Positions 1 to 64,000 of a stretch of DNA of 64,000 nucleotides are shown piece by piece (within the stretch, counting starts at the first letter, position 1; every line of letters begins with the position of its first letter). The notes beneath the pieces are model-generated. The model ran no database searches. It was given only the letters and a program-made list of their open reading frames with translations, and was not told the origin of the DNA. Source of the stretch: Candidatus Poribacteria bacterium (GTDB taxonomy: Bacteria > Poribacteria > WGA-4E > WGA-3G); assembly GCA_965198235.1 (NCBI GenBank), contig OZ240248.1, positions 608,001 through 672,000 on the forward strand. The letters are read 5' to 3'. The position numbers and the translations under genes are program-made.

Positions 1-2888
1 GGGGCATCTTTCGGTACCGACGGAGCGGTTACTGGCGGCGCGGTGTTCATAACAAATTGCAGGCATATCTGCTCTGGACGCTCAGCGTCCTGATCGCACT
101 CAGCTGCTTCATCCCCTTGGCACATCTCTATACAGAACATCTCTGGTTTGAAAACGTCGGATACGTCGATGTATTCTGGGGACTTCAGAAGGTCCGATGG
201 GGCATCTTTGGTGTCTGTTTCATCGCCGCCGCTGGATTTATGAACGCCAACGCGGCGATTGCACATATATTGTGTCCGGAATCCCGCGAGTTTCGAAGGT
301 GGACACATACACAGACTTTCTCTTTCCATCGGATGGTAATCTGTATCACGCTGATTGCGGCACTTTTGCTTGCAATACCGATGCTTCTGTTGGACGATGT
401 AGTGCTTCGGTACCTGAATCAGCCCGACGCAGCAGTGGCGAGGTTGGGAAACCTCGCCAGCGAAGAAGGAGGAGCGGCGGAGGGATCTCTCCATTTCGGG
501 ATGGACCGGAATTTCTATCTCTTCAGTTTCCCGCTGCACCGATGGGTGAGCCTCTGGGTAGAGATAACGCTGTGGGTAACGTGTGTTGTCGTCGGGTTGC
601 TGTATCATTTCTACTACCGTCGGGACGCACACACGATGGCACGTGTGAAGCGACATATCATCTTTCACGGATCGGTTTTATGGCTGCTGCTGTTGATCGT
701 CGCGGGATGGCGGAGTTATGTGAACCTCTGGGACAAGGTTTATACGAAACCACTGACGAATGGGCTGCGGACCCTCCACGGCTTGTTTTATGTGGACTTT
801 CACCTTGCGGGTGCTACGAAGATTTACTGTGGCGTGCTGATAGGCATCGCCATTGTTATCGGGATTAACATCTTCTGGCGGAAACGGCTGTTGTGGTATG
901 TAACCGTGGCTGTGTGGGGATTGAGTTACGGGCTGTTGATTCACGTATATCCGTTAGGTCTCCACGTGGCGCGCATGCGTGTAGAACCGTTTCTCAAGGA
1001 GGGACGGTACTTGCAGAGGCATATCGAAGAGACGCGCCGTGCCTTTGATCTCGATGAGATTGTGAGGGTCAACCGCGAGCCTGGGATTGCAACCCTGGAA
1101 ATGATAACCGAGAACGCCGAGGTCAAGAAGAATATCCAGATTTGGGATCGACGCGTGCTGTATGAGGCACTCCGAGAGACACAGATTAAACCGCATTACA
1201 ACTTCCACCCCTATACCGATGTCGACAGATACACAGTAGATGGTGAATATCGGCAGGTCTTGATAGCCGCACGCGAGATTGATCCCGGGGACGAGATTAC
1301 AGGGTGGGACCGTCTGAAAACGGATCTACGCTCATTTACGCACGGCTATGGCGTGTGCGTCGCACCGGTGAACGAGTTCGTCGGCGAAGGTTTACCGAAA
1401 CTTTGGGTCAAGGATACGCCGATAGATAGCGAATATGAAGAACTGACGGTAGAATATCCACAGATTTACTACGGTGAGATGATTCGCAATTACATGATTG
1501 TGAACACCGATCGCGATGCAAATCGTGCTGGACGCAGGACGGATACCGAAAGTGCTGACGGTGTTGCGGAAACTCCAGAAATACCTGAATGGATGCAGCA
1601 TACTTATGACGGGGACGGCGGTGTGCCTTTAGGGGGTTGGTTCCGGCGACTCTGTTTCGCACTCCGATTCGATTTCCTCCCTATCCTCATCTCAGAGAAG
1701 TTGACACCGGAGAGCCGAATCATGTTCCGCCGAAGGATCGGCACCCGACGCAACGACCGCCTCGTCAAAGATCGTGTTTCATATATAGCCCCCTTCCTGA
1801 ATTACGATCCTGACCCGTATATTGTGATTAACGACGAACAGTTATATTGGATCATCGACTTCTATGTGACGAGTCGGTATTATCCGAACGCGCAGATGTA
1901 TGTGGACGATAAGACGCAACTCACAAACAGTGAGCTCTATGAGGAACCGGATTTTGATACGTTCAACTACATCCGGAATGCCGGGGTCGCTGTTGTCAAC
2001 GCTTACACCGGGGCAGTGGATTTCTATGCCATCAAGAAAGATGAAGAAGACGAAACCGTGATGCAGACCTACCAGAAAGCGTTTCCAAATCTCTTCAAAC
2101 CACTATCGGAGATGCCAGAGCGGTTGGCGGCGCACTTGCGGTATCCCGACTACCTGACACGGATTCAAGCGAGACTCTACGGCGATTATTACCGGCAAGC
2201 GAGCGGCTTTTATGATAATACGAACCCGTGGTCAATACCGAAAGAGGCGTATTACTCCTCAGAGGCGGATCAGGAGATGATGCCCTACTACGCCATGCTG
2301 AAGTTGCCGGGTGAGGAGAAGGTCGAGTTTGTGAATATGATTCCATTCGCGCCGCGGGATCGAGAGAAGCAGTTGAAGGCGTGGATGGTGGCGCGCTGCG
2401 ATCAACCACACTACGGTGAGCGCACCGTTTATGTGCTACCTGAGAATGCGGGAGTCGCCGGACCGACACAGGTCGAAGACGATATTAATAAGAAGACGGG
2501 CGATCAACAGCGCGGTTGGCAAGCCGCGAACGATGTGATCCGGGGCAATCTACTGATTATTCCGATTGAGGACGCACTGTTCTATCTTGAGGCGATTTAT
2601 CTGCAAGCGAAAAAGCCAGAAGGTGAAGATGGAAATGATGACAAGCCGCGGCGTCCGAAGTTAGAAATGGTGGTCTTGAAAGCGGGATCGAATGAACTTG
2701 CGGCGGTGGAGGCACAGACGTTTGATGAGGCGTTGAATATGCTCTTGTTGGGGATCCCGACGAATGGCGAAACGCCGACGAATGGTGAGAAGCCGTCAAC
2801 GTTGGCGGAGTTAGTTCAACAATATCGTGAGCGAGAAGCCGATAGCGACCGGCTCCTTGAACAGATTCTTGAGAAGATGGTGGAATAG
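1..2888 (+). CDS. UPF0182 family membrane protein, probably 5'-truncated by the window edge
   Basis: Multi-TM N-terminus; motifs DVDRY, THGYG, PQIYYGE, DPDPYIV and FNYIRN...VVNAYTG are typical of UPF0182/COG1615. The frame is open from position 3, upstream of the TTG at 57. Confidence 0.85.
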   Translation, partial: GIFRYRRSGYWRRGVHNKLQAYLLWTLSVLIALSCFIPLAHLYTEHLWFENVGYVDVFWGLQKVRWGIFGVCFIAAAGFMNANAAIAHILCPESREFRRWTHTQTFSFHRMVICITLIAALLLAIPMLLLDDVVLRYLNQPDAAVARLGNLASEEGGAAEGSLHFGMDRNFYLFSFPLHRWVSLWVEITLWVTCVVVGLLYHFYYRRDAHTMARVKRHIIFHGSVLWLLLLIVAGWRSYVNLWDKVYTKPLTNGLRTLHGLFYVDFHLAGATKIYCGVLIGIAIVIGINIFWRKRLLWYVTVAVWGLSYGLLIHVYPLGLHVARMRVEPFLKEGRYLQRHIEETRRAFDLDEIVRVNREPGIATLEMITENAEVKKNIQIWDRRVLYEALRETQIKPHYNFHPYTDVDRYTVDGEYRQVLIAAREIDPGDEITGWDRLKTDLRSFTHGYGVCVAPVNEFVGEGLPKLWVKDTPIDSEYEELTVEYPQIYYGEMIRNYMIVNTDRDANRAGRRTDTESADGVAETPEIPEWMQHTYDGDGGVPLGGWFRRLCFALRFDFLPILISEKLTPESRIMFRRRIGTRRNDRLVKDRVSYIAPFLNYDPDPYIVINDEQLYWIIDFYVTSRYYPNAQMYVDDKTQLTNSELYEEPDFDTFNYIRNAGVAVVNAYTGAVDFYAIKKDEEDETVMQTYQKAFPNLFKPLSEMPERLAAHLRYPDYLTRIQARLYGDYYRQASGFYDNTNPWSIPKEAYYSSEADQEMMPYYAMLKLPGEEKVEFVNMIPFAPRDREKQLKAWMVARCDQPHYGERTVYVLPENAGVAGPTQVEDDINKKTGDQQRGWQAANDVIRGNLLIIPIEDALFYLEAIYLQAKKPEGEDGNDDKPRRPKLEMVVLKAGSNELAAVEAQTFDEALNMLLLGIPTNGETPTNGEKPSTLAELVQQYREREADSDRLLEQILEKMVE

Positions 2889-2895
2889 CTGATTG

Positions 2896-3636
2896 CTAAT
2901 GGCGAATCGCATCTTCACGCAGTGCCTCATAACACTCCAAACACACCGCTAACACCTTCTCCAATTCCGCGGGAAACGGCTCCGATTTCGGACGATACGG
3001 CGCAAACCCTGTGCTTCGATGCACGTTCTGATACCAATACCGTGCCCACACCCCGTCCGCAGGATTCCCGCCTGCCTCCCAAGACAGCATCGAACGTTTA
3101 AATTGCAACCCGAGCCGTTCACACAACTGCGACAAAACACTGGATGGATTTTCCAATAACAGTCGCGCGTCAAGAATTGGAGGGGATTGCCCCGCGGCGC
3201 GTAGATCGTTTAAGAGATCGTATTGTGTTTTGAGCCCTGTGTCGGCGAGTGTCGGTGTCCCGATGACTTTTGCGAGAGACGGGAGCATCTCTCGTGGGTC
3301 GCGGATAAGGAGGACGTTGCAGGTATGTTGGAGGAAGCTTAGGTCAATGTTGATGAGGTGGTGCGCCATCTGTTTCATGAAAAGCACGGGCTTCTCACAG
3401 GGACCGAGGATCACCTGTTCGATGACTTGTACGCCGTCCGTTGACATCGATGCTATTACCTCTGCTGTACCGGGATGTGTACTCTTGAGAACCTGTGTCC
3501 CGTATTTTGTGTAGAGGTAGTGTGCGTAGAGGGGTTCGTCGATGACCTCAGTATCCCTGCGTTGCGCGAAGGCGTACATCAGTGCGGTTGAGACGTTCCG
3601 CGGTCCCGACCAGAGACAGATACGTTTTGTGCTCAA
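2896..3636 (-). CDS. Sulfotransferase-like protein (P-loop, resembles the N-terminal domain of BCAT-like proteins)
   Basis: WSGPRNVSTALMYAF, DEPLYAHYL, KQMAHHL, LIRDP, WA.YWY..V..STGF. Confidence 0.75.
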   Translation of the reverse strand: MSTKRICLWSGPRNVSTALMYAFAQRRDTEVIDEPLYAHYLYTKYGTQVLKSTHPGTAEVIASMSTDGVQVIEQVILGPCEKPVLFMKQMAHHLINIDLSFLQHTCNVLLIRDPREMLPSLAKVIGTPTLADTGLKTQYDLLNDLRAAGQSPPILDARLLLENPSSVLSQLCERLGLQFKRSMLSWEAGGNPADGVWARYWYQNVHRSTGFAPYRPKSEPFPAELEKVLAVCLECYEALREDAIRH

Positions 3637-3650
3637 GTTGCGTGTCCTTA

Positions 3651-4490
3651 TTACCGCCGCTGGCGGTGTCTGCCCCGTCTATTCCGTTGACGCGACTTCG
3701 CACCCTCGCCTTCTCCTGCTTCGCTGGCGAGGTTACTCACTTCGCCTTCCGCTATGCGGGGACGGGTACGCATCCAGAGAATGAGCACAATGCCGATAAT
3801 GAATGCCGCGATACTGAAAAGTTGCGCCGCTGACATCCATCCAAGTACGCGTGGTGTAATCCGCCAAAACTCGGCAATAAACCGCTCTACCCCCAACAAC
3901 ACAAGACTCGCGCCGAACAGAGCACCAGGGGTCCACTCAAACCTACGCCGTTGAGACCAAAGAACACCGAAAAATGTCCATGACAGGAGCGTCTCGTAGA
4001 TAGGGGTCGGATGGACAGGAACATCGGTTGGAACGGTTCCGTTAGGGAATGCCATCGCCCACGGTAGATCCGATGGGGGTCCATAGTCGCCATCGCCAGC
4101 GAGGAAACACCCGATTCGACCGATGCCGTATCCGAGTAAGAGCGTCGGACCGATGATGTCGATTGTAGGTAGGAACGGGTTCGGGGAGCGGAGGACCACG
4201 ATAATAACGGCGAGACACCCGCCGATGAGACCACCATACCAAACTAACCCACTCGTTGAGAAGAGTTCTCGGAAGGTAATTTGACCGTCGAGTAACGCGG
4301 AATAGATTTTCGCACCGACAATGCCACCGATCGCTGCAGCCATGACGATAGTCGAGGCGAGTTCCGGGACAAACCCTCGTCGCTTCAATTCGGATTGTAT
4401 AACAAAGACGACTGTAATAAACGCAGTGGCTAACATCAACCCGTAAGAATGGATGCCGACGGGCCCGAAATCAACAATCGTTGGATACAT
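3651..4490 (-). CDS. lgt: Prolipoprotein diacylglyceryl transferase
   Basis: HSYG, GLVWYGGLIGG, GRIGCFLAG, HPTPIYE, RF..EFWR. Confidence 0.92.
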   Translation of the reverse strand: MYPTIVDFGPVGIHSYGLMLATAFITVVFVIQSELKRRGFVPELASTIVMAAAIGGIVGAKIYSALLDGQITFRELFSTSGLVWYGGLIGGCLAVIIVVLRSPNPFLPTIDIIGPTLLLGYGIGRIGCFLAGDGDYGPPSDLPWAMAFPNGTVPTDVPVHPTPIYETLLSWTFFGVLWSQRRRFEWTPGALFGASLVLLGVERFIAEFWRITPRVLGWMSAAQLFSIAAFIIGIVLILWMRTRPRIAEGEVSNLASEAGEGEGAKSRQRNRRGRHRQRR

Positions 4491-4496
4491 TAATAT

Positions 4497-5201
4497 TTAT
4501 TCTCCGAGGTAAGCCTGTCGCACGCGTTCGTCGGCTAACAGGTCGGCAGAGGTGCCTTCAATTGTAATTTCACCGGTCTCCATGACATAGCCTCTATTGG
4601 TCACTTGCAGTGCGATTTGCGCGTTCTGTTCGACGAGGAGGACGGTTGTGCCGTCGGTGTTAATTTGCTGGATGATCTCGAAAATCTGCTTGACGATAAG
4701 GGGTGCGAGTCCTAAGGAGGGTTCGTCCAACAAGAGAAGTTTCGGCTTGGACATGAGGGCACGTCCGATTGCGAGCATCTGCTGTTCGCCGCCGCTGAGA
4801 CTGCCGCCGCGCTGTTTCTGCCGGTCCTGTAGGACGGGGAAAAACTGGAAGATTCTGTCTAAATCGTCTTTGATGCCGCTTTTGTCGGTCCTTGAATAGG
4901 CACCGAGTTCGAGGTTTTCAAGGACGCTCATATCCGGGAAGATAAGCCGTCCCTCCGGAACCTGTGAGATACCGAGGGTGACGCGTTCTTCTGCCGATGT
5001 TGTTGTGATGTCGTTGCCATCAAAGTGTATACTGCCCTCGATGGGGATGTGTATACCGGATGCCGTCATGAGCGTTGTTGATTTTCCGGCACCGTTCGCA
5101 CCGATCAAACAGACCATCTCGTCGCTGTTGACAGTGATGGAGATGCCTCGAACGGCGCGTATGTTTCCGTAATAGGTATGAATGTTCCTAAGTTCAAGCA
5201 T
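4497..5201 (-). CDS. livF: Branched-chain amino acid ABC transporter ATPase, LivF-like
   Basis: GANGAGKST, VPEGRLIF, LSGGEQQMLAIGRALM, LLDEPSLGLAP. Start placed at ATG 5201 (MLELRN), overlapping the livG stop. Confidence 0.9.
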   Translation of the reverse strand: MLELRNIHTYYGNIRAVRGISITVNSDEMVCLIGANGAGKSTTLMTASGIHIPIEGSIHFDGNDITTTSAEERVTLGISQVPEGRLIFPDMSVLENLELGAYSRTDKSGIKDDLDRIFQFFPVLQDRQKQRGGSLSGGEQQMLAIGRALMSKPKLLLLDEPSLGLAPLIVKQIFEIIQQINTDGTTVLLVEQNAQIALQVTNRGYVMETGEITIEGTSADLLADERVRQAYLGE

Positions 5202-5976
5202 CGTCAGAAGCCCCCAAATATGCCTCAATGACGCGTTCGTCGTTCTGCACGTCCGCGGGTATCCCTTCGCTGATTTTTTCACCGTGGTCTAACACCGTAA
5301 CCCAATCGGAGATTTGCATCACCAGTTTTACGTCGTGTTCGATGAGGAGCACAGTGACACTTTGCTCTCGTATCGCGTAGATGAGATCGATAAGCTCCTG
5401 TGTCTCTTGAGGATTCATCCCGGCGGCGGGTTCATCGAGGAGAAGGAGTCTCGGTTCGGTTGCCAAGGCTCTGGCGATTTCGACGCGTCGTTGGTCACCG
5501 TAGGAGAGGTTTCCTGCTGTCTGGTCGCTGATGTCGTCTAACCCGACAAATTCGAGCATATCGTGTGCACGTGTGGCGATCGCCTCTTCCTCGCTCTTCT
5601 GCGTATTCGTGCGGAAGACTGCGCCAACAAACGTGCTGGTAGTGCGGGGATGTCTCCCGATTTTGACGTTATCAAGGACCGTGAGTTCGGCAAAGAGTCG
5701 TATGTTCTGAAATGTTCTGCTGATGCCGAGTTTCGTGACTTCGTCTGGACGGAGTCCTGTAATGGATTCTCCTAAGAAATCAACGGTGCCGAATGTCGGT
5801 TTATCCAAACCGGTAGCGCAGTTGAAAAGCGTCGTTTTTCCGGCACCGTTCGGTCCAATTAAGCTGAAGATTTGTCCGGGGTGTACAGCCATTGTCACTT
5901 CGGACAACGCGATGACACCACCATAATGCCGGCTGAGTCCGTTTGTTGAGAGCAGGCGTATGGGGGTATTTTCCAT
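5194..5976 (-). CDS. livG: Branched-chain amino acid ABC transporter ATPase, LivG-like
   Basis: GPNGAGKTT, RTFQNIRLF, LSYGDQRRVEIARALA, LDEPAAGMN, VIEAYLG. Confidence 0.9.
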   Translation of the reverse strand: MENTPIRLLSTNGLSRHYGGVIALSEVTMAVHPGQIFSLIGPNGAGKTTLFNCATGLDKPTFGTVDFLGESITGLRPDEVTKLGISRTFQNIRLFAELTVLDNVKIGRHPRTTSTFVGAVFRTNTQKSEEEAIATRAHDMLEFVGLDDISDQTAGNLSYGDQRRVEIARALATEPRLLLLDEPAAGMNPQETQELIDLIYAIREQSVTVLLIEHDVKLVMQISDWVTVLDHGEKISEGIPADVQNDERVIEAYLGASDDA

Positions 5977-6062
5977 TTCTCTCTCCTCGTTCGATTGTCT
6001 ATCTTAAAGTATACCTTTAACTAAGGAGAGGTGTCAATTTGTTTTTTGGGATGGTGAACTTG

Positions 6063-6214
6063 TTGTAGGAGCGAGTTGTGCTCGCGATTCCCAATGTCTT
6101 TTTCTTGTAGGAGCGAGTTGTGCTCGCGATTCCCAATGTCTTTTTCTTGTAGGAGCGAGTTGTGCTCGCGATTCCCAATGTCTTTTTCTTGTAGGAGCGA
6201 GTTGTGCTCGCGAT
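6063..6214 (+). repeat. Tandem array of GTAG-type REP elements: three exact 42-bp units plus a 26-bp partial
   Basis: The unit TTGTAGGAGCGAGTTGTGCTCGCGATTCCCAATGTCTTTTTC starts at 6063, 6105, 6147 and 6189 (partial). It has a GTAG foot and a GCGAG-ttgtg-CTCGC hairpin. Confidence 0.9.
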
Positions 6215-6251
6215 ACGTATTAGGATTTGTGGGTTGATCTGCGCTCGCGAT

Positions 6252-6383
6252 TTACTCCATCTCAAATTTACATCGCCAATACGGATAATCCTTGGCGGCC
6301 TTTGCCAATCCCCGTCTCACAGGATTTTCATAGCAGTAGCGGATAATTGCTTTCAATGATTCATCCTGCCGAATACCGTGTTC
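6252..6383 (-). pseudogene. C-terminal fragment of a REP-associated tyrosine transposase (RAYT)
   Basis: Manual translation gives EHGIRQDESLKAIIRYCYENPVRRGLAKAAKDYPYWRCKFEME*, which carries the RAYT Y..NP..GL...YP.W motif with the catalytic Tyr region. Confidence 0.85.
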
Positions 6384-6423
6384 GTGATAGACCCAAGTCT
6401 AAAGACTTGGGCTTCTGCAAATG

Positions 6424-7635
6424 TTAAGCAGAAGCATTTGTGGAATTCAGAATCGGATGGTTCGATTCAACGGAGGTGCCTACAATCTTGTTAAACAAAA
6501 CGATAGGTCTTACAACTCCTAACCCAAAGGAAGCTACCCCTTCCTTAAGTATATTGATAGCAGCGTTCTCGTCGCGGTCGAGGTGTGTCTCACACTTTGG
6601 ACACGTCCAGTGTCTATCTGCAAGCGTTAGGTTTTTATTATGATAGCCACAAACACAACAGGTTTTTGTGGTGGGAGACCACCGATTGATTTTCAGCACA
6701 GACCGTATCCGCTTTTTGCTTTGGTGTTTGAGTTTCTGCAGAAACTCACCAAAGGCGAGGTCGGAGACTTGTTTTCCCCACAAGCGTTTCATACCCAAAA
6801 GGTTGAGGTCTTCAAAGAACAATATATCAAAAGAACGGCACAGGTCTATCGCCAGTTTCCAATGATGGTCTGCTCTCTGGTTCGCCGTTTTCTTATGGAT
6901 ACGTGCCACATGCTTACGGGAGCGTTCTTGATTATGAGAACCTTTGACCTTACGAGAATACGCCTTTTGTGCAGTTGCCAACGTTTCAGCGTTGTGTTTG
7001 TAGAACATCGGAGAGGTATATCTATGACCCTCACTGCCAGTCAAGAAGTCTTTGATACCAAAATCAAACCCTTCAGCTTGACCCGTCTTGGGTTCAATTT
7101 TAATTTCGGTATAGTCTTCTGTCAGCGTAATATACATATCTCCGAGTGCGTCCCTCGTTACGTGAACTTCAACGATGATGCCCTTGATTTCACGGTGCAA
7201 CGCAAAACGATACCAACGCCCATTCAATCGGATTTTATACGTCGGGTGGTTTCTTTCCTTCTTTTGCGCGTCCAGCACTTTTTCTATTTTCACCTGTTCA
7301 CCAGAGAACGTCATCCCTTTGTGTTTCTTGCACTTCTTGAACTTCGGGTGACCTCTGCCAAGTGTTTTCATCTCTTTGAAACTCTGTGCCAAGCGTTTGA
7401 GCATATTCTGAAGACTCCACGCGTAAGGGATATTCCAATACGCATATTTCTCCAAACGCTTGAGTTTCGTCAAATGCTTCGACATTTTAGCATACGAAAG
7501 TTCTTTACCATACCGACGGTAATATCGCAGAGAGAGCGCAAGGAAGTGGTTTCGCGCAATACCTATGATATTCAGGTCATCGTGCAGACCCTTCAACGAT
7601 TTCTCATGAAAAAGTTTATGTGTTGTGTTTCGCAT
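6424..7635 (-). CDS. tnpB: RNA-guided endonuclease TnpB (element A)
   Basis: RuvC-I GFDFG, RuvC-II FEDL, zinc finger CCVC/CPKC and RuvC-III DRDENAAINI; the D-E-D triad is intact. Confidence 0.93.
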   Translation of the reverse strand: MRNTTHKLFHEKSLKGLHDDLNIIGIARNHFLALSLRYYRRYGKELSYAKMSKHLTKLKRLEKYAYWNIPYAWSLQNMLKRLAQSFKEMKTLGRGHPKFKKCKKHKGMTFSGEQVKIEKVLDAQKKERNHPTYKIRLNGRWYRFALHREIKGIIVEVHVTRDALGDMYITLTEDYTEIKIEPKTGQAEGFDFGIKDFLTGSEGHRYTSPMFYKHNAETLATAQKAYSRKVKGSHNQERSRKHVARIHKKTANQRADHHWKLAIDLCRSFDILFFEDLNLLGMKRLWGKQVSDLAFGEFLQKLKHQSKKRIRSVLKINRWSPTTKTCCVCGYHNKNLTLADRHWTCPKCETHLDRDENAAINILKEGVASFGLGVVRPIVLFNKIVGTSVESNHPILNSTNASA

Positions 7636-7638
7636 GGT

Positions 7639-7727
7639 ATATCAAGTCTCAAGTCTTTATCCCCTATTCAGTGGGAGGCAAGCACGTCACCAAGCGGTAA
7701 CGCTGAATATGCTTGCCAACTTGATAC
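7639..7727 (-). ncRNA. Candidate structured 5'-leader RNA of tnpB (copy A)
   Basis: Three-way junction with a bulge-loop pseudoknot; compensatory changes relative to the copy at 36461-36543. Confidence 0.65.
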
Positions 7728-7731
7728 TCTA

Positions 7732-7760
7732 ATTATACCACATTTTTAGGTAAAAGTCAA
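7732..7760 (-). promoter_or_regulatory. sigma70-type promoter of tnpB A
   Basis: TTGACT-N17-TATAAT with an extended -10 TG on the minus strand. Confidence 0.75.
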
Positions 7761-7853
7761 GTCTTTTTTCAACAGAGACCCACGGTCTAATTCACAACGG
7801 CGAGACTGTATCCCAAACCTAAAAGGATTGGGTTTTAGTCCTCGGAAGGTTAG

Positions 7854-8113
7854 ATAAGCCTCGGCAAAGTTTGCTCGCTCCCAAGTTGAATGACCGCGTG
7901 AATATGATCTGGCATCACGACAACACAAAACCATTCGAGTCGCTCGTTGGCTTCTAGCCAATCAAAAGATTTAAAAATGATGTTTGCGGCTTCGGGATTT
8001 GCGAGAAGTGGTCTTTTGTCGAGGGTGCAAACTGTGAGGGAATAGTAGAAACCGGGTATTGAATGTCTGCCTTTCCGTAGTTGACGGTATCCTCGGGGTG
8101 GTGTTTGCGGCAT
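7854..8113 (-). pseudogene. N-terminal fragment of RAYT (Y1 HUH transposase), interrupted by element A
   Basis: LRKGRHS.PG..Y..T.CT and VVMPDHIH (HUH motif); the frame stops on entering the IS left end. Confidence 0.87.
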
Positions 8114-8145
8114 GTTTTTTGTTTAATCGGTTATTAACGTGAAGG

Positions 8146-8222
8146 ATCGCGAGCACAACTCGCTCCTACAGAAGAAATCGCAAGCGAGACACAGGGAATC
8201 GCGAGCACAACTCGCCCCTATA
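8146..8222 (-). repeat. Two REP copies upstream of RAYT, inverted relative to the 6063 array
   Basis: ATCGCGAGCACAACTCGCTCCTACA at 8146-8170 and a variant at 8198-8222 are reverse complements of the array core. Confidence 0.88.
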
Positions 8223-8241
8223 GCAGAAACGCAACACAGAT

Positions 8242-8271
8242 TTGACATCTGTTTGGATATTATGCTATACT
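8242..8271 (+). promoter_or_regulatory. Putative sigma70 promoter of dprA
   Basis: TTGACA-N18-TATACT with TG extended -10. Confidence 0.55.
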
Positions 8272-8323
8272 TCACTTATATATTAAGGTACAAAAGAAAT
8301 ACTCTCTGGAAATGTAAATAGAT

Positions 8324-9286
8324 ATGACACATTCGGAAAAAAAGAACACTGCTCTTGAATACTGGCTGGCACTTGCCTCTGTTGAGGGACTCGGTAGCGT
8401 GCGGATTAGACGGCTGATAGCACGTTTCGGTAGCGTACAGGCAATTTTTGAAGCGGAACTCCCCGAAATCGCGCGGTTACCCTCCTTCAACCCCGTTCTC
8501 GCATCTCGTATACTCACAGTATCCGGTAACTTTCCGACCTTTCGCGAGAGACTCAGCGCTCTCGAAGATCAGGATGTCCGAGTGATGTGCCTTGAAGATC
8601 CAGACTATCCGGCACAGCTTAAAAACTTGCCCGATGCCCCAGGAATACTCTGCAGCGTCGGTATGTTAACCGAAATCGGCGATCGGTGTGTCTCGATTGT
8701 GGGGAGTCAGAATCCGAGCATAGAGGGGATTGAACTGACGCTTTCGCTGGCGACGCAACTTGCGCTCGCCGGATTTACGGTTGTCAGTGGGTTAGCAACT
8801 GGTATTGATACGTATGCACACTCCGGTGCGCTCGCGGGTATGGGAAAGACGATTGGCGTTGTCGGAACGGATCTCTCTTCCATCTATCCGGGACGGAATA
8901 ATCCACTCGCCGTGAAGATTTATGAGCATGGATGTCTGTTTTCGGAACATCCATTCCCGACAGCCCCCTCACCGGGCAACCTCGTGCAGAGAAATCGTAT
9001 TATCAGTGGGCTTTCTGTAGCAACGATTGTGATTGAGGCGCGAAAGGCCGGGGGTGCGATGCATACAGCACGGTATGCGCAGCGTCAGGACAGATCGGTA
9101 CTCGCCTGCCGCTGGGATACAGAGCACGCGCAGCGCGAGGGCCCCCAAGAGTTGATAGGGACAGGAGCATTTCCTTTCGCACCGACCGAGGTTGACAAAG
9201 TGATTGATGTGCTAACGCATCCAGAACGTCTTGAAACGTATGCGAGTGGAGCAACGAGTGAGCAGATGGGATTGTTTGAAGATTAG
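8324..9286 (+). CDS. dprA: DNA-processing protein DprA
   Basis: N-terminal HhH/SAM region, YPAQLKNLPDAP, VVSGLATGID..AH, RNRIISGLS, IEA...GAMHTA. Confidence 0.92.
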   Translation: MTHSEKKNTALEYWLALASVEGLGSVRIRRLIARFGSVQAIFEAELPEIARLPSFNPVLASRILTVSGNFPTFRERLSALEDQDVRVMCLEDPDYPAQLKNLPDAPGILCSVGMLTEIGDRCVSIVGSQNPSIEGIELTLSLATQLALAGFTVVSGLATGIDTYAHSGALAGMGKTIGVVGTDLSSIYPGRNNPLAVKIYEHGCLFSEHPFPTAPSPGNLVQRNRIISGLSVATIVIEARKAGGAMHTARYAQRQDRSVLACRWDTEHAQREGPQELIGTGAFPFAPTEVDKVIDVLTHPERLETYASGATSEQMGLFED

Positions 9287-9306
9287 CCGTCAGCCTATAA
9301 AAAAAA

Positions 9307-9463
9307 TTGCTTTTTTTTTCAATTTGTGATATACTATATAATGTCCTCAAACTTGATTTTGCGAGCACATGTACCATTTTTTTCTTGACAACGTTAAAAT
9401 TTATGGTAAATTTACGTTAGAATGAAGTTTTCTCTTGACAAAAGAGATTAATTTTCATATAAT
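9307..9463 (+). promoter_or_regulatory. Three tandem sigma70-like promoters
   Basis: TTGCTT-N17-TATACT (9307-9335), TTGACA-N16-TAAATT (9385-9412) and TTGACA-N17-TATAAT (9435-9463). Confidence 0.65.
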
Positions 9464-9538
9464 TTTGAGAAAGTCCGTAATTTTACCTTTACAAAGTTTG
9501 CAATTTTTGCTAAACTTTAAGGTACTCGTTTAGATATT

Positions 9539-9828
9539 GACTTTCGGGCGAGGGGTGCAACAATCCAATGGTGTTTTACTCTGTTAACTGCCCTCGCGGA
9601 ATTCTGTTCTCAACGTGTCGGTTTGTTCTTTACGCATTGCGGAAAGAGCAGCAAACGAAATAGCCTTACGTTATTTGACTTAACGAGAATATGATCATAG
9701 GTTTCAAGGGCGTTGTTGAATTGTACAATCAGCGACGTAACCGAAACCGACTTTCCCGAGTGCTTTTGCGAGTGTCTATGGGAAAGGACCGAAAGTTGTT
9801 AGGACACCCTATCCGAAGGGTGTATTTT
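9539..9828 (+). ncRNA. Candidate long structured leader or ncRNA
   Basis: Several nested complementary stems closed by 9540-9547/9789-9796, followed by hairpin 9804-9823 and ATTTT. Confidence 0.4.
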
Positions 9829-9860
9829 GATAAACTTTACAATTTAAGGAGTTAACTCTA

Positions 9861-10514
9861 ATGGCAAAATTGTTTAGAACCTTCGCTTTATTATTGGTGG
9901 CCTTGTTCACCCTTTCGCTGATGGTCGGCTGTGGTGGCGGCAATGGAGACGACAATGGCGACGTCCTACCAGCGAACTTCGTAAGCGCAGCTCCGCCGGG
10001 CGGCGAGATTGCTGCGAATGGGAGTATCACGGTTACCTTTGACAACGCACCAGCTGATGTCACGGTGAGTGCTGGTACTGTCACGGTTGCAGGCAAATCA
10101 GCGACTATCACAGGTCCTTTCACCCCTGGTCCGCTCTCATTGACGATCACTTGGGCTGATGGAACCCAGGCACTGAACTATACTGTCACCGCACCGGATA
10201 CCGATCCGCCCGCAGTCACTGGCGGCACCGTCAAAGATGGCGACAAAGATGTTGATCCCGAAGCTATCAACACCGACGGAAAGATCGAGATTGAGTTCAG
10301 TGAAGATGTCTCTGGTAACGTCGCCCTACAGACCGAAGGCGGCGACGATGTCGGTTGGCTTGGCAAAGTCGAAGGCAACAAAGGGATACTCGAAATCGTC
10401 AAAGGCAAAGAGATTGGCAACGAGACGACCTATGTTATTAAAGGCAAAGTCTCAGACGCTGCTGGTAACTCTGCTGATATCAGTGTAACCTTTGTAACCA
10501 AGGGTAAAGAGTAA
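9861..10514 (+). CDS. Lipoprotein with two Ig-like (Big_5/SbsA-like) domains
   Basis: Lipobox LMVG-C; ITVTFD and IEIEFSE beta-strand patterns; DAAGN motif; RBS AAGGAG. Confidence 0.7.
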   Translation: MAKLFRTFALLLVALFTLSLMVGCGGGNGDDNGDVLPANFVSAAPPGGEIAANGSITVTFDNAPADVTVSAGTVTVAGKSATITGPFTPGPLSLTITWADGTQALNYTVTAPDTDPPAVTGGTVKDGDKDVDPEAINTDGKIEIEFSEDVSGNVALQTEGGDDVGWLGKVEGNKGILEIVKGKEIGNETTYVIKGKVSDAAGNSADISVTFVTKGKE

Positions 10515-10532
10515 ATTTGAGGCTATTTCGAC

Positions 10533-10572
10533 AAAGAGGGCGGCGTATTTTCAATACGTTGCCCTTTTTTCT
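10533..10572 (+). terminator. Intrinsic terminator
   Basis: AGGGCGGCGTATT-TTC-AATACGTTGCCCT followed by a T-run. Confidence 0.75.
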
Positions 10573-10677
10573 GTTTCAGATATGTCTTTTGACAAAAACT
10601 TTACACACCCTGTTTTATTTTTCTTTACACAATTTTGGGATTAATGCTATAATAAAACCCGCGACTGGATAGACACT

Positions 10678-10702
10678 GTAGGAGCGATTTTCAAATCGCG
10701 AC
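10678..10702 (+). repeat. GTAG-type REP variant
   Basis: GTAGGAGCGATTTTCAAATCGCGA. Confidence 0.6.
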
Positions 10703-10796
10703 TTTTTTATAGGATTCACAAAAAACCGCAAACTGGATGCCTCCAGTTTCACAAAAGATTCTACTGAGCTGAAACTAAAATAAATATCATTTTTTT

Positions 10797-10825
10797 TGAA
10801 CGGTTTTCAAAAAGGCGTTGTCTAA
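10797..10825 (+). promoter_or_regulatory. Putative ECF-sigma (autoregulatory) promoter
   Basis: TGAAC...GTCTAA about 40 bp upstream of the ECF gene, resembling sigmaE-type GAAC/GTCT elements. Confidence 0.5.
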
Positions 10826-10863
10826 CCCATTAATCAGTTAGAAACCTGTAAGGAGAAAGTTCG

Positions 10864-11448
10864 GTGGAAAGAACTGAAGCCTTGCTCATTGCCGATCTTT
10901 GCGAAGGCGACGAGACAGCATTGGTGCCGTTGGTGGAAAAATATAAGCGGATGGTATACCGTCTCGCGATGCAGATTACCAAGAACCACGCCGATGCCGA
11001 CGATGTCATGCAAGAGACCTTTATCAAGGTGTACCGCTCGATTCGGACGTTCCGGAGGGATGCGGCTTTTGAGACGTGGCTCTACCGAATAGCCGTCAAT
11101 GAAGCACTGAACTTTGTCAAACGTAGAGAGCGTCAGCGAGAGTCTACACTTGAGACAGCATCGGAAGCGGAGTATGAGGCGACCACGCGATACCGCGCCC
11201 AGATCGCCAACGACCCGCATGCGCATGCTGAAAAAGCTGAACTGCGACACCATGTCACAGAGGCAGTCAATAGTCTCTCACTGAAACATCGGACAGTTGT
11301 TATCCTTCATGAATTTGAAGGCTTAACGCACGCGGAGATCGCTTCAATCCTAAATTGCTCCGAAGGCACAGTCCGCTCCCGCTTGCACTATGCGCGCAAA
11401 AAGCTCCGAACTTTGCTCAAACCGTACGTAGATGCGAGTAACGTTTAG
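10864..11448 (+). CDS. ECF-type RNA polymerase sigma factor
   Basis: DADDVMQETF, FETWLYRIAVN, EIASILNCSEGTVRSRLHYAR. Confidence 0.93.
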   Translation: MERTEALLIADLCEGDETALVPLVEKYKRMVYRLAMQITKNHADADDVMQETFIKVYRSIRTFRRDAAFETWLYRIAVNEALNFVKRRERQRESTLETASEAEYEATTRYRAQIANDPHAHAEKAELRHHVTEAVNSLSLKHRTVVILHEFEGLTHAEIASILNCSEGTVRSRLHYARKKLRTLLKPYVDASNV

Positions 11449-11541
11449 GTTTCGATTGAAAGGAAAATTTCGGTTCCCGAAATTAGTTGAGTTTCGTGGG
11501 TTTATAGACGTGTAGAACACACAATCTCGAGGAGAATATCA

Positions 11542-12537
11542 ATGAGATCGAAGTGTGACAAAATAGAACGCCTTTTATCTGACTATATAGATGGGACGCT
11601 TTCCAAACGGCAGAACAGCGTAGTCGCCTTGCATCTTCGCTCCTGTGGATCGTGCAAACGAGAAGTAGTAGACCTGAAGAAAACGAACCACCTCCTCGAA
11701 AACTTTTATGTTGAACCGGAGGCATCCGATGCCTATTACGCCCGGTTTACAACGCGATTTCAACAACGTATTGAACAGAGTGCACCAACTGCACTTCATC
11801 AACGGCTCTTTGCGGTCACTATGCGTCTTGGGTGGTATCTACTAACCCAACTCCATCGACGTATTGATCATTCCCGTTTGGGCGGGTTCCTCTCGATAAA
11901 ACAACACGCTTTCCCGTATTATATTCTCGGACTAACGCTGACGATGTTAGTTGTCGCGCCGCTTCTGCTAAACCAGGTTTCGCCACACGATGACGGTAAC
12001 CATGTGCTTGGACGCCTGTATGCAGCGGCGAAAATTCGGTTTTTCTCTGCCGATCTATCTGCCTCGGTCCAACCCACCGCAGCACTTGCTATCAAACAGG
12101 ATACGACTGGTACTCAACCTACGGGTATCCGTCGAAATGTCAGTAGTGGGCGCACGACAGAGACCCCCGCTATTAATTCAGGTTCCGATGTCTGGCTATT
12201 CACCGATGAACCGATGACGGAGGGATATATCTTCACCGCACTCCAAGAGAATGATTCTGATACAGTACCGAGTGTCGCGTTAGACATTGACTCGGAATTG
12301 CTCGCTTATGCCGAACTTCCGGTACAGGGAACATTCTGGGCACGTCTCACGGGTCGTGATGTATTAACCGAAAGTAGGTACGCACTCCTCTTGTTGCAGG
12401 GTATGGATGCAGGACAGCACGCACTCCAACAGTATGAGCGGAAGTGGAGCGGATTTAAAGGCTTTTCACAAAAATTGTTAGATGTACCGTTGGAAATATT
12501 GTCTATTCCAGAAGTCTACGATTCCAGAGAGTTGTAG
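11542..12537 (+). CDS. Zinc-binding (ZAS/zf-HC2) membrane anti-sigma factor
   Basis: LLSDYIDG...HLRSCGSC (HxxxCxxC), one TM helix, directly downstream of the ECF sigma gene. Confidence 0.8.
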   Translation: MRSKCDKIERLLSDYIDGTLSKRQNSVVALHLRSCGSCKREVVDLKKTNHLLENFYVEPEASDAYYARFTTRFQQRIEQSAPTALHQRLFAVTMRLGWYLLTQLHRRIDHSRLGGFLSIKQHAFPYYILGLTLTMLVVAPLLLNQVSPHDDGNHVLGRLYAAAKIRFFSADLSASVQPTAALAIKQDTTGTQPTGIRRNVSSGRTTETPAINSGSDVWLFTDEPMTEGYIFTALQENDSDTVPSVALDIDSELLAYAELPVQGTFWARLTGRDVLTESRYALLLLQGMDAGQHALQQYERKWSGFKGFSQKLLDVPLEILSIPEVYDSREL

Positions 12538-12665
12538 ACGGGCGTTATTATTCTATAGTAAAGTCGATAATTAAAGATCTTATCGAAAAGTGTTTGAAGT
12601 TAACTTAAGTATTTAATCTCGTGGGCGCGTTTTCAGCGTGCACGACGTAAACAAGGAGAATACGA

Positions 12666-15600
12666 ATGAACCCAAGGATTTTGGGCATTATTGGTGGTAT
12701 CGCCTTATTAGTTGCGCTCCTTTCACCTTTTATGATGGGTAGCTCCAAAAAGGTGGAGCAACTCTTCCAATCCGCTGAAGATTTGTATGGACAGGCGGAT
12801 TATGAGGGTGCAATTGGAAAGTATACTGAGGCGCTCGAAGAATCAACAAAACGTGGTGTGAAAACCGAAGTTATTGACAAGGATTTCGCGACCCTCGCGA
12901 ACTATAAGATCGCAGTGAGCTATTCCCGTCTTGCCGAACAATCAGGCGATGTGAATTATTACGATACCGCGATCGAGTACATTGAAAAGGTTGCCCCGAT
13001 AGCAACGATACCGAAACACCAAGAGGGGTTAACCTACCTCTGGGGACACATCCTCTATCGGACGGAGCAGTTTGAGTTGGCGGAGCCGAAGTTCACGCAG
13101 CTCATTGAGAACTTCCCGAACAGCCTTTTTGTCGAAAACGCTTGGTATGCTATCGGGCAGCTCAACTATAAACTGCAGAACTACGAGGACTCCCGACAGG
13201 CATTTAAAGCTGTTCTTGATGGTTTCCCAAATTCCGATTTTAAAGATGACGCACAACACCTGATCGCGCAGTCGTTCCTCAATGAATCCAACTACGAGCA
13301 GGCGTATCAGGAATTCGATAAGATCGCTACAGAGGCGTTCAAGAACTACCCGGATCTACAAGCCGAAGCGATGTATAAAGCCGCTTATAGCTTGAACCAA
13401 CTCGGTAGGGACGATGAGGCGATCGGTCGGTATACCAACTTCATCACGCAGTTCCCGGAAAGCCAATACGTCACGGCGGCATACTTCGACCAGGGCGCGA
13501 TTTACGCTCGTCAGAAGGACTATGACAACGCGCGCGTCAACTACGAATTGGCACTCCAAAACACTGCAGACCGCACACTCCAATCAGAAATTCAGTCTGC
13601 CATCGGACGTACCTACTTCGATCAAGGGGACTATGAAAACGCCATTGTTGCCTATAACACGCTCCTTGAAGAATACTCGGATAGCGACTTTATCGCCGAA
13701 GCGAAACTCGGTATTGCCGATAGCCATTTCCGCTTAGAGAATTGGAGTGAGGCGACTTCAGCGTATGAACGTGTTATCAACGAACACGAAGAAGCCACCG
13801 ATTTTGTTCCGTACTGCTCTTATCAGATTGGTGAAGCCTACTACAAACTCGGCAGCAATCAGGTAAAGGCTGGGGACGCTGAAACCGGAATGGCAACCCT
13901 TGAACTCGCACTGCAATGGTATCAAGAAACGGTTGACAACTATCCGCAGGATCCCGTCGCTCCACACGCGCTCTACGGCGCAATTTGGGCACTCAACGAT
14001 CTCGGACGCAAAGGCGAGTTGGAAACAATCGCACGCGAGTTTATTGAGAAAAACAAAAACGATAACGAGTTTGACATCCTCGCCGCTGAGGTACAGCTCC
14101 GGTTCGCCGACATCAAGCGGACAGAATTCAAACAGTACGTTGAAGCCGCTGAAGAATATGCGAAATTGTGGGATTACCGTCCACTACCGAAGTTCCATCT
14201 CGTCAAGTTGATGGGTAAATTCTTTGAGGGGCGTTCCTACTACGAAGCTGCCAAACCTGAAGGCTATCAGGAAGGCGAGGCAGACGTGAACTTCAATCAG
14301 GGCTACCTGCAGCAGTCTGTTTCGGCGTATCAGGAAGCAGTCGCTATGTTCACTGACGATGCCTTCCTCCCAGGTGTCGCCCAAGAACGTTACGATGACT
14401 TCAGTGAGCGTGTCGCTCAGGTGGAAGCGTGTATCATGAACGAAGCACTCTCCCACGAAATGCTCGGTGACTGGACGCAAGCACGCGACCGCTACGCATC
14501 TATTCCTGACACAAGTGAATACTACGAACGCGCACTCCTTCTCGTCGCCAACAGTCATGTCAAGGAAGGCGATAAAGAGGGTGCGATTAACTACTACAAT
14601 AGCATTTTAGACAAACTTGCCGATGCCGACAACCGTTCGTTGGCAGAGATTAAACTCGCTGACCTGCTCCGCGCGGAGGAGCGGTTTGAAGAAGCTGCCG
14701 CCCAGTATCAAGCTGTGGTTGAGGGGAATCCGACTGGTGAATACGCAGACGATGCACTTTATCTCGTCGGGCTTTGCTATTACCAAGCCGCTTCTGAGAA
14801 TCCAGCACTCTTGGAATCCTCCGAGACGGCGTTCAAACGCGTAATTTCCGAGTATGCCGATAGCCCCAACGCTGTTGAAGCGTATTACGGTTTGGCACTC
14901 GCCTATCGCGATACGGCACAAAAGCAGAGTGATGTCGAAAAATGGCCCCTCATCCTGCAACTCGCCGACGAAGCAAGCGATAAGTATGCATCCAGTGACA
15001 ATGAGCTCGTTCTCAAGACACTCGGACATATCGACTTGATTAAAGCCACCGCCATTGAAAACAGTGGTGAAGAAGTTGATATTGATGCGCTCGTGGCTTC
15101 GCTCAAGCGAATTGTCGATAACACAGGTGCTCCGGAAGAGGCACGCAGCCGTTCGCAACTGAAGATCGGGCACACTTACTATAGTGCGAAACGCTATGAT
15201 GAAGCACTTGCGGAGTATCTCCTCTTTGTGCAAACTTTCCCGAATAGCGAACTCGCACCGAATGCGCAGTACCAAGCAGCAGTCTGCCATTATCAGATCG
15301 CGCAAGCCGCGACGGATGCAGGCAGCAAGCAGTTGAGCCTGCAGAACGCTGTAAGTGCTGCGGAAAAAGTGACGACGCTGACGGATGATGCGGACAACCT
15401 CATCAGTGCTAACTACACTGCAGGTTTGGCGTTGCTCGGACTGGAGGACAATAGAGGTGCTGCAGACGCATTCAAAGCGGTTACAGCATTAGAGGGACAG
15501 ACCGAAAACGAGGCGCGCAAGTCGCTTATTTTCCAAGCACACTCCCGTCTTGCTGAACTCAACGGAACCCTCGGCGACCACGCCGCAGCGGTGCAAGAGT

Positions 15601-17369
15601 ATCAATACATTATTGAGAACACCGATGAGGCAGACATGAAGGGACGTTCCTACTTCGCAATGGCATTTGCCCAAGAGGAGCAATTGAAAACTTATCAGGA
15701 CGCATTGATGAGTTACCAAAACGCCATTGAGTTAATAGAAGACGAACTCGTCAAAGCGCAATCCTACTATCGGATGGGTTTGATTTATCAAGACCAGCTG
15801 AAACAGCCGTCTAAGGCGTTGGGAACCTTCCAAACCCTCATCGGAGAATATAGCGGTTCGGACAACGCGAATGTCGCCTCAATGGTGGCAGATGCTGGCA
15901 TCCGTCGCTCGACCCTCTACGTTGAATTGGGACGTTTGGATGAAGCAATCGTTGAAGCGATTGAAGCACTTGATCGGACGAAAGGCAATCCGAATGCGAG
16001 TGTGGCAGAGAAAGCCGCTGCGCAATACAACCTCGGTTTCCTCTATTCCGACAAAGCGCGTTCCCTCTTCTCCACAGAGGCAGGCACAGACCTGAAACCC
16101 TATATTGATGCGAGTCGGGATGCCGCAGGTACATTCTTTGAAGTCGCTTCGATCGCAGCACCGGTTGAAAAGGCGAATAAACAGAGGGTCATCCCGTATG
16201 TGCAGAATTCGCTGTTCCAAGCCGGTCAGATTTACTATTCTGTCGGGATTGGCATCAAACTTCAGGAAGACCTACTAAGTGCGTTGACACCGCTCACGAC
16301 GTTCGTGAGTTATATTGATAAGGGACTCTTCCCGAAATCGGATGCACTCCGTAAAAACACGGAAACCGCACTGAATTACACGGCCGCTGCGAACTTTGAG
16401 CTCGGGCGGATGCAAATAGGCCTTGACGGCGAGATGTCTGAAAAAGCGGTAAGTTATTTCATTGCCGCTGGCGATGTCTTCCGTGATATGGTGCGTCGTT
16501 ATCCGAGTGCTAACGATGCCGCTTTCTGGCAGTATCATGTCGGTGAATCCTACTACGCCGCGCAACAGTTTGAGAAAGCGATTGAAGAATACGAGAAGGT
16601 TCTCACTGTCAACAAGACCCACAAGAGTGCTGCTGAATCGTTGTATGCTATCTCGACATGTGCGCAGCTCCTCAGTGAAGCCGCCGAAAAGTCTGGCGAT
16701 GAGGACGCGAGACAGCGCTGGTATGACCAGCTCTTTGAGGTGAACAAAGTCCTCGCCGCTGAGTATCCGAACAGTCAGTACACTGCTGATGCGCTTATTA
16801 ATATCGGCAACAAGTACTACAACGCAGGCTCCGATGAAACTCTGGAGCAAGCGGAACGGATCCGTCTCTATCAGATGGCGATAGAGAACTACCAGAAAGC
16901 GATCAGTACGCCCGGTATCGGTGCGGAGTCGAAATTGACAGCACAAAGCTATCTCAACGACACTGCGAACGCTCTTGCTTTCTACGAGTATGAGCACGCA
17001 ACGGATCTGCTGAATGAATCGAAACTCGCGAGGGGTGACGAGCAGAAACCTGCTGTCGAAGCCGCTATCGCTGAGTACCAGAAGATCACTGAGGCGTATC
17101 CGGGGACCAAGTATGCAGACCTCGGTCTCGTGCAGATTGGTGAGGCATACATGGTGTTAGCTGATAGCGACGATGCGTATTTCAACGATGCGTTGGATTA
17201 CTTCAACCGTTTGTGGGCAAAATATGAGACAACGCCGCCTGTAGACATAAAGGTCAACCAGGCACTTACCTATGCAATCAGCCAGATCCAGACGATTCAA
17301 AGCTACATGCGGGCGAATAATCTGGAAATTCGTGGTACGACTGTTGGTGGTGGCGGCGGTGGCGAGTAA
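12666..17369 (+). CDS. Giant membrane-anchored TPR protein (BamD/CpoB-like repeats), 1567 aa
   Basis: N-terminal hydrophobic anchor; many repeats of the type F..LI..FP.S..A..A.Y. Confidence 0.85.
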   Translation: MNPRILGIIGGIALLVALLSPFMMGSSKKVEQLFQSAEDLYGQADYEGAIGKYTEALEESTKRGVKTEVIDKDFATLANYKIAVSYSRLAEQSGDVNYYDTAIEYIEKVAPIATIPKHQEGLTYLWGHILYRTEQFELAEPKFTQLIENFPNSLFVENAWYAIGQLNYKLQNYEDSRQAFKAVLDGFPNSDFKDDAQHLIAQSFLNESNYEQAYQEFDKIATEAFKNYPDLQAEAMYKAAYSLNQLGRDDEAIGRYTNFITQFPESQYVTAAYFDQGAIYARQKDYDNARVNYELALQNTADRTLQSEIQSAIGRTYFDQGDYENAIVAYNTLLEEYSDSDFIAEAKLGIADSHFRLENWSEATSAYERVINEHEEATDFVPYCSYQIGEAYYKLGSNQVKAGDAETGMATLELALQWYQETVDNYPQDPVAPHALYGAIWALNDLGRKGELETIAREFIEKNKNDNEFDILAAEVQLRFADIKRTEFKQYVEAAEEYAKLWDYRPLPKFHLVKLMGKFFEGRSYYEAAKPEGYQEGEADVNFNQGYLQQSVSAYQEAVAMFTDDAFLPGVAQERYDDFSERVAQVEACIMNEALSHEMLGDWTQARDRYASIPDTSEYYERALLLVANSHVKEGDKEGAINYYNSILDKLADADNRSLAEIKLADLLRAEERFEEAAAQYQAVVEGNPTGEYADDALYLVGLCYYQAASENPALLESSETAFKRVISEYADSPNAVEAYYGLALAYRDTAQKQSDVEKWPLILQLADEASDKYASSDNELVLKTLGHIDLIKATAIENSGEEVDIDALVASLKRIVDNTGAPEEARSRSQLKIGHTYYSAKRYDEALAEYLLFVQTFPNSELAPNAQYQAAVCHYQIAQAATDAGSKQLSLQNAVSAAEKVTTLTDDADNLISANYTAGLALLGLEDNRGAADAFKAVTALEGQTENEARKSLIFQAHSRLAELNGTLGDHAAAVQEYQYIIENTDEADMKGRSYFAMAFAQEEQLKTYQDALMSYQNAIELIEDELVKAQSYYRMGLIYQDQLKQPSKALGTFQTLIGEYSGSDNANVASMVADAGIRRSTLYVELGRLDEAIVEAIEALDRTKGNPNASVAEKAAAQYNLGFLYSDKARSLFSTEAGTDLKPYIDASRDAAGTFFEVASIAAPVEKANKQRVIPYVQNSLFQAGQIYYSVGIGIKLQEDLLSALTPLTTFVSYIDKGLFPKSDALRKNTETALNYTAAANFELGRMQIGLDGEMSEKAVSYFIAAGDVFRDMVRRYPSANDAAFWQYHVGESYYAAQQFEKAIEEYEKVLTVNKTHKSAAESLYAISTCAQLLSEAAEKSGDEDARQRWYDQLFEVNKVLAAEYPNSQYTADALINIGNKYYNAGSDETLEQAERIRLYQMAIENYQKAISTPGIGAESKLTAQSYLNDTANALAFYEYEHATDLLNESKLARGDEQKPAVEAAIAEYQKITEAYPGTKYADLGLVQIGEAYMVLADSDDAYFNDALDYFNRLWAKYETTPPVDIKVNQALTYAISQIQTIQSYMRANNLEIRGTTVGGGGGGE

Positions 17370-17423
17370 TTGCCACATTCTGTTCCCATAGCCTCGCTCC
17401 CCTGAGCGGGGCTTCCCTTGAAA

Positions 17424-17455
17424 GGAGGGTGCTGTCCGGCACCCTCCCCTTTTTA
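17424..17455 (+). terminator. Intrinsic terminator
   Basis: GGAGGGTGC-TGTCCG-GCACCCTCC followed by CCTTTTT. Confidence 0.7.
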
Positions 17456-17529
17456 TGCTAAGAAATTGCAAAATTATGTTCATAGTGCCCCCATTAAACC
17501 AAAACGGTAGCCTGCAACAACGGCGCAGG

Positions 17530-18009
17530 ACGCTCCTCGAAAACTATTGGCACGGTGAGAAGCGGAGTTATCATCACACTGTCTCAATGTCCCTTATCTA
17601 TGCATTGCGGGAAGCATTGCGCGTTGTTTTGGAAGAGGGGTTGGATGCCCGCTATAAACGGCATGTGCACAATGCCCGTGCCCTCCTCGCGGGGGCAAAA
17701 GCGATCAATCTGCAACCTGCAGCCGAAGAGGGCTACCGCGCACCGATGCTCACTACATTACGTATTCCTGACGGCATTGACGATGCGACGATTCGGAAAC
17801 GTCTAATTGCGGACTACGGCATAGAAATCGGTGCAGGTTTGGGTGTTTTTGCTGGAAAGGCGTGGCGAATTGGACTGATGGGTGAATCTTCAAACGAACG
17901 GAACGTTATGCTTGTCCTGAGTGCGTTAGAAAAGCTCCTCATTGAGTCAGGGCATAATGTGGAGCGTGGTGCAGCTGTTCACGCCGCATCGCAAGTCTAT
18001 TCAGCGTAA
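17530..18009 (+). pseudogene. C-terminal remnant of a class V alanine-glyoxylate/serine-pyruvate aminotransferase
   Basis: YW....RSYHHT, YALREAL....EEGL, IEIGAGLG...WRIGLMG are present; the N-terminal half with the PLP lysine is absent. Confidence 0.75.
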
Positions 18010-18039
18010 TGGCTATCAGCCGTCAGCGGTTAGAAACCG

Positions 18040-18062
18040 TCGCGAGTAAAACTCGCTCCTAC
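18040..18062 (-). repeat. GTAG-type REP between convergent genes
   Basis: TCGCGAGTAAAACTCGCTCCTAC, the reverse complement of a GTAGGAGCGAG...CTCGCGA core. Confidence 0.75.
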
Positions 18063-18068
18063 AGTTAC

Positions 18069-19646
18069 CTATTCCCACTCAATCGTGCTGGGCGGTTTTG
18101 AACTAATATCGTAGACGACACGGTTGATGCCTTGCACTTCATTGATGATACGGCTGGAGATTCTGGCGAGCACATCGGTCGGTATGCGCGCCCAATCCGC
18201 CGTCATCGCATCACTACTCGTGACCGCTCGGAGTGCGACTGCGTTTTCATACGTCCGTGCGTCGCCCATCACGCCAACGCTTTTGACGGGTAGAAGAACC
18301 GCTAAAGCCTGCCAAATTTCGTCGTACAATCCCGCTTCTTTGATTTCAGAGATAAAGATAGCGTCCGCTGAACGGAGTACCTCTAAACGTTCGTGTGTCA
18401 CCTCACCCAAAATGCGGACGGCGAGTCCCGGTCCCGGAAATGGGTGCCGTCCACGGACATGCGCCGGCACATTCAGTTCTGCACCAACGGCTCGTACCTC
18501 GTCCTTGAAAAGCTCTCTGAAGGGTTCGAGCAGTTCAAACGGCATGTCGGATGGAAGTCCTCCGACATTATGGTGTGTTTTAATCGTAGCCGACGGTCCC
18601 TTCACAGAGACACTCTCTATAACATCGGGATAGAGTGTGCCTTGCGCGAGGAATCGGAAGTTGTGTCCCAATTCTTGCACCGTTGTTTTGAAAGTTTCGA
18701 TGAATTGTGCCCCAATTACCTTTCGCTTCTTTTCTGGATCGGTCACTCCTGCCAACCCATTGAGAAATGGCTCCACTGCGTCAACAGCAACGAGAGGTAT
18801 TCCGAGTTGCTCACAGGTTTTGAGCACTTCAGCGGTTTCGTTCTTCCGGAGGAGACCATTGTCAACAAAAACCGGTACAAGCGCATCTCCGATCGCCTGA
18901 TGTAAGAGCGTCGCCAGCACCATTGAATCGATACCGCCACTAACAGCACACAAGACGCGTTCATCTCCGACCTGTTCCCGTATTTGTGCTGTGGCGCGGG
19001 CGATGAAGGCACGCATTGTCCACGCGTTACGACATCCACAGATGCTACGCGTGAAGTTCGCCAAAATCCGGTCGGCATCCTCGGTATGTTCAACCTCAGG
19101 ATGGAATTGTAATCCGTAAAACGCGCGTGCGGAATCCACCATAGCGGCGATGGGGGCGTTCTGTGTTTGTGCGATTGCTTGGAATCCAACGGGTGGTGCC
19201 TCGATACGATCGCCGTGGCTCATCCAAGCAGAAAATCGTGAGGAAAGTCCTGCGAAAAGTGGGTCAGCTGCGTCAAGCACTTGGAGGGGCGCGTGCCCGT
19301 ATTCTCGTTGCATCGCTGGATGGACTTTTCCACCTGCTAACAGTGCCGCCATGAGTTGCATACCGTAACAGATACCTAATATCGGTGTTTCCAACTCGAA
19401 GAGTTTCGGATCGATTTTTGGGGCATTAGTCTCGTAGACGCTTGCAGGTCCACCGCTGAGAATAATCCCTTTGGGTGCAATGGCTTCTATCTGCGAAAGG
19501 GATAACGTGTACGGATAAATTTCGCAGTAGACATTTTGCTCACGGATGCGTCGGGCAATAAGCTGCGTGTACTGTGAGCCGAAATCCAAAATGAGGATAG
19601 TCTCTTGCTGTGTGGATGCTGTGTTTGTGTTGTTGGTGTTAGTCAT
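18069..19646 (-). CDS. guaA: GMP synthase (glutamine-hydrolysing)
   Basis: [54 protein letters not shown]. Confidence 0.97.
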
Positions 19647-19682
19647 ATCTTCGATGGCTCAGGTGCTTGTGGTTTTATGGAC

Positions 19683-19777
19683 TATAGTGAATTATAAAAA
19701 TAAGTAGACACTTCCTGGCAGATGCGGTTTCAAACCACACCTACCGCGGTGCCCAAATAATTATAGGCTTTAGCATA
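19683..19777 (+). repeat. Possible MITE-like element with imperfect 29-bp TIRs enclosing a REP-like hairpin
   Basis: TATAGTGAATT...GACAC left end and imperfect inverted right end; a related end occurs at 52103-52131. Confidence 0.4.
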
Positions 19778-19793
19778 AATAACCACTGCTTCT

Positions 19794-20081
19794 CTAACCG
19801 TACGGTACGGTTTCGCAATCGATAATGTCACCCGTCAGCGGCTCGAAAATCGCGCCGTATGCTCCAGGGGGTGCGAAATCGACATCGCTTGACATAGCCA
19901 AACCGGTGTTTGCGTCCTCTAAGTAGTAGCATCCACGGTGCGGATGTCCCGGTGTATTGATGGACCGCAGATGGTAACAGTGGTTGTGGAACTGAATCGT
20001 ATTCCCGTAAATGATGATATATCTATCTCCAAACAAACCCATTGCGATCTGATTGACGAGATAAGGGTCTTTGTGTTGCAC
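19794..20081 (-). CDS. Small hypothetical protein (His/Cys-containing)
   Basis: 95-aa ORF directly downstream of the OmpA-domain gene on the same strand. Confidence 0.5.
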   Translation of the reverse strand: MQHKDPYLVNQIAMGLFGDRYIIIYGNTIQFHNHCYHLRSINTPGHPHRGCYYLEDANTGLAMSSDVDFAPPGAYGAIFEPLTGDIIDCETVPYG

Positions 20082-20087
20082 AAGTTC

Positions 20088-21731
20088 TCAGTTCGTCTTG
20101 ATAATTATATCAATCCTGCGGTTTTGTTCCTCTTTGTTCACCCCATCTTCGACGATAGGTTGGGTTTCTCCCAAACCTACAGCGGTGAGGCGTTCTGGAG
20201 CAACACGCTCCTCAACGAGGGACCTCTTGATTGAGTCTGCACGCCCCATACTCACATTTCGATTGACGCTCGCATTTCCCAAGGCACTTGTGTGTACCTC
20301 AATTCGGACGGGATAGCTACTAAAACCCTCCCTACGTAAGACCCTTGCGAGCTGCTCGAATGTCTCAGAAAATTCTTTTTGGAGTTGCGTGCTACCGTGG
20401 GCAAACGCGTTGCCTCTGATACGGATGAGTACACCATCTCTCTGCTCTATAACGGTGGCTTTAGGAATTTGTCTTGCTGCCTTCAGTAAATCTGACTTCG
20501 CCGACGTTATCCGTTGCGTGTTTGCAATGGCGCGCTCCAAATAATCGCTGCCCTCCGCGGAAGCTTTGATAGCCGTCTCATATTCCTTGTTTGCTAATGT
20601 GGTTTTTGCCTTTGCGTAAGCCGTATTGGCAAGCTCATAGAGTCGTGCTTCTAACTGCGGGACCCGTGTGTTTGCTTGTGCTGCGAGTTTTCTTTTTAGG
20701 GTGTCAACCGCTCGTTGCGCTTCCGCCGCACGCCGATCTAACTCCTTCTGTGCGCGTTGTCTAAATTCCGCCGCTTCTGCGATTATGACTGTCTCGTCGG
20801 CGGTTTGTTGTGCTTGCTGCGCAAATTGTTGTGCTTGCTCGTAGCGATTAGTGGCTAATTGCTGTTTCGCGCGCCTCAATTGTCCAGTTGCCTCTTGGAG
20901 CTGCTGCTGCGCGTGTTGACTGGCATTGAGGTATTGCGCACGCTGGATGATTACTTCTGCCTTCGCAATAGAGACTCGCGCGTTCGTCCGTGCTTCCGCC
21001 TCCACCTTCTGGTTTTCCTGCGCCAATTGGTAAAGGTTGTCGCCCAATTTCTGGGCATCCGAGATAGCATTCTCTGCTTCGACGAACGCCTCCTGCTCAA
21101 TGAGGCTGGCTATTGAAGCGATTGATGCTTGGGCGCGCTCATAGTCTGCAGTTGTTTCGATCGCTGGATAAGTATATTTTGAAATATTAACGAGCGATTC
21201 CACATTTGTGAGTGACAGGCGGAGTTCCGTTTGACGTAGCGATGTTTTTAAATGCGTGATTTTCGTTGAAAGTTGTTCTGTCTGCTGTTGTCCTCTGTCG
21301 CGGGAACTCAACGCACGGGCGAGCTGCTCCTCAAGGATTGCCGCACGGATACGCGCGATTTCGAGTTCGTGCTCGTGTGCCTTTATAATTTGTTGGTATA
21401 TCTGTTCTCGGATGGCAACGGCATTTTGCCGAGCGTGATGCTGCCGCGCTTTTGCGCCGGCGATCTGTGCGACTAACTCTGCCTGATACGCAAATTCAGC
21501 ACTTTGGGGAATGTCGCCTTTTTCTTGCGAGTTCCGAGCGAAATTCAGAAGTTTCACTGCACGCCCGAATTCCTCTGGCACCACAGGTTCAGCATCCAAT
21601 GCAGCTGCATTATTGATCGCCTGCTGCGCGTCTTGGAGTTGTGTCGCGAGCATAACTTCATCGATCTCCGGTGCGATGCATCCGGATGCGATAAGGCATG
21701 TAGCTAAAAGTAGCAATCCGTAATATTTCAT
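20088..21731 (-). CDS. Lipoprotein with DUF4398-like helical repeats and a C-terminal OmpA/MotB peptidoglycan-binding domain
   Basis: Lipobox IASG-C after start MKYYG (21731); C-terminal HT...N..VS.GRA, GLGETQP, NRRIDI. Confidence 0.8.
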   Translation of the reverse strand: MKYYGLLLLATCLIASGCIAPEIDEVMLATQLQDAQQAINNAAALDAEPVVPEEFGRAVKLLNFARNSQEKGDIPQSAEFAYQAELVAQIAGAKARQHHARQNAVAIREQIYQQIIKAHEHELEIARIRAAILEEQLARALSSRDRGQQQTEQLSTKITHLKTSLRQTELRLSLTNVESLVNISKYTYPAIETTADYERAQASIASIASLIEQEAFVEAENAISDAQKLGDNLYQLAQENQKVEAEARTNARVSIAKAEVIIQRAQYLNASQHAQQQLQEATGQLRRAKQQLATNRYEQAQQFAQQAQQTADETVIIAEAAEFRQRAQKELDRRAAEAQRAVDTLKRKLAAQANTRVPQLEARLYELANTAYAKAKTTLANKEYETAIKASAEGSDYLERAIANTQRITSAKSDLLKAARQIPKATVIEQRDGVLIRIRGNAFAHGSTQLQKEFSETFEQLARVLRREGFSSYPVRIEVHTSALGNASVNRNVSMGRADSIKRSLVEERVAPERLTAVGLGETQPIVEDGVNKEEQNRRIDIIIKTN

Positions 21732-21813
21732 CGGTTTCCCTCGTGTCGCGCAAACCTGGGATTCCCGGTTGCATATCCATTCAGTCGTTCTGCAGTTATA
21801 GCACTTGATTTCC

Positions 21814-22218
21814 TTAGAATTTCTGTAACGCCTCAAGTTCAACTTTCATAGCCTCAAGCCTTTGGCGCACTTCGTCAACGTTCTGCTCGGTGAGTGTGAG
21901 CTGCGCTTGTGCCTCTTGAACGTTTGCTTCCTCGCGAATCGCGATGGCGATCTCAGTTGCGATTCGCGCGTGAAGATACGCGCGTAGTGCGAGTCGATAT
22001 GCCTGCTCTACATCACCAGCATTCATTGCGTTTTCAGCCGTGACAAGCATCTCTTGAGCGGTGCGTAACGGGGTACCGGCAGTCTCCTGTGCCCCCATAG
22101 CGTTGGCGGAGGTGAGTGCTACCTGAGCGTTTTCCATCGTTTCCACGGCGAGTTGCTGTAACTGTCCGCCACACCCAAGTAAAGCAGTTAGCGCGATGAG
22201 CCAAACTATCCATTTCAT
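21814..22218 (-). CDS. DUF4398-like lipoprotein
   Basis: Lipobox LLG-C, Ala-rich helical body; typical partner of the OmpA-domain gene. Confidence 0.7.
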   Translation of the reverse strand: MKWIVWLIALTALLGCGGQLQQLAVETMENAQVALTSANAMGAQETAGTPLRTAQEMLVTAENAMNAGDVEQAYRLALRAYLHARIATEIAIAIREEANVQEAQAQLTLTEQNVDEVRQRLEAMKVELEALQKF

Positions 22219-22318
22219 TGTTAATTGTTTCCTGTCTGTTTTGCGAAGGCACTATTTTATTAAGTTATTGGGTTTCCGAAGCGAGTTAAAAAACGAATGA
22301 GTGGGTAGTTCTTGGATT

Positions 22319-22370
22319 AAAAAAACCTCGCTTGGGTGATGCGCGCTGCAGCACCCTAAGGCGAGGCTTC
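22319..22370 (-). terminator. Intrinsic terminator downstream of rpmA
   Basis: Minus strand CCTCGCCTTAGGGTG...CACCCAAGCGAGG followed by a T-run. Confidence 0.65.
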
Positions 22371-22400
22371 TGGTCGTTGATTCCTGAGACGGTATACCCG

Positions 22401-22667
22401 CTAAAATTCAGGACGCTCTGTATAGACACTCACCTTCCGGCGATATTTGTCTTTTCGCTCAAACCATACATATCCATCAATTTTCGAGAAGAGCGTATAG
22501 TCCTTTCCGACCCCAACGTTGTTTCCGGGATGGATGTGCGTTCCACGCTGTCGGGTGAGAATGCTCCCTGCGGTGACATAATTTCCGGAAAATCTTTTGA
22601 CACCGAGTCGTTTTCCGATACTGTCGCGTCCGTTCCGAGTGCTTCCGCCGCCTTTCTTATGAGCCAT
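22401..22667 (-). CDS. rpmA: 50S ribosomal protein L27
   Basis: [23 protein letters not shown]. Confidence 0.97.
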
Positions 22668-22995
22668 CAGATTGTTCCTCCACCGCGCCAATCGCGGTAA
22701 TTTTCACGCGTGTAAATGATTGACGGTGCCCCAACTTGCGTTTGTAACCTTTACGGCGTTTCGATTTGAACACAACCATCTTTTTTCCGCGTGCCTGTTG
22801 GACCACTTCGGCTGTAACTGAAGTATCGTCAAGATAGGGCGAGCCGGCTTGTAACTGACCATCATCGCCAGCGACAGCCAGAACGGATGAGAATGTGACG
22901 CTAGCACCGACCTCTGCATCGAGTTTTTCAACATCGATCAGGTTTCCGACCTCTACCCGATGCTGTTTCCCCCCGCTCGCAAAGACTGCATACAT
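22657..22995 (-). CDS. rplU: 50S ribosomal protein L21
   Basis: [21 protein letters not shown]....GHRQ. Confidence 0.96.
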
Positions 22996-23104
22996 TTTTA
23001 TATATCACTCCTTTCTGATTAAATTATACCCTAAAAACGCGTCGATGTCAATTCAGATTTGCAATTCGTTACAGGTCCCACCTTAGCAGGTACCTTCCAT
23101 TACG

Positions 23105-24685
23105 TTAATCGAGAAACAATTCTTCACCTTTTCCGACGAAGATTCGGTAATCTTCGAGGTGCAAGTCGGCATCAGGTTCCAGAATGAGATCTAATTTTAA
23201 TGACTTCTTAAGTTCTCGCAATTTATTCGACATCTGCGACTTTATATGCGAGACGACATAGTCATTAGCGATAACACGTAATTGGGACTGGCGGGTTTGT
23301 TTATGCGCCATCTTTATCGCACGTAGCAACTGAATGACGACGGTTTCGACGGATAGAATAGTGCCATGTCCGTCGCAGTAGGGACACTCCTCCATCAATA
23401 GGGTAGAGAGGCTTGGACGGGTGCGTTGGCGTGTCATCTCGACGAGTCCTAAATCTGAAAAATGAAGGATATTTGTGCGGGCACGGTCCTTCCGGAGTGC
23501 TTCCTGTAGCATTTTAAAGACCCGTTTCCGATGCGAAGCCTCTTCCATATCAATAAAATCAACGACGATAATCCCACCCAAATCTCGTAATTGAATTTGG
23601 CGGACGACCTCCTCGACAGCCTCAAGGTTAGCACTGAGAATAGTGTTATCTGGATCAGATTTTCCAACGAATCGACCGGTGTTGACATCAATCGAGACCA
23701 TGGCTTCAGTCTGTTGGATGATAATATGTCCTCCACACTTGAGCCAAATTTTCTCACTGAGTGCCTCCTTGAGTGCGCGTTCAACACCGTAAGCCTCAAA
23801 GAGCATTGGGTCCTCCCGATAGAGCGAAACCCGAGCTTGCAGATTGGGCATGACGGAGGAAACGTATTCCATTGTCTCCTGGTACCCTGGGTCTGAATCG
23901 ATAAGCAGTTGCTTGACCTCCTTCGTGAGCATATCCCGGACGATCCTGTTGGTAAAACTGAGGTCTTTACTAACGAGACTGGGGGCAGATTTTCTGTCTG
24001 CGCGTGTGCATATCTGTTTCCATTGATCGATAAGGTATCGGATTTCGGCTGCGAACTCGGTTTCGTTCAATCCTTCAGCGGCAGTACGGATGATAAATCC
24101 ACCTTCAACATCGGCTTTCACTGCCTTTGCCATGTTACGGAGTCTGTCCCTTTCAGTGGCAGACTCAATGCGTCGTGATACGCCGATATTCGAGGAATTG
24201 GGCATGTAGACGACATAACGTCCGGGGAGTGTGATGTTACTGGTAACCCGCGCCCCCTTTGTTCCGATAGGCTCCTTGCCGACTTGAACGAGGAGTTCCT
24301 GTTTCTTTGAAATGAGGTCACTTATGAGAAATGGGAACCCGCGTCCACCGCGTGTTTGTTTGGATTGCTTTTTCTTCAGATCCAATATTGCGGTGTTTTT
24401 GTTGGATTTTCGGTCTCCGTTCTGCTTCCCATTTGCGTCCTCATCTTCGTCAGCATGCTCATATTTGAGATCGGAAATATGTAGGAAGGCATGCCGTTCC
24501 AATCCGATGTCAACGAATGCTACCTGCATTCCGGGTAGTACGTTCTCAACGCGTCCTTTGTAGAGATTCCCCAATGTTTGCGTCGCTGCTTTCCGTTCAA
24601 TGTAAATTTCATTCAGCACCCCCTGCTCAAGTACCGCACAGCGTGTTTCATACTCATCATCAGAAATAAGTATTTCCTTTTCCAT
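23105..24685 (-). CDS. rng: Ribonuclease E/G family
   Basis: GNLYKGRV..VLPGMQ.AFVDIG, KEPIGTKGAR, IDVNTG, LRDLGGIIVVDFIDM; adjacent to rplU-rpmA. Confidence 0.9.
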   Translation of the reverse strand: MEKEILISDDEYETRCAVLEQGVLNEIYIERKAATQTLGNLYKGRVENVLPGMQVAFVDIGLERHAFLHISDLKYEHADEDEDANGKQNGDRKSNKNTAILDLKKKQSKQTRGGRGFPFLISDLISKKQELLVQVGKEPIGTKGARVTSNITLPGRYVVYMPNSSNIGVSRRIESATERDRLRNMAKAVKADVEGGFIIRTAAEGLNETEFAAEIRYLIDQWKQICTRADRKSAPSLVSKDLSFTNRIVRDMLTKEVKQLLIDSDPGYQETMEYVSSVMPNLQARVSLYREDPMLFEAYGVERALKEALSEKIWLKCGGHIIIQQTEAMVSIDVNTGRFVGKSDPDNTILSANLEAVEEVVRQIQLRDLGGIIVVDFIDMEEASHRKRVFKMLQEALRKDRARTNILHFSDLGLVEMTRQRTRPSLSTLLMEECPYCDGHGTILSVETVVIQLLRAIKMAHKQTRQSQLRVIANDYVVSHIKSQMSNKLRELKKSLKLDLILEPDADLHLEDYRIFVGKGEELFLD

Positions 24686-24689
24686 TAAA

Positions 24690-25092
24690 TATTCAAGAAA
24701 CCTGAGCCCCTATCTTTAGGTAGGAGCGGAAGGTTTCCCCCTCCTTTTTGTTTTTATAGCATATATTTATTGATTGATGCTATAATATTCTTAGAGAAGT
24801 TCGATCACACAGCAGTTGTGTATAAGGTTGTCCGCAGGTCGCAGAACGTCTATATCTTGCGGAGCGTAAAACTGAAAAAGGTATACTCTTTCACCACCAA
24901 TAGACCCTCTTGAGTGTAATGGATGCGAGGAAGTAAAACACCCGATCCGAAAAACGCACTCTCAAACTAAAATAGTCGCTATATGTGAGAGGGCTGCTTG
25001 CGCTCCCTTTGTGGAGTAGATGTAAGACCTTCCGCGGAAGGCTAACTATGATGAAGCACAAGCTCCACCCTTCAGGGTGTGGGTGCCTTGAC
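24690..25092 (+). mobile_element. Non-autonomous, ORF-less IS200/IS605 derivative retaining an omegaRNA-like right end (element C)
   Basis: Left hairpin CCCCTATC-TTTA-GGTAGGAG; GTGGAG..GTAAGACC..GATGAAGCA scaffold; CAAG plus hairpin CCACCC-TTCA-GGGTGTGG ending in TGAC. The left boundary is approximate. Confidence 0.7.
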
Positions 25093-25184
25093 TATTACCT
25101 TCTATCGTACCTTTTTTCAAATCGAGAGTAGAACTCGCTTCTACAGAAGAACTATCTATCTCATCTCGGCTTGCCAGCTGCGTC

Positions 25185-26753
25185 TTACAGCCGCGGTGTC
25201 AACGTTACGACAGGCGTTATGAGTTCACCCATCGAGATACCGCCGTGCTGGAACCCTCCTTGAAACTGCCGTTTATACTTATAAAAATCGTTCGGATAGA
25301 CGAAATAATAATCGTCTTTCGCGAGAATGTAGTCCTTGCTTGCGTTTTCCGCCGGTAGTCGGTATTCCTTTGGGTTTCGGAGATATACCGCTTCGCCTTC
25401 TTCGCATCCTAAGTTAGAGCCGATTTTAAACCGGAGGCTGGTGGTAGTCTCACGATTACCGTAAGCGCGGGTTGCTCGGTTACAGAAGACAGAGCCATGA
25501 TCGCTGGTGAGGACTACAGTTGCGTTTTGTGCTGCAATAATGCGTAAAATATCGAAAAGTACCGAATGCGAGAACCATGAGCGCGCCAGAGCCCGAAAAG
25601 CGGATTCATCAGGGGCAAGCTGCTGTAGAACATCGGATTGCGAGCGCTGATGGGTCAAGATGTCAATGAAATTGATAACCAGTGCTGAGAGACTCACGCG
25701 CGTGTTCGCTGCGACCCGTTTTTTGTAGGTGTTGCCACCTCGGGCATCAAAAATCTTGAAGTATTGGATTCCGGGCTTCAGTTTGATACCCCTGCGCTTC
25801 AGATGTGCTTCGAGGAACTGGCGTTCGTACCGATTTGTACTTGTGTCCCCATCAGATTCTTCCTGCCAGTACTGTGGATAGCGTTCGGCAATCTCTAGTG
25901 GGAACAAGCCGCTGAAGAGGGCATTTCGTGCATACATTGTCGCACTCGGTAGGATTGAAAAACTATATTGACGGTCGATAGAGAAATAAGGGTACAAGAG
26001 TGATTCCACTGCCAACCAATGGTCTAAGCGGAAGCAGTCAACCACAATAAAATAAACAGATTTTCCGGCTTGAAGTTGAGGGATAACATGCCCGTCGAGA
26101 ACGTTGACCGATAACGGTGGTGCGTCTGCGCTACCTGCGACCCAATCAGGATAATGCGTTGCGACAAAGTCAGAGAATTCGGCATTGCACTCTTTCTTCT
26201 GTGCAAGATGTGTTTCCTCTAACCCACCCTCGGCTAACTTTTCAGATACCAGATCCCATTGTAATAATTTCACATAGATATTGACCCAGTCTTGCCAACT
26301 CGGCGACGAGTCCTTCATCGCGCGGATAGCGTTGAAATCTGTCGTGTACCGACTCGGAATTTGATTTATGACTATCTGCGGCTGATCGAGGACGCGCTTT
26401 AGCGTTGAGACGATCTGGGCTACACCGATCGGTTTCACCAAGAAATCGGTTACCTGCTTGCCAAGAGCGACCTCAACAAATTGTTCATCGCTGGATTGAG
26501 TGACGAGGATGACTGGGATTTGTGCATTGATGGTACGGATTGCATCGAGCGTTGCCATTCCATCTTTACCGGGCATCACCTGGTCAAGTAGGATAGCACT
26601 GTACTGTGTATCACCGCGCGTTAAAAGCGCGATGCCGTCTTCACCATTTGTCGCGGGTGTGACGGCATAACCTCGGTCGCGCAGCACAAGAATATGCGGT
26701 TGCAACGCTTCTATTTCATCATCAATCCATAAGATTTGGTGTGTTTGCGACAT
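25185..26753 (-). CDS. PorX-like response regulator (REC + PglZ/alkaline-phosphatase-superfamily domain)
   Basis: ILWIDDE, LLDQVMPG, D.L.KP receiver; VVDCFR.D, SILPSAT.YARNALFSG, TSDHGS, FQHGGIS PglZ motifs. Confidence 0.88.
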   Translation of the reverse strand: MSQTHQILWIDDEIEALQPHILVLRDRGYAVTPATNGEDGIALLTRGDTQYSAILLDQVMPGKDGMATLDAIRTINAQIPVILVTQSSDEQFVEVALGKQVTDFLVKPIGVAQIVSTLKRVLDQPQIVINQIPSRYTTDFNAIRAMKDSSPSWQDWVNIYVKLLQWDLVSEKLAEGGLEETHLAQKKECNAEFSDFVATHYPDWVAGSADAPPLSVNVLDGHVIPQLQAGKSVYFIVVDCFRLDHWLAVESLLYPYFSIDRQYSFSILPSATMYARNALFSGLFPLEIAERYPQYWQEESDGDTSTNRYERQFLEAHLKRRGIKLKPGIQYFKIFDARGGNTYKKRVAANTRVSLSALVINFIDILTHQRSQSDVLQQLAPDESAFRALARSWFSHSVLFDILRIIAAQNATVVLTSDHGSVFCNRATRAYGNRETTTSLRFKIGSNLGCEEGEAVYLRNPKEYRLPAENASKDYILAKDDYYFVYPNDFYKYKRQFQGGFQHGGISMGELITPVVTLTPRL

Positions 26754-26881
26754 ACGTAAGTTTTCAAAATCTGCTCAGGTGCGGTATCGTGCCCAATTAA
26801 CGCGAGTGAAAGTTTTCTCCTCAGCGGAAGCAGGAAAAATGCACAGGTAATTATTTTGCCTACAACGACTGTTAATGTGGG

Positions 26882-28390
26882 CTACACGACTGGCAGCCGA
26901 ATTTCAAAAGTTGTTCCGTCAGGACTCGTTTTAATCATGCGGATGCTTCCGCGATGGTACTCACCGATGATCCGATGTACGACAGTCAATCCGAGTCCCC
27001 ATCCGTGTGCCTTGGTAGACATCCCCGGTTCAAAGATCTTTCGCTGATTTTCGCGGGCGATCCCGCTTCCATTGTCCGCATACTGGATAACAACATCGCT
27101 GCGTCGTTTGTCATACGTTGGTTCAATCTGGACCCATCCGTCCGCTTTGTCCATGGCATCCAACGAATTACGAATTAAGTTTTCAAACACCCAGTGCAGT
27201 AATTGCGCGTTTGCGAGTATAGGCGGTGTTTTATGCAGTCTCAATCGGATTTCAACGCGTCGACTAATATGCGGCAGCCGTTTTTCAAAATATGCTCGGA
27301 CTTCTTCAAATACTTCATCCATATTTACTTCGGTAAGAGGTGGCTGCGTGCCAATCATACCGAAGCGCGCCGTTGTTTTCTGCAAACGCTCCAGATCGTT
27401 TCTCATACTTTCGGAGAGTTCAGCGAGTGCTACATCATTTTTCTCTTTACTCCGTTCATGCAGAAGTTCTGTCCATGCCAACAGCGACGAGATAGGTGTT
27501 CCGAGTTGATGCGCGGTCTCTTTGGCTAAGCCTCCCCAGATTGCCGAGTGTTCATAAGACTTTATCCGTTGATAGACGAGGAAACAGACAGTTCCAAATG
27601 CGAATAGGACTACCGGTGCTATGAGCGGCACGACCAATCCATAGTATGGTTTACTTTCATAATAGAAGTAGCCCTTGTGCCATTCGGGTGTTGTTTCAAT
27701 CACAGAGGATGCCGGTGCGTTCTGAATGAAAATTTTCGCTCGTTCCTGTTCCTCCGCAGTTGCCTGATCCGCAGTAATAACATCGCCCCATATCTGCCAT
27801 TTCTGAGGTGTGCCAGTGGTATCGGTTATCACAAAAGGCAGATGCGCCATTTCACTGGGTGCGGCATCGCCATAGTAAGTATACCCCTTTAACTGCCTGT
27901 CTTCAAGGAGCATGTGTATTTCACGAGGCAGATGTTTTTTTTTCATGCGCGCCAATGTTGACTGTAGTAAAGCGCGCTCACTTTGTGTTAACGAAATTTC
28001 CTCATTTTGGTTGACCTTGATATCCAAACTGTCGATCTTTGCGTCTAATTGTTGGTCAACTCCTCGTGTAATCCAGACGTTTTCCTGTGCATCCGTGATG
28101 ATAAACGAGAAGGTGCGCGATCTGTCTTCAGCGAATGACTTTTTGACGATCGCAATTAACTTCTGTTGTAACCCTCGGTTTTCAACGCCGGGGATTTCCG
28201 CTGCGAGATCAGCGAAAAGGTCTATCTGGGCTTCTATATCGGCATTCAGCCGAGAAATCTGTTGGGCATAATGAAAGAACCCAAATATTAGTGCTCCCAA
28301 TCCGACGATGAAGTAAACGAGTATTAAACGGGTGGTCGTATACCCAGGGATAATTCGACGATTCAACCGCAACTTCGTATTCCTCCGCAC
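26882..28390 (-). CDS. Membrane sensor histidine kinase
   Basis: Two TMs, AKETAHQLGTP H-box, ENLIRNSLDA, DNGSGI, GWGLGL. Confidence 0.9.
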   Translation of the reverse strand: MRRNTKLRLNRRIIPGYTTTRLILVYFIVGLGALIFGFFHYAQQISRLNADIEAQIDLFADLAAEIPGVENRGLQQKLIAIVKKSFAEDRSRTFSFIITDAQENVWITRGVDQQLDAKIDSLDIKVNQNEEISLTQSERALLQSTLARMKKKHLPREIHMLLEDRQLKGYTYYGDAAPSEMAHLPFVITDTTGTPQKWQIWGDVITADQATAEEQERAKIFIQNAPASSVIETTPEWHKGYFYYESKPYYGLVVPLIAPVVLFAFGTVCFLVYQRIKSYEHSAIWGGLAKETAHQLGTPISSLLAWTELLHERSKEKNDVALAELSESMRNDLERLQKTTARFGMIGTQPPLTEVNMDEVFEEVRAYFEKRLPHISRRVEIRLRLHKTPPILANAQLLHWVFENLIRNSLDAMDKADGWVQIEPTYDKRRSDVVIQYADNGSGIARENQRKIFEPGMSTKAHGWGLGLTVVHRIIGEYHRGSIRMIKTSPDGTTFEIRLPVV

Positions 28391-28682
28391 AAATCGGATG
28401 CAACATGTTTGCCTATTGATTGTCTACGTGTTAATTAATGGTATCACTTTTAAAAGGAAATTGCAAGTCTATTTTGATTCAAGCGTGTTTTGTGCCGATT
28501 TTTCTGGCGAGCCTGTTCTTTTTTGGAGAAAGTGAAGTTTACAGAAAAGCGAAAACTGAATATCCTCAATCAAACCACATATCGCTTGATTTTTTCGGAT
28601 AAATCGGGTAAAATGGAAGTATGTTCTGTAATATGAGTCGCTTCTACAGTGAAATGGAAACGCAAATTAGAAATGGAAACAT

Positions 28683-29423
28683 TTGATGCTCAAAGCTATT
28701 ACATTTGATTTTTGGCAAACCCTCTATGCAGATTCTGATAGCAACTGGCGAAAGCGTCAGGCGATACGTGTTAAACACTGTTATACGTACCTTGACAGTC
28801 GCGGCTACGCTTGTACATTGAATGACGTGGAATTCGGACTTGAAGAGGCATACGATTTGGTGGCATCTCTATGGCATCAACATAAAGGGATCTCAGTGAA
28901 GCGGGGCATGCATCGGTTCGCTGAGGTGCTTCACCTTCAGCTTGAGGAGGAAGACCTTGATCAATTGATTGAGTGTCTTGGCACGGCTTTTTTGGAAACA
29001 CCACCGATTATGATGCCACATGTCAAACCGGTCATTTCTCGGTTGAGTGAAAGTTATCCGCTTGGAATTATCTCAGACTCGGCACTAACGCCCGGCAGTT
29101 TTGTTCGAAAACTGATGGCGCGCGACGGTATTTTACAATACTTTACAGCTTTCACATTCTCCGACGAAACGGATTATACAAAACCTCAAATGGTGCAATT
29201 CCATTCAACTTTAGCACAACTGAACGCTAAACCCTCGGAAGCGGTGCACGTCGGCGATATTTTCCGAACGGATATTGTCGGCGCGAAAAATGCGGGGATG
29301 AAAGCGATTCGTTTCGCAGGCTTCAATAAAGGAGAAGGAGACGACACGCTTAGTGATGCTGTTGTTGACGACTATCGGAAGTTAGAGACCGTCATCACTG
29401 AGTTGTCAAAATACGGAACATAA
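28683..29423 (+). CDS. HAD-superfamily hydrolase
   Basis: FDFWQTL, KP, HVGD...DIVGA. Confidence 0.85.
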   Translation: MMLKAITFDFWQTLYADSDSNWRKRQAIRVKHCYTYLDSRGYACTLNDVEFGLEEAYDLVASLWHQHKGISVKRGMHRFAEVLHLQLEEEDLDQLIECLGTAFLETPPIMMPHVKPVISRLSESYPLGIISDSALTPGSFVRKLMARDGILQYFTAFTFSDETDYTKPQMVQFHSTLAQLNAKPSEAVHVGDIFRTDIVGAKNAGMKAIRFAGFNKGEGDDTLSDAVVDDYRKLETVITELSKYGT

Positions 29424-29433
29424 GGGAGAAAAA

Positions 29434-30342
29434 ATGGCAAAAGTATTGGTCTCCGGTGGCACCGGGTTTATCGGCAGTCGAGTCTGCACTGCTCTCCACG
29501 AACAGGGTGATACGGTGCATGTATTATCTCGCAATCCGACACGTGCACAAACGAAATTGAAATCCGCAAGAGCGGCCTACGGTTGGAAGCCTGAAACCGA
29601 AAAACTTCCTTCAGAAGCCACATCAGATGTGAAAGCGGTAGTTCATCTGGCGGGTGAAACCATCGCAGGTAGATGGAATACCGAAAAAAAACGGCGGATA
29701 CGGGACAGTCGAATTCTTTCTACGCGAAACCTCGTTGCGTCGTTTGCTGGAGCGTCCACAAAACCCGATGTGCTTGTCTGTGCTTCCGCAATCGGATACT
29801 ACGGCGATAGTGGCGACGAGCACTTTACGGAGGTGTCGTCCGCTGGCACCGACTTTCTCGCCAAAACCTGTCAAGAATGGGAGACAGAAGCCCAAAAAGC
29901 AGATGAGTTTGGGATTCGGGTGGTCATGGTTCGTATTGGGCTTGTGCTTGGGTTAGGCGGTGGGCTGTTAACACAGGTCCTTCCACCCTTTAAAATGGGA
30001 TTCGGTGGCATACTTGGCAGTGGTCGGCAGTGGATGTCTTGGATCCATGTCGATGATGTGGTTGGTATTGTGATACACGCTTTAGAGAATGAAGAGATTC
30101 GGGGTCCCCTGAACGCGACGGCACCTATTCCTGTCAGAAATGTGGAGTTCACGAAAACGCTCGGCACTGTGCTACGGCGACCAACGCTGTTTCCTGTCCC
30201 AACGCTCGGCTTGCGGTTGATGATGGGTGAATTTGCGGACTTCGTTGTGCTGAGTCAGAACGTGCTTCCAGAGAAAACAGAGGTAAGCGGTTACGAATTT
30301 CGCCACCGGACGCTTGAATCCGCTTTGAGAGACCTGCTATAG
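29434..30342 (+). CDS. TIGR01777 family NAD-dependent epimerase (YfcH-like)
   Basis: GGTGFIG, HLAGE, SAIGYYG, GSGRQWMSWIH. Confidence 0.9.
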   Translation: MAKVLVSGGTGFIGSRVCTALHEQGDTVHVLSRNPTRAQTKLKSARAAYGWKPETEKLPSEATSDVKAVVHLAGETIAGRWNTEKKRRIRDSRILSTRNLVASFAGASTKPDVLVCASAIGYYGDSGDEHFTEVSSAGTDFLAKTCQEWETEAQKADEFGIRVVMVRIGLVLGLGGGLLTQVLPPFKMGFGGILGSGRQWMSWIHVDDVVGIVIHALENEEIRGPLNATAPIPVRNVEFTKTLGTVLRRPTLFPVPTLGLRLMMGEFADFVVLSQNVLPEKTEVSGYEFRHRTLESALRDLL

Positions 30343-30364
30343 ACGCGCAGAACCCCAACGAAAT

Positions 30365-31702
30365 ATGAAGATCCGCGATGTGCTGCTTTCTGATTACGGA
30401 AAAGCCTCAAGTATACCTTCCCCGGTTAACCAGCTGATGACCGATTTCGCTATCGGTTTTCGAGATGAACGCGACATCAATCTCGGTGTCGGATATGTCA
30501 ATGAACGGACGATTCCGCATCAGCAGATTCAACACGCCTGCGAAGAAGTTCTCGCTCACCCTAAAAAATACCGCGCTTCTCTAAATTACGGCGGTGCACA
30601 AGGCTCTCCAAACCTGATTGAGTCGCTCAGAAGGTTCCACATTGAAAATCGGATTGGCGGAATCACTGAACAAACTTTAAACAATCGAGACATTGTTATC
30701 GGCGCGAATGGCGCGACGAGTTTGTTAGAGAGCATCACCCATCTACTTCCTGTTGGTATTGTGATGACCGCAGATCCGATGTATTATATCTACTGCAACG
30801 ATTTGGGGAGGAAAGGTTTTAGCGTTATAGCGATACCTGAAGATGATGAAGGACTTGATGCCGAACGTTTGAGAGCGAAACTAACGACGCTCGGCAACGA
30901 AAAAGAGGCTATTCGCTTTTTCTATGTTGTAACCGTTAACAATCCGACCTGCACAATTCTATCCAATAATCGTAAGAGAGAACTCGTTGACATTGTTACC
31001 CGACTTTCATACGAAGTCGGACGGAAGATCCCGATTTTTTTCGACAATGCCTATCGCGACCTCGTGCATGACAGTGCCGTAGAACCTTTGGAGTCTGCAC
31101 TCTGCTACGATACACTCGGCATTGTCTATGAGATTGGTACGTTGTCAAAGATCCTCGCACCTGGGTTACGCATCGGTTACCTCATCGGTCCCAAAGGTCC
31201 GTTTCTCGACAGCATTATTCAACGCACAAGCGACATCGGTTTCAGCGCGCCGTTAATCAATCAAGAAATTGCAAGCTACTTGCTCGACCACGGTATTGAA
31301 GCACAAATCCAAAAGGTTAATAACGGGTATCACCAGAAGGCGAAACAGGTCGAAGCGTGGATAACAGAATTGCTGGGCGATAGCATTCAGGAGTGCCGGG
31401 GTGGAAATGCTGGATTCTACTACTACTTGACGCTGGCGAGTGTCGTAACGGGTTCAACCTCCGATTTTTTCAAGTTTTTGACGCGAACGACTGGACGGGC
31501 AGAGGTCGACGGACCCTTACGCTCCGAACATCCCAAAGTGATTTACATTCCGGGTGAACATTGTGTCCATCCAGATGGCGAAATGGTCGAGGTTGGGAAG
31601 CGACAGTTCCGTATATCCTACGGATTTGAGGAACTCCCTCAGATTCACGCTGCGTTGAAACACATGAAATCCGCGGTAGCCTATAGCCATGAAAATTCGT
31701 AA
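30365..31702 (+). CDS. PLP-dependent class I/II aminotransferase (ARO8/LysN-like)
   Basis: NNPT, DNAY, GTLSKILAPGLRIGY, RISYG. Confidence 0.85.
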   Translation: MKIRDVLLSDYGKASSIPSPVNQLMTDFAIGFRDERDINLGVGYVNERTIPHQQIQHACEEVLAHPKKYRASLNYGGAQGSPNLIESLRRFHIENRIGGITEQTLNNRDIVIGANGATSLLESITHLLPVGIVMTADPMYYIYCNDLGRKGFSVIAIPEDDEGLDAERLRAKLTTLGNEKEAIRFFYVVTVNNPTCTILSNNRKRELVDIVTRLSYEVGRKIPIFFDNAYRDLVHDSAVEPLESALCYDTLGIVYEIGTLSKILAPGLRIGYLIGPKGPFLDSIIQRTSDIGFSAPLINQEIASYLLDHGIEAQIQKVNNGYHQKAKQVEAWITELLGDSIQECRGGNAGFYYYLTLASVVTGSTSDFFKFLTRTTGRAEVDGPLRSEHPKVIYIPGEHCVHPDGEMVEVGKRQFRISYGFEELPQIHAALKHMKSAVAYSHENS

Positions 31703-31752
31703 TCTCCGATAAGCGCGTTTACAAGGCGCTTTCCCAAAAAGGAAATTGAAAA

Positions 31753-32514
31753 ATGCGATTGAAGGATAAGGTTGTGTTGTTCGGTGGTGCCGGTTCAAAC
31801 ATGAGCCGTGCGACTGCTCTGCTTTTCGCACAAGAGGGTGCGAAGATCGTACTTGCTGCACGCACGATAGAGACAATGGAAGAGACAGCGAAACGCATTC
31901 GTGCTAACGGTGCAGATGTGCTAACGCATCAAACCGATTTGACAGATGCGGCGCAAGTAGACGCGCTTATTGATGCTGCGGTGGCGAAGTTTGGCGGTGT
32001 TGACTGTTTTATCCACGCTGCCGGTGGGTTTTTCTCAACGGAACACGACATTACCAAGATGGACCCAGCGTATTGGGATGGGGCATTACAAAACAACTTG
32101 CAAACGCTGTTCAACCCTGTGCGTCGGCTCGTGCCGGTTTTAGAAGCGCGTGGGGGTGGATGCCTTATTACTATTTCTGCGGGTGAACGGGTACGGCAAG
32201 ATGCAAACAGTGCTTACGCCGTCGCGAAGGCAGGAATGGTCGCGGCAGCGAAAAACCTCGCGAAGGAATTGTATGATAAAAATATCCGCGTCCACGCGTT
32301 GTCCCCGGGGATTATTTGGGATCCGTTGCCAGACGGAGAAATCGCCCCAGTAGCGACGCAACTGGAACGGCTTGGCAATCCAATTGATGTAGCTTATGCG
32401 GCATTGTGGCTCTGCTCAGATGAGGCAGCGTGGGTTACAGGCTTGGAATTAACGATTGATGGTGGCGATTCACTGTTCATTGATTCGCCAATTCGCCGAG
32501 AGTTTTTGGCGTAG
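31753..32514 (+). CDS. Short-chain dehydrogenase/reductase
   Basis: YAVAK catalytic motif, IRV..LSPG, WVTG..L.IDGG. Confidence 0.85.
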   Translation: MRLKDKVVLFGGAGSNMSRATALLFAQEGAKIVLAARTIETMEETAKRIRANGADVLTHQTDLTDAAQVDALIDAAVAKFGGVDCFIHAAGGFFSTEHDITKMDPAYWDGALQNNLQTLFNPVRRLVPVLEARGGGCLITISAGERVRQDANSAYAVAKAGMVAAAKNLAKELYDKNIRVHALSPGIIWDPLPDGEIAPVATQLERLGNPIDVAYAALWLCSDEAAWVTGLELTIDGGDSLFIDSPIRREFLA

Positions 32515-32589
32515 TAGGATTAATCCGAAAGGACCTTAACATGAACAGGCGAGGCACAGAGACCTCGCCCTACAGCAAAATTCGTTGGA

Positions 32590-33396
32590 TTACCACTGCA
32601 CCTGACAGAATTCTTCGTAATCGATTAACTCGTGGATGGTGGGATTTTCACCGCACATCGGGCAATCGTTATCTTGACGCAATTTCAGTCGCTTGAAATC
32701 CATCGATAACGCGTCGAAAAGCAGAAGGCTCCCGATTAACGGATCGCCGATGTCCAGCAGGACTTTAATCGCTTCAACGGCTTGAATCGTTCCAATAATA
32801 CCGGGCAACACGCCAAAAACGCCTGCCTCTTGACAGCTCGGTACCATTCCGGGTGGCGGCGGGTCGGGATAGATGCATCGATAACACGGTCCTTTGCCCG
32901 GATAGAGGACAGAGACTCGTCCTTCAAACTGGAAGATGCTGCCATGCACAACCGGTTTTCCCAACATAACGGATGCGTCATTGAGTAAGTAACGCGTCGG
33001 TATGTTGTCGCACCCGTCTACAATCAGATCGTATTGTTCCAGAATCTGGAAGGCGTTTTCTGAGGTAATCCGTTCGTTATAGGGAATCACCTTGACATCA
33101 GGGTTCATCTCTGTGATAGTGGCTTCTGCGGATTTCGTCTTCGGGACACCGATGTCGCTGGTGCCGTGCAAAATTTGGCGTTGCAAATTACTGAGATCTA
33201 CCACGTCGTCGTCGATGATGCCGAGTGTGCCGACCCCTGCCGCGGCGAGGTAAACGCCGACTGGAGAGCCGAGTCCCCCTGCCCCGATGAGTAGCACTTT
33301 CGATTCAAGCAACCGCGTCTGACCCATCCCACCGACCTCTTTAAGAATGATATGCCGGCTGTAGCGTTCAATCTGTTCGTTGCTGAAGTTAAACAT
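32590..33396 (-). CDS. moeB: MoeB/ThiF-family sulfur-carrier adenylyltransferase
   Basis: RYSRHIIL, GAGGLGSP, SNLQRQ, CYRC, SCQEAGV, CPMCG; start ATG 33396 (MFNFS). Confidence 0.88.
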   Translation of the reverse strand: MFNFSNEQIERYSRHIILKEVGGMGQTRLLESKVLLIGAGGLGSPVGVYLAAAGVGTLGIIDDDVVDLSNLQRQILHGTSDIGVPKTKSAEATITEMNPDVKVIPYNERITSENAFQILEQYDLIVDGCDNIPTRYLLNDASVMLGKPVVHGSIFQFEGRVSVLYPGKGPCYRCIYPDPPPPGMVPSCQEAGVFGVLPGIIGTIQAVEAIKVLLDIGDPLIGSLLLFDALSMDFKRLKLRQDNDCPMCGENPTIHELIDYEEFCQVQW

Positions 33397-33397
33397 C

Positions 33398-33976
33398 TTA
33401 GGCTCCCAAATTGGAGAGGAGTTCTGAAATTGGTTTATCCGAATTCGCTGAGATTCGCAAAGCGAACCGTTCGCGTGCGTCTTCGGAGGTGCGTTCCACC
33501 GCGAAATCGTCACCGCCGTACATCTGTTGTAGGACAGGTGTGAGTTCTGCCTGCACGGATGCCGCTGTTTCCGATGTATTCGGTACGACATTCCGATTGT
33601 TTATCATAAACAGGAGGTCTGCGCCGTTGAAATGCACTGCGTTTTCTAACTCTGCGGACGCTTCAAGTTGTTCGCATTTGGAAAGCACCTCTGTGAGTGC
33701 TTGGCGAATCTTGTCAGCATTGTCGCCTTCGACTGCATGCTTCCGGTTGTAGAGGAAACCGTGCTCATAGTAAGCGTTGTCAATGCTATAATTGGCTTGC
33801 TTCAAAATCAACAGTACACCCGGTCCTGCATCGACGTGCGAATAGTCGGCGTAGTTCAAATAATCTTCTGAATCAGCTTCCTCCATCCAACGGTTGAAGA
33901 CCTTGATGAAGTTGGTATAGTTGATTTTGCTATCTTCGGTTGCGAAAACCTTAATGTTAATTTGTTGTAGATCCAT
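33398..33976 (-). CDS. Hypothetical protein coupled to moeB
   Basis: 192-aa ORF with an ADYSHV..GPGVLL motif, ending 1 bp before the moeB start. Confidence 0.7.
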   Translation of the reverse strand: MDLQQINIKVFATEDSKINYTNFIKVFNRWMEEADSEDYLNYADYSHVDAGPGVLLILKQANYSIDNAYYEHGFLYNRKHAVEGDNADKIRQALTEVLSKCEQLEASAELENAVHFNGADLLFMINNRNVVPNTSETAASVQAELTPVLQQMYGGDDFAVERTSEDARERFALRISANSDKPISELLSNLGA

Positions 33977-34209
33977 TCTGCTAAAAAATTTCCTATAAAC
34001 ATAACGCCCTGATGGGCTTTTCTTGTGAGAGCAGGCTTCACCCGCGATATTTTAGTCCCATCGTTTTAGAATTACCAGCACCCTATTCCTCCTGGATTCA
34101 TCACAATCTGCTGCTTTTATTATACCGCAATTTGGTGGGAAAGTCAATTTCTATTTTTTCCCAACTGCATGGCTCCATATACAATCTGAAAACCAGTTTC
34201 AATGCTTGT

Positions 34210-34467
34210 TTAATAGACGTTCCTACGATGTCCGACCCGGTGAACAATGATCTCCCGGGTAAGCCTATCAAAAGTATAGAGGATTCGATAATGCCGGGCG
34301 ACCGTTAAACTGAATTTATCGCTATGCTCGCCTTTTAATCTCTTATGTGGTTGGCTGTCGCAGGTTTCGCGTAACCGCTCCAGTTTGGTACGAACCCGGG
34401 CGCGGAGGGTCGCATCTAAACGCCGCAGATCCGCTCTGGCACTTGAGTCTATTTCCAATGTATACAC
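34210..34467 (-). CDS. RelE/ParE-family toxin
   Basis: 85 aa; A..DLRRLD, LKG, YRILY, RVGHRRNVY. Confidence 0.85.
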   Translation of the reverse strand: MYTLEIDSSARADLRRLDATLRARVRTKLERLRETCDSQPHKRLKGEHSDKFSLTVARHYRILYTFDRLTREIIVHRVGHRRNVY

Positions 34468-34469
34468 GA

Positions 34470-35171
34470 TTACTCTTCTTCAAATTCTGCAAAAACTTCT
34501 TCGAGAGAATAGGTCTTACCGCCAGCTTTCACGTCAGCAACACTTCGCCCCAGCTCTTCGGCAACCTCCGGGCGTATTTCGAGTCCTTCATCTGGGTCGT
34601 ATTCATAGGCTTCCAAGAACTGCTCCAATTCCAGATGACAGACAAAAAATTCATAAAATGCAGATTGCAACTGCAAATGATTTGCTACCGATGTGGGTTC
34701 CTTCATTAACTTAACCACCCGTTCTCGGGCGGCAAACAGTTCGGAATTCACGAGTGTCTCGGTGAACGTGTGGAATTTATCATCAGATAGTGCCGTCACC
34801 TTTATCGTCGGCACTGGCATATCAGGGATTCCGCCCAACCGCCGTGCCATGCGTCCCGCGTCTGAGGTCTTCCGTTCACCTTCGACTGCTGCCACGCGCT
34901 GTTTCAGATGCGCAAACTCTTGGCGTGCTTCACACGCTGCGAGCACACACGCCTCCTGCATATCTAAGTCAAATGCCAGATCATAGGAATAGGCTTCAAA
35001 CATTGCCCGGAACCCTTCTGTCAGTGTTTCTCGGTCAACACTCTGTGCAAGCAACATGACAAGTTCATCGCGATCAGCAAATAGCACCTCGTTCACGATC
35101 AGGCGGAGCCACTCTCGAAACTGCGCTGGTGTCATATCTGTGAGGGATAATTTTGTTTTCTTTACGTGCAT
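34470..35171 (-). CDS. Putative antitoxin with an internal duplication
   Basis: Directly upstream of the relE-like gene; acidic C-terminus DPDEGLEIRPEVAEEL...SLEEV. Confidence 0.55.
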   Translation of the reverse strand: MHVKKTKLSLTDMTPAQFREWLRLIVNEVLFADRDELVMLLAQSVDRETLTEGFRAMFEAYSYDLAFDLDMQEACVLAACEARQEFAHLKQRVAAVEGERKTSDAGRMARRLGGIPDMPVPTIKVTALSDDKFHTFTETLVNSELFAARERVVKLMKEPTSVANHLQLQSAFYEFFVCHLELEQFLEAYEYDPDEGLEIRPEVAEELGRSVADVKAGGKTYSLEEVFAEFEEE

Positions 35172-35336
35172 TGAGATATCCTTGTTAGCAAACTCCTACG
35201 GGTAGGTGATAGCACCCACCGCCTAAAGGCGGGGGCTTCGGTTTCATAGCGACTGCGGTTTTCTCAAAGAGTCCACCGTCTGACTGTCGCTCCACCAGCG
35301 AGCTATTATCCTGTATCAGAACAGGTTTATCGTGTA

Positions 35337-36449
35337 TCAAGACACGGCTACCCCAGCTCGCAAAATGTTTATCGCAGCATTTATATCTCTATCGTGAGAC
35401 GTGCTGCAGGAAGGACACGTCCAATATCTGTCCTCAAGTGTGAGGGTCTCATTTTTAGAGTCGCAGCCGTGGCAAACCTTTGTTGTCGGTTGCCATTGTC
35501 CTGCTTTCGCAAGCGTTTTTCCATATTTGGTACACATCCATTCAAGGATAAGTGAGAATTCACCAAAAGCGAGGTCAGAGACTTTACGACCCCACAGACG
35601 TTTCATACCTTCAAGGTTGAGTGTTTCAATCGCAAGCGTATCATACTTTCGCACAAGACGCAGAGCCACCTTGAAAAACCAGTCTCGCCTTCTGTTAGCA
35701 ATCTTTTTATGGAGACGTGCCAAGTGTCGTTTCGCACGATACCAAGCACCAGACCCCTTCTGTTTACGAGAGAGGGCTTTATGGGCGGATCGTATTGCAT
35801 TCAAACTTTGTTTGAAAAACTGGGGTGACTCTATTTTCATACCGTCTGAAAGTGTTAGAAAGGTTTTCATACCGAAGTCTGCCCCTGCCACACTACCGGT
35901 CAGTGGGAGTGCCTCGGTCGGTGCTGAATCCTCACAGACGAGATATAAATAGTAGTCGCCTACGGTATCACGTTTGATTGTTACTGTCTTTATCGTTCCC
36001 GTCCATTCACGGTGTTTCCAAAAGGTAAACGATTTCTTCAAACATTTAATATCGATACGATTGCCTTCTATCTCATACCCCGATTGTGTAAATGTCAATG
36101 AGTTATATCTATGCTGCGGTTTTATACGAGGCTTCCCCACTTTTCGGACAGTTCTGCCTTTGCCTCGGTCTTCAATGTTATCAAAGAAACGTTGATATCC
36201 TAAGTCAATACGACGGGCAACTTGCTGAATTACTTGACTCGGTAGTTGATTCCAGTGCGGCTTCGTTCTCCGTTTCAACTTCGTGATATGTCGGCATATC
36301 CGAGCGAAAGACGCATACTTGCCATAAATCCGATAGTAACGTCGCTGCAACTCAAGCAAGTGGACATGCACACCGTGCAAATCGTCTATCAGATTGCCAA
36401 TCTGTATGATATTAGATTGCTGATACAACTCATATTTTTCAGTTTTCAT
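35337..36449 (-). CDS. tnpB: RNA-guided endonuclease TnpB (element B)
   Basis: GADFG, IETL, CHGC/CPSC, DRDINAAINI; start placed at ATG 36449 (MKTEKY) by analogy with element A. Confidence 0.92.
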   Translation of the reverse strand: MKTEKYELYQQSNIIQIGNLIDDLHGVHVHLLELQRRYYRIYGKYASFARICRHITKLKRRTKPHWNQLPSQVIQQVARRIDLGYQRFFDNIEDRGKGRTVRKVGKPRIKPQHRYNSLTFTQSGYEIEGNRIDIKCLKKSFTFWKHREWTGTIKTVTIKRDTVGDYYLYLVCEDSAPTEALPLTGSVAGADFGMKTFLTLSDGMKIESPQFFKQSLNAIRSAHKALSRKQKGSGAWYRAKRHLARLHKKIANRRRDWFFKVALRLVRKYDTLAIETLNLEGMKRLWGRKVSDLAFGEFSLILEWMCTKYGKTLAKAGQWQPTTKVCHGCDSKNETLTLEDRYWTCPSCSTSHDRDINAAINILRAGVAVS

Positions 36450-36460
36450 GGTTTTTTCAC

Positions 36461-36543
36461 GTATCACGCCTTTAACCCCGTTCAAGTGGGTAGGCAGACA
36501 CGCCACCAAGCGGTGACGCTTGAACTGTCTGCCAACGTGATAC
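36461..36543 (-). ncRNA. Candidate structured 5'-leader RNA of tnpB (copy B)
   Basis: Same architecture as copy A with compensatory substitutions. Confidence 0.65.
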
Positions 36544-36547
36544 AATC

Positions 36548-36576
36548 ATTATACCACAATCAAACGGATTTGTCAA
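36548..36576 (-). promoter_or_regulatory. Consensus sigma70 promoter of tnpB B
   Basis: TTGACA-N17-TATAAT with extended -10 TG. Confidence 0.8.
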
Positions 36577-36729
36577 GGTTTTTTGCGGTCTTATATCCCA
36601 AAGCTGAAGCATTGGGCTTTACGACCGAAGTCCCGTAAAAAGGCGATTGGTCGCCTACACCCATTTTAGGTGAAAACGACAATCGCCAATAGTGTAAAGT
36701 TCGGCTTCGATGAACCGCAATCTTGGACT

Positions 36730-39174
36730 TTATTCGCCCTTCCGAACGGTAAGACGGTAGTGCTGTCCGACCTTCTTGGTGTCAACAACCTCATGTCCAT
36801 CGTTGGTGAGGCTCTTCGGTACGTTCTCAATCGGTTCGCCATCGTCAATGGTGACTTCGAGAAGTTGACCGAGTTGCATCGTTTCCAGCCGAATCTTTGC
36901 CTGGACATAGTTGAACGGGCAAGCGACACCCTTGAGGTCGAGGCTATCCACGATTTCCTCAACGGGTTTCTTCTTCTTGACAACCCTCGGCTTCCGTGCC
37001 GGTCGCGAGCGACGTGCTTTGAGACGGCTCTCTTCCTCTTCCTCCTGTTTGATGCGCATGCGTCCATAGACGTTATGCGATTCTTCAACGAAGAGTGTAG
37101 CTTCTTCAACCCGACGGTGTGCCAATTCGTGATCAAACGTAGAAGCATCCTCCTCTGTTACTTTGAAGATGTGCGCACCGTAACCGGGGAAGAAGTTACC
37201 GGGTTCAAAGAAATGGGTGCGGAATTCGTTGACGGTGATCGCGTCGTCAATATATTGCAAACCTACCGTTGTCTGAAGTCCGTCTGCGGCTCTGATCATT
37301 GCATCAAAAGCCAACTCCGCGGAATCCTGATATTCACCCCTTTCCAAGTTCAAGCCAGATTCATAGATAAGCCGATCTGCTTCTTCCAACTTCATAGAGA
37401 CGAGTGCTACTACCTCTCCTGCACATTCACCGACACCCGTCTTGAGTTGGTAATCTTTCGTGTCGCCGGTGTCCACATAGAATTCTGGTGCTTCCTCATA
37501 AGATGGAATCTTATCGTACTTGGACAAGATCTGCTTGATCTCCGCCTTACCGAGCCGTGCGACATAATCAGTGAAGGATTCTTCCTCATTTCGTTCCGCC
37601 GTGTACTTACCGGTTAATTCCTCAATGAACGTCGGAATATATTTGCCGTGAATTTTTCCAGTGGCAAGTCCGTAAGAATTGGCGTTTTCCACCATGTGTC
37701 CACCGAGTAGCACCTGATAATAAGGAGCAATATGCTCACCCATCCGGCGCGAGGAACCGAAGAAACCAATATTCGCGACATGATGCTGTCCACATGAGTT
37801 GGGGCATCCGCTAATCTTAATCCGAAAGTCTTTGATTTCATTCTGCACACCGGTTTCAATGAAATGGTTTCGCAGGTGCGCTGCCAGACCACGTGAAGAA
37901 GAAATACCGAGTTTGCAGGAGTCAGTACCAGGGCAAGCGGTAATATCAACCATAGATTCTGCCCCCGGGTCACCGAGACCAACCGCTTTCAATTCGCGAT
38001 AGAGTGCTGGCAGATCTGTCATCGTTACCCAGCGGAGAACGATGTTCTGCTCGACTGTGGCGCGGATGGTGTCTTTAACGTATTTCCGGGAAATGTCTGC
38101 CAAAGCACGCGTCTGATCTGCGGTAATATCCCCAAGAGGTAGCGTAATCGTCACAAAAGCGTAGCCGGGCTGACTCTGTAACCGCACATTAGATTGATAC
38201 CACTCTTCAAACGCTTCGGGTTTCGTGGTGCCGTTGAGCTGCGTCGGTGCCTTGAGAGGACTTTCGTTGTAAGCGTCGAGATTGTCCAGATAGTCCGTCC
38301 ATACGGGGTCATGCCGTAGCGTTTTTCGATCTTCAAGGACCTGTCTACGGAATTCCTCAATGCCATATTTCGCTATGACAAACTTTAAACGAGCCTTATT
38401 CCGATTTCTGCGTTCACCTAAACGGGTGAAGACTCTGCAAATTGATTGTGAAATCGGCAGGAGTTCTTCTGCGGCGACAAAATCATCAAACACTTTCGCC
38501 TGATGTGGTACTGCGCCGAGTCCGCCACCGACATAAAGTTTAAAACCGCGTTTGACTTCCCCGTCCACCTCTTTAACAGCGGCAACCGCACCGATGTCGT
38601 GCATATTTGCTAAACCGCACGCATGCTCTTCACATCCAGAAAATGCGATTTTGAACTTACGACCAAAGTCCTGCGCGTCTGGGTGCCCTAAAAGAAATGC
38701 AGACAACGCCTTTGAATAAGGTGTTACATCAAACGTTTCATCTTGGCACACACCGCTGAGAGGGCATGCTGTGACGTTTCGCACGACATTCCCGCACGCT
38801 TCTTTTGTCGTAATGTCAACACTGGCGAGGCGGCGCATCAACTCAGGGGTGTTGTTGATGTCTACGTAGTGGTATTGTACATCTTGACGTGTTGTAATGT
38901 GAATGATGTTGTCCGAGAATTCTTCAGCTACATCTGCTAACATTTCAAGTTGTACTGCTGTGAGTCCGCCAAATGGGATTTTAACACGGATCATCTGCGA
39001 TCTATCATCGCGCTGCCCGTAAACCCCGTGACGGAGTCTAAATTCGGTAAACAGAGTCTCTTCAACTTGGCCAGCTTGGACCCGACCAAGTTGTATCTCA
39101 TAAATTTCAATTTCGCGGGCAACATCAGCAGGGATAGCCGATGTATCATAGGGATCCGCGTATTCAATAGCCAT
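36730..39174 (-). CDS. Ferredoxin-type nitrite/sulfite reductase fused to a HEPN-like domain and a C-terminal TusA domain
   Basis: RL..GVYGQR, TTRQD, RKFK.AFSGC, siroheme/4Fe-4S CPGTDSC...SGCPNSC; C-terminal LDLKGVACPFNYV (TusA). Confidence 0.88.
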   Translation of the reverse strand: MAIEYADPYDTSAIPADVAREIEIYEIQLGRVQAGQVEETLFTEFRLRHGVYGQRDDRSQMIRVKIPFGGLTAVQLEMLADVAEEFSDNIIHITTRQDVQYHYVDINNTPELMRRLASVDITTKEACGNVVRNVTACPLSGVCQDETFDVTPYSKALSAFLLGHPDAQDFGRKFKIAFSGCEEHACGLANMHDIGAVAAVKEVDGEVKRGFKLYVGGGLGAVPHQAKVFDDFVAAEELLPISQSICRVFTRLGERRNRNKARLKFVIAKYGIEEFRRQVLEDRKTLRHDPVWTDYLDNLDAYNESPLKAPTQLNGTTKPEAFEEWYQSNVRLQSQPGYAFVTITLPLGDITADQTRALADISRKYVKDTIRATVEQNIVLRWVTMTDLPALYRELKAVGLGDPGAESMVDITACPGTDSCKLGISSSRGLAAHLRNHFIETGVQNEIKDFRIKISGCPNSCGQHHVANIGFFGSSRRMGEHIAPYYQVLLGGHMVENANSYGLATGKIHGKYIPTFIEELTGKYTAERNEEESFTDYVARLGKAEIKQILSKYDKIPSYEEAPEFYVDTGDTKDYQLKTGVGECAGEVVALVSMKLEEADRLIYESGLNLERGEYQDSAELAFDAMIRAADGLQTTVGLQYIDDAITVNEFRTHFFEPGNFFPGYGAHIFKVTEEDASTFDHELAHRRVEEATLFVEESHNVYGRMRIKQEEEEESRLKARRSRPARKPRVVKKKKPVEEIVDSLDLKGVACPFNYVQAKIRLETMQLGQLLEVTIDDGEPIENVPKSLTNDGHEVVDTKKVGQHYRLTVRKGE

Positions 39175-39351
39175 TCTGTCCTCCCTTAATTAACCTCGGA
39201 TTCGTAGTGGGCGTTGATTGATGTCCGATTGCTTTCTATTTACCTTAGCCGAAGTTTGTGTGCTGATTTGCATGGTATCCAGCCATTAGAAATCCTTTAA
39301 ATAGTATAGTATACTATAAATTGGAATAAAAATCAAGGATAATCTTCTGTT

Positions 39352-40446
39352 TTAAGTTTCCGGTGCATCTCCCCAATCCGGAATTGGGAGTAATTCGCCA
39401 TCCCGTAAAGCAGATTCATGTGCGACAAATCCGGGTGCGCAGTACCGAACTGCTTCCCAAACGTTGACGCGTGGCAATCGTTGGCGATTGACGGAATCCA
39501 CGAATTCGTGTACGAGATAGGCGTGTGAACCCCCATGTCCGCCGAGATCCGCTGCGAGTGCTTCCGGAAGATCTTCGTGAGACATTGAAGGTTCAACGAT
39601 TTCCCTCCCACGTTTGTCTGCCCAAACACTCCCTGCCAGACTCTGCTCGTAACTACCCTCTGTTCCGTAAATACCACTGATACGTTCAGATCCGGGGTGT
39701 CCAACCCGTCGGAACTCGCAGATTTGCATTGTTGCACCGTTGCTCATTGTGAAAAGCCCAACTTCGTTGGAGAATGGATTCTTGTGAATGGTATCCTTCC
39801 GAAACCAATCGTCGTTTGGATAGATGTACCCTTGTGCAGAGACCGACGTTGCGTGCGCCTTCATCACGGAGATAGGAAAGCAGGTTGAATGCGTCGGATA
39901 ATACATCGGAATATTACCACTCTTGTCGCGCCCCCAGAGCGCACCCCACCGATTTTTCGCGACATCGTAGAGTCCGTGACTCATGTCGTGAAAGTATTCA
40001 GCGCGGCAGTGAACAAACTCCCCGAACGCCTCTTCTGCTGCTTTCTGACGACAGAAGACGGTCTCCGGACGGAAATAACTCGTTTCACCATTCATGTAAA
40101 TCATTCCGGTTCGTTCAACTGTTCTGATAAGGGCTTCGCATTCATCCAGCGATGCCGTGGCAGGGACAGCGGTATAGACGTGTTTACCTGCTTCCATCGC
40201 TTGAATTGCCTGCGGTGCGTGCATCCAATGCTGGGTGATGATCACAAGGGCATCTAAATCCGATTTGCAGATGTCGTCAAGACTTGAGTAGGTCTCAGAA
40301 ACCCCAAACTGCTTTGCCCATTTTGTCAACCGGTCTTCGCGCAAATCACAGAGAGCAAGCCGATGTACATCTGGATGCGACTTATACGATTGGATAAACG
40401 CCGGTCCGAACATTCCCAAACCTACCATCCCGACACTGATACTCAT
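39352..40446 (-). CDS. Gfo/Idh/MocA family oxidoreductase
   Basis: VGLGMFG, H...AIQAMEAGKHV, YPTHS. Confidence 0.85.
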   Translation of the reverse strand: MSISVGMVGLGMFGPAFIQSYKSHPDVHRLALCDLREDRLTKWAKQFGVSETYSSLDDICKSDLDALVIITQHWMHAPQAIQAMEAGKHVYTAVPATASLDECEALIRTVERTGMIYMNGETSYFRPETVFCRQKAAEEAFGEFVHCRAEYFHDMSHGLYDVAKNRWGALWGRDKSGNIPMYYPTHSTCFPISVMKAHATSVSAQGYIYPNDDWFRKDTIHKNPFSNEVGLFTMSNGATMQICEFRRVGHPGSERISGIYGTEGSYEQSLAGSVWADKRGREIVEPSMSHEDLPEALAADLGGHGGSHAYLVHEFVDSVNRQRLPRVNVWEAVRYCAPGFVAHESALRDGELLPIPDWGDAPET

Positions 40447-40562
40447 CTGTCACTCCTCCTTCACGCTTACAAGGCGTGCCTGCGGGGATTGAGGTGTAAA
40501 TTCTGTTATGAAACGATAGCATGTATAGGAATTGCTGTCAAGTATATTTTTGAAGATATTTG

Positions 40563-40590
40563 TTGACAAAACCGCGAACAGCCTTATAAT
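40563..40590 (+). promoter_or_regulatory. Putative sigma70 promoter
   Basis: TTGACA-N16-TATAAT. Confidence 0.55.
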
Positions 40591-40694
40591 AAATGCAAAG
40601 TCACTGTAGGGTGTTACGAGCAAGCGCAAATTTAAACTGCAAGTTTTCCCTATAGGCGAAATCAAACTTCACCTTTGGAAGGAATTCACAACAA

Positions 40695-41774
40695 ATGGCA
40701 TTAAAAGTTGGCGTTGTCGGCATGAGTGGGATTGGCAATAATCATGCGAACTGTCACGCGAATGACGACTTAGCGGAACTGGTTGCGGTGTGCGATATCG
40801 TAAAAGAACGCGCAGACAGCGCAGCAGAACGTCTCGGTGTAAAGGCATACTACAGCGTAGCTGATATGATTGATGGCGAACCCGACTTGGACATCGTTGA
40901 TGTCGGCACCGGTGGAAATGAGAACGGGAGTTGGCACTATGAACCGACGATGGAGGCGTTGGAAAAGGGCAAACATGTACTCGTTGAGAAACCGATTTCA
41001 AACGATATCGGACAGGCTCGGGAGATGGTAGCGAAAGCGACGGAAGAGGACCTGTATCTCGGTTGTAATCTGAATCACTATTTTACGCCGCCTGCGGAGC
41101 AAGCGAAGCAATACATTGACGATGGACACATCGGGGAGATGGTTTACTGTCTTCACAAAATGGGGTTTGCTGGTGGTGAATTCAACTATAGTTACTCAAA
41201 AGCTCCTCGGTCAGATGGATTCCCCTATTTTCATGTGAAAGCCTTCTTGTCCCACCCCTTCAGTGTGATGCGTCATTTCTGTGGCGATGTAACACACGTT
41301 CAAGCCTTTATGGAGCGCCCTCATTTTAGGCGCGACACCGGGGATCTGATGGTCTCCATTAACGGCATCCATCTCCGGTTTGAGAACGGGTGTATCGGTT
41401 ACTTGCTCAGCCAGCGTGGTGATGCTACATTCGGTCTTGGGGGTTGGTGGAGTGTTGAGCTCGCAGGCACACGTGGTACCTTCTGCATTGAAAACTGCAT
41501 CGAGAAGGTGACCTATTGGCCCTCCCCTGGAGCCCCTGATTTCTCTGGTGAGCCTATTGTCACGGAGTCCGGTATCAGCGACTTCGGTCAGACCTTCCCG
41601 CTGAGAATTCATGCGTTCTTAGAAGACATTACGAACGGCGTTCCCAGAGAGCAGTTACGTGCCTCCGGCAGAGATGCACTCGCGGCACTTGAGTATACTT
41701 GGGCGGCGATGGAGTCTTATGAGCAGGGCGGTATCTTGGTGCGTCCACATCCGCTTCCGTCATTAAAGGGATAA
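40695..41774 (+). CDS. Gfo/Idh/MocA family oxidoreductase
   Basis: VGVVGMSGIG, GKHVLVEKP. Confidence 0.88.
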   Translation: MALKVGVVGMSGIGNNHANCHANDDLAELVAVCDIVKERADSAAERLGVKAYYSVADMIDGEPDLDIVDVGTGGNENGSWHYEPTMEALEKGKHVLVEKPISNDIGQAREMVAKATEEDLYLGCNLNHYFTPPAEQAKQYIDDGHIGEMVYCLHKMGFAGGEFNYSYSKAPRSDGFPYFHVKAFLSHPFSVMRHFCGDVTHVQAFMERPHFRRDTGDLMVSINGIHLRFENGCIGYLLSQRGDATFGLGGWWSVELAGTRGTFCIENCIEKVTYWPSPGAPDFSGEPIVTESGISDFGQTFPLRIHAFLEDITNGVPREQLRASGRDALAALEYTWAAMESYEQGGILVRPHPLPSLKG

Positions 41775-41827
41775 TTGTCGTAAAGTGGGTGGTGCAATAT
41801 CTGCCCCTACAGAAGGAGAAACCACAT

Positions 41828-42625
41828 TTGAAATTAGGAGCAAATTCGGTACTGTTCGGCGGTTACGATATGGAAACCGCCTTCAAACACATCGCGATGG
41901 CTGGTTATGATGGCATTGAACTTTCAGCGATCGACGGGATGAGTCAGCATCTCGTGCTCGCGAACTGGCAGGAGCTTGCTGCCGACATCAAACGGTTCGC
42001 GAAAGAATACGAACTCGACCTATTGGCAATGGAACAACCCTCGCGTGATCCAGAACGAATGGAGCTTGCCTTCCAAGCCGCAGCTGAGATAGGCATCCCC
42101 GTTATTAACTGCGGTCCTGGCGGTGCATCGGACGATGAGTCTGCGTGGCCCGAGGTGATTGATTCATTGGGCAGTCTCTCCGAACGTGCGGAACACTACG
42201 GCGTGACGCTCTGTGTCAAGGCACATGTGGGCGCGAGCATCTATAACACTCCGACGACACTTCGCATCATGGAAGCGATTTCGTCCCCGGCGTTTGGAAT
42301 CGATATGGATCCGTCTCATATTCATCGTGCAGATGAGAATCCTGTGGAGGCGATTGCTGCGGTGATCTCGCGCGTGAAACATGTACATATTCGAGACTGC
42401 AAAGGTACACAACGCGGTCCCGGCGATCCTGAATTGCAGGCAAACGGACGCGGTGACATCGACCTCGTCGGCTACATCCGGGTTTTACATGAAAACGGTT
42501 ATATCGGTCCGTTGAACCTTGAGGTCATCGGTGCGAAAGAGTATAGTTTGGCGCAGTGTTGCACGATCGCGGCAGAATCGCGCGGACACATGCAGGCGTG
42601 TTTGCAAGCATGTGGTGCACGTTGA
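41828..42625 (+). CDS. Sugar phosphate isomerase/epimerase (IolE/xylose isomerase-like TIM barrel)
   Basis: GYDGIEL, DPSH, HVHIRD, G.GDID, LEV; TTG start after RBS AAGGAG. Confidence 0.82.
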   Translation: MKLGANSVLFGGYDMETAFKHIAMAGYDGIELSAIDGMSQHLVLANWQELAADIKRFAKEYELDLLAMEQPSRDPERMELAFQAAAEIGIPVINCGPGGASDDESAWPEVIDSLGSLSERAEHYGVTLCVKAHVGASIYNTPTTLRIMEAISSPAFGIDMDPSHIHRADENPVEAIAAVISRVKHVHIRDCKGTQRGPGDPELQANGRGDIDLVGYIRVLHENGYIGPLNLEVIGAKEYSLAQCCTIAAESRGHMQACLQACGAR

Positions 42626-42802
42626 TTCCTGAATACAGTAGGCGGGACATATAGCCTGCCTACTTGTGAAATTTTTAAATACATAAGCATGTCTTTTCGA
42701 AGATACCTTACGCCATTTAAAGTAGAAGGACTGAGGAGAAATGCGATGAAAGATAGGAAGCTATAGTGCATTCGGAGCCGCAATGAGAACCAAATTGTCT
42801 TG

Positions 42803-43597
42803 CTACTGAAGTTGGATTTCCGATAACGGAATCCCGCTGTTAAACATCTGTATTGGCGGAATTTCCTCCTCCACTTCTGTCAATCCGCATAGCCACTGCC
42901 ACGTAAGTTCGCCTCTTCGTCGGTCGCGGTAGGATTCTACCTCGGTGACGTAAGGGTGCCTACCGGCATGCTGATAGGGTGGAAGCTCATCGGAATCCCG
43001 CACCCAATCCCGTTTGGGCATTGCGGTACGGAAGTAGGAAAACTTAATCATCCCACGTCTATCGTCATTGAGTTTTGGACCAGCCTTATGCCAGATGCCG
43101 TAGCGTGTCATTGCGACGGTGCCTGCTGGAACGGTGAGCGAGAGTTGCCCGAGAATATCGCCGTAGTGAGCGATAGCCTCGCGATCCACAAGCCGATGGT
43201 GCGATCCGGGCAATATCATCGTCGGTCCATCCTCAATCTTCACCTCTTTCGGGTAGTAGTAGCACTGAAGATGCGTGATACCGTATCCGTATTCCGTGAT
43301 TCCATCGGAGTGCCATGTCTGACCGAGGTGCGCAGCTTCAAAGAGATGATGGTGTGCACTTGTCGGGACGAGGAAATTCTCGCCTAATAGTGAACAGACT
43401 ACACCAGCGACTTCCGGGTGTAATAGGACATTCCGGCGAAACTTATCTGTAAGAACGAAATCGCTGAGATGTCCGCTCTCCATCGATTCACATTCTCGGT
43501 TAAAGTCGGCATCGATGATGCTTTCTAATGTGATATAACCGTTGTGGATAAATTGCATGACTTGGTGGTCATTTAACGTAGGTTTAACGTCAATCAT
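42803..43597 (-). CDS. Phytanoyl-CoA dioxygenase (PhyH) family protein
   Basis: WHSD, GPTMILPGSH, WH facial-triad pattern. Confidence 0.82.
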   Translation of the reverse strand: MIDVKPTLNDHQVMQFIHNGYITLESIIDADFNRECESMESGHLSDFVLTDKFRRNVLLHPEVAGVVCSLLGENFLVPTSAHHHLFEAAHLGQTWHSDGITEYGYGITHLQCYYYPKEVKIEDGPTMILPGSHHRLVDREAIAHYGDILGQLSLTVPAGTVAMTRYGIWHKAGPKLNDDRRGMIKFSYFRTAMPKRDWVRDSDELPPYQHAGRHPYVTEVESYRDRRRGELTWQWLCGLTEVEEEIPPIQMFNSGIPLSEIQLQ

Positions 43598-43608
43598 TGC
43601 GTTTTCCT

Positions 43609-43968
43609 TTACACGGATTTTTCTAAAATGAACTCAAAAGCGAGATAGGCGTTGTCGACATCCGAAAAATTGTAGAGTTCAGGACGCGGAAATTGGACGA
43701 TCCACCACCCATCGCGAACTGCGTCAAGCACTGATGTATAAGGGACATCTTGCGAGGGAAGGATCGGTTCCTCCGGTGCGGTTGCGTCGTACAATGCCCA
43801 TCCGCCAATCGGTGAGCGCAAATTCGTTGATTTAGAATAGAGATAAAGGATCAGTTGCTTCTTGGAATTCAGAACGGCAGTTACACCGCGCAGGTCAGTC
43901 TCGGTCAACTTGCCTGCCTTAAGTTTTTCGATACAATTGTCGAGCCATTCTTTTATCGTTGGTTTCAC
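43609..43968 (-). CDS. Hypothetical protein
   Basis: GTG start after GAAGGGAG; PY.SVL.AV.DGW..VQFP motif; likely co-transcribed with the PhyH gene. Confidence 0.6.
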   Translation of the reverse strand: MKPTIKEWLDNCIEKLKAGKLTETDLRGVTAVLNSKKQLILYLYSKSTNLRSPIGGWALYDATAPEEPILPSQDVPYTSVLDAVRDGWWIVQFPRPELYNFSDVDNAYLAFEFILEKSV

Positions 43969-44219
43969 ACGAATTTCTCCCTTCATTACGGTTATTATCA
44001 TTGTAGCACAAAAGTGAAAAATATGTTATAATAGTTGGAAAATTGATGACTGCAGGCTTTAGTAATGGATTTGAGCAATTTTATAAGCCAGGAACGAATG
44101 GCGAAATTACCCTGCAACAAGTGTTCCACGTTCCTGATTCTTGTTGGACCTTTCAAGAGAGGTCCGATGCTCTAAAAATCGTCCAGTGTTTAATAAAATA
44201 TAAGTGGAGAGGCTGAACT

Positions 44220-45533
44220 GTGGCTAAGAACCGTCCAAATAAACGAAAGAAACGCCTGAAGAAGTCTCCAGAATTCCATAATACAATGGGACTTGCAAAA
44301 GCTTCGAGAGGTCAATACTTGGAAGCAATAGCAGACTATAGCAAGGCGCTCCGTCTCAAGCCGGATTATGTTGAAGCCTACTATAATCGTGGGCTCTCAA
44401 ATATTGAGTTAGAGGAATATGAGGCGGCTGTCAAAGACTTCGATCGAGTCATTAGGTTCAATGCGAAAGATGCTGATGCCTATATCAAACGAGGATTTTC
44501 ACTCATGATGAGTGGCGATGACACTGCCGCTATCGCGGATTGTGATATCGCTATTCACCTGAAACCGGATTCGGCAGAAGCCTACAGTATCCGAGGACTT
44601 GCGAAAGATGAATTGGAACAATATGATGCCGCTATCGCGGATTTTGACGAAGCGATTCGACTCCGGCCGGACCTTGATAAGCTATATTACAATCGAGGAT
44701 TTACAAAGCACCAGATAGGCGACTATGAAGCCGCCATTGCCGATTATAATGAAACGCTCCGCCTAAATCCCACCAATATTGATGCCTATCACAGCCGTGA
44801 ATTTGCAACGAATGAGCTAGAAGACGGGGATCCATTAGGCCCAGATTTAGACTTCCTGAATCTGCTATTGCCTGATGATACTCCAATTTATCTTGAAGAC
44901 TTTGATGAAGAAACTATAGAGGAATATAAGGCAGACGTTGCAGCCGCTACTGAAGCGATACGTTTAAATCCTGAAGACACCGAAGCGTACTACGACCGAG
45001 GGATCGCGCAAGGCTATCTCACTAATTTTGAGGAGGCCATCAGCGACTTTGATGAAGTCATACGGCGAAAACCAGAATGCGCCGAGGCTTATATCGAAAG
45101 AGCATTCATAAAGAATAAACTTGAACAACTCGATGCCGCTATTGCAGACTACGACAAAGCAATACAATTTAAACCGGACTATGCTGAGGCATACTATAAC
45201 CGAGGGCTTGCGAAAGATGGCTTGGAACAACATGATGCCGCTATCGCGGATTTTGACGAAGTGATCCGACTTGATCCAGATTCCGCACTAGCCTACTTTA
45301 CTCGGGGAATGCTGGTTGCCGCGCATGCCGGAGACCCCAGTGAGGAGAACCTCTCACAATACGATACTGCGCTCTCAGATTATGATGAAGCGATTCGACT
45401 CCAACCCGATTTCATACTCGCTTACCTCGCTCGGGGTATGACGAATGCTATGCTTGGGAAGGAGGATGCCGCCAAATTAGACTATGAGAAGGCTCGCCAA
45501 CTTGAAGCGAGTCTGATAGAAATAGAAGAATAA
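44220..45533 (+). CDS. TPR repeat protein
   Basis: About ten 34-aa repeats of the type AY.NRG......Y.AAIAD.D.AIRL.P. Confidence 0.9.
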   Translation: MAKNRPNKRKKRLKKSPEFHNTMGLAKASRGQYLEAIADYSKALRLKPDYVEAYYNRGLSNIELEEYEAAVKDFDRVIRFNAKDADAYIKRGFSLMMSGDDTAAIADCDIAIHLKPDSAEAYSIRGLAKDELEQYDAAIADFDEAIRLRPDLDKLYYNRGFTKHQIGDYEAAIADYNETLRLNPTNIDAYHSREFATNELEDGDPLGPDLDFLNLLLPDDTPIYLEDFDEETIEEYKADVAAATEAIRLNPEDTEAYYDRGIAQGYLTNFEEAISDFDEVIRRKPECAEAYIERAFIKNKLEQLDAAIADYDKAIQFKPDYAEAYYNRGLAKDGLEQHDAAIADFDEVIRLDPDSALAYFTRGMLVAAHAGDPSEENLSQYDTALSDYDEAIRLQPDFILAYLARGMTNAMLGKEDAAKLDYEKARQLEASLIEIEE

Positions 45534-45615
45534 TCAATACCTGCCAATAGCATCAAGAAGATGCAAAAATTGGATACATGTCCTCGGAAGACTTATAAAC
45601 AGAAAGGGATTTATT

Positions 45616-46455
45616 ATGAGACTGGAAGGAAAAGTTGCAATTGTCGCGGGTGCTGCTTGGGGTGGTATTGGGGCGGCGACTGCTTATAGGTTTGCTTGTG
45701 AAGGTGCGAAAGTGGTTGTTAATACGCGCCGCCGCAAGGAAAAACTTGATGAAACTGTCCACCGCATTCAAGATGCTGGCGGACAAGCAGTCTCCGTCAT
45801 GGGCGATGTCGCCGATGAAAAGACTTGGCAGACACTCGTCGAAACCGCCTTGTCGAACTATGGGAAAATAACAACCCTCGTCCATAACGCTGCACATTCT
45901 TACACCAAAAAAGCAATTGAATTCACGATGGAAGAGTGGAATGAAAGTCTTGGCGTGACGCTCGGCGGACCGTGGCTCGGTGCGAAGTATTGTATTCCCG
46001 AAATGATCCGTAATGGTGGCGGTGCCTTGGTCTTTATCTCCACGGTCAACGCTACAATTACAAATCCAGGATTTGGGCTTTACGGTGCCGGAAAGGGTGG
46101 TTTGAACGCCCTAACGCGAAGCATTGCGCTTGATTACGGCAGGGACAGTATCCGTGCGAACGCTATCGCACCCGGACAGATTGTTGGCGAAAGAGGTGAA
46201 GCCTCTCTCGCTGAGGATGCACTCGAAGAACAAGCCTCTCGTGATTGTTATCCAATTGGGCGCTACGGAAAACCCGAAGACATTGCCAATGCTGCGCTTT
46301 TCTTAGCATCTGATGAGGCGGATTTCGTTACTGGAATTGTTTTGACTGCCGATGGTGGCTTGACGCTTCAGTCGCCAGAGGCACTCGTGCGTCCATCCTT
46401 CCGTCTTCGCTGGAGAGATGATATTCTTGTCCCACAGTCCAAAAAGGATGTGTAG
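45616..46455 (+). CDS. Short-chain dehydrogenase/reductase
   Basis: GAAWGGIG, HNAA, YGAGK, IRANAIAPG. Confidence 0.88.
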   Translation: MRLEGKVAIVAGAAWGGIGAATAYRFACEGAKVVVNTRRRKEKLDETVHRIQDAGGQAVSVMGDVADEKTWQTLVETALSNYGKITTLVHNAAHSYTKKAIEFTMEEWNESLGVTLGGPWLGAKYCIPEMIRNGGGALVFISTVNATITNPGFGLYGAGKGGLNALTRSIALDYGRDSIRANAIAPGQIVGERGEASLAEDALEEQASRDCYPIGRYGKPEDIANAALFLASDEADFVTGIVLTADGGLTLQSPEALVRPSFRLRWRDDILVPQSKKDV

Positions 46456-46532
46456 GGCAAATTCTCGTGTTTACGCCCCTCAATTTTTGTAGAGGCAGGC
46501 ATCCGTGTCTGCTCTGTTTCAGGAGATAGAAA

Positions 46533-47249
46533 ATGTGTGGACGTTTTACCCTCGCAAGCGATGCTGAAGCATTGAAGCAAACTTTCTTCGACTTTGCGGG
46601 ACCAATGAACCTGTCCCGGCGCTACAATATCTCACCGACACAAGACGTGGCTGTTATTGCGAATACGCCGACGGATACGGCGGAACACCCAGAAACTGGA
46701 CAGGTAGAATTCTTTCATTGGGGACTTATTCCATCTTGGGCAAAAGACCCAAAAATCGGAAAGCAAATGATTAATGCGCGTTCGGAAACCCTCTCAGAGA
46801 AACCCTCCTTTCGGAACGCTTACAAACGCAGGCGATGTCTTATTTTGGCAGATGGTTACTACGAATGGAGCAAGATACCCGGGGACAGGCTCAAACAACC
46901 GGTGTACATTCGTCTCAAATCGCAGAAGCCGTTTGCGATCGCAGGGTTATGGGAGATATGGCAGGCAGACGGAATGGATGAACCACTCCGCTCCTGTACT
47001 ATTATTACATGCCCGCCCAATTCCTTATTGGAGGAAATTCATCATAGAATGCCTGTAATTCTACCGCAAAACGCTTATGCGGAGTGGCTTGCACCGAATC
47101 AACAATCGGCAGACATCCTTCAATCGCTTCTTGTTCCCTACCTTGATGAGGAGATGGAAGCATACCCGGTGTCAAAGTTCGTCAATCGTCCCACGAATGA
47201 TTCGCCGGAATGTATCGCGCCCTTTGAAGTTTCACAATTCTTGAACTGA
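46533..47249 (+). CDS. SOS response-associated peptidase (SRAP/YedK)
   Basis: MCGRF, RYNISP, WGLIPSW, INARSET, GYYEW, IHHRMPVIL. Confidence 0.93.
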   Translation: MCGRFTLASDAEALKQTFFDFAGPMNLSRRYNISPTQDVAVIANTPTDTAEHPETGQVEFFHWGLIPSWAKDPKIGKQMINARSETLSEKPSFRNAYKRRRCLILADGYYEWSKIPGDRLKQPVYIRLKSQKPFAIAGLWEIWQADGMDEPLRSCTIITCPPNSLLEEIHHRMPVILPQNAYAEWLAPNQQSADILQSLLVPYLDEEMEAYPVSKFVNRPTNDSPECIAPFEVSQFLN

Positions 47250-47313
47250 ATGCCTATGAAACTGGCAAAACGTCTTTAACGCTTGTACCAAGACAGAAAA
47301 TAGGAAAGGAATT

Positions 47314-48300
47314 ATGTCAAAACCGAGTAAAGATCAGATGCTTTACATGTATCGTAAGATGTTAGAGATTCGTCAATTTGAAGAAGCCGCTGGAACGCTT
47401 TATCAGAGTGGTCAGCTTCCCGGTTTCTTGCATCTTTATATTGGTGAAGAAGCGACAGCAGTCGGGGTTTGCGCCCACTTGCAAGATGAGGATTACATTA
47501 CGAGTACACACCGTGGTCACGGTCATCTTATTGCGAAGGGTGGCAAACGCGACCGGATGATGGCGGAGTTGTTCGCACGTACGACCGGCTATTGTAAAGG
47601 CAAAGGAGGTTCGATGCATATCGCCGATAAAGAGACCGGTATTTTGGGTGCCAACGGCGTTGTCGGGGCAGGAATTCCGCTCGCGGCGGGTGCCGGACTC
47701 TCTGCTAAACTTCGTGGCACAAAGCAGGTCGCAGTGTCTTTCTTTGGTGATGGTGCGACGAACCAAGGCGTGTTCCATGAAACGCTCAACCTCGCTGCCG
47801 TATGGGAATTACCTGTCATCTTTGTGTGTGAAAACAACCGATTCGGCATGGGAACGCCGCAACGAGAGCATCAGCGGGTAGTGGATATTGCTGCTGTCCG
47901 TGCCCCTGCCTACGATATGCCGGGTATTACCGTTGATGGGAACGATGTCCTCAAGGTTTACGCTGCTGCGGACGAAGCCGTCACACGCGCACGCAAAGGC
48001 GGTGGACCGACGCTCCTCAACTGCGATACTTACAGATTCCGCGGGCATCACATCGGTGATCCGGGGACATCTTACCGCGACCGCGAGGAAGTTCAAGAGC
48101 AAGAACGGCAACGCGATCCTATTCGGAGACTCACCCAGGTCCTCATCGAAGAAGAGGGTATGAGCCAAGACGAACTCTCGGCACTTGAGACCGAACTCGC
48201 AAACGAACTTGAGGAGGCACTTGAGTTCGCCAAGAATAGCCCGGAGCCACTTCCAGAAGACGCTTTGGACGATCTTTATGCCGGTTCTATTCAGCCGTGA
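47314..48300 (+). CDS. TPP-dependent dehydrogenase E1 alpha subunit (PdhA/AcoA-like)
   Basis: GFLHLYIGEEA, STHRGHGH, GGSMH, GDGATNQG...ENN, YRFRGH. Confidence 0.92.
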   Translation: MSKPSKDQMLYMYRKMLEIRQFEEAAGTLYQSGQLPGFLHLYIGEEATAVGVCAHLQDEDYITSTHRGHGHLIAKGGKRDRMMAELFARTTGYCKGKGGSMHIADKETGILGANGVVGAGIPLAAGAGLSAKLRGTKQVAVSFFGDGATNQGVFHETLNLAAVWELPVIFVCENNRFGMGTPQREHQRVVDIAAVRAPAYDMPGITVDGNDVLKVYAAADEAVTRARKGGGPTLLNCDTYRFRGHHIGDPGTSYRDREEVQEQERQRDPIRRLTQVLIEEEGMSQDELSALETELANELEEALEFAKNSPEPLPEDALDDLYAGSIQP

Positions 48301-48409
48301 TTGTCATTAAGCCTATCATTGAACGCTTCACAGCTGCTGGGCGAGAGAAACATCCAAGCAAAACACCTCGCCCGTTCTCAAATGGACAGATGGTAGGGAG
48401 GTTTCAAAT

Positions 48410-49372
48410 ATGCATAGCACACCTACGACAAGAGAGATGTCTCCCTCAGAACTCTCGGAATGCAGAGAAAACCTCAAACGCCGATGGGAAAATCGTCGGG
48501 TTGACAAAGCGTTGCTTCAACGCGCATGGGAAACTGCACATCGCGTCGCCACCGTACTCTATCAAGACTTTGGTGCAGCGAAAGTTGCCGTTTTCGGTTC
48601 TCTCGCTGAACGGGAAGGGTTCACAAAAGTATCGGACATTGACATTGCTGTCTGGGGACTATCAGATGCCCAGTGTCGTGACGCTCGTTGGGAAATTGCT
48701 GACTTGTGCCTTGAGTTCAAGATTGACCTAATTAATTTTGACGAATCCACAGGACTTTTCCGCGAGCGAGTGAAGCATCAAGCGATTCCTTTTAAAAATG
48801 GCGACGAGGGCATAGAGAGGCAGGCCCCTTATGAACATCATCTCCCAACTATTCCTGCTCGAAACGGAGCAATTTACGAGATGAATCAAATCAAACTCAT
48901 CCAACGCATCACAGATGAACGTGCGAAAATAGAGCGGGTCATTAGTAGCATTACAGAACTATTGCGAGAAATTGAAGTAGCTGTGCCTCGCCATAGAAAA
49001 TTCTTTGAAGAGTTAACTGCTAAAAAACTCGCTGAGGTTTACAGTGGCACTGAGCGAATTTTTGAACGGATTGCCCATGAGGTAGATATGCACACGCCCA
49101 GGGGGAGTCAGTGGCATAACAACCTACTTAAACAAATGGCAGAACGACGACCAGAACGCCCTCCCGTGATTTCCGAGAAAACCTTGCCGAGATTAAAAGA
49201 ACTTTTAGATTTCCGACACAAAGTCAATAACATTTACGGAGACGAGCTGATTTACGCGAAAGCCGAGGAACATGCAAAGCCAATTGAGGCACTATTTGCA
49301 ATCGTTTCTGAAGAGTTGGATACGTTTATCGCTTTTCTAACCGAACCCCGCGAGTCAGATGAGAAACGATGA
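48410..49372 (+). CDS. Fused minimal nucleotidyltransferase (MNT) + HepT-like HEPN protein
   Basis: FGSLA......SDIDIAV.G and KIDL (MNT); ERIF.RIA, WH..LL.QM and FRHKVNNIY (HEPN). Confidence 0.8.
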   Translation: MHSTPTTREMSPSELSECRENLKRRWENRRVDKALLQRAWETAHRVATVLYQDFGAAKVAVFGSLAEREGFTKVSDIDIAVWGLSDAQCRDARWEIADLCLEFKIDLINFDESTGLFRERVKHQAIPFKNGDEGIERQAPYEHHLPTIPARNGAIYEMNQIKLIQRITDERAKIERVISSITELLREIEVAVPRHRKFFEELTAKKLAEVYSGTERIFERIAHEVDMHTPRGSQWHNNLLKQMAERRPERPPVISEKTLPRLKELLDFRHKVNNIYGDELIYAKAEEHAKPIEALFAIVSEELDTFIAFLTEPRESDEKR

Positions 49373-51290
49373 ACGCCCGAAATCGCACGGTGTCACATGG
49401 AAGTCTATTGCTATTACACTCGTACTGATTCCGTTTAATTTCTATTGGATCATTGCGGGCGAAGTCGGGCTTGTCGGTTATGCGCTGAATACTTACGCCG
49501 TGCCGTTTTACAACGTCGTCTTCGTCGTGTTTGCTTTCACACTTCTCAATCTTGCGGTCCGCCGTCGTTTATTCACCGATGCGGAACTCCTTACGATATA
49601 CATCCTACTCAGCACGGCGTGCGCTTTCCCATCTATTACGCTGATGACGATTCTCGTCACGACCGTCGGGCACGCCTTCTGGTTCGCAACCCCCGAAAAT
49701 GAATGGAAACAGCTCTTCTGGGATTACCTTCCGAGATGGCTTCTTGTCGATGATCCAAAAGCACTGGCAGGATATTACAAGGGTGAATCCGATCTCTCCA
49801 CACTGGATATTCTCGGCACTTGGGTAGTACCGACGCTATCTTGGGCAGGGTTTATGACGGTCCTGGTCCTCGTGATGTTGTGTATCAACGTCATCTTGCG
49901 GAAGCAGTGGGTGGAACGCGAACGGCTTGCCTATCCGATCACGCAGATTGCGTTTCATGTCACCCACAGCACGAAATCGCTGTTTTCGCACCGCATCACA
50001 TGGATCGGATTCGGAATTGCAGCGTCTATAGCGATTCTCAACGGCTTTAGCTTTCTGTATCCGACGCTTCCTACCTTACCGATTAAACGAATCGGTGGCT
50101 GGCGAGGGTTTGGACACCTGTTCACAGAAAAACCGTGGAACGCTATCGGTGGCATCAGTATGTCTTATTACCCGTTCGTTATCGGACTTGGGTTGTTGAT
50201 GCCGCTCGACCTATCGTTCTCCAGTTGGTTTTTCTTTATTTTCTACAAGGCACAATTAGTTTTAGCAAGTGCCGCTGGCTTGTCCAGTCTGCCCGGATTT
50301 CCCTATATTGATAGACAATGCTTCGGTGCCGCCATCGGGATTTTCATCTCTGTCGTAGTGCTGAACCTACGCCACTTTCGCGGTGTCCTTCGTATCGCAC
50401 GTCACCGCACAGGTGAGGATGCCAACGAACCGATTTCCTACAGGCTTGCTCTCTGGGGCATCGTTGTCGGACTTGCAATACTCTTTATTTTTTCCAAACG
50501 CATCGGTATGTCCCTCTGGCTGATCCCGCTGTTTTTTGCTATCTATTTCATCATCGTTTCGGTGCTGACGCGGATGCGGGCAGAGCAGGGGTTTCCCGTG
50601 CATGCGATGGAAAATATGCCGAATCATCATATCCTCGTTGACGGTTTCGGCACACGGATACTGGGCACAAACAACCTCGTTGCTCTGACCCTCTACCGTT
50701 GGTTTAATCGGAGTTACACGAGCAATCCGATGCCGCACCAGTTAGAGGGCTTCAAACTCTCGGAACGCTCTGGAATTGCACCGAGGCGATTGTTCTTCGC
50801 TCTGTTAGGAGTTTCAGCGTTCGCTGCCGTAATGGTGTTCGGCGTTATCCTCTATATCTTCTATACCTATGGTGCTTTGAACATGAGTGGTGGCAGCGGT
50901 TGGGCAACCGGTTTCGGTGGGCGCGTCTTTAACGGACTCCAACGTTGGATCTATTACCCTACCGAACCAAATCTCTATGCCACTGGCGGTATCGTGTTTG
51001 GCTTACTCTTTTCAACGCTGTTGATGTTTATGCGGGCGCGTTTCTTCTGGTGGCCCTTTCATCCGATCGGATTTGTCGTTTCGAGCGATTGGGGCATGCG
51101 GTATTTATGGAGTTGCATGCTGGTGAGTTCGATTATCAAGTGGACAGTCTTAAAGATTAGTGGTCCACGAGCATCGCAGCAGTTGATAATGTTCGCGATT
51201 GGGCTGATGTTAGGTGATTTCACTGTCGGTGGTATTTGGAGTCTTGTTAGCGTTGTGACACAACAGCCGATGTATAATTTCTGGCCATAG
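49359..51290 (+). CDS. Large multi-pass membrane protein (DUF6785/DUF6784-like)
   Basis: Many TM helices; ELL.IY, RKQW...ERL.YP, WWPFHPIG motifs. Confidence 0.7.
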   Translation: MRNDERPKSHGVTWKSIAITLVLIPFNFYWIIAGEVGLVGYALNTYAVPFYNVVFVVFAFTLLNLAVRRRLFTDAELLTIYILLSTACAFPSITLMTILVTTVGHAFWFATPENEWKQLFWDYLPRWLLVDDPKALAGYYKGESDLSTLDILGTWVVPTLSWAGFMTVLVLVMLCINVILRKQWVERERLAYPITQIAFHVTHSTKSLFSHRITWIGFGIAASIAILNGFSFLYPTLPTLPIKRIGGWRGFGHLFTEKPWNAIGGISMSYYPFVIGLGLLMPLDLSFSSWFFFIFYKAQLVLASAAGLSSLPGFPYIDRQCFGAAIGIFISVVVLNLRHFRGVLRIARHRTGEDANEPISYRLALWGIVVGLAILFIFSKRIGMSLWLIPLFFAIYFIIVSVLTRMRAEQGFPVHAMENMPNHHILVDGFGTRILGTNNLVALTLYRWFNRSYTSNPMPHQLEGFKLSERSGIAPRRLFFALLGVSAFAAVMVFGVILYIFYTYGALNMSGGSGWATGFGGRVFNGLQRWIYYPTEPNLYATGGIVFGLLFSTLLMFMRARFFWWPFHPIGFVVSSDWGMRYLWSCMLVSSIIKWTVLKISGPRASQQLIMFAIGLMLGDFTVGGIWSLVSVVTQQPMYNFWP

Positions 51291-51319
51291 AGAACAGCAT
51301 TGCCCTCTTGCATCAATAA

Positions 51320-51556
51320 TTAGGGCCCCATCACCATGACTGGGACAGATATTCTCTCGGGTGCAGTGTCACTGTTCTGAGCCATCGTATCAAGTCGATC
51401 CAACGTCGCAGCTGCATAATACCGCTGACCGCACTCTTGGCAGACACCTACTGGTACATCTTTAATGATTACTAATTTGCCTTCATACCAGTGATCCACG
51501 GTAACTTTCTTCTGGCGAATTTCACCACTGCAATATTCACATTCAGACGCTTTCAT
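51320..51556 (-). CDS. YgiT/MqsA-type zinc-finger protein (putative antitoxin)
   Basis: CEYC...VPVGVCQECG. Confidence 0.8.
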   Translation of the reverse strand: MKASECEYCSGEIRQKKVTVDHWYEGKLVIIKDVPVGVCQECGQRYYAAATLDRLDTMAQNSDTAPERISVPVMVMGP

Positions 51557-51849
51557 TATTGTGTATCCTCCGTCGCATAAACTGTTATGATTCGCAATTC
51601 GCCCGAATCCAAAATTCGGCAAATCACGTTGATTTCCCTTCCATCGCGAGCAGGTCCCCGGAGCCTATAACGGATACCTCTCCGGTCGTGCGTGAATCTT
51701 TGAATTATCTGACCTCTCCGAATCGCGTGCTTTACATCAACCGTTGATAGTGCATCCCTTCGCATCTCATCCAAGGCATGTTCAGTTACTTGATACAAAT
51801 TCCTAACGACTTTCTGCTGGATCGATTGAAGAATTCTACTCCTTCTCAC
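51556..51849 (-). CDS. DUF4258 family protein (putative RelE-like toxin)
   Basis: TEHALDEM, G.II, IITVY; overlaps the zinc-finger gene start. Confidence 0.8.
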   Translation of the reverse strand: MRRSRILQSIQQKVVRNLYQVTEHALDEMRRDALSTVDVKHAIRRGQIIQRFTHDRRGIRYRLRGPARDGREINVICRILDSGELRIITVYATEDTQ

Positions 51850-52225
51850 GTCTGTCCCTGTAGGTGCGAATCTTAGGATCCGAATTGCGGCGTATGTCTG
51901 CTAACGAACGAAAACCCTATGTGAAAAGAAAGTATATCACGAATTCCCCCGAAAGTCAAACAATTCTCAATACTCCGCAGGGTCATTCAGTTTTAAGAAA
52001 ATATCGGATTTCCCGCCTTTTTCTGATGATCCGGCACCCTTTCCGAGTATCTCTTTCCAGTAACGGGCGGGGACCCCCGGCTAGAAACCGCACCGATTTA
52101 GAGTGTATAGGTAATTCTAAAATCTACCATAAATCGCCTAATAATCCCAAGCATTGGCAAACCACTTTTGTGATAAGCAAGAGGTGAAGTATACGTGGAC
52201 AATTCATTATCGAACAGCAATCATT

Positions 52226-52450
52226 ATCGGGTTTGTTGTCTCCAGTGATTGGGGCATGCGGTATTTGTGGAGTTGCATGCTGGTGAGTTCGATTATCAAG
52301 TGGGCAGTCTTGAAGATTAGTGGACCGCGAGCGTCGCAGCAGTTGGTAATGTTCGCGATTGGGCTGATGTTAGGTGATTTCACTATCGGTGGTATTTGGA
52401 GCCTTGTTAGCGTTGTGACACAACAGCCGATGTATAATTTTTGGCCCTAA
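52226..52450 (+). pseudogene. Diverged duplicate of the last 225 bp of the 49359-51290 gene
   Basis: Ungapped match to 51066-51290 at offset 1160, about 17 mismatches by eye, mostly synonymous. Confidence 0.88.
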
Positions 52451-52568
52451 GGCAAAAACCACCTTATGAATCCCTCAGGTAATTGTTGGTGTAGTGTAGA
52501 AATTCCACCTCTTTTTTGTTGCACGCCAAACCGTTTCGTGCTATTCTATTCTCTAAGGAGATTGCGAT

Positions 52569-53447
52569 ATGCATCGACCCACAGACACCCATCGCACAAC
52601 GAAAGATTTATCGCCTGAAGCGTTAGCACGATATCACCTCCAAAATCGGAAAGAAGATGGAATGTTGCTGCAACGCGCATGGCACACCGTGCACCAGATT
52701 GCAGCAATGCTCTATGAAGACTTTGATGCAACACAGGTCGCTGTCTTTGGATCGCTTGCCGAACCAGATGCATTCTCAAAATGGTCGGATATCGATATCG
52801 CTGTTTGGGGCATCCCGTCTAAGAAATACTTCCGTGCGGTATGGAAAGCCGAAGAGATTAGTGGGTTGTTCAAAATAGATTTGGTTGATTTCGAGAGTTC
52901 TAAAGGATTGTTTCGCGAGAGGATTCAGCGTCAATTGATTCCTATCGAAAAAGGAGTAATCTACAAAGTGGACAGAAGCGCGCTCATCCAGCGTATCTCT
53001 GATGAACGAAACAAAATAGAGGGAACTATAGGAAAAATCACGGAAAGGTTAGAAAAAATTAAAACAGCTCCTATTGAATACAGAGAGGAGATAGAAACGA
53101 CGATTGCCAAAAATCTCGTTGATTGTTACAGGGGTATGGAGAACATTTTTAGACGGATTGCCCTCGATGTTGACTTACGCATACCTGATGGAAGTATGTG
53201 GCATAAGGAATTGCTGGTGCAGATGGTAGAACCGAGAGCTGAACGACAACCTGTGATTTCCCAAGAAACTTTTGAACTCTTACAAGAACTCTTGGAATTT
53301 CGCCACGTTTTCAATAATATTTATGGAGAAGAATTGGTTTACGAAAAAACAGAGGAAAACGCAAAGCAGATCAGCGAGTTGTTTAACAGTCTTTCTGAAG
53401 AACTGGAAGCGTTTATCGCTGACTTAGAGAAACAAGATAATGACTGA
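52569..53447 (+). CDS. Second fused MNT + HepT-like HEPN protein
   Basis: FGSLA......SDIDIAVWG, KIDLVD; WHKELL.QM, FRHVFNNIY; paralog of 48410-49372. Confidence 0.8.
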   Translation: MHRPTDTHRTTKDLSPEALARYHLQNRKEDGMLLQRAWHTVHQIAAMLYEDFDATQVAVFGSLAEPDAFSKWSDIDIAVWGIPSKKYFRAVWKAEEISGLFKIDLVDFESSKGLFRERIQRQLIPIEKGVIYKVDRSALIQRISDERNKIEGTIGKITERLEKIKTAPIEYREEIETTIAKNLVDCYRGMENIFRRIALDVDLRIPDGSMWHKELLVQMVEPRAERQPVISQETFELLQELLEFRHVFNNIYGEELVYEKTEENAKQISELFNSLSEELEAFIADLEKQDND

Positions 53448-54597
53448 ACAAACCCTACTCCAACAAATTACAGATTTCTGCCGCTTGCTCCGGCAGATGG
53501 GCATCAATGTGACGACAACCAACCAGCTGAGTTGGTGTGAAAGCGTTCAATTGATCGACATCGGTGAGCGGGAGGCGTTTTACCACACAGCGCGTACGAA
53601 TCTCATCGCTGGGGAAGCCGATCGAGAGACGTTTGACACCGCCTTTAATCTGTTTTGGCGATACCCGCGCCCCGAATTCCAAACTGTAGATACGGAGGAG
53701 GAGACCCCAGAACCATCCAGTCTCCAAGAACTTTCCGATGCCAGTGATGAACAAGACATCATGGAGCAGTGGTTAGATACCGAGGCGGAGGATAGTGAAG
53801 AAGGACAGGAAGACGATCCTATCGCTTACAGTGCTGAGGATCTCCTGACTCGGAAGGATTTTAGCGAGTTCACAAGGGAGGATATGGAGAAAGCGAGGGA
53901 CATTGTCGCGAAATTGGCGGCAGTGTTGGCAACGAAACTCAGTCGCCGAAAGGTTGTCGGCAAAAAGGGGAAAATTATCGATTTCCGACGAAGTTGGCGA
54001 CAAAGTCTCGCACATGGTGGCGAACCTCTTGAATTAATTCGGAAACAGCAGAAAATCAAGAAAACCAAGATTCTGCTTCTCTGTGATGTGAGCGGTTCGA
54101 TGGACTGTTACGCCAAGTTTCTCATCCAATTCATCTACGGTATGCAGCAGGAGTTGAGAGAAGTGGAGGTCGCAGTCTTTAGCACACACCTGACAAACAT
54201 CACAGGCCTCCTCCGACGAAAAGGGTTAGCAGAAGGTTTGAATGAAGTCGCGAATGTCGTGCCGGACTGGTCAGGTGGAACGAAGATTGGCGAAAGTCTG
54301 CTGGAATTCTATCGGCAGTTTGCTCCCGCTTTCTCGGCATATCGTTCAGTCGTTATTCTCATCAGCGATGGCTGGGATCGAGGCGATGCAGACGTGTTGC
54401 GCCGTTCTATGGAGATGCTCCATCGGCATGCCTACCGTTTAATCTGGCTCAATCCGTTGCTCGGTAGTGACGGCTATCAGCCGATTTGCCGAGGCATCCG
54501 TACAGCGTTGCCGTATGTGGACTACTTCCTACCAGCGCACAATTTAGAGAGTTTAGCACAATTGACAAGGGTATTGATTCCGCTCTGGGCACGATAA
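53440..54597 (+). CDS. CoxE-like VWA domain protein
   Basis: LCDVSGSM (MIDAS), WSGGTKIG, ISDGWD, IWLNPL. Confidence 0.88.
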   Translation: MTEQTLLQQITDFCRLLRQMGINVTTTNQLSWCESVQLIDIGEREAFYHTARTNLIAGEADRETFDTAFNLFWRYPRPEFQTVDTEEETPEPSSLQELSDASDEQDIMEQWLDTEAEDSEEGQEDDPIAYSAEDLLTRKDFSEFTREDMEKARDIVAKLAAVLATKLSRRKVVGKKGKIIDFRRSWRQSLAHGGEPLELIRKQQKIKKTKILLLCDVSGSMDCYAKFLIQFIYGMQQELREVEVAVFSTHLTNITGLLRRKGLAEGLNEVANVVPDWSGGTKIGESLLEFYRQFAPAFSAYRSVVILISDGWDRGDADVLRRSMEMLHRHAYRLIWLNPLLGSDGYQPICRGIRTALPYVDYFLPAHNLESLAQLTRVLIPLWAR

Positions 54598-54640
54598 ATG
54601 GTGTCTATAAAGTAAAAAAATAAGATAAGGAACCTTAACT

Positions 54641-55765
54641 ATGCAAGTTCAGGCGGCGGTGATGCTCCAACCGGGGCAGATAGAGATCCGCGAATTTGAG
54701 AAACCGACACCCGCAGATGACGCACTCCTCTTACAGGTGGACAGAGTCGGCATTTGTGGAAGTGATAAACACATGTACCTTGGGCACACTGCCCTAAAAT
54801 TTCCGGTCATCCCAGGACATGAAGTCGTTGGTACGGTCGCTGAGATCGGCAAAAATGCGAATCAGGTTATGAATGTAATGGGGGGTCCCATCAAAGCCGG
54901 GGACCGCGTGACTGTGGTGCCTGGTTCAAAGAACTGTGGCAGATGCTATTATTGCCTGCACGTGCCGGGTCGTCCAACCTTGTGTTCTGGACGAACTATC
55001 TATGGGTTTAGCAACAGCGAAACACCACCGTATCTGAATGGCGAATTCGCTGAGTATACCTACATTCATGGTAATTCCTGGGTTTATAAGATGCCAGAAA
55101 GCGTACCTGAGGTAGTTCGCGTATTGACGGAGCCGGTAGCAGTAGCAACGCGCGCCGTTGAACGCGCGTGTGCCCCCGGTCTACCACAGGTCGGAGATGG
55201 ATACAGCATCGGGAATCGGGTTGCAGTCCTCGGATGTGGGCCGATTGGCCTCCTCGTTGTTGCTGTGCTACGGGATAGCGGTGCTGGTACTATCATCGCC
55301 ACTGACCTTGTTGACAGTCGATTAGAGATGGCGAAGCAGATGGGAGCGGATGTGGTCATCAATGTCGGGGATACAACACCTGAAGAACGGGTCGAGCAGA
55401 TTCAGGAGCTCACAAACGGTGTCGGTGTGGACATCGCCATTGAATGTGCAGGCATACCAGCGGTTTTCTCCGAAGCATTGGATGTAGTGAGACGAGGCGG
55501 AAAGGTCATCGAAGTTGGACATTACACTGATTCTGGAGATATCCGGGTCCGACCCCACCAGATTTGCAACAAAGACTTAGATGTTTGCGGTGTATGGGCA
55601 TATCCACAGATTCAGTTTCAAACAGCGTTGGATTTCCTCCAGATAACGCGCGCCCCACTGCATGAATTGATAACGCATCACCTACCGTTGCACCAATTGG
55701 AAAAAGGCATTGATATGCTCGGGCAAGAAGGAGTTTACAAGGTTGTGATTGAACCGCAGTTGTAA
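54641..55765 (+). CDS. Zinc-binding (MDR) alcohol/sugar dehydrogenase
   Basis: GICGSD, GHE, CGRCYYC...C, GCGPIG. Confidence 0.9.
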   Translation: MQVQAAVMLQPGQIEIREFEKPTPADDALLLQVDRVGICGSDKHMYLGHTALKFPVIPGHEVVGTVAEIGKNANQVMNVMGGPIKAGDRVTVVPGSKNCGRCYYCLHVPGRPTLCSGRTIYGFSNSETPPYLNGEFAEYTYIHGNSWVYKMPESVPEVVRVLTEPVAVATRAVERACAPGLPQVGDGYSIGNRVAVLGCGPIGLLVVAVLRDSGAGTIIATDLVDSRLEMAKQMGADVVINVGDTTPEERVEQIQELTNGVGVDIAIECAGIPAVFSEALDVVRRGGKVIEVGHYTDSGDIRVRPHQICNKDLDVCGVWAYPQIQFQTALDFLQITRAPLHELITHHLPLHQLEKGIDMLGQEGVYKVVIEPQL

Positions 55766-55824
55766 TAGTAAAAGTGTTTATAGCCGCGCATTTCGCGCTC
55801 TGAAGTTGGCAACCAAAACCGTGA

Positions 55825-56832
55825 GTGAGAAAGATGAAAAATTACAGAAACGTCCTCATCTTGATATGTTGTTATCTGCTGTTGAACTTCTTGATTGGCA
55901 TTAAAGACGGATCTGCCGCGGATAACGAAGGTCTCCCTTCCGATGAAGTGCCAATAGAGGGACCACCTCTCTACAAAACCATAGAGGATGCGAAAACCTA
56001 CATCGCGCAGCACCAGAACAAAGATGGCGGCTGGCCCCTAATCCCTGGTGGAGATAGCAATGTGGAGAGCACTGCCTTCGCGGTTTGGGCATTGATCGAT
56101 GCGGGCTGGGGCACCGGATCACAGGTAATCCGAACGGGGGTTATGTATCTCAGAAATACGCAGTGGGATAACGGGAGTTGGAACAACAACACCGCACATA
56201 CCACTTTCGCACTTGTTGCCTTCGCAGCAGCGGAGACCGATCCCGAAGTCCGTTTTAAAGGGCTCCGTTGGTTAAAAAAAGCACAGAATCGTAGTGGCGG
56301 ATGGGGGAAAAAAGAACGGAGTCCTGACAACGTTCTTTACACTGCCGCTGTATTAGCTGGACTCAGGAGGCTCGGCTTTAAACGAAACTTTGAACCGATC
56401 TCTAAAGGCGCAGATTGGCTGGCAGAAGGCATTAATTTCGATGGCGGCTGGGCATTAGAACGTGGAGGCAGATCTGACGTTTTCATAACGTCTTGGGTGG
56501 TCCAAGGCTTGGAGACTGTTTACGATATCGATGTTCAAATTGCATGGCTAAAACAGTTCCAGAATAATGATGGTGGATTCGGGAGATATAAGGGCAGTCC
56601 AAGCGATCCAGAAATCACAGCGATTGCGATTATGGCACTCGCCGCTGGAAATGATCCACTCAACACCCGTCGAGTTGCTATCAACTATTTAACAAATGTC
56701 CGGCGGGAAGATGGCAGTTTCGCAAGTAATACACCGATTGAACTGTCGCAACCGACTGCCAATTTACAGTCAACCTCTTTCGTGCTTATCGCTATCCATG
56801 CCAAAACGGCAGATGAACTTAATTTACAGTGA
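55825..56832 (+). CDS. Secreted prenyltransferase/squalene-cyclase-repeat (alpha-alpha toroid) protein
   Basis: Signal peptide; repeated Q..DGGW motifs. The start may be ATG 55834. Confidence 0.78.
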   Translation: MRKMKNYRNVLILICCYLLLNFLIGIKDGSAADNEGLPSDEVPIEGPPLYKTIEDAKTYIAQHQNKDGGWPLIPGGDSNVESTAFAVWALIDAGWGTGSQVIRTGVMYLRNTQWDNGSWNNNTAHTTFALVAFAAAETDPEVRFKGLRWLKKAQNRSGGWGKKERSPDNVLYTAAVLAGLRRLGFKRNFEPISKGADWLAEGINFDGGWALERGGRSDVFITSWVVQGLETVYDIDVQIAWLKQFQNNDGGFGRYKGSPSDPEITAIAIMALAAGNDPLNTRRVAINYLTNVRREDGSFASNTPIELSQPTANLQSTSFVLIAIHAKTADELNLQ

Positions 56833-56866
56833 TGGACAAATCACTAAGGACAGGGAAATAGTACAT

Positions 56867-58303
56867 CTATCTCCGTTCATCAGCGATAGTGGATCCCGGC
56901 ATGATATAGTGTTCGCCTTTGGTTAACTGGGCGACTTGACGTTGAAAATTATCACCGATAGAACTACTTCGCATAGAGGTAACCCCGCCGATGACATAAA
57001 CCCGAGCAAGCACGCCTCGACACACAGAAATTGCTCTGCCTGCGGTATATCCTTTCTCTGGTCGTTTGCTTGTTGCTTCATCTGTGACGATGATGAGGAC
57101 GAGGTCGCGCTCTTCTTTGGTCCGAAGTTTCGGCACCCCTTCAATGATGGCATCCAACAGGTGTTCATCGCCGATTTTGGGGAGGCGAAATAGCGATTTC
57201 ACCTGTTCTGGTTCCAAGGGTGGTTTGGTTACAACAATAGTGCTTTCGCCCCCGCCGACCGCCGCCCAAAACCGGATAATCCCAAATCGATAGTCGAGTC
57301 CCGCCGCCTTGAACACCGAAACCATAAGGTCCAAACCATCGCAAGCGGGATCCGTTTTGGTTTCCATACTCAAACTGTAATCGAAAACGAACACAATATC
57401 TACTTTGCCGGGGTTACTCTCAACCAAATTCTCAGCAATACGTTTAAACAAGCCGTCAATCCTGAGTAGTGCTTTATCGGCAATCGTCCCACCGCTCTGA
57501 ATGCGCTGCCCATCCATCCGCCGCTGGTTTGAATCAATGGGGTACCACACACCGTTGGTTTCATCAGTAAGTTCCGCTTGAACCTTTTCGCTAATGCCGA
57601 TGAAGTTGAGTTGGACGCTGTTTTTTCGACAAAGATCAATAATCTGTCCGCTAATTTTACTTTTCGCCTTCGCTTCTGTCCATGAGGTGCGCATCCGAGA
57701 GTTGGTTACCACGACGAACTGCGTTATAACTTCCTCTCGGAATTCCAACTCGTTCAAGCCTTTTATTACAGCGTCGAGTCCATATCCAGATTCAATGTTG
57801 TTTCCGGATTCGACCCGCATATCCCGGAAAGCATTTTCAATGCTGAGATAGTCAAATGTCCATTGATGAAAATTGACGCGTGGTTCTCCGTACACCGAGT
57901 GAAAACTCACCAGCGCGAATCTATAGTCCATCGTCTTCGTCTCTATAACGGTGAGCATGTCGACGAGCCTCTTTTCAAGGTCGGCGAGATGTTCTAACAT
58001 CTGTCTGCTACCGTCAACGACGAATACTACATCCACTTTTGGGTGGCGCAAGCCTATAGAGGCTTGCGGGACAATGTGTTGCGTTGCGCGTTTTGCGATG
58101 TCCTTGAGGCTTGCACCTATATCCGCCTTGAGGGTCTTTTCCTTCTTCGCCCCCGGATCTACCATGACCCTGTGTTTCCGTCGAGGCGGGCGAACCTGTG
58201 CTGATGCTTGCAATGTGCACACCAACAGACTCGCTGCAAGCAAGCAGCATATCCAGCCCTTTTGGTGCGGCTTGCAAACCAAAATTTGCTTAACAAAATT
58301 CAT
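56867..58303 (-). CDS. Secreted protein with two VWA domains
   Basis: VDVVFVVDGS..M and VDIVFVFDYS.SM; DYRF; IIVTDE. Confidence 0.75.
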   Translation of the reverse strand: MNFVKQILVCKPHQKGWICCLLAASLLVCTLQASAQVRPPRRKHRVMVDPGAKKEKTLKADIGASLKDIAKRATQHIVPQASIGLRHPKVDVVFVVDGSRQMLEHLADLEKRLVDMLTVIETKTMDYRFALVSFHSVYGEPRVNFHQWTFDYLSIENAFRDMRVESGNNIESGYGLDAVIKGLNELEFREEVITQFVVVTNSRMRTSWTEAKAKSKISGQIIDLCRKNSVQLNFIGISEKVQAELTDETNGVWYPIDSNQRRMDGQRIQSGGTIADKALLRIDGLFKRIAENLVESNPGKVDIVFVFDYSLSMETKTDPACDGLDLMVSVFKAAGLDYRFGIIRFWAAVGGGESTIVVTKPPLEPEQVKSLFRLPKIGDEHLLDAIIEGVPKLRTKEERDLVLIIVTDEATSKRPEKGYTAGRAISVCRGVLARVYVIGGVTSMRSSSIGDNFQRQVAQLTKGEHYIMPGSTIADERR

Positions 58304-58347
58304 GTCATCTCCGATTAAAATTCAACCAAAAGCTGCGGCACTCGCAG

Positions 58348-59325
58348 CTAATATGTGTCCAAGTCAATCTCCTCCTCGCTAAACCGGAGGTGTGCTTGAT
58401 TGACTAATTCAACAATACCGTCCCACTGCTCGCGCGTTACGTCAGAAATCCCTTCCTTCTCAAGTGCTTCAGCGAATTTAAGGAGGGTTTCGCTAAACTT
58501 GTCTTGCAGGTAGACATACTCCTCGGTCTGATCCGCGTTCTTGGGTGGCTCGAAGTTTGAAATGCTTTTCGCATATTTAGCGAGGCGTTTCACCGCTTCA
58601 ATGGCTTTCTCCATGCTCTCTTTTTCATCAAAGTAGTCGACGAGAATAAAATAGTCATCTATCATCAACGCCATAAGTGCTTTGAGATCATCAACTTCAG
58701 GCATATCTGTCTCTGGAATATCAGGCTCCGGTGCTTTTTCGGCATCAGAGTTTGGCTCCTGTTTCCGAAAGAGGGCATAACTCATTACCAACGTCTTTTT
58801 CGGAATTAGAGCGACCGCTTTTGAAGCATCTTCATGCCCGTTGACAGCTTCAACGTCCACTCCCACCTTGAAAGCATCGTCTATGCCCATACCAATAAAC
58901 TGCTTGAGAAATCTATCTCCCGCAATCGCGTCTGATTCCTTATGTTCATAGATTTCTACTTTTACGACTTTCCCTCTCATGTTCAGTCCAACGGCACCTT
59001 TAATAACGCTGACCGGTCCATCTGCATCGGTAAACAACACCAAGCCCATAGGCTTCTTTTTGTCGCTGATCGGAATGTAGAAAACAGGTTTCAGATCTCC
59101 CGACCGAAGCTTAACACCGAGTCCCTTCTCAATAGAAACTATCCTATCTGGAGCGAGGACAGGATTTCGTCGAACAAATTTCTTGGCTTTTGGGAAGATA
59201 GCCGCCAGTTTTTGACCGGACGACTCTGTTTCACGTGCGTTGCTGAGTAGTGGTGTGCCCAGTATGAAAAAAATAAATACTAACAGAATACCTGTTCGAG
59301 GATGCCGATAGACTTGGGAAAACAT
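58348..59325 (-). CDS. Exported protein with an FMN-binding (RnfG/NosR-like) domain and a helical C-terminal domain
   Basis: Signal peptide; G.V..VEI..H.E....FLKQF.G pattern. Confidence 0.55.
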   Translation of the reverse strand: MFSQVYRHPRTGILLVFIFFILGTPLLSNARETESSGQKLAAIFPKAKKFVRRNPVLAPDRIVSIEKGLGVKLRSGDLKPVFYIPISDKKKPMGLVLFTDADGPVSVIKGAVGLNMRGKVVKVEIYEHKESDAIAGDRFLKQFIGMGIDDAFKVGVDVEAVNGHEDASKAVALIPKKTLVMSYALFRKQEPNSDAEKAPEPDIPETDMPEVDDLKALMALMIDDYFILVDYFDEKESMEKAIEAVKRLAKYAKSISNFEPPKNADQTEEYVYLQDKFSETLLKFAEALEKEGISDVTREQWDGIVELVNQAHLRFSEEEIDLDTY

Positions 59326-59564
59326 TACAATCTCCTTATTTCTAACTATGGGAATCTGGGCGTTGTTCCACTACGTTTCACAACGGTGTCTGGTTAATTC
59401 CAACGCGACCGAGGATTTGAACGTTTTTTTAAGAGTCTTTCTTCACGCCATAAGTTTACCAGAAATCCTTTTCTTTCCAAAGACTTTTACTGTAGGTCGT
59501 CCGTTTATTTTTAAGGACTCGATCAAAAAATCAAGACAACCTCGTGTCAACTTAACCCCTTCAC

Positions 59565-60179
59565 CTATAACCCTAAGATTTCTAAACGGAAGGTAACGCT
59601 ATGGCGGTTTAACCACAACACTTCAACGTCCGATCTGGCAGGCACGCTCACCTTTGGTCTTAAAAAACTGAACTGATAGCCAAATGATCCATTCAACTGA
59701 GCCACCTCAAAGATACTGTCAATCAGTCTTACGTTGAGCCCAGTAGACGCTTCCGCACCAAAAGTATTTTGAATATTCGCTGGCGTAGCGAATTGTTCAG
59801 TAAAGGCATAAAAATTTGATCCGAATCCAATAAATGGTGCCCATTTCCCACGTCCACTTAGTGTCAGCATCATGCCAACAGTCTCAACATTCAACATCCC
59901 GAAGGGCAAGACATCTGCGTTTCCTCCGCGAGTATCCACAACGTAACTACTGAATGGAACTGAGAACCGAAGTGCAGGTGTTAATTGAAATCCGATAGAG
60001 AATTCTTCGGTGCGTGCGATTTCCAGTTCGTCGTTGGTGACCGTTAATCCGCGACCAATACTTACGGTCGCCCCTTTGGCAACATGCAAGTATTTTTCAA
60101 GTTCAAGGGCAGTGCCGACAGTTGGGAATCCTATAAGACCAACGAGTATACAGATGCTGAATGCAGTCAGAAGTTTCAT
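59565..60179 (-). CDS. Putative OmpW-like outer-membrane beta-barrel protein
   Basis: Signal peptide; alternating beta-strand pattern, APFIGFG. Confidence 0.45.
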   Translation of the reverse strand: MKLLTAFSICILVGLIGFPTVGTALELEKYLHVAKGATVSIGRGLTVTNDELEIARTEEFSIGFQLTPALRFSVPFSSYVVDTRGGNADVLPFGMLNVETVGMMLTLSGRGKWAPFIGFGSNFYAFTEQFATPANIQNTFGAEASTGLNVRLIDSIFEVAQLNGSFGYQFSFLRPKVSVPARSDVEVLWLNRHSVTFRLEILGL

Positions 60180-60382
60180 GATTCCTCCAATTTGATTTCT
60201 CAGTGACAGACTTGGGAACGGGTTTCACCTGCATAGTTGTCAAGTCTCAAACCACGATTGAAAAACCAAAATTACAGATAGTGCTTGAATCCAGCGGATT
60301 CAGAAAAACGTTAGGATTGGAAAACGAATGGTTTGATCCGAACCTACAATTGTTGAAAAAAAGCAACCCTTATATATCTCTT

Positions 60383-63300
60383 CTACCGCTGGCGAATCCA
60401 GCGTTCAACGGGATAGAAGAGAGAGAATAACACAGGTGCTAAGATAAGATTAGCCACCGTTGCCGAGGCGAGTCCCCCGAAGGTAGGAACCGCGATAGGC
60501 TTCATTAATTCCGCACCAGTAGTGGTGCTGATTTCTGCTAACATGATTGGTAATAACGCCAAAATCGTAGTTGCTGTGGTCATGATAATGGGTCGGACGC
60601 GCAATAAGCCAGCATTAATTACCGCTTCGTCAATAGGCTCACCGCCTCGGACGCGTTCCAGTAAATATTCAATTAAGACTATTCCATCTTCAACCGCTAT
60701 CCCAAATAAGGCTATATACCCTACCCACACTGCTGTACTGTACTTAATGGCGTAACCACCGCCAAGTACATCTGGTATATATTTCATCAACCACTGCATC
60801 CACATACCACCGATGAATGCAAAGGGGATCGCAAGAAAGATTGAAAACATCGCAGAAGGCGACTTGAACTGGAGATATAGTAATATAAAAATGGCTGCGA
60901 TACATACTGGTACGACGATTATTAACCGATTGCGAGCCTCAAGCTCAGCTTCGTACTGTCCGCTAAAAGCGTAGAAGTAGCCTTGAGGTAGAGTCGGCTT
61001 AATCTTTTCATCAAGTGTCTTTTGGGCTAATGTGACGAAGTCAACCAGGCCAATGGTGTCAACATCCACATCACAAAAGACGCGAGAAAAGAGTAACGTA
61101 TTTTCGCTCGCGATTTTCGCCGGACCGGGCCGTCTCTCAATTTTCACGAGTTGCTCAAGCGGAATATGCAGTCCTTTTGGTGCTGGCACGAGGACACGCT
61201 TAAGTGCTTCAATATTATCCCGCAATTCTCTCATGTAACGGATACGAATTGGAAATCGCTCCCGTCCCTCAACGGTATAAGTTAGATTCATGCCCCCGAT
61301 GGCTGTCATGATGATTTGTTGTACCGTTCGGATTTGGATGCCGTAGCGCGCGGCTTCCTCGCGGTCAATGTGAAATTCAAGGTACGGCTTATTCCCGATA
61401 CGCTCGGCATAGGGACCCTGTGCTCCTTCAAGTTTAAGGAGTTCCTGCTCAATCCGGACCGCAATCTCTTCAATCTTCGCAAGGTCTTTACCAAACACTT
61501 TAATTCCGATTGGGGTTTGTATACCTGTTGCGAGCATATCAACGCGATTGCGTATAGGTTGCGTCATAATAGGCGAAACGCCTGGCATTCGAGTAGCCTC
61601 TGTCAGTTCGGTGATAAGTTCGTTGCGGTTTTTGGTCCGGAAGTAAGTCTTGTGTTTGAAAGTAGGTTCAATTTCTTCGGCGATCCGATGAAGTTTCACC
61701 TCAGTCTCAGATTCACCTATTTTAACTTGTTCCAATCTCATCCCACTCATCCGTTTTTCAGTGAGGAGTTCTTCTAAAAGGATTCGTAATAACCAGATGC
61801 GATACAGCCGTTCGCGCTCGTCAACTGACAGATAAGAGTTGTGATATGTTGTCGCTAAGGTATCAAATCGTTTTACGGTCGCCGTAACAATATCACCCAG
61901 AAAATCAGCACTAATATGACTGGCATGTTCCTCGCTTATCAGTCCGTCGCGTGTTAAGCGTTGGACAAGATCGAACACAAGCTCCTCTATTAAATTGCGT
62001 TTAATCGCCCGTCGGGGCCACTCCGCTGGATCAATTATATTGACAATAGTTTCAAACATGCCAATTGGGGCAGGGTCGGTTGCTGTTGTCGCTCGTCCCA
62101 ATTTTCCCACCACAAGTGAAACTTCTGGAAATCGATTCATAATCAAATCTTGCTTCGCCATGACATCTTTTGCTTGCGTAATTGAGGCACCGGGAAGCAG
62201 CACCGGCATAAACAGCAGTGCCCCTTCGTTAAGTGGCGGCATGAATTCCTGCCCAATATTTTTATAGAAAGGGGTCAGCGGTATGCTTGCGACAAAAGCA
62301 AGTATCGCCAAGACAACAACAGCGAGTTTAGTCCAAATATTTCTTACAGCCAACCGAATAATCGGACGATAGATGGTTCTGAGCACCCACGTAATCCCAT
62401 CGGCTAACTTTCTCAGGGGCCAGCTGAGTAGCGCAAAGAACTGTGCTATTAGTTTGGAAACCACACCTGTCCGGGTACGGGTTGGGTCCGTGAGTAGAAT
62501 TGATGCTAAAACCGGGACCAGGCTAATCGCTATGAGGGCTGCACCAAGCATAGCGAAAGTTTTTGTATAGGCAAGCGGTTTGAAGAGTTTACCCGCTTGG
62601 CCGGTAAGAGAAAAGACAGGTATGAAGGCAACGATAACAATGAGCATTGCAAAGAAAATGGGTGGACCCACCTCTTTAGCGGCACGGGTTGCAACTTGAA
62701 GTTTGCTTTCACCTGGGTGCGGTTCTCGCAAATGTCGCGTGATATTTTCTGTCATCACAATACCGGCATCCACCATCACCCCAATCGCGATGGCGATGCC
62801 CCCCATCGACATGATGTTCGATGGTAAACCAATAATTCGCATACCGACAAACGAAAGCAGAACCCCCATCGGTAAGACAAGTGCTATTATCAAACTACCT
62901 GAAACTTGCCCCAAGAAAAGCAGGATAACAACTGCAGCAACGATGATTTCCTCTGTCAACGTTTCCTTCAGCGTGTCTGTTGCGCGGTGAATGAGATGGC
63001 TCCGGTCGTAGAACGGGACAATTCGGACACCTGATGGAAGTCCAGGCATGAGCTCCGCTATTTTCGCTTTGACATTCTCAATCACACGCAACGGATTATC
63101 ACCATACCGCATTAGCACAACCCCGCCGGTTGCCGGGATGCCTGCTTTGTCTAAAGCACCGCGCCGAAAGTCGGGACCTTCGCTGACTGTTCCAAGGTTT
63201 TTGACGTAGATGGGTACGCCGTTATGCTCCTTGACAACGATGTTTTCTATGTCCGCGATGCTTTTGATGAAGCCCACGCCTCGAATCAGGAGCTCCATTC

Positions 63301-64000
63301 CGCCTTCTTCAATAACCTTTGCCCCAACATCAAGATTGCTCCCACGGATAGCGTTGTAAACCGCTGATAACGGCACATTATACGCTAATAGGGTGTTCGG
63401 ATCGATGTCAATCTGATACTGTTTAACATATCCACCAACTGAGGCAACCTCGGAAACGCCATCGGCAGAGGCGAGATAGTAACGAACCGTCCAGTCTTGG
63501 AGTGTCCGAAGTTCATGAAGCTCCAAATTGGAAGCAACAAGCGTCTCTCCATCTTCCGGACAGGTGCCCGGCTCGGCATAGCGCGCCGTCGGATGATTAG
63601 GGCAATAGTACCCATTTTCAACGGTATACCAAAATACCTGTCCGACACCCGTCGCATCGGGACCGAGGATCGGCACAACACCCTCTGGCATGTCTTTTTG
63701 TGCAAGATTCATACGCTCCAGTACACGCGTGCGTGCCCAATAGAAATCGACATCATCTTTGAAGATAATGTTAATGTAGCCAAAGCTAAACATTGAAGTT
63801 GAGCGAACATCTTTGATATCGGGAATGCCAAGCATGGTAATGCTCAACGGATAGATAACTTGATCTTCAATATCTCGTGGGCTTCGTCCGGGCCAATCCG
63901 CGAAGACAATAACTTGGTTTTCGCCGATGTCCGGCATAGCATCAATTGGTGTCCGGTTCAATGCCCACCAACCCGCCATCGTGACAAAGACAAAAATAAC
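60383..64000 (-). CDS. cusA: CusA/CzcA heavy-metal efflux RND permease (N-terminus beyond the window edge)
   Basis: DAMPDI.ENQVIV, GPDATGVG, GGIAIAIGVMVDA, FMPPLNEG, DPAP, R.RPIIMT. Confidence 0.92.
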   Translation of the reverse strand, partial: VIFVFVTMAGWWALNRTPIDAMPDIGENQVIVFADWPGRSPRDIEDQVIYPLSITMLGIPDIKDVRSTSMFSFGYINIIFKDDVDFYWARTRVLERMNLAQKDMPEGVVPILGPDATGVGQVFWYTVENGYYCPNHPTARYAEPGTCPEDGETLVASNLELHELRTLQDWTVRYYLASADGVSEVASVGGYVKQYQIDIDPNTLLAYNVPLSAVYNAIRGSNLDVGAKVIEEGGMELLIRGVGFIKSIADIENIVVKEHNGVPIYVKNLGTVSEGPDFRRGALDKAGIPATGGVVLMRYGDNPLRVIENVKAKIAELMPGLPSGVRIVPFYDRSHLIHRATDTLKETLTEEIIVAAVVILLFLGQVSGSLIIALVLPMGVLLSFVGMRIIGLPSNIMSMGGIAIAIGVMVDAGIVMTENITRHLREPHPGESKLQVATRAAKEVGPPIFFAMLIVIVAFIPVFSLTGQAGKLFKPLAYTKTFAMLGAALIAISLVPVLASILLTDPTRTRTGVVSKLIAQFFALLSWPLRKLADGITWVLRTIYRPIIRLAVRNIWTKLAVVVLAILAFVASIPLTPFYKNIGQEFMPPLNEGALLFMPVLLPGASITQAKDVMAKQDLIMNRFPEVSLVVGKLGRATTATDPAPIGMFETIVNIIDPAEWPRRAIKRNLIEELVFDLVQRLTRDGLISEEHASHISADFLGDIVTATVKRFDTLATTYHNSYLSVDERERLYRIWLLRILLEELLTEKRMSGMRLEQVKIGESETEVKLHRIAEEIEPTFKHKTYFRTKNRNELITELTEATRMPGVSPIMTQPIRNRVDMLATGIQTPIGIKVFGKDLAKIEEIAVRIEQELLKLEGAQGPYAERIGNKPYLEFHIDREEAARYGIQIRTVQQIIMTAIGGMNLTYTVEGRERFPIRIRYMRELRDNIEALKRVLVPAPKGLHIPLEQLVKIERRPGPAKIASENTLLFSRVFCDVDVDTIGLVDFVTLAQKTLDEKIKPTLPQGYFYAFSGQYEAELEARNRLIIVVPVCIAAIFILLYLQFKSPSAMFSIFLAIPFAFIGGMWMQWLMKYIPDVLGGGYAIKYSTAVWVGYIALFGIAVEDGIVLIEYLLERVRGGEPIDEAVINAGLLRVRPIIMTTATTILALLPIMLAEISTTTGAELMKPIAVPTFGGLASATVANLILAPVLFSLFYPVERWIRQR

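Follow-up and report, generated by a model that had tools for sequence, protein, structure and literature searches.

Both tnpB genes in the window (the whole 64,000-nt stretch of DNA analysed here) are preceded by a structured 5' leader of about 85 nt that lies between a promoter and the AUG. The leader forms a three-way junction (P1; a P2-P3 arm; P4) in which a bulge of P2/P3 pairs with the P4 loop as a 7-bp pseudoknot, and the 5' strand of its closing stem P1 has two alternative 3' partners, each of which covaries. Judging from this anatomy, we propose that it is a cis-acting 5' leader of tnpB-only IS200/IS605-type elements that would gate tnpB translation by alternative pairing, a reading to which we assign a probability of about one half. 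Conserved mutually exclusive helices, with one of them over the start region, are the hallmark of a cis-regulatory translational leader, and they are found here.

Both elements lie on the minus strand, and the sequences quoted for them in a first-pass annotation are correct. Copy A begins at about 7857, a left boundary shared with other copies in its own genome, and sequence reading places an imperfect left-end (LE) hairpin of the IS200/IS605 type at 7812-7832, which recurs in other own-genome copies. Its promoter, TTGACT-17-TATAAT with an upstream TG (7732-7760), agrees with the consensus at 11 of 12 positions. The 5' strand of P1 (GUAUCAAGU, 7719-7727) is placed where transcription is predicted to start, or immediately after. 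The P2 arm (7677-7717) pairs 7710-7717 with 7677-7684 and contains the 7-nt bulge that provides the 5' strand of the pseudoknot (7703-7709) as well as the P3 hairpin with its GCUU loop (7685-7702). The P4 hairpin (7661-7675), closed by CCC at 7673-7675 and GGG at 7661-7663, carries the 3' strand of the pseudoknot in its loop (7665-7671). The tandem 3' partners of P1 occupy 7639-7654, with repeat 1 at 7646-7654 and repeat 2 at 7639-7647, the latter stopping 3 nt short of the AUG (7633-7635). The tnpB ORF (6424-7635, 403 aa) has the Pfam domains OrfB_IS605 and Cas12f1-like_TNB and keeps the RuvC D-E-D residues and the zinc-finger cysteines. The right end (6384-6423) includes a hairpin at 6391-6412 and finishes with the letters ...UCUAUCAC at 6384, the position past which eight aligned same-type copies diverge and at which, in copy A coordinates, RNA-library contigs of other copies break. 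The omegaRNA scaffold of copy A is expected to run from the right end into the 3' part of tnpB.

Copy B has the same layout. Its LE hairpin, again identified by sequence reading, lies at 36597-36616, and its promoter, TTGACA-17-TATAAT with an upstream TG (36548-36576), matches all 12 consensus positions, so that the sigma70 promoter claimed before both leaders is indeed near-consensus in each. The whole leader fold spans 36457-36543. It consists of the P1 5' strand (36535-36543), P2 (36526-36533 with 36493-36500), P3 (36501-36518), P4 (36488-36490 with 36476-36478), the pseudoknot (36519-36525 with 36480-36486), and the 3' partners of P1, of which repeat 1 covers 36461-36469 and repeat 2, only 6 nt long, covers 36457-36462. 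The tnpB ORF (35337-36449, 370 aa, AUG at 36447-36449) has the same two Pfam domains. The right end and the 3' region of the omegaRNA (35206-35336) finish with ...GGGUGCUAUCAC at 35206, and this right end is common to other B-type copies and to mini-elements that lack tnpB. The leader had been held to be neither the omegaRNA nor the TnpA-binding hairpin, and the boundaries bear this out: it sits inside the left end, after the promoter and before the AUG, with the right ends at 6384 and 35206 and a separate LE hairpin upstream of each promoter.

The promoter is set at a nearly fixed distance from the fold. Among the copies with a recognisable -10 box, P1 starts 4-5 nt after the end of the box in 50 of 55 (promoter count n = 65; L055 was left out because it has too little upstream sequence). 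Transcription is predicted to start at, or within 2-4 nt of, the first nucleotide of P1. The leader of copy A (7630-7715) is present exactly, with 0 differences, in RNA-library contigs, in which summed depth is high over the 3' end of tnpB (6388-6555). These data are assembled contigs from four runs of one study, whose uncovered parts carry no meaning; they give no RNA ends, strand or level, and they may include DNA carry-over, so we read them as a hint that the leader is transcribed.

The three-way junction with its pseudoknot is real. RNAfold predicts an identical nested junction in both window copies (z-scores -4.35 and -3.49; none of 200 shuffles folds as well). In an alignment of 17 copies from the same genome, 96.5-97.0% of the cells are paired, compared with 83-84% after shuffling (0 of 500 shuffles reach the observed value) and 28-45% in a control with slid partners. 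The larger alignment of 66 copies from 64 loci gave 97.6% paired cells and both-side changes at 22 of 34 pairs, with P2 paired in 100% and P3 in 99.6% of the cells. The pseudoknot is 99.4% paired in these copies and takes 32 distinct sequences, with double compensatory changes at 6 of its 7 pairs. G.U pairs are common (23 of 66 copies at one P3 pair, for example), and P2 and the unpaired junction nucleotides are nearly invariant within each leader type. The junction and pseudoknot described from two copies in the first-pass annotation are therefore upheld by strong covariation across 17 and 66 copies, and its remark that the fold is kept between divergent TnpB proteins holds at 40% protein identity between copies A and B. 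Its closing stem P1 exists but is not single, because the 5' strand has two tandem 3' partners.

A covariance model detected 25 copies in the genome of the window and more than 1000 in related genomes. All named genomes with matches belong to Candidatus Poribacteria, which are sponge symbionts; within the genomes searched, the leader is confined to this one small phylum. It occurs in at least two sequence types, the second of which (P2 GGUAGAGA) was found in 56 of 151 genomes. Type 2 is 96.8% paired, compared with 82.7% for shuffled sequences, and its pseudoknot is 100% paired with covariation at 6 of 7 pairs (of 30 loci, L170, L176, L177, L179 and L191 were left out because the descriptor did not match them, L182 was not included in alignment A4, since it has the same leader as L181, and an AT-rich second descriptor match in L169 was ignored as spurious). 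A purely structural descriptor applied to 10.3 Mb of the own genome, on both strands, found 23 places, namely 20 of type 1, 1 of type 2, 1 of a third variant and 1 that is probably spurious. The helices are kept across these two types and the third variant, whereas the junction sequences differ. At C1:858365-858421, and again at about 3783622, the third variant retains the promoter and two overlapping P1 partners; some 300 nt of non-coding sequence and a right end come next, without tnpB. This may mean that the leader has an additional role at the RNA level, or else that the two loci are deletion derivatives in decay.

A megablast search of a plasmid collection with element A gave no match, and the exact leader pattern was found in 0 stretches of viral contigs. 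We also collected distant metagenome TnpB loci, of which 80 of 542 confirmed loci were kept, all at no more than 40% identity. Among these 80, the covariance model matched only L085, and the structural descriptor found L085 and one AT-rich antisense place that we take as spurious. From these loci, the fold could not be extended to TnpB genes generally.

The P1 5' strand can pair with either of two 3' partners. In type 1, both P1 helices are 91-92% paired and show covariation at 7 of 9 pairs; in type 2, pairing of the second helix is 85.9%, and 7 of its 8 pairs covary. Two separate partners of at least 7 bp are present in 50 of 65 type-1 and 23 of 24 type-2 copies (n = 65 here and in the energy comparison, the truncated copy L074 being excluded), compared with 0.09% and 0.56% of shuffled tails, respectively. 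The second partner is shorter than 7 bp in 15 of the 65 type-1 copies, window copy B among them. No third partner for the P1 or pseudoknot strands was found elsewhere in the elements. The two conformers have similar predicted energies. Of 65 copies, 42 favour repeat 1, 19 favour repeat 2 and 4 show a difference within 0.5 kcal/mol; the differences have a large spread (sd 4 kcal/mol), and the calculation ignores the pseudoknot.

The partners are placed differently with respect to the tnpB start in the two types. In type 2, the AUG sits inside the second partner, and the tracts GGAG, GAGG or AAGG, which resemble Shine-Dalgarno (SD) sequences, lie between the two partners. The type-1 AUG stays uncovered, lying 3-6 nt downstream of the end of the second partner. 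The reported lack of an SD sequence before the tnpB AUG holds for both window copies; the host 16S tail is canonical, and an SD-like motif precedes about 52% of crude ORF starts. Two further readings of this region were considered and dropped. Fold-back inhibition, in which UGGUAUA of the extended -10 would pair with UAUACCA before the AUG to silence read-through transcripts, is unsupported because the pre-AUG sequence varies among copies, and we do not claim it. A tRNA-like reading, with P1 followed by NCCA overlapping the AUG, was set aside as speculative.

From these features a switch can be outlined. The near-consensus sigma-70 promoter would start the transcript at or near the first P1 nucleotide, and the pseudoknot would lock the junction at which P1 and the short P4 hairpin meet the long P2-P3 arm. 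With the P1 5' strand paired to its first partner, the junction would be closed and the start region left unpaired. The alternative pairing, with the second partner, would bury the AUG itself in type 2, and in type 1 the 8-9 nt just upstream of the SD-less AUG. Since the P1 5' strand can pair with either of the two partners, the leader would set the level of TnpB translation. If the promoter fires as predicted and both states form in the cell, we infer that these states control the yield of TnpB from a strongly transcribed RNA that would also be the omegaRNA precursor. Control might be exerted through an equilibrium between the two states or, alternatively, through a folding timer in which the nascent RNA is open and the mature RNA closed. 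Translational control was one of several roles listed in the first-pass annotation, and it is the best supported of them, given two covarying partners and a type-2 AUG within the second. Sequestration alone would need no more than a simple hairpin, less elaborate than this pseudoknot-locked junction, and something may bind the leader. The junction could then be a sensor, responding to a small molecule, to a host protein, to the ribosome or to TnpB, and mounted on the two-partner platform, which would make it a new riboswitch-like class devoted to the control of RNA-guided nuclease (TnpB) genes; we consider this unlikely. In that reading, a released 5' leader fragment may also act in trans, by analogy with the IS200 5' RNA.

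The leader does not follow the protein that it precedes. Leader identity stays at 82-85% over pairs whose TnpB identity runs from below 35% to 95%, the correlation between the two is r = 0.19 (171 pairs), and near-identical leaders occur only in the 3 pairs with TnpB identity of at least 95%. Leader identity is independent of TnpB identity. The type-1 leader is common to TnpBs that are 29-42% identical and have different right ends, and a TnpB 82% identical to that of copy A bears a type-2 leader. A full tnpA-tnpB element lacks the leader fold, although its LE hairpin and promoter are the same. There, a plain SD-bearing leader precedes tnpA, and the start of tnpB overlaps the stop of tnpA.

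These observations bear on other roles for the fold. TnpB is an RNA-binding protein and the tnpB mRNA is also the source of the guide RNA, so the leader might be an autoregulatory operator to which TnpB, with or without omegaRNA, binds and represses its own translation. The conserved sequence of P2 and the junction would suit a protein-binding site, but the uncoupling of leader from TnpB, with one type shared by remote proteins and two types found on close ones, makes such an operator very improbable. The IS200/IS605 family moves as single-stranded DNA, using DNA hairpins, and ribozymes often accompany mobile elements, so a DNA structure for transposition or a self-cleaving ribozyme might also be imagined. 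Weinberg et al. 2017 state that single-stranded DNA and RNA motifs are not reliably separable by bioinformatics (PMC5737381). In the present case, the element that encodes the transposase keeps the LE hairpin and lacks the leader fold, while the fold is anchored to promoter and AUG and is rich in G.U pairs, which argues for RNA rather than transposition DNA; as for a ribozyme, Rfam gave no ribozyme match and no known catalytic core was seen. We regard this pair of explanations as extremely improbable.

A 5'-terminal protective or processing element, a compact fold whose paired 5' end and locking pseudoknot would shield the long tnpB/omegaRNA precursor from 5'-end-dependent RNases or which might free a stable small RNA, fits the start of the fold at the predicted transcription start and its retention in tnpB-less mini-elements that still bear the right end. 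It also has a precedent in the same family, the small RNA of the IS200 5' UTR (PMC5435999, PMC12594629). A simple hairpin would suffice for protection, though, and two covarying P1 partners and the type-2 AUG within the second are left unexplained, so we think this role rather unlikely. Junction riboswitches hold their arms together by long-range pairing in an architecture like this one, and a sensor of that kind, with the junction as aptamer for a small molecule or ion, is suggested by the near-invariance of P2 and the unpaired junction nucleotides within types and by the two states of P1. The ligand would fix P1 with its first partner, and the two partners would therefore be the expression platform. 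Against this, the junction sequences differ among the three types, as one conserved ligand pocket would not, no Rfam riboswitch matches, and a transposon nuclease offers no evident metabolic logic; a ligand-sensing role seems quite doubtful.

Cas12 descends from TnpB, itself a compact nuclease for genome editing, and to our knowledge little has been described of how TnpB expression is controlled in natural elements. The leader is an abundant, strongly covarying promoter-plus-leader module that moves between very different tnpB lineages, and its anatomy points to two-state translation control. For RNA biology, an uncultured phylum here yields a new, well-supported fold that has more than 1000 copies and whose pseudoknot covaries almost completely. 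On the transposon side, the leader would show what replaces tnpA-coupled translation once tnpB-only elements arise. The module could also serve as a compact expression-control part.

The leader matches no RNA family catalogued in Rfam 15. The scan of Rfam 15 (4227 models, including riboswitches, self-cleaving ribozymes and xrRNA) gave 0 matches over the whole window at the gathering score, and with E up to 10 the two leaders drew only chance-level snoRNA and DUF3800-IX hits at 13-15 bits, against cut-offs of 37-45; the Rfam scan proposed in the first-pass annotation thus returned no strong match to any described motif. RT-4, RT-13, Methylophilales-1 and Transposase-2, all Rfam motifs, were not found in the own genome. 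A 2017 survey of 224 candidate RNAs reportedly includes a motif named "Poribacteria-1". The papers searched in full text do not contain this name, and the main text of the survey (PMC5737381) mentions neither Poribacteria nor IS605; should Rfam 15 contain the motif, the scan shows no match to the leader. The literature searched held nothing on a 5' leader RNA of tnpB. The best reading is that the leader was previously uncatalogued, the comparison being with Rfam 15, and the supplements of the 2017 survey may bear on its novelty. The IS605-orfB-I motif, which has a sister motif and is listed under accession RF03065 in PMC11701678, is likewise structured, was found bioinformatically and is named after IS605 orfB (= tnpB). 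Its covariance model, scanned as part of Rfam 15, matched neither the window at the gathering score nor either leader with E up to 10.

Within the element itself, the nearest RNA is the omegaRNA, which PMC10691335 places at and beyond the 3' end of tnpB, with the guide past the right end. It is highly structured, as the leader is, and both are probably cut from the same primary transcript; the leader differs in its 5' position within the left end and in lacking a guide-like variable tail. In the superfamily, the closest functional parallel is the 5' UTR of IS200 tnpA, known together with the antisense RNA art200. Its mRNA structure sequesters the ribosome-binding site (PMC4513863), and it is processed to a small, highly structured 5'tnpA RNA (PMC5435999, PMC12594629). 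Both leaders are structured and limit, or in our case would limit, translation of a transposon gene, with possible roles at the RNA level. The IS200 5' UTR controls tnpA, whereas the leader described here precedes tnpB and the tnpA-bearing element has no such fold; neither sequence nor Rfam 15 relates the two. The IS200 structure is a simple stem-loop and is not known to form a pseudoknotted three-way junction or to have two alternative closing strands. More distant parallels are the maturation-gene leader of phage MS2 and fold-back inhibition in IS10, in which the 5' end pairs with the start region. Neither is homologous to the tnpB leader, and we know of no decoy partner or pseudoknot-locked junction in either; what the tnpB leader would share with them is translation that hangs on which fold is present or on the kinetics of folding.

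Copies A and B, the two tnpB leaders of the window, both lie on the minus strand, each within a tnpB-only IS200/IS605-type element. The elements share the order left-end hairpin (7812-7832 in copy A, 36597-36616 in copy B), near-consensus promoter, structured leader of ~85-90 nt, tnpB, and right end with its own hairpin. The promoter reads TTGACT-17-TATAAT in copy A (7760-7732; 11 of 12 positions plus TG) and TTGACA-17-TATAAT in copy B (36576-36548; 12 of 12 plus TG). The tnpB genes encode 403 aa (6424-7635) and 370 aa (35337-36449), and the right ends stop at 6384 and 35206, respectively. Each protein is recognised as OrfB_IS605 and as carrying the Cas12f1-like TNB domain. Since the zinc-finger cysteines and RuvC acidic residues do not vary when five family members are aligned, both TnpBs are probably active nucleases.

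The first-pass annotation proposed a three-way junction with a pseudoknot, kept in both leaders while the TnpBs diverged. RNAfold predicted the same nested junction for both, with z-scores of -4.35 (copy A) and -3.49 (copy B) and no equally good structure among 200 shuffles, and the proteins are indeed only 40% identical. In copy A (minus strand), the 5' strand of P1 occupies 7719-7727, P2 pairs 7710-7717 with 7677-7684, the P3 hairpin spans 7685-7702, and P4 pairs 7673-7675 with 7661-7663. The P4 loop (7665-7671) is complementary to the 7-nt bulge (7703-7709). In a MAFFT alignment of 17 copies from the window's own genome, 96.5-97.0% of cells are paired, compared with 83-84% after shuffling (observed value reached in 0 of 500 shuffles) and 28-45% with slid partners. 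A larger set of 66 copies from 64 loci, fitted to a covariance model and so biased towards it, gave 97.6% paired cells, with both-side changes at 22 of 34 pairs (283 cells). P2 is paired in 100% and P3 in 99.6% of its cells. In the pseudoknot, 99.4% of cells pair and 6 of 7 pairs covary; its sequence takes 32 distinct forms among the 66 copies. G.U pairs are frequent, reaching 23 of 66 at one P3 pair, and the structure therefore belongs to the sense strand. Judged from these sequence data, the leader is a real, abundant and strongly covarying structured RNA, and the proposed junction and pseudoknot are confirmed by both alignments. Of two further leaders (L037:2850-2955 and L060:2383-2513), one directly abuts the right end of another element (...GGGGUCUAUCAC) and lacks its own promoter and left end; in the other, an insertion of 28 GC-rich nucleotides extends the P3 tip.

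P1 had been described as a single closing stem. Its pairing stands and covaries, but its 3' strand is present twice, in tandem copies 7 nt apart (repeats 1 and 2). Each follows the changes of the 5' strand, with no fewer than eight distinct sequence states covarying, and pairing reaches 91-92% in either register, with 7 of 9 pairs covarying. Two separate partners of at least 7 bp occur in 50 of 65 copies of this leader type (type 1) versus 0.09% of shuffled tails. The predicted energies of the registers are close: 42 copies favour repeat 1 and 19 favour repeat 2, with 4 ties. No further P1 partner was found elsewhere in the elements. This two-partner design is new relative to the earlier annotation.

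The same architecture recurs in other sequences. A tnpB 82% identical to copy A, with the same promoter type (C1:239753-241006; C1 coordinates refer to the own genome), has a leader of very different sequence (P2 GGUAGAGA/UCUCUACC) and identical architecture, termed type 2. When 151 genomes of the order were searched by blastn, 56 proved to contain type 2. We extracted 24 copies with a structure-only descriptor and aligned them with MAFFT; 96.8% of cells are paired, compared with 82.7% after shuffling. All pseudoknot cells (100%) pair, and 6 of the 7 pairs covary. Both P1 partners are present in 23 of the 24 copies; in the second P1 helix, 85.9% of cells pair and 7 of 8 pairs covary. In type 2, the tnpB AUG sits inside the second partner, which a GGAG/GAGG/AAGG tract separates from the first. 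On both strands of the whole own genome, the descriptor found 23 places: 20 type-1 leaders, the type-2 leader, a third variant and one that is probably spurious. The third variant keeps this promoter, and its two P1 partners overlap. Downstream come ~300 non-coding nucleotides and then a right end of the B type; tnpB and the left-end hairpin are both missing. Its two mini-elements (C1:857980-858500, minus; C1:3783600-3784080, plus) are 81-86% identical, with a 66-nt indel, and their leaders differ by a compensated P3 change.

Type 1 is abundant, within a narrow host range in the genomes searched. Blastn found 17 copies (75-100% identity) in the own genome (5.17 Mb), and a covariance model built from them found 25. 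These precede 25 of 37 tnpB-like loci (one within a merged locus); ORFs of at least 360 aa follow 19 of them and broken genes the rest. The model matched 38 of 61 related genomes, including all 36 others of the genus, and 81 of 151 genomes of the order (150 matches listed, with 941 more counted). In the latter draw, positives comprised 59 of 59 genomes of the own genus, 14 of 38, 1 of 2 and 1 of 1 in three other genera of the family, and 5 of 20 in one genus of a second family; two further families gave 0 of 11 and 0 of 7. Extending the draw to the whole phylum brought in no additional positive family; in seven other families, 0 of 25 genomes matched. The exact pattern, searched in one genome per species (~185,000 species), returned 13 stretches, 12 labelled as Candidatus Poribacteria MAGs and 1 as an uncultured bacterium; viral contigs gave none. 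Among 80 distant metagenome TnpB loci, one has the leader, with P2 longer by three compensated pairs.

Among the 55 copies in which a -10 can be recognised, 50 have this box ending 4-5 nt short of P1, and the transcript should therefore begin within the first nucleotides of P1. Four metatranscriptome runs from one sponge study contained 32-68% of the sampled words of the 7-kb stretch around copy A, and their assembled contigs cover its leader (7630-7715) exactly, without differences, as well as parts of tnpB. Such contigs tell nothing about transcript termini, strand or abundance, and they may stem from carried-over DNA, so they support transcription of this leader weakly. In all four runs, summed contig depth was highest over the tnpB 3' end (225-584 at 6388-6555, far above most of tnpB), in the expected omegaRNA scaffold zone; this would fit omegaRNA accumulation, although contig depth cannot rank gene parts. 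The extended -10 box UGGUAUA (7732-7740) is complementary to UAUACCA (7635-7641), which ends in the A of the AUG; this pairing could occlude the start in read-through transcripts, the second site being only partly conserved. In four leader copies outside the window (C1:2575449-2575573, 79511-79612, 5120919-5121041 and 2106876-2106967), the -35 box is interrupted by a palindrome of 45-80 nt (CGGAAAG...CUUUCCG type), with GUGACU/AGACU left in place of the box; the insert resembles a small element of the REP or MITE kind targeting the promoter. A tRNA-like sequence lies at ~C1:4602787, just past the right end of the element with leader 4603988-4604095; its acceptor and T-arm motifs, recognised on visual inspection of the aligned copies, would mean insertion beside a tRNA.

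The leader is probably a translational gate for TnpB. It would act in cis through two mutually exclusive P1 helices, and the pseudoknotted junction may be what sets up or stabilises the open state, or it may act as a binding platform. Type-1 leaders contain no Shine-Dalgarno sequence, as the first-pass annotation noted for copies A and B. The host uses such pairing: its 16S tail is canonical and an SD-like motif precedes ~52% of crude ORF starts. The own genome has six Y1 transposase (tnpA) genes. In one full IS605-type element (C1:118714-120320, minus), tnpA (139 aa) overlaps tnpB (370 aa). It keeps the left-end hairpin and promoter of tnpB-only elements without the fold, with an ordinary SD-bearing leader before tnpA and the tnpB start overlapping the tnpA stop. 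The fold is therefore dispensable for the DNA chemistry of transposition, and occurs where tnpB must be translated alone. A single-stranded DNA element, or a ribozyme, is the least probable alternative. A separate full-length tnpB (C1:4993637-4995250, minus; 87% identical to another copy) has the left-end hairpin without promoter or leader, as if the entire expression module had been deleted.

Leader identity stays at ~82-85% at any TnpB identity from below 35% to 95% (r = 0.19, 171 pairs), and near-identical leaders are confined to the three pairs with TnpB identity of at least 95%. Either tnpB lineages thus swap the module among themselves, or it is under far stronger constraint than the protein. 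The independence of leader and TnpB identity argues against lineage-specific recognition by TnpB, and an operator bound by TnpB is accordingly improbable. A ligand sensor is somewhat less so, though still doubtful, and a 5' stabiliser or small-RNA source, while unlikely, ranks ahead of these. What the translational gate chiefly leaves without explanation is the existence of mini-elements that lack tnpB.

The leader matches no known family in Rfam 15: the whole window gave no match at gathering score, and each leader gave only chance-level matches at E up to 10. Literature searches on IS605-orfB, TnpB and Poribacteria yielded no account of a 5' leader RNA of tnpB. A 2017 survey of 224 candidate RNAs reportedly named a motif "Poribacteria-1". 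Should that motif be the leader, the fold itself was already described, and novelty might remain for the two-partner design, the second type and the tie to tnpB-only elements. Rfam contains IS605-orfB-I as RF03065 (PMC11701678). A TnpB/Cas12 survey places the omegaRNA downstream of tnpB, and the portion of its text examined does not mention a 5' leader (PMC10691335). The nearest precedent found is the 5' UTR of IS200 tnpA (PMC4513863, PMC5435999, PMC12594629).
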